Shown: positions 1 through 9,448 of the stretch, piece by piece
How the letters are laid out: every line of letters starts with the position of its first letter
Numbering within the stretch: position 1 is the stretch's first letter
Virus record (IMG/VR): IMGVR_UViG_2579778821_000001
Source: a virus
Lineage: Duplodnaviria > Heunggongvirae > Uroviricota > Caudoviricetes
Reading direction: 5' to 3' (one strand)
DNA: 9,448 nucleotides
Program-made: the position numbers and the translations under genes
Notes under the pieces: model-generated
Seen by the model: the letters and a program-made list of their open reading frames with translations, nothing else
What the model was told of the DNA's origin: nothing
Database searches by the model: none

Positions 1-1
1 G

Positions 2-889
2 CCGGTGGAGGACGGGCAGACCCGTGGAGCCAATCAGTTTTACAGCGTTATGGAACGGCTGAAGATGCTGGATTCCCTGCAGGCAACACAGCTTCAGTCG
101 GCCATAGTGAAGGCGATGTATGCAGCGACGATTGAAAGTGACCTTGATACCGAAAAGGCCTTTGAATATATCGCCGGTGCGCCGCAGGGGCAGAAGGATA
201 ATCCGCTTATTAATATTCTGGATAAGTTCTCCACCTGGTATGACACGAATAGCGTGACGCTGGGCGGTGTCAAAATTCCGCACCTTTTCCCCGGTGATGG
301 TCTGAAACTTCAGACCGCGCAGGATTCAGACAATGGATTTTCGGCGCTTGAACAGGCGCTGCTGCGGTATATCGCCGCCGGTCTTGGCGTTTCCTACGAA
401 CAGTTGTCCCGTGATTACTCGAAGGTCAGTTACTCAAGTGCCCGTGCATCCGCCAATGAGTCGTGGCGCTATTTTATGGGGCGGCGAAAATTTATTGCGT
501 CCCGGCTGGCCACGCAGATGTTTTCCTGCTGGCTGGAAGAGGCACTTCTTCGGGGGATTATTCGTCCGCCACGGGCACGGTTTGATTTTTATCAGGCGCG
601 ATCAGCCTGGTCACGGGCTGAGTGGATTGGAGCCGGAAGAATGGCCATTGACGGGCTCAAGGAGGTTCAGGAATCAGTGATGCGCATTGAGGCCGGACTG
701 AGCACGTATGAGAAAGAGCTGGCGCTGATGGGCGAGGATTATCAGGACATTTTCCGCCAGCAGGTCAGGGAATCTGCAGAGCGGGAAAAAGCCGGACTCT
801 CACGTCCGGTGTGGATAGCGCAGGCGTATCAGCAGCAGATAGCGGAGAGTCGCAGGCCGGAAGAGGAGACAACACCACGTGAGACGTAA
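2..889 (+). CDS. B: Portal protein, C-terminal part (5'-truncated by window edge)
   Basis: Frame is open from the window start (track ORF 5..889; codon 5-7 is GTG, not a real start) and ends at TAA 887-889. Position immediately upstream of the prohead protease and a C-terminal sequence consistent with lambda-type portal gpB as I recall it. Overlaps the protease start by 11 nt. Confidence 0.88.
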   Translation, partial: PVEDGQTRGANQFYSVMERLKMLDSLQATQLQSAIVKAMYAATIESDLDTEKAFEYIAGAPQGQKDNPLINILDKFSTWYDTNSVTLGGVKIPHLFPGDGLKLQTAQDSDNGFSALEQALLRYIAAGLGVSYEQLSRDYSKVSYSSARASANESWRYFMGRRKFIASRLATQMFSCWLEEALLRGIIRPPRARFDFYQARSAWSRAEWIGAGRMAIDGLKEVQESVMRIEAGLSTYEKELALMGEDYQDIFRQQVRESAEREKAGLSRPVWIAQAYQQQIAESRRPEEETTPRET

Positions 890-2384
890 TCTTTCACACA
901 TTATTGCAGCAGCATTCAATGAACCGCTGCTTCTGGAGCCCGCCTATGCGCGGGTTTTCTTTTGCGCGCTGGGGCGCGAGATGGGGGCAGCAAGTCTTTC
1001 GGTACCGCAACAGCAGGTACAGCTTGATGCTCCCGGGATGCTGGCTGAAACGGACGAGTACATGGCCGGAGGTAAACGACCGGCCCGTGTTTACCGGGTG
1101 GTGAACGGTATTGCGGTACTGCCGGTGACCGGCACGCTGGTGCACCGGCTGGGGGGGATGCGGCCATTTTCCGGAATGACTGGCTATGACGGCATTGTCG
1201 CCTGTCTTCAGCAGGCAATGGCAGATAGCCAGGTGCGGGGCATACTGCTGGACATTGACAGTCCGGGCGGGCAGGCCGCCGGTGCGTTTGACTGCGCTGA
1301 CATGATTTACCGCCTCCGGCAGCAGAAGCCGGTCTGGGCACTGTGTAATGACACGGCCTGTTCTGCGGCCATGCTGCTGGCGTCGGCCTGCTCCCGACGG
1401 CTGGTTACCCAGACATCCCGTATCGGTTCCATTGGCGTGATGATGAGCCATGTCAGCTATGCCGGTCATCTGGCGCAGGCCGGTGTGGATATCACGCTGA
1501 TTTACTCAGGGGCGCACAAGGTGGATGGCAATCAGTTTGAAGCGTTGCCGGCAGAGGTTCGCCAGGACATGCAGCAGCGGATTGATGCGGCGCGCCGGAT
1601 GTTTGCCGAAAAAGTGGCGATGTTTACCGGTCTGTCTGTTGATGCAGTCACGGGAACAGAGGCCGCTGTTTTTGAAGGTCAGTCCGGCATTGAGGCCGGG
1701 CTGGCGGATGAATTAATCAATGCGTCGGATGCCATCAGTGTGATGGCCACGGCGCTGAACAGTAATGTCAGAGGAGGCACTATGCCGCAATTAACTGCAA
1801 CGGAAGCCGCCGTGCAGGAGAACCAGCGAGTGATGGGGATCCTGACATGCCAGGAAGCGAAAGGACGTGAACAGCTTGCCACGATGCTGGCAGGGCAACA
1901 GGGCATGAGCGTTGAACAGGCCCGGGCGATTCTGGCCGCGGCGGCACGGCAGCAGCCGGTGGCATCCGCGCAGAGTGAAGCCGATCGCATTATGGCGTGT
2001 GAAGAAGCGAACGGTCGTGAACAACTGGCGGCAACGCTGGCGGCGATGCCGGAGATGACGGTGGAAAAAGCCCGCCCGATCCTGGCGGCTGCACCACTGG
2101 CGGATGCCGGGCCCTCGCTTCGTGATCAGATCATGGCCCTGGATGAGGCAAAAGGGGCAGAAGCGCAGGCTGAAAAACTGGCGGCCTGCCCGGGAATGAC
2201 CGTGGAGAACGCCCGGGCTGTGCTGGCTGCGGGATCAGGTAAGGCCGAACCGGTCTCTGCATCCACAACCGCCCTGTTTGAACATTTCATGGCGAATCAT
2301 TCACCGGCAGCGGTGCGGGGTGGCGTGTCACAGACGTCAGCAGACGGTGATGCGGACGTGAAAATGCTCATGGCCATGCCATGA
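879..2384 (+). CDS. C: Prohead maturation protease (S49/SppA-like, lambda gpC family) with C-terminal scaffold domain
   Basis: 501-aa ORF starting at GTG 879, with a GAGGAG Shine-Dalgarno at 863-868. The N-terminal segment AAFNEPLLLEPAYARVFFCAL and the core motifs GIAVLP, SGMTGY, GILLDIDSPGG, AGAFDCAD, KPVWAL, SRRLVTQTSRIGSIGVMM, ITLIYSGAHKVDGN and TGLSV align to lambda gpC from memory. Confidence 0.9.
   Translation: MRRNLSHIIAAAFNEPLLLEPAYARVFFCALGREMGAASLSVPQQQVQLDAPGMLAETDEYMAGGKRPARVYRVVNGIAVLPVTGTLVHRLGGMRPFSGMTGYDGIVACLQQAMADSQVRGILLDIDSPGGQAAGAFDCADMIYRLRQQKPVWALCNDTACSAAMLLASACSRRLVTQTSRIGSIGVMMSHVSYAGHLAQAGVDITLIYSGAHKVDGNQFEALPAEVRQDMQQRIDAARRMFAEKVAMFTGLSVDAVTGTEAAVFEGQSGIEAGLADELINASDAISVMATALNSNVRGGTMPQLTATEAAVQENQRVMGILTCQEAKGREQLATMLAGQQGMSVEQARAILAAAARQQPVASAQSEADRIMACEEANGREQLAATLAAMPEMTVEKARPILAAAPLADAGPSLRDQIMALDEAKGAEAQAEKLAACPGMTVENARAVLAAGSGKAEPVSASTTALFEHFMANHSPAAVRGGVSQTSADGDADVKMLMAMP
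1782..2384 (+). CDS. Nu3: Putative scaffolding protein translated from an internal in-frame start within the protease gene (Nu3-like nested gene)
   Basis: In-frame ATG at 1782 preceded by a strong SD GAGGAGG (1771-1777) at 4-nt spacing. It shares the stop of C. The ~200-aa length matches the lambda Nu3 arrangement, where Nu3 is the in-frame C-terminal third of C. Contains the three repeat modules. Confidence 0.6.
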   Translation: MPQLTATEAAVQENQRVMGILTCQEAKGREQLATMLAGQQGMSVEQARAILAAAARQQPVASAQSEADRIMACEEANGREQLAATLAAMPEMTVEKARPILAAAPLADAGPSLRDQIMALDEAKGAEAQAEKLAACPGMTVENARAVLAAGSGKAEPVSASTTALFEHFMANHSPAAVRGGVSQTSADGDADVKMLMAMP

Positions 2385-2420
2385 AGTCAGTGCTGACCAT
2401 CAATATGAGGTTTTAACAAA

Positions 2421-2768
2421 ATGGTGACGAAAACCATCACTGAACAGCGTGCGGAAGTACGTATTTTTGCCGGTAATGATCCGGCTCATACCGCCACAGG
2501 CAGCAGCGGGATTTCTTCTGCAACACCGGCTCTGACGCCCCTGATGCTGGATGAAGCCACCGGGAAACTGGTGGTCTGGGATGGACAGAAAGCCGGTAGT
2601 GCGGTTGGCATACTGGTACTGCCGCTTGAAGGCACAGAGACGGTGCTGACCTATTACAAGTCGGGGACCTTTGCGACGGAGGCAATCCGCTGGCCTGACA
2701 GTGTGGATGAACACAAAAAGGCAAATGCCTTTGCCGGCACAGCCCTGAGTCACGCGGCTCTGCCATAA
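2421..2768 (+). CDS. D: Head decoration protein (lambda gpD family)
   Basis: 115-aa ORF. The motifs NDPAHTAT, TPLMLD, KLVVWDG, AVGIL, YYKSGTF and AFAGTA align closely to lambda gpD (110 aa) from memory. SD GAGG about 10 nt upstream. Confidence 0.93.
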   Translation: MVTKTITEQRAEVRIFAGNDPAHTATGSSGISSATPALTPLMLDEATGKLVVWDGQKAGSAVGILVLPLEGTETVLTYYKSGTFATEAIRWPDSVDEHKKANAFAGTALSHAALP

Positions 2769-2775
2769 CACGTTA

Positions 2776-2797
2776 TCAGGCCACCATGGTGGCCTGA
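2776..2797. promoter_or_regulatory. Perfect 22-nt palindrome (TCAGGCCACCAT/ATGGTGGCCTGA) in the D-E intergenic spacer; possible RNA hairpin or protein-binding site
   Basis: Directly read: tcaggccaccatggtggcctga is its own reverse complement. It lies 8 nt after the D stop and about 28 nt before the E start. There is no clean U-tract after it, so it is not a canonical intrinsic terminator. Confidence 0.4.
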
Positions 2798-2825
2798 CTG
2801 ATTTCTGAATGAAAGGAACTGATTT

Positions 2826-3851
2826 ATGGGATTGTTTACGACCCGCCAGTTACTCGGTTATACCGAACAAAAAGTGAAATTCCGTGCGCTATTTCTGGAG
2901 CTGTTTTTCCGCCGTACGGTGAATTTCCACACCGAAGAGGTGATGCTGGACAAAATTACCGGAAAAACGCCGGTGGCGGCCTATGTCTCCCCGATCGTTG
3001 AAGGAAAAGTGCTTCGCCATCGCGGTGGTGAAACCCGCGTGTTACGTCCGGGCTACGTCAAGCCGAAACACGAATTTAATTACCAGCAGGCGGTTGAGCG
3101 CCTTCCCGGTGAAGATCCGGCTCAGCTGAACGACCCGGCCTACCGTCGTCTGCGTATCATTACCGATAACCTCAAACAGGAAGAGCACGCCATTGTCCAG
3201 GTGGAAGAAATGCAGGCGGTGAATGCCGTGCTGTATGGCAAATACACCATGGAAGGGGATCAGTTTGATACTGTCGAGGTCGATTTCGGCCGATCGAAGA
3301 AAATAACATCAGCAGGCAGCGGTAAAAAATGGTCAAAACAGGACCGTGACACGTTCGACCCGACACATGATATCGACCTTTACTGCGATCAGGCCAGCGG
3401 CCTTGTGAATATCGCCATTATGGACGGTACGGTCTGGCGTCTGCTGAATGGCTTTAAGCTGTTCCGCGAAAAAATGGATACCCGTCGCGGCTCAAATTCA
3501 CAACTCGAAACGGCAGTGAAAGATCTGGGCGCAGTGGTGTCCTTCAAGGGGTATTACGGCGATCTGGCCATTGTGGTGGCGAAAACGTCTTATGTGGCAG
3601 AGGACGGTACCGAAAAACGTTATCTGCCGGAGGGCATGCTGGTGCTGGGGAATACGGCAGCAGAGGGGATTCGTTGCTATGGTGCCATTAAGGATGCACA
3701 GGCGTTGTCTGAAGGAGTGGTGGCTTCTTCCCGTTACCCGAAACACTGGCTGACCGTGGGCGATCCGTCCTGTGAATTCACCATGACGCAGTCCGCGCCG
3801 CTGATGGTGCTGCCGGATCCGGATGAGTTTGTGGTGGTACAGGTGAAATAA
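2826..3851 (+). CDS. E: Major capsid protein (lambda gpE family)
   Basis: 341 aa, the same length as lambda gpE. Long collinear matches from memory: LFLELFFR, YVSPIV, PGYVKPKHE, DPAYRRLRII, VEEMQAV, GKYTM, RRGSNSQLETAVKDLG, MVLGNT, RYPK, FTMTQSAPLM and DPDEFV. SD AAAGGAA upstream. Confidence 0.95.
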   Translation: MGLFTTRQLLGYTEQKVKFRALFLELFFRRTVNFHTEEVMLDKITGKTPVAAYVSPIVEGKVLRHRGGETRVLRPGYVKPKHEFNYQQAVERLPGEDPAQLNDPAYRRLRIITDNLKQEEHAIVQVEEMQAVNAVLYGKYTMEGDQFDTVEVDFGRSKKITSAGSGKKWSKQDRDTFDPTHDIDLYCDQASGLVNIAIMDGTVWRLLNGFKLFREKMDTRRGSNSQLETAVKDLGAVVSFKGYYGDLAIVVAKTSYVAEDGTEKRYLPEGMLVLGNTAAEGIRCYGAIKDAQALSEGVVASSRYPKHWLTVGDPSCEFTMTQSAPLMVLPDPDEFVVVQVK

Positions 3852-3857
3852 TCCGTG

Positions 3858-3887
3858 AGCGGGGGCGAAATGCCCCCGTGTTTTTTT
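3858..3887 (+). terminator. Rho-independent terminator-like hairpin downstream of the major capsid gene
   Basis: GC stem CGGGGGC (3860-3866) pairs with GCCCCCG (3872-3878) around a GAAAT loop, followed by T7 (3881-3887). It starts 7 nt after the E stop. Confidence 0.7.
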
Positions 3888-3900
3888 CACAGGAGCTGAG

Positions 3901-4053
3901 ATGGCAACAAAAGAAGAAAATCTGAAACGTCTTCGTCAACTGGCTGACCTGCTGGGGCGCGAGGCGGATATGTCGGGGAGTGCTGCGGATATTGCACAAC
4001 GTGTGGCAGAGTGGGAAGAGGAGCTTGCGCCCCGGAAGGAAATAGCACTCTGA
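3901..4053 (+). CDS. FI: FI-like DNA packaging protein, N-terminal domain only (50 aa; gene appears frame-disrupted)
   Basis: ATG 3901 with SD AGGAG (3891-3895). The product MATKEENLKRLRQLADLLGRE...IAQRVAEWEEEL resembles the N-terminus of lambda gpFI (MTKDELIARLRSLGEQLNRD...LALRVAELKEEL) as I recall it. It ends at TGA 4051-4053, where lambda FI is 132 aa. Confidence 0.6.
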   Translation: MATKEENLKRLRQLADLLGREADMSGSAADIAQRVAEWEEELAPRKEIAL

Positions 4054-4252
4054 TGAGACCGGGCTGAGCAAAATCACACACACCGGTGAGGATGACGTTG
4101 GTATTCTGGAACGTATCAGGCTTCTGAAGTGTTTTTACCTGTGCGGTGTTGACGATGAAACAGGTGAGCCTGTTGAGCATGTTGATGCTGGCAGAGTAAT
4201 TCTGATGCCCCCCTCAGTGGCAAAAGACATGGTCAGCACGGAACGGCTGAAT
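4046..4252 (+). pseudogene. FI: FI-like C-terminal-domain coding remnant in the +1 frame, with no start codon and no stop before FII
   Basis: The FII frame is open from 4046 with no ATG, GTG or TTG until 4205. Its translation ...GEPVEHVDAGRVILMPPSVAKDMVSTERLN resembles the lambda gpFI C-terminus (...DEPVAFVLPGTAFRVSAGVAAEMTERGLARMQ) from memory. The other two frames are closed by multiple stops. Confidence 0.45.
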
Positions 4253-4606
4253 ATGCGTGATTTTCAGAATGCCTTTGATGCTGCCCTCGCCGGGGTAGAC
4301 AGTACGATCGTTGAAGTGATGGGGCTCTGTGCGCAGTTCACCTCGGGGGCACAGTGTGGCAGCGAAGTTCAGGGGGTTTTTGATGATCCGGAGTCGCTGG
4401 GGTTTGCCGGTAGCGGGGTCCGTATTGAAGGAAGCAGCCCGTCATTATTTGTGCGGACGGATACGGTTCGTGCCGTGCGGCGTGGTGACACGCTGACCAT
4501 TAATGGTGAGATATTCTGGGTGGATCGTGTTTCTCCGGATGACGGGGGCAGCTGTTATCTCTGGCTCAACCGTGGTCAACCACCCGCAGTTAACCGGCGA
4601 CGATAA
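4253..4606 (+). CDS. FII: Head-tail joining / head completion protein (lambda gpFII family)
   Basis: From ATG 4253 the 117-aa product MRDFQNAFDAALAG...GVFDDPE...GVRIEGSSPSLFVRTD...RRGDTLTI...FWVDRVSPDDGGSC.LWL.RG.PPAVNRRR aligns end-to-end with lambda gpFII (117 aa) from memory. The track ORF begins at an upstream in-frame ATG (4205), which would add 16 residues; the start is uncertain. Confidence 0.9.
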   Translation: MRDFQNAFDAALAGVDSTIVEVMGLCAQFTSGAQCGSEVQGVFDDPESLGFAGSGVRIEGSSPSLFVRTDTVRAVRRGDTLTINGEIFWVDRVSPDDGGSCYLWLNRGQPPAVNRRR

Positions 4607-4621
4607 ACGCAGGGTGAAATT

Positions 4622-5155
4622 ATGGCGATAAAAGGGCTTGATCAGGCGATTGACAATCTGAGCCGGGTTCGTAAAAACGCCATTCCGGCGGCTTCAGCAA
4701 TGACCATTAACCGCGTGGCCACAACGGCGATTAATCAGTCTTCATCACAGGTTGCCCGGGAGACAAAGGTTCGCCGGAAACTGGTTAAGGAACGGTCCAG
4801 ACTGAAACGGGCGACGGTCAGAAATCCGAATGCCAGAATTATCGTTAACCGCGGTGATCTCCCTGTGATTAAGCTGGGGATCAGGATGCTGGGGCGTCGC
4901 CCGAACAGCATACTTAAAGCCGGTCAGCATCGGTATCAGCGGGCATTTATTCAGCGATTAAAAAATGGTCGCTGGCATGTCATGCAGCGTGTGGCCGGGA
5001 AAAACCGTTACCCCATTGATGTGGTGAAAATCCCGATGGCGGCCCCACTGAAACAGGCATTTGATGAGAATGTTGACCGTATCCGGCGTGAACGCCTGCC
5101 TAAAGAACTGGCATCCGCGCTGAAACAACAACTGAGGATTGCAATAAAACGATGA
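4622..5155 (+). CDS. Z: Tail completion protein (lambda gpZ family)
   Basis: 177 aa. The motifs MAIKGL, NLSR, AINRVA, SQVARETKVRRKLVKER.RLKRATV, NRGDLPVIKLG, AFIQ.LKNGRWHVMQRVAGKNRYPIDVVKIPMA and RIRRERLPKEL match lambda gpZ from memory. SD AGGGTGA upstream. Confidence 0.93.
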   Translation: MAIKGLDQAIDNLSRVRKNAIPAASAMTINRVATTAINQSSSQVARETKVRRKLVKERSRLKRATVRNPNARIIVNRGDLPVIKLGIRMLGRRPNSILKAGQHRYQRAFIQRLKNGRWHVMQRVAGKNRYPIDVVKIPMAAPLKQAFDENVDRIRRERLPKELASALKQQLRIAIKR

Positions 5156-5547
5156 AACACACTGACATTCGTGCCGCAGTGCTGGATGCACTCGAGCAGC
5201 ATGAACACGGGGCGACGCTGTTTGATGGTCGCCCCGTTGTTTTTGACGAAGAGGATTTTCCTGCGATCGCGGTTTATCTGACGGATGCAGAGTATACCGG
5301 TGAAGAGCTGGATGCAGATACCTGGCGGGCCACACTGCATATTGAGGTGTTTTTACCGGCACAGGTACCGGATTCAGAGCTTGATCAGTGGATGGAAAGC
5401 CGGATTTACCCGGCGATGACCGCGATCCCGGCACTGGCAGGACTGATTACCACGATGGTTACGCAGGGCTATGAGTATCGTCGTGATGACGATATGGCGT
5501 TATGGAGCTCTGCGGATCTGACTTATTCCATTACATACGAGATGTGA
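5152..5547 (+). CDS. U: Tail terminator / tail-tube terminator protein (lambda gpU family)
   Basis: 131 aa, the same length as lambda gp[89 protein letters not shown] and ITYEM match from memory. The start overlaps the Z stop (ATGA). Confidence 0.95.
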
Positions 5548-5554
5548 GGACGAT

Positions 5555-6307
5555 ATGGCAACACCAAATCCCCTGGAGCCAGTAAAAGGTGCCGGTACCA
5601 CTCTGTGGGTTTACAACGGCAAGGGTGATGCTTATGCAAACCCGTTGTCAGACGATGACTGGCAGCGACTGGCTAAGGTGAAGGATCTGACGCCGGGCGA
5701 GATGACGGCAGAATCCTACGATGATAACTACCTGGATGATGAAGACGCAGACTGGACCGCGACCGGGCAGGGGCAGAAATCTGCAGGTGATACCAGTTTT
5801 ACGCTGGCCTGGAAACCGGGAGAGGAAGGCCAGAAAGGGCTTATAGGCTGGTTTGAAAGCGGCGATGTCCGGGCCTATAAAATCCGTTTTCCGAATGGCA
5901 CGGTGGATGTGTTTCGTGGCTGGGTCAGCAGTATCGGTAAGGCCGTGACGGCGAAAGAAGTGATCACCCGCACGGTGAAAGTCACTAACGTGGGTAAACC
6001 TTCTGTAGCGGAAGAACGCAGCAAAATTACGCCGGTCAGTGCGATTAAGGTGACGCCGACATCCGGTACGGTGGCAAAAGGGAAAACAACCACCCTGACG
6101 GTTTCTTTTGAGCCGGAAAGTGCAACCGACAAGACGTTCAGAGCGGTTTCCGCCGATCCGTCGAAAGCCACCATTAGTGTGAAAGATATGACAATTACGG
6201 TAAACGGCGTGGCGACAGGTAAGGTGCAGATCCCTGTGGTGAGCGGAAATGGTCAGTTCGCCGCAGTGGCTGAAGTCACCGTTACTGAAGCGGGCGCTGC
6301 AGGGTAA
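5555..6307 (+). CDS. V: Major tail tube protein with C-terminal Ig-like (Big_2-type) domain (lambda gpV family)
   Basis: 250 aa. [109 protein letters not shown] and the C-terminal [28 protein letters not shown] match lambda gpV from memory. Confidence 0.95.
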
Positions 6308-6320
6308 ACGGAGGTAATAC

Positions 6321-6752
6321 ATGTTTCTGAAAACAGAACAATTTGAATATAACGGTGTGTCTGTCACGCTTTCCGAATTGTCTGCGCTGCAGCGTATCGA
6401 GCATCTTGCCCTCCTGAAACGGCGTGCAGAACAGGCAGAATCCTGCGGCAACCTGCAGGTTAGCGTGGAAGATCTCGTCAGAACCGGCGCGTTTCTGGTG
6501 GCGATGTCCCTGTGGCATAACCATCCACAGAAAACGCAGTCACCGTCAATGAATGAGGCCGTGATGAAGATAGAGCAGGAAGTGCTCACCACCTGGCCTG
6601 CCGATGCCATTGCCCGGGCGGAAGACGTGGTGTTGTGCCTGTCCGGGATGATCGAAGCTGTTCGTCCGGATACTGATATTACTGAAGTGGCGAAAAATAA
6701 CACGCTGACTGATGATGATTTTTCTGCGGGAAAGTCTTCGACGGCGAGCTGA
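6321..6752 (+). CDS. G: Tail assembly chaperone (lambda gpG family)
   Basis: 143 aa. MFLKTE.FE.NGV.VTLSELSALQRIEHLAL.KR.AEQAES, RTGAFLVAMSLWHNHPQKTQ.PSMNEAV and IEQEVLTTWP match lambda gpG from memory. SD GGAGG upstream. The slippery heptamer lies near the 3' end. Confidence 0.93.
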   Translation: MFLKTEQFEYNGVSVTLSELSALQRIEHLALLKRRAEQAESCGNLQVSVEDLVRTGAFLVAMSLWHNHPQKTQSPSMNEAVMKIEQEVLTTWPADAIARAEDVVLCLSGMIEAVRPDTDITEVAKNNTLTDDDFSAGKSSTAS

Positions 6753-7192
6753 ACTTTGCCCTCAGACTGGCGCGTGAGATGGGGAGACCCGACTGGCGCG
6801 CCATGCTTGCCGGGATGACATCCACCGAATATGCCGACTGGCACCGTTTTTACCGCACGCATTATTTTCAGGATACCCAGCTGGATATGCATTTTTCCGG
6901 GCTGACGTACGCTGTACTCAGCCTGTTTTTTTGCGATCCGGATATGCATCCCTCTGATTTCAGTCTGCTTGTCCCCCGGCATGAGGAAGAGCAGGTGGAG
7001 AGGCCGGATGAGGACAAAATGCTGATGCAGAAAGCGGCAGGACTTGCCGGAGGCGTCCGGTTCGGTGGGGACGGAGGGCGCGATATTTTATCGTCTGCGG
7101 ATGTGGCGGATGTCATGGTGGATGATGCCGCATTAATGATGGCTTCAGCGGGGATTCCGGGAGGTGTGAGATATGTCCCAGCCGGTTGGTGA
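6321..7192 (+). CDS. T: Tail assembly chaperone G-T fusion, produced by -1 frameshift at 6728-6734 (T portion 6734..7192)
   Basis: The T-frame translation ...KVFDGELNFALRLAREMGRPDWRAMLAGMTSTEYADWHRFYRTHYF...DMHFSGLTY.VLSLFF.DPDMHP.DFSLL...LMQKAAGLAGGVRFG matches the lambda gpT region from memory. The T frame has no plausible independent RBS and start before 6779, consistent with expression only as a G-T fusion. Confidence 0.8.
6728..6734 (+). other. Programmed -1 ribosomal frameshift slippery heptamer G_GGA_AAG (G to G-T fusion)
   Basis: GGGAAAG at 6728-6734, with GGA and AAG as zero-frame codons of G (...F S A G K). The -1 frame from 6728 (GGG AAA GTC TTC GAC GGC GAG CTG AAC TTT GCC...) is open to the T stop at 7190-7192. 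The heptamer and its position match the lambda G/G-T frameshift. Confidence 0.8.
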
Positions 7193-9448
7193 TCTTGTTA
7201 TTGACCTGAGTCTGGATGCTGTCCGTTTCGATGAGCAGATGAGCCGGGTAAGGCGTCATTTTTCAGGTCTGGATACCGACGCCAGAAAAACCGCCAGTGC
7301 TGTTGAACAGGGCCTGAGCCGCCAGGCGCTGGCTGCACAAAAAGCCGGGATTTCCGTCGGGCAGTATAAAGCGGCCATGCGAACCCTGCCCGCACAGTTT
7401 ACGGATATCGCCACGCAGCTTGCCGGTGGTCAGAATCCCTGGTTGATCCTGCTGCAACAGGGCGGTCAGGTGAAGGACTCCTTCGGCGGGATGATCCCCA
7501 TGTTCAGGGGGCTTGCCGGTGCGATCACCCTGCCGATGGTCGGGGTCACCTCGCTGGCGGTGGCGACAGGTGCGCTGGCGTACGCCTGGTACCAGGGCGA
7601 CGCCACGCTTTCAGAATTTAATAAAACGCTGGTCCTTTCCGGCAATCAGGCCGGACTGACTGCCGATCGTATGCTGACGCTCTCAAGAGCCGGGCAGGCA
7701 GCAGGGCTGACGTTTAACCAGGCGAGAGAGTCACTGGCAGCCCTGGTGAATGCCGGTGTGCGTGGTGGTGAACAGTTTGATGCCATCAACCAGAGTGTCG
7801 CGCGTTTTGCGTCTGCATCCGGTGTGGAGGTGGATAAAGTCGCTGAAGCCTTCGGGAAGCTGACCACTGACCCGACGTCGGGACTGATGGCGATGGCGCG
7901 CCAGTTCCGTAACGTGACGGCAGAGCAGATTGCGTATGTTGCACAGCTGCAGCGTTCCGGAGACGAGGCCGGGGCATTGCAGGCGGCGAACGATATCGCC
8001 ACGAAAGGCTTTGATGAGCAGACCCGTCGCCTGAAAGAAAACATGGGAACACTGGAGACCTGGGCGGATAAAACAGGGAAGGCATTCAAATCGATGTGGG
8101 ATGCCATTCTGGATATCGGTCGTCCGGAATCCTCAGCGGATATGCTCGCCAGTGCGCAGAGGGCATTTGATGAGGCGGATAAAAAATGGCAGTGGTACCA
8201 GAGCCGGAGCCAGCGCCGGGGAAAGACCTCCTCTTTTCGTGCGAACCTTCAGGGGGCATGGGATGACCGGGAAAATGCCCGTCTGGGTCTGGCAGCGGCC
8301 ACGCTGCAGTCGGATATGGAAAAAGCCGGTGAACTGGCGGCAAGGGACAGGGCTGAGCGTGAGTCGTCACAGCTGAAGTATACCGGAGAGGCGCAGAAGG
8401 CGTATGAGCGCCTGCAGACGCCGCTGGATAAATATACCGCCCGTCAGAAAGAGCTGAATAAGGCCCTGAAAGACGGAAAAATCCTGCAGGCGGATTACAA
8501 CACGCTGATGGCGTCGGCAAAAAAGGATTATGAATCGACGCTGAAAAAGCCGTCAGGTGTGAAGGTGTCTGCCGGTGAGCGCCAGGAAGACCGGGCGCAT
8601 GCAGCCCTGCTGGCGCTTGAAACCGAGCTCAGGACGCTGGAAAAACACAGCGGTGTGAATGAGAAAATCAGCCAGCAGCGCCGGGATTTATGGGAAGCGG
8701 AAAGTCAGTATGTGGTCCTGAAAGAGGCCGCCACGAAACGGCAGTTATCTGAGCAGGAAAAATCCCTGCTGGCTCATGAGAAAGAGACGCTGGAGTACAA
8801 ACGCCAGCTGGCTGAGCTGGGAGACAAGATTGAACACCAGAAGCGGCTGAATGAGCTGGCACAGCAGGCGGCGCGGTTTGAACAGCAGCAAAGCGCGAAG
8901 CAGGCGGCAATCAGCGCAAAAGCCCGCGGCCTCACCGACCGTCAGGCGCAGCGGGAGTCGGAAGAGCAGCGCCTTCGTGAGGTGTACGGTGATAATCCGG
9001 CTGCGCTGGCGAAGGCCACATCGGCACTGAAGAACACCTGGTCTGCGGAGGAGCAGCTTCGTGGAAGCTGGATGGCCGGGATGAAGTCCGGCTGGGGAGT
9101 GTGGGCGGAAAGTGCGACGGACAGTTTTTCGCAGGTTAAAAGTGTGGCCACGCAGACCTTTGACGGTATTGCACAGAATATGGCGGCGATGCTGACCGGC
9201 AGCGAACAGAACTGGCGGGGGTTCACCCGTTCCGTGCTGTCCATGATGACAGAAATTCTGCTTAAGCAGGCAATGGTGGGGATTGTCGGGAGTATCGGCA
9301 GCGCCATTGGCGGGGCTGTTGGTGGCGGCGCATCCGCGTCAGGCGGTACAGCCATTCAGGCCGCTGCGGCGAAATTCCATTTTGCAACCGGAGGATTTAC
9401 GGGAACCGGCGGCAAATATGAGCCAGCGGGGATTGTTCACCGTGGTGA
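7173..9448 (+). CDS. H: Tail tape measure protein (lambda gpH family), 3'-truncated by window end
   Basis: ATG 7173 with SD GGGAGGTG (7160-7167); overlaps the T stop. The translation MSQPVGDLVIDLSLDAVRFDEQMSRVRRHF...AQKAGISVGQYKAAMR.LPAQFTD.ATQLAGGQNPWLILLQQGGQVKDSFGGMIPMFRGLAGAITLPMVG...ILLKQAMVGIVGSIGSAIGGAVGGGASASGGTAIQAAAAKFHFATGGFTGTGGKYEPAGIVHRG is collinear with lambda gpH from memory. The frame is open to the last base of the window. It is absent from the ORF track only because no stop lies within the window. Confidence 0.93.
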   Translation, partial: MSQPVGDLVIDLSLDAVRFDEQMSRVRRHFSGLDTDARKTASAVEQGLSRQALAAQKAGISVGQYKAAMRTLPAQFTDIATQLAGGQNPWLILLQQGGQVKDSFGGMIPMFRGLAGAITLPMVGVTSLAVATGALAYAWYQGDATLSEFNKTLVLSGNQAGLTADRMLTLSRAGQAAGLTFNQARESLAALVNAGVRGGEQFDAINQSVARFASASGVEVDKVAEAFGKLTTDPTSGLMAMARQFRNVTAEQIAYVAQLQRSGDEAGALQAANDIATKGFDEQTRRLKENMGTLETWADKTGKAFKSMWDAILDIGRPESSADMLASAQRAFDEADKKWQWYQSRSQRRGKTSSFRANLQGAWDDRENARLGLAAATLQSDMEKAGELAARDRAERESSQLKYTGEAQKAYERLQTPLDKYTARQKELNKALKDGKILQADYNTLMASAKKDYESTLKKPSGVKVSAGERQEDRAHAALLALETELRTLEKHSGVNEKISQQRRDLWEAESQYVVLKEAATKRQLSEQEKSLLAHEKETLEYKRQLAELGDKIEHQKRLNELAQQAARFEQQQSAKQAAISAKARGLTDRQAQRESEEQRLREVYGDNPAALAKATSALKNTWSAEEQLRGSWMAGMKSGWGVWAESATDSFSQVKSVATQTFDGIAQNMAAMLTGSEQNWRGFTRSVLSMMTEILLKQAMVGIVGSIGSAIGGAVGGGASASGGTAIQAAAAKFHFATGGFTGTGGKYEPAGIVHRG

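Follow-up and report, generated by a model that had tools for sequence, protein, structure and literature searches.

Three tandem modules in the protease-scaffold gene of a phage 21-like E. coli prophage are Tri boxes whose copy number varies among lambdoid prophages

The window analyzed here (the whole stretch of DNA, 9,448 nt) comprises the block of head genes of an E. coli lambdoid prophage of the phage 21-like (Jouyvirus) type. The threefold tandem repeat found in the scaffold part of its protease-scaffold gene is the same as the 'Tri box' triplication in gene 5/6 of phage 21. This triple repeat was already known, as it was annotated for phage 21 decades ago; its status as a known feature rests on the feature table of GenBank M81255. 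What is new is that the copy number of the module varies among lambdoid prophages by in-register insertions and deletions. Taken as a whole, we consider it reasonably probable that the Tri-box triplication of this phage 21-like prophage, carried by a gene with two starts, provides additive contact units and had a single ancient origin.

The triple repeat corresponds to the Tri boxes of phage 21

The DNA of the protease-scaffold gene is 96.9% identical to gene 5/6 of phage 21, which shares both translation starts with it. The two proteins match at 487 of 501 residues, and 11 of the 14 substitutions fall in the scaffold part. M81255 contains repeat_region features for the Tri1, Tri and Tri3 boxes, with the note 'function unknown; putative', and these map to positions 1849-1952, 1989-2099 and 2130-2243 of the window. 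In phage 21 gp5, the module HMM detected three domains at the same residues as in the window protein; the phage 21 products are named head-tail preconnector gp5 and scaffold gp6 (M81255, OL657228). The closest phage match to the window was Escherichia phage 204576 (98.6%), and the window belongs to a related E. coli prophage and not to phage 21 itself. The segment is present in 1870 of 5426 complete E. coli genomes (about one third), and the 1506-nt gene with three copies was found in all 19 isolated plaque-forming phage 21-like phages. The repeat in this particular window matters little, being a known feature of a prophage type present in about a third of sequenced E. coli.

The existence of three diverged tandem protein modules, at the positions given in the original prediction, was confirmed by Smith-Waterman alignment, by the module HMM and by a PHROG profile. 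Pairwise Smith-Waterman scores between copies were 105, 86 and 97, against 25 ± 5 for shuffled sequences (z = 12.7-16.6). The HMM detected exactly three domains in the window protein (aa 315-356, 368-410 and 415-457; i-E values from 1.7e-25 to 4.7e-28), and the independent profile PHROG 8399 (head scaffolding protein) matched three stretches of it. The geometry of the array was revised in part. The predicted period of 141 nt stood, but copy 1 begins in register at I321 (nt 1839) rather than at nt 1830, which makes the other period 150 and not 159 nt. The module had been given as about 47-53 aa; its conserved core spans only about 36-40 aa, and the period of 47-50 aa is reached by adding linkers of about 8-11 residues. 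An in-frame Met heads copies 2 and 3, as proposed, but copy 1 has Leu in register, with Met319 three residues upstream.

The three copies are 59-68% identical at the nucleotide level, and about half of the codons for identical residues differ between them. Because of this divergence, TRF reported nothing on the window DNA beyond a 20-nt microrepeat elsewhere, and a DNA repeat search of the window gave only matches of chance size (12-19 nt). With no detectable DNA repeat and units of this identity, the array was not classed as a DNA-level tandem array of the VNTR or minisatellite kind. The view that it is not a recent duplication was borne out both by the nucleotide identity and by the positionally matching copies in the Salmonella phage Gifsy-1.

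We also considered a function of the repeat in the DNA or RNA itself, such as protein-binding sites like the CII-type sites annotated in phage 21, the protein repeat being secondary. Record OL657228 places two minus-strand 'CII binding sites' (TTGYN6TTGY) inside gene 6, and both patterns are present in the window (1787-1800 and 2021-2034). However, two matches are what chance would give in the window (1.7 expected), and they are out of register with the modules. Moreover, synonymous positions differ freely between copies, and conservation tracks amino-acid rather than nucleotide identity. This reading was rejected on the chance-level matches, and we regard it as scarcely credible.

The modules lie in a protease-scaffold gene with two translation starts

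Judged by its sequence, the 501-aa protein would be an S49 prohead protease-scaffold of the lambda C/Nu3 type: the protease domain, the gene position, the nested scaffold gene and the module are all present (Table 1). Pfam Peptidase_S49 matched the protein with E = 1.5e-34 (119.7 bits, cut-off 24.9), and PHROG 53 'head maturation protease' with E = 1.8e-228. A phmmer search against the PDB aligned aa 77-289 with SppA of B. subtilis (3rst, E = 1e-16), pairing S162 with the Ser in the AASGG motif of SppA. This residue is almost invariant among 59 family members, and the AF2 pLDDT of the protease domain was 89-98. The gene starts at GTG 879, overlapping the end of the portal gene (5-889), and is accompanied by genes for the decoration protein (2421-2768) and the E-type major head protein (2826-3851), as well as by head completion and tail genes. 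The order portal, protease-scaffold, decoration and capsid is identical in lambda and phage 21. A role as prohead maturation protease and scaffold, with removal from the mature head, is suggested by the identity of the protein to phage 21 gp5/gp6 (97%) and to lambda C (53%).

Table 1. Features of the protease-scaffold gene, in window coordinates
Feature	Position	Strand	Evidence
S49 prohead protease-scaffold gene, 501 aa (phage 21 gene 5, lambda C analogue)	879..2384	+	ORF list, Pfam, PHROG
ClpP/SppA-fold S49 protease domain (aa 77-297)	1107..1769	+	phmmer vs PDB, AF2
Shine-Dalgarno AGGAGG for the nested scaffold gene	1772..1777	+	SD energy; RBS annotated in both phage 21 records
Nested in-frame scaffold ORF, 200 aa from M302 (phage 21 gene 6, lambda Nu3 analogue)	1782..2384	+	M81255, OL657228
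Module R1, aa 316-361 (core I321-A355, nt 1839-1943), Tri1 box	1824..1961	+	HMM, E = 3.2e-25
Module R2, aa 366-411 (core nt 1989-2093), Tri (second) box	1974..2111	+	HMM, E = 1.2e-22
Module R3, aa 413-458 (core nt 2130-2234), Tri3 box	2115..2252	+	HMM, E = 1.7e-20
C-terminal tail, aa 459-501, single-copy	2253..2381	+	Tail comparison, entropy, AF2

The Shine-Dalgarno (SD) pairing energy at the GTG start was −9.1 kcal/mol, and the strongest internal SD in the gene (−12.0 kcal/mol) serves ATG 1782. All three modules are inside the nested ORF, and the C-terminus is common to both products. Other gene calls contain stand-alone proteins that begin at the position of the nested start (P0137, for example), and lambda has a homologous strong SD and ATG at C codon 309.

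The Met heading each module had also been proposed as a further nested start, which would yield a ladder of shorter scaffold proteins. In-frame ATGs do occur at 1833, 1992 and 2133, and a moderate GGAG lies upstream of the first (−7.4 kcal/mol), but its spacing is long (about 12 nt) and no SD was detected at 1992 (−2.4 kcal/mol) or 2133 (+0.5 kcal/mol). Among 152 family modules, the 'Met' column contains Leu in 55% and Met in 24%, and R1 itself has Leu in register, which argues for a hydrophobic core position and not a conserved initiator. The true nested start is the one at 1782, with the strongest SD of the gene and annotated as such for phage 21. On the SD energies and the column composition, additional starts were rejected as very improbable.

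The module is a conserved unit predicted to form three short helices

The consensus of the family, of about 40 aa, is I-(L/M)-x-(C/L)-x-E-A-K-G-R-E-x-L-A-x-x-L-A-x-x-P-G-M-(T/S)-V-E-x-A-(K/R)-x-I-L-A-A-A-P, in which I, E-A, G-R-E, L-A, M, A, L and A-A-A-P are conserved at 80-99% in the 152 modules. In R3 of the window, Ala (KGAEAQ) replaces the Arg of the G-R-E motif, which is 94% conserved in the family. Among 13 three-module proteins, R1 was the most conserved segment (entropy 0.24), with R2 at 0.36, R3 at 0.54 and the protease domain at 0.35. The linkers and tail ranged from 0.58 to 0.84, the tail (0.82) and linker 1 being the most variable segments. The codon divergence between copies, the conserved columns and the low entropy relative to the linkers indicate that the module is a selected protein unit. 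The tail, although poorly conserved in sequence, has a pattern common to relatives, F-x-x-F-M...P...GG...LM-x-x-P.

According to the AF2 models, each module is predicted to consist of three short helices: 307-323, 331-339 and 345-356 in R1 (pLDDT 83-88); 367-377, 380-388 and 395-404 in R2 (55-77); and 414-419, 428-436 and 442-453 in R3 (87-93). A single module modeled alone also gave three helices (mean pLDDT 83), and the full-length model repeated this pattern three times, with linkers of pLDDT <50 that are probably flexible. In the tail, a helix was predicted at aa 460-474, and residues 474-501 had pLDDT <50. According to its title, Medina et al. 2011 (cited in PMC11922011) describes lambda gpNu3 as intrinsically disordered; given that report, the predicted helices may form only on binding.

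Sequence searches of the PDB with the module profile returned only chance matches (E > 0.6). Foldseek of the module model against the PDB gave two matches (E > 5), neither of them to a scaffold; the C-terminal domain of the P22 scaffold was not matched, a weak negative given the low sensitivity with a 52-residue query. Against BFVD, Foldseek found only members of the same protease-scaffold family, and every match with probability >0.8 was an S49 or prohead protease. With the 43-column module profile, a word-indexed search of proteins recovered only 13 fragments, and an exhaustive search of representatives was used instead. The module was recognizable across 435 clusters at 50% identity, as far as a cyanophage, and Peptidase_S49 was present in 57 of 59 full-length carriers. 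The module is the only strongly conserved element of Nu3-type scaffolds, and it has no solved structure.

Lambda and phi80 carry a single module and Gifsy-1 carries three

The statement that lambda has a single recognizable copy proved correct: the same HMM detected exactly one module in lambda C, at aa 364-401 (E = 4.4e-18), and the window array triplicates this single Nu3 module, within the scaffold portion at the C-terminal end of a protein of the C/Nu3 type. Lambda gpC/gpNu3 resembles the window protein in its S49 domain, gene position, nested start and type of tail, with 53% overall identity. Between nested start and module, lambda has a low-complexity stretch of about 50 aa, where the window has 14 aa. 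Phage phi80 gp5 belongs to the same family as the window protein and has one module, and the single modules of lambda and phi80 are most like R1 of the window, which also corresponds in position to the lambda copy.

In contrast with lambda, STM2605 of Gifsy-1 (Salmonella), a homolog of lambda gpC, has three modules in the same order as the window, followed by the same type of tail. Its scaffold part is only about 53% identical to that of the window, but the best matches are R1 to R1, R2 to R2 and R3 to R3, and its R3 retains the G-R-E motif in canonical form, unlike R3 of the window. Three copies are kept in Gifsy-1, P0134, P0136 and P0137 (50-58% identity); R1 matches R1 throughout these four, and the R2-R2 match is clear in Gifsy-1 and P0134. 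Whether lambda and its relatives share the three modules, which would make the array unremarkable, has therefore a divided answer: lambda has one copy, and phage 21, Gifsy-1 and one third of complete E. coli genomes have the three.

The modules may act as contact elements of the scaffold

Scaffolds of other phages offer a functional analogy only, with one binding element each, as opposed to the tandem array of the window. The P22 scaffold has a C-terminal helix-turn-helix domain that binds coat protein, docking inside the HK97-fold shell, and in the scaffolds of P2 (gpO) and 80alpha a small helical C-terminal element of a flexible scaffold docks in the same place. P2 gpO likewise fuses protease and scaffold. 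The part of the P22, 80alpha, P2 and herpesvirus scaffolds that binds the capsid protein is their extreme C-terminus. The single-gene protease-scaffolds of P2 and lambda are mentioned in PMC8508860, and Nu3-Nu3, Nu3-E and Nu3-C contacts are reported for lambda from yeast two-hybrid and earlier data (PMC3224144).

We propose the following model. Initiation at GTG 879 would give the 501-aa protease-scaffold, and initiation at ATG 1782 the 200-aa scaffold-only protein; both would end in the same three modules and tail because one reading frame is translated from two starts. The module would be the working contact element of Nu3-type scaffolds, binding the inner face of the major capsid protein, other scaffold chains, or both, and the same contact would target the protease into the prohead; the capsid-binding role is suggested by analogy with the scaffolds mentioned above. 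With three copies, one chain would have three contact sites, additive and in part redundant, and would reach farther, and the S49 protease would degrade the whole scaffold segment after assembly. The array would have arisen once, before the split of phage 21 and Gifsy-1, by duplications downstream of the lambda-type copy R1, and its copy number would still shift through in-register deletions and duplications. In this context, the earlier suggestion that the amplification changes scaffold valency is a reasonable idea. The module could also make it practicable to study how a scaffold that is largely disordered docks, together with its fused protease, inside an HK97-fold shell.

Alternatively, the modules could serve for self-association or as spacers and the capsid protein could be bound by the single-copy tail at the C-terminus, so that amplification would alter the length or oligomeric state of the scaffold and not its capsid-binding valency. 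This would agree with the C-terminal binding in the other scaffolds, the self-association of lambda Nu3, the helix predicted in the tail, and the presence of exactly one tail downstream of the array in every copy-number variant. However, the tail and linker 1 are the least conserved segments, while conservation of the modules equals or exceeds that of the protease domain, and it is the module, not the tail, that is recognizable across the 435 clusters. We find this alternative possible but doubtful, and we retain the module as the favored contact element.

The number of modules varies among lambdoid prophages

Modules occur in lambdoid prophages in 1, 2, about 2.5, 3, 4 or 5 copies. In the 2-copy alleles (451/452 aa), R2 has been lost in register, leaving an R1/R2 hybrid. 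The allele with about 2.5 copies (P0033, 482 aa) has a 19-aa deletion within R2 and is the commonest, on at least 1000 contigs, and the 4-copy allele (551 aa) has an added R3/R2 hybrid unit. A separate prophage lineage of Shiga-toxigenic E. coli (STEC) carries 4 or 5 copies in exact steps of 46 aa: compared with the three modules of the window, there are five in the S49 peptidase WP_250696612.1 (584 aa) and four in WP_161620704.1 and WP_087905872.1 (538 aa). These proteins belong to the same family as the window protein and have the same portal, decoration and E-type capsid neighborhood. Prophages were the only source of the 2-, 2.5-, 4- and 5-copy alleles, and none of the isolated phages had the STEC array of 4-5 copies. 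A 657-aa 'six-module' protein (P0001) was not counted as a real allele, since it results from a 156-aa block duplication seen once.

Polymorphism of this kind would also be expected if slippage or unequal recombination had generated the extra copies and these were merely tolerated in a protein destined for destruction once assembly is complete, with only R1 needed and the copy number lacking functional consequence. The range from 1 to 5 copies, the commonest allele with its deletion inside R2, the near-invariant Arg lost from R3, the order of conservation R1 > R2 > R3, and the single copy present in 132 of the best 150 cluster representatives are all in line with this explanation, and with an R3 devoid of that Arg and a commonest allele devoid of half of R2, the extra copies may matter little. 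On the other hand, three positionally corresponding copies have persisted, at 50-58% identity, in phage lineages of E. coli and of Salmonella, R2 is conserved to the same degree as the protease domain (entropy 0.36 vs 0.35), and none of the 19 plaque-forming phages has lost a copy. In addition, distant lineages (P0163, P0275 and the STEC lineage with 4-5 copies) amplified the module independently. Considering these data, we judge neutrality of the extra copies to be unlikely, and additive contact units remain our preferred reading.

A stronger version of the functional view would treat the array as a naturally variable 'valency dial', with selection acting on its copy number to adjust the number of capsid subunits or scaffold chains that each protein bridges, and hence the nucleation rate, fidelity or size of prohead assembly; it might also compensate for differences elsewhere in Nu3. 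We hold this to be rather improbable, but if it were true, the natural allele series would represent a ready-made experiment on scaffold stoichiometry.

In the STEC lineage, the units are up to 96% identical at the nucleotide level (R2-R3, 96%), so that there the array is a tandem repeat of the DNA itself, and it is recent or homogenized. These near-identical arrays break short-read assemblies, which has left many records of 'partial S49 peptidase'.

The scaffold repeat is the Tri-box triplication of phage 21

The proposal that the scaffold part of the 501-aa protein carries three tandem modules (R1, R2 and R3) was borne out. Pairwise Smith-Waterman scores among the segments were 86-105, compared with 25 ± 5 for shuffles (z = 12.7-16.6), and an HMM built from them placed three domains along the window protein, at aa 315-356, 368-410 and 415-457 (E about 1e-25 to 1e-28). 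In lambda C, the same HMM found one domain (aa 364-401), confirming that the module is single there. PHROG 8399 ('head scaffolding protein'), a profile independent of this HMM, likewise matched three stretches of the window protein. TRF and find_repeats reported no DNA-level array for the module region, because the copies are 59-68% identical in DNA and about half of the codons for identical residues differ; the latter indicates that conservation works at the protein level. The predicted starts of copies 2 and 3 (1989 and 2130) were retained, but copy 1 begins in register at nt 1839 (I321) rather than about 1830, which gives periods of 150 and 141 nt. The Met said to open each copy is replaced by Leu at the in-register position of copy 1.

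The GenBank record of the phage 21 head operon (M81255) annotates gene 5 (C analogue) and the nested gene 6 (Nu3 analogue), the latter with three repeat_regions, Tri1 box, Tri box and Tri3 box, and the note 'function unknown; putative'. After subtracting 622 from the locus coordinates, the Tri and Tri3 boxes start exactly where copies 2 and 3 had been placed. Phage 21 gp5 and the window protein are distinguished by 14 substitutions in 501 residues, 11 of which fall in the scaffold part. The complete phage 21 genome of 2022 (OL657228; PMC9119081) also lists both products, as 'capsid protease/scaffolding protein' and 'scaffolding protein'. The repeat is the known phage 21 Tri-box triplication, documented via a GenBank feature table, and the prophage that carries it is extremely common: 1870 of the 5426 complete E. 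coli genomes contain the scaffold segment (1782-2384) at ≥90% identity. The protease-scaffold gene is 98.6% identical to that of Escherichia phage 204576 and 96.9% identical to those of phage 21 and a series of isolated phage 21-like coliphages. What retains interest is the variability in copy number, from 1 to 5, and a module without structural or functional assignment, and nothing further.

Coordinates of annotated features (window positions unless a locus is named)
Feature	Coordinates	Source
Portal	5-889	
S49 protease-scaffold protein, 501 aa	879-2384	
Tri1 box	1849-1952	M81255
Tri box	1989-2099	M81255
Tri3 box	2130-2243	M81255
Decoration protein	2421-2768	
E-type major capsid protein	2826-3851	
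STEC-lineage S49 protease-scaffold	1148-2902 of L007	E. coli STEC313, NZ_CP041433.1; also in loci L009, L010

The nested translation start lies upstream of the array

When the Shine-Dalgarno (SD) pairing energy was computed for every in-frame NTG codon, two sites stood out, 879 (-9.1 kcal/mol) and 1782 (-12.0 kcal/mol; AGGAGG at 1772-1777). The module Met codons gave -7.4 (1833, spacing of about 12 nt), -2.4 (1992) and +0.5 kcal/mol (2133), and across 152 family modules this column is Leu in 55% and Met in 24%. These weak SDs and the prevalence of Leu do not support the idea that the modules supply nested starts; the column is a hydrophobic core position rather than an initiator. The genuine nested start precedes copy 1 by 51 nt, and therefore all three modules are present in both products.

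Lambda (NC_001416) has a strong GGAGGG SD (-10.8 kcal/mol) with an ATG at C codon 309 (lambda 5342, position 2543 of locus L003), homologous to the gene 6 start of phage 21 (window 1782). The product from this codon has 131 aa, the same length as the PHROG 8399 profile. The RefSeq nu3 start (5132, codon 239) falls within the protease domain with an SD of only -6.9, and may have been placed too far upstream.

Conservation, predicted fold and possible role of the module

Family modules share the consensus I-(L/M)-x-(C/L)-x-E-A-K-G-R-E-x-L-A-x-x-L-A-x-x-P-G-M-(T/S)-V-E-x-A-(K/R)-x-I-L-A-A-A-P, with numerous positions conserved at 80-99%. An exhaustive profile search of 1.84 billion representatives recovered the module in 435 clusters, and 57 of the 59 full-length carriers examined contain a Peptidase_S49 domain. 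AlphaFold2 predicted three short helices for a single module (85-row module alignment, mean pLDDT 83), a pattern seen three times in the full-length model, with block-mean pLDDT of 83-88 (R1), 55-77 (R2) and 87-93 (R3), and below 50 at linkers 358-366 and 454-463 and the extreme tail. Going by its title, Medina et al. 2011 (cited in PMC11922011) regards lambda gpNu3 as intrinsically disordered, so these helices may form only upon binding. Neither sequence nor fold searches matched the module to a solved structure; in BFVD, only a Synechococcus virus S49 peptidase and a Salmonella phage prohead protease exceeded a probability of 0.8.

In 13 three-module proteins, the modules were conserved at least as well as the protease domain (entropy 0.24 for R1, 0.36 for R2 and 0.54 for R3; protease domain 0.35), and the linkers and the tail, the single-copy segment after R3, were the most variable (0.58-0.84). 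Because strong conservation within the Nu3 part is confined to the module, which is attached to a protease that needs packaging into the prohead, we infer that it acts as a scaffold contact unit, which would bind the inner face of the capsid protein and/or other scaffold chains. Nu3-Nu3, Nu3-E and Nu3-C contacts are on record for lambda (PMC3224144). Tandem copies on flexible linkers would act additively and be partly redundant, and the protease would afterwards degrade the whole module segment. Alternatively, the tail may bind the capsid, with the modules serving for oligomerisation or as spacers. The extra copies may also be functionally neutral; module conservation speaks against pure neutrality, but the absence of the invariant Arg from R3 and the half-deleted R2 of the commonest allele speak for relaxed constraint on them.

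At window 2166-2174 (aa 430-432), the phage 21/E. coli lineage has K-G-A-E in R3, compared with K-G-R-E in 94% of family modules, whereas R3 of Gifsy-1 keeps the Arg. The third copy may be under relaxed constraint here, or it may have become specialised.

Copy number varies among relatives

Among the best 150 of the 435 cluster representatives, 132 have one module, 13 two and 5 three, several multi-copy entries being fragments of the phage 21-like lineage. In lambda and phi80 there is a single copy, closest to R1; Gifsy-1 and the related proteins P0134, P0136 and P0137 (50-58% identity) carry three each. R1 matched R1 in these four, and R2 clearly matched R2 in Gifsy-1 and P0134, so the triplication is older than these lineages. 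The distant two-copy proteins P0163 and P0275 indicate independent duplications.

The array is also polymorphic among close E. coli relatives.

Alleles of the module array in close E. coli relatives
Allele	Change	Modules
451/452 aa	In-register R1/R2 hybrid	2
472 aa	29-aa deletion	<3 (R2 partly lost)
482 aa (P0033)	19-aa deletion within R2	About 2.5
501 aa (window, phage 21)	None	3
551 aa	Extra R3/R2 hybrid unit	4

P0033 is the allele most often observed in public assemblies, its exact sequence occurring on at least 1000 contigs. Its in-frame deletion (window 2031-2087), between two L-A-A repeats, removes the second half of R2. This allele was not found among isolated phages, and in all 19 isolates of the phage 21-like type the gene is the 1506-nt three-copy form. 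A separate prophage lineage, present in Shiga-toxigenic (STEC) and other E. coli strains and detected in 104 of the 5426 complete genomes, encodes S49 protease-scaffolds of 584 aa (five modules) and 538 aa (four), whose units have an exact 46-aa period and up to 96% DNA identity. In draft assemblies it appears solely as 'partial S49 peptidase' fragments, presumably since the repeat breaks assemblies. The 4-5-copy type was not found in the phage collection; thus, among known viable phages, the documented copy numbers are just one and three.

Other features of the window

The window (9.4 kb) corresponds to the block of head and proximal tail genes in a lambdoid prophage, with head-completion, tail-terminator, major-tail and G/T chaperone genes downstream of the major capsid gene. 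The FI-like DNA-packaging gene (3851-4260) is seemingly broken compared with phage 21 FI (125 aa): its N-terminal ~42 residues occupy their own frame (ORF 3901-4053, 50 aa), and the C-terminal ~49 a different one, continuing into the FII-like ORF (4205-4606). Possible explanations are a frameshift or fusion, a sequencing error, or a prophage that is defective. Two matches to TTGYN6TTGY on the minus strand (1787-1800 and 2021-2034) correspond to 'CII binding sites' annotated in OL657228; two matches are no evidence of function, as 1.7 are expected by chance in the window. The major tail protein (V analogue, 5555-6307) has a C-terminal Ig-like domain (PHROG 215/1280, aa ~93-248), as does lambda gpV. 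The G (6321-6752) and T (6779-7192) ORFs jointly match a single 290-position PHROG, and a lambda-type slippery heptamer, GGGAAAG, lies close to the end of G (6728-6734), a layout consistent with a conserved -1 frameshift yielding G-T. The long plus-strand stretch that follows (about 7200-9448), open-ended and hence absent from the ORF list, should by position be the start of a phage 21-like tape-measure gene exiting the window end.

What the first reader, a model, noticed from the sequence alone, without database searches (positions are those of the whole stretch)
3901..4255. FI-like packaging gene is split across two frames and its C-terminal part runs in frame into FII
The FI-like ORF (3901-4053) stops after 50 codons at a TGA TGA double stop. 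The sequence resembling the FI C-terminus continues in the +1 frame from 4046 with no start codon, then reads without a stop into the FII start at 4253. The region is also about 19 codons shorter than the lambda FI-to-FII distance. Possible explanations are a decayed FI pseudogene, an assembly or sequencing indel near 4045-4053, or (least likely) +1 recoding at the CUC-UGA stop context with an AAGGA 8 nt upstream. FI aids terminase-prohead interaction but is not strictly essential in lambda, so loss may be tolerated.
Basis: partly seen in the sequence, partly recalled or inferred. Interest (0 to 1): 0.55.

Follow-up and report, generated by a model that had tools for sequence, protein, structure and literature searches.

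The report
Split FI gene is assembly artefact
The broken phage packaging gene FI is real in the deposited sequence, but it is most likely a scar made when a short-read assembler merged two similar prophages of one E. coli strain into a single contig, so it is not biology.

Summary
FI starts at 3901 and stops after 50 codons at TGA TGA (4051-4056). The FI C-terminal domain reads in the next frame from 4046 and runs into FII (ATG 4253).

The window is the whole 9448-bp contig JJLM01000016.1 of the draft genome of E. coli 1-182-04_S4_C2 (100-bp Illumina reads, MaSuRCA assembler).

- **Blended junction:** 4022-4078 alternates almost base by base between two common natural FI alleles, with odd 1-4 nt gaps.
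- **Second scar:** the essential capsid gene E carries the same kind of damage at 3297-3317.
- **No natural match:** none of 5426 complete E. coli genomes has any of these junctions, although the flanks match at 100%.
- **Sibling colony:** colony C3 has the same sequence type and serotype and came from the same stool sample. Its copy of this contig differs at 94 positions, 65 of them exact swaps between the two alleles. There FI is in frame and E is split.

Best explanation: a collapsed two-prophage repeat with a chimeric consensus. A real pseudogene is unlikely and recoding has no support. Interest is low.

The parts
3901..4053 (+). FI N-terminal ORF: 50 codons plus TGA, followed by a second TGA at 4054-4056. 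It is mostly PhiR12_1/phage-204576-type sequence.
   Evidence: Pfam PF14000 Packaging_FI is on record for this product. tblastn matches FI residues 1-50 in frame 1.
4022..4078 (+). 5' chimeric junction in the FI linker. It alternates at short range between the O111_15A-type and PhiR12_1-type alleles, with gaps of 1 to 4 nt found in neither allele. The net effect moves the reading frame by +1.
   Evidence: Alignments. Run analysis gives about 12 allele switches between 4022 and 4079. The best full-length match in 5426 complete E. coli genomes is 79.8%. There is no exact match in 185,579 species-representative genomes.
4079..4234 (+). FI C-terminal domain (GEDDVGILERIRLLKCFYLCGVDDETGEPVEHVDAGRVILMPPSVAKDMV), read in frame 2, the same frame as FII.
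   Evidence: 100% protein identity to residues 63-114 of the O111:H21 15A prophage FI. All 86 informative sites in 4079-4238 are O-type.
4232..4238 (+). 3' junction. O-type ...ATG GTC and R-type CAG CAC... share the single base C4234, so one base is lost and the frame returns to frame 1.
   Evidence: The best natural match to 4190-4275 is 93.1% and needs a 1-nt gap.
4234..4260 (+). Last 8 FI codons plus stop (QHGTAEYA*) in frame 1. This is PhiR12_1-type sequence and overlaps the FII start in the usual ATGCGTGA arrangement.
4253..4606 (+). FII (head-tail joining protein, 117 aa), intact.
   Evidence: PF05354 on record; annotated orthologues.
3297..3317 (+). Second chimeric scar, inside the major capsid gene E. 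A 1-nt and a 2-nt loss scramble 8 codons (KKITSAGS replaces TKNNIIQGS or EGNNIEQAD). E is 341 aa here and 342 aa in the relatives.
   Evidence: This 341-aa E is on exactly one contig, in a cluster of 6777 members. The best natural match to 3255-3345 is 87.2%.

Best explanation
The split FI is an assembly artefact.

Strain E. coli 1-182-04_S4_C2 most likely carries two lambdoid (phage-21-like) prophages whose head-tail modules are nearly identical over about 9.4 kb. They differ sharply in short patches: the FI linker and C-domain, a patch of E, and the end of Z. One copy resembles the O111:H21 15A prophage and the other resembles PhiR12_1 / phage 204576.

MaSuRCA builds super-reads and passes them to the Celera overlap-layout-consensus assembler. 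It merged the two copies into one contig and called a column-by-column consensus over a poor alignment of the two alleles. That gives a sequence that hops between alleles and gains or loses 1-4 bases at the most divergent spots.

In FI the result is an R-type N-terminus in frame 1, a blended linker, an O-type C-domain shifted into the FII frame, and an R-type tail back in frame 1.

Shown here: the source contig, the uniqueness of the junctions, the blend pattern, the second scar in E, and the discordant contig from the sibling colony. Inferred: that two copies exist in this strain, and that the assembler's consensus step produced the blend.
For: 1. **Source.** The window is the entire contig JJLM01000016.1 of draft assembly GCA_000627215.1, E. 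coli 1-182-04_S4_C2. It was made from 100-bp HiSeq reads with MaSuRCA 2.3.2 (PMC6222053). Both ends lie inside phage genes (portal and tape measure), as expected for a repeat contig.
2. **Multi-copy module.** This module is often present more than once per genome: a median of 2 and up to 10 places per genome among 4098 complete E. coli genomes.
3. **Identity profile.** The contig is 100% identical to the O111_15A prophage over 1-2250 and about 5250-9448. In between it is a mosaic with the PhiR12_1/204576 type.
4. **Blend.** In 4022-4078 the sequence switches allele about 12 times in 57 nt and carries gaps found in neither allele.
5. **Second scar.** A scar of the same kind scrambles 8 codons of the essential capsid gene E, including the NNI residues shared by both natural alleles.
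6. **No natural match.** No complete E. coli genome has any of the three junctions; the best matches are 79.8%, 87.2% and 93.1%. The 50-aa FI and the 341-aa E each occur on exactly one contig among 153 billion recorded gene positions, and neither lists Logan, the assemblies of public sequencing runs, as a source.
7. **Sibling colony.** Colony C3 shares ST2186, phylogroup B1 and serotype O182:H23 with C2 and came from the same stool sample (Table S1). Its contig (L010) is the same one but differs at 94 of 7460 positions. Of these, 65 are exact swaps of O-type for R-type state, concentrated at the same hot spots. In C3, FI is an in-frame 123-aa chimera found nowhere else, and E is frameshifted into 194 + 143 aa.
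8. **Each variant in one assembly only.** Each variant occurs only in its own assembly. So either one copy exists and at least one contig is wrong, or two copies exist and each contig is a collapse of them.
9. **Same project.** Other drafts of this project show the same damage: 2-210-07_S3_C3 has FI split 86+40 and U split 78+51, and 2-177-06_S4_C3 and 3-475-03_S3_C2 have truncated FI.
Against: - No reads or coverage could be inspected, so the two-copy state of this strain is inferred, not seen.
- I could not find the contig of the third sibling colony (C1).
- Truncated FI genes do occur in other E. coli records, including on megabase contigs (P0061, P0068, P0082). Real FI pseudogenes are therefore not rare a priori.
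- The two reference alleles are not the exact parents, so some apparent switches are natural polymorphism.
- Recombination between co-resident prophages is a known real process and could give complementary mosaics, though not out-of-register blends at this scale.
- How MaSuRCA's consensus step behaves on such repeats rests on my own knowledge of its design. The assembler paper was not available.
Confidence: 0.87

Rival explanations
1. Real FI pseudogene. One resident prophage truly carries this mosaic, frameshifted FI. It would have arisen by illegitimate or patchy recombination (gene conversion) between two co-resident lambdoid prophages, and would persist because the prophage is decaying or because FI is only partly required.
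For: - Truncated FI ORFs are frequent in public E. coli data, some on megabase contigs.
- All other genes of the module are open in the window.
- Lambdoid prophages in one genome are known to recombine (established knowledge).
Against: - The junction is unique to one draft contig.
- About 12 allele switches in 57 nt, with out-of-register gaps, do not look like recombination.
- The essential gene E carries the same kind of scar.
- The sibling colony of the same clone gives a different sequence at exactly these spots.
Confidence: 0.08
2. Simple sequencing or assembly indel. A single missing or extra base near 4045-4053 breaks an otherwise genuine FI allele.
For:
- One-base deletions at homopolymers of the FI linker do occur in other records (P0056, P0061, P0064, P0066).
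Against: - No single-base repair restores a natural allele. Relative to either parent the linker differs by several gaps and many substitutions, and a second frame change lies at 4234.
- No natural allele matches the 101-nt junction at more than 79.8% over its full length; partial-coverage hits were in the 80-90% band.
Confidence: 0.03
3. Programmed +1 ribosomal frameshift at CUC-UGA (4048-4053) that yields an FI-FII fusion protein.
For: - A stop codon sits at the shift point and a purine-rich AAGGA lies upstream.
- The +1 frame stays open through FII.
- One other record has an FI-FII fusion ORF (P0065).
Against: - The site is not conserved. Every relative examined, including the sibling colony, has an ordinary single-frame FI of 122-127 aa without it.
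- CUC to UCU re-pairing is poor, and the spacing of AAGGA differs from the prfB arrangement (established knowledge).
- The product would lack the native FI C-terminus and would tie FI to FII.
- The site lies inside a stretch that is itself a blend of two alleles.
Confidence: 0.01

Closest known systems
Collapsed-repeat chimeric consensus in short-read draft assemblies (haplotype or phase switching between near-identical repeat copies)
   Same: - A short contig bounded inside repeated prophage genes.
- Sequence alternates between two known alleles.
- Small indels sit at the most divergent patches.
- Independent assemblies of the same clone resolve the sites differently.
- The junctions are absent from finished genomes.
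   Different: Read depth and mixed pile-ups, the usual direct proof, could not be examined here.
Lambda-family DNA-packaging protein FI (Pfam PF14000), phage-21-type alleles of 122-127 aa
   Same: - The N-terminal 50 aa and the C-terminal domain are both present and highly similar to natural FI.
- Position between E and FII, and the ATGCGTGA overlap with FII, are as in phage 21, PhiR5_1 and PhiR12_1.
   Different: - It is not a single ORF.
- The linker matches no natural allele.
- Different parts come from two different allele families.
prfB-type programmed +1 frameshifting
   Same: An in-frame UGA at the frame change, and a purine-rich stretch upstream.
   Different: - No conservation of the site.
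- A different P-site codon (CUC, not CUU).
- Different spacing of the Shine-Dalgarno-like element.
- No plausible function for the fusion product.

Membership tests
Lambda FI (PF14000 Packaging_FI) | N-terminal FI domain present | tested here: met
   PF14000 is on record for the 50-aa product. The product is 76-88% identical to residues 1-50 (1-62 for PhiR12_1) of the phage 21, PhiR5_1, PhiR12_1 and O111_15A FI proteins and of the sibling colony's own chimeric FI, which gives the 88%.
Lambda FI (PF14000 Packaging_FI) | C-terminal FI domain present | tested here: met
   Positions 4079-4234 in frame 2 are 100% identical to residues 63-114 of O111_15A FI.
Lambda FI (PF14000 Packaging_FI) | One continuous ORF of about 120-132 codons between E and FII | tested here: not met
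   The gene is split over frames 1, 2 and 1.
Programmed +1 frameshift (prfB-like) | Shift site and two-frame layout conserved among homologues | tested here: not met
   All natural relatives and the sibling colony have single-frame FI. The junction is absent from 5426 complete genomes.
Programmed +1 frameshift (prfB-like) | CUU-UGA-type shift-prone codon with a Shine-Dalgarno-like element about 3 nt upstream | tested here: not met
   The sequence is GAAGGAAATAGCA CUC UGA UGA. The P-site codon is CUC, and AAGGA ends about 8 nt upstream. The comparison with prfB is from established knowledge.
Collapsed-repeat assembly chimera | Junction sequences found only in this assembly | tested here: met
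Collapsed-repeat assembly chimera | Sequence is a fine-scale alternation of two alleles that exist intact elsewhere | tested here: met
Collapsed-repeat assembly chimera | Independent assembly of the same clone resolves the same sites differently | tested here: met
   Contigs of C2 and C3 show 94 differences, 65 of them allele swaps. Clonality is taken from Table S1 of PMC6222053.
Collapsed-repeat assembly chimera | About twofold read depth and biallelic pile-ups on the contig | not testable with these tools
   No read data were available.

The most novel reading that the evidence does not exclude
The junctions are real DNA. Patchy gene conversion between two co-resident lambdoid prophages produced a frame-broken FI, and its C-terminal domain is expressed fused to FII, through a +1 shift at CUC-UGA or from an internal start. 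That would be a natural FI-FII fusion.
Probability: 0.02. Interest if true: 0.5.

Novelty: not a real feature. Interest (0 to 1): 0.05.

Why it matters
It matters mainly as a caution. In draft genomes of strains with several lambdoid prophages, short phage contigs can be blended consensus sequences. Their apparent pseudogenes, gene fusions or recoding sites, and unique protein variants such as the 50-aa FI and the 341-aa capsid protein deposited from this contig, should not be read as biology without checking the reads. Nothing here bears on how FI works.

Tried and rejected
- An exact search for the 43-nt junction in 185,579 species-representative genomes found nothing.
- Paper searches for the WGS accession and the strain name found nothing. 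The source paper was found by topic instead.
- I looked for the third sibling colony (S4_C1) among cluster members of ten FI clusters and did not find it.
- The MaSuRCA paper was not held, so the statement about its consensus step rests on my own knowledge.
- I tested whether a natural R-type allele with a 1-nt deletion (E. coli 5.0959, P0056) explains the linker. It shares GCTGAGCAAAATCACA but not the rest.
- I tested whether a natural allele joins an O-type C-domain to the QHGTAEYA end. The best hit (STEC299) is an ordinary O-type FI ending VRSGMAVYA.
- Recoding and a single-base indel were considered and rejected for the reasons given under rival explanations.

Full report
**Observation.** The window carries a lambdoid head-tail module: the portal gene end (5-889), C/Nu3 (879-2384), D (2421-2768), E (2826-3851), FI, FII (4253-4606), Z, U, V, G, T and the start of H. 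FI starts at ATG 3901 and stops after 50 codons at TGA 4051-4053, followed by TGA 4054-4056. The next frame opens at 4046 and runs without a stop through the FII ATG at 4253 to the FII stop. tblastn with FI proteins of relatives puts residues 1-50 in frame 1 (3901-4047). It puts residues 63-114 in frame 2 (4079-4234), 100% identical to the FI of an E. coli O111:H21 15A prophage.

Two points need adjusting. First, the last 8 codons of FI, QHGTAEYA plus stop (4234-4260), are back in frame 1. There are therefore two frame changes, and 3901-4260 is exactly 120 codons. Second, the "19 codons shorter than lambda" figure is arithmetically right (352 against 410 nt), but lambda is not the right comparator. 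The close relatives have FI of 122-127 aa that overlaps FII by 8 nt.

**Where the sequence comes from.** An exact look-up of the 50-aa product finds one contig among 153 billion recorded gene positions: JJLM01000016.1, 9448 bp, of assembly GCA_000627215.1. The window is that whole contig. The source names it E. coli 1-182-04_S4_C2. The genome belongs to a study of E. coli from Tanzanian children. That study used 100-bp HiSeq reads assembled with MaSuRCA 2.3.2, with up to three colonies taken per stool sample (PMC6222053). Table S1 lists colonies S4_C1, C2 and C3 of subject 1-182-04. C2 and C3 are both ST2186, phylogroup B1, O182:H23, and C1 is typed the same. The paper cites this subject as an example of low diversity within a time point.

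**Anatomy of the break.** Two natural allele families of FI are common in E. coli prophages.
- An "O-type" of 122 aa is found in the O111:H21 15A prophage, PhiR5_1 and many others.
- An "R-type" of 127 aa is found in PhiR12_1 and phage 204576.

The contig is 100% identical to the O111_15A prophage over 1-2250 and about 5250-9448. Between these it is a mosaic of the two types.

Within FI the layout is as follows.
- The N-terminus is mostly R-type.
- 4079-4234 is pure O-type.
- 4234-4309 is R-type.
- The 57 nt from 4022 to 4078 switch allele about 12 times and carry gaps of 1-4 nt found in neither allele.
- At the 3' junction the O-type codon GTC and the R-type codon CAG share the single base C4234, so one base is lost.

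A second scar of the same kind lies in the essential capsid gene E at 3297-3317. A 1-nt and a 2-nt loss scramble 8 codons. The NNI residues shared by both natural alleles are lost, and E is 341 aa instead of 342. That E sequence occurs on one contig only, in a cluster of 6777 members.

**Is it found anywhere else?** It is not. Among 5426 complete E. coli genomes the best full-length matches are 79.8% for 4010-4110 and 87.2% for 3255-3345. For 4190-4275 the best match is 93.1% and needs a 1-nt gap. Overall identity of the contig to the best genomes is 98.7%. The best hit to the 3' junction is an ordinary O-type FI. An exact search for the junction in 185,579 representative genomes found nothing.

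**The sibling colony.** A protein search with a conceptually repaired FI gave as best hit a singleton 123-aa FI (P0001) from E. coli 1-182-04_S4_C3. Its contig (JJLH01000074.1, 7509 bp, L010) is the same module and is 99-100% identical to the window, apart from the two bins that hold the scars in E and FI (87-89%) and its truncated end. It differs at 94 of 7460 positions. Of these, 65 are exact exchanges of O-state for R-state, concentrated at 3275-3374, 4028-4078 and 4232-4251. In C3, FI is an in-frame chimera that also exists nowhere else, and E has lost one base at the same hot spot and is split into 194 + 143 aa.

Each variant is present only in its own assembly. There are two possibilities.
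- If the clone has one copy of the module, at least one contig is wrong.
- If it has two, each assembly reports only one, so each contig is a collapse of the two.

In either case the junction sequences are unreliable.

Other drafts of the same project show the same sort of damage. In 2-210-07_S3_C3, FI is split 86+40 and U is split 78+51. FI is truncated in 2-177-06_S4_C3 and 3-475-03_S3_C2. This module is commonly multi-copy, with a median of 2 and up to 10 places per genome.

**Mechanism.** By inference, the strain has two phage-21-like prophages with near-identical head-tail modules. MaSuRCA passes super-reads to the Celera overlap-layout-consensus assembler. Long super-reads from the two copies overlap within tolerance, are merged, and the consensus is called column by column. 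Where the alleles are about 60% identical the multiple alignment is poor, so the vote alternates between alleles and drops or keeps bases arbitrarily. This accounts for the blend, the odd gaps, the two compensating frame changes, the scar in E and the different outcome in the sibling assembly. The part about the assembler's design rests on my own knowledge, because its paper was not available.

**Rivals.**
- A real pseudogene made by recombination between co-resident prophages remains possible, since truncated FI genes occur elsewhere. It does not explain the base-level blending, the parallel scar in E, or the discordant sibling. I give it about 0.08.
- A single-base error is excluded, because no one-base repair yields a natural allele.
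- Programmed +1 frameshifting at CUC-UGA has no support. The site is not conserved in any relative or in the sibling colony. The context differs from the prfB case. The product would be an FI-FII fusion lacking the native FI end.

**Comparison with known things.** The pieces belong to the lambda FI family (PF14000), but the gene as deposited fails the single-ORF criterion. The phenomenon matches the known class of collapsed-repeat chimeric consensus in short-read drafts. Three of its defining features were tested and met. The fourth, read depth and mixed pile-ups, could not be tested.

**Verdict.** This is not a real feature, and interest is low. Confidence in the artefact reading is about 0.87. 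The decisive test is to map the isolate's reads to the contig and look for junction-spanning reads and for a second allele.

Noticed in passing
window 3297-3317 (gene E, 2826-3851): The major capsid gene carries two small compensating deletions that scramble 8 codons. E is 341 aa here against 342 aa in all relatives, and this protein is unique to this contig. It is the same kind of chimeric scar as in FI.
   Followed up: yes
window 3859-3886: A GC-rich hairpin (9 pairs) followed by T7 lies between the E stop and the FI ribosome-binding site. It looks like a terminator and is conserved in the related phages. It may be a read-through terminator or an mRNA-stabilising element in the late operon.
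   Followed up: partly
window 6728-6734: GGGAAAG sits near the end of G (6321-6752), upstream of T (6779-7192). This is the lambda-type slippery heptamer for the G/GT -1 frameshift.
   Followed up: partly
L010 (sibling colony contig JJLH01000074.1) 2857-3884 and 3936-4307: In the sibling assembly E is split into 194 + 143 aa, and FI is an in-frame chimera of the two alleles found nowhere else.
   Followed up: yes
L011 (E. coli 2-210-07_S3_C3, JNQA01000094.1) 3717-4096 and 4988-5383: Another draft of the same project has FI split 86 + 40 aa and tail gene U split 78 + 51 aa. This suggests the problem is systematic for these prophage modules in that data set.
   Followed up: partly
proteins P0056, P0061, P0064, P0066 (L012 1501-1883 for P0056): Several E. 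coli records carry R-type FI with a one-base deletion at different linker positions. P0056 loses a base in a GGG run (GGGCCT to GGCCT); the other positions were inferred from the protein sequences only. All give 87-aa products, and one lies on a 4.9-Mb contig. They could be real pseudogenes or sequencing errors.
   Followed up: partly
protein clusters of FI; P0065: Very many "partial" FI proteins occur in draft genomes, so contigs often end inside FI. One record has a 192-aa FI-FII fusion ORF.
   Followed up: no
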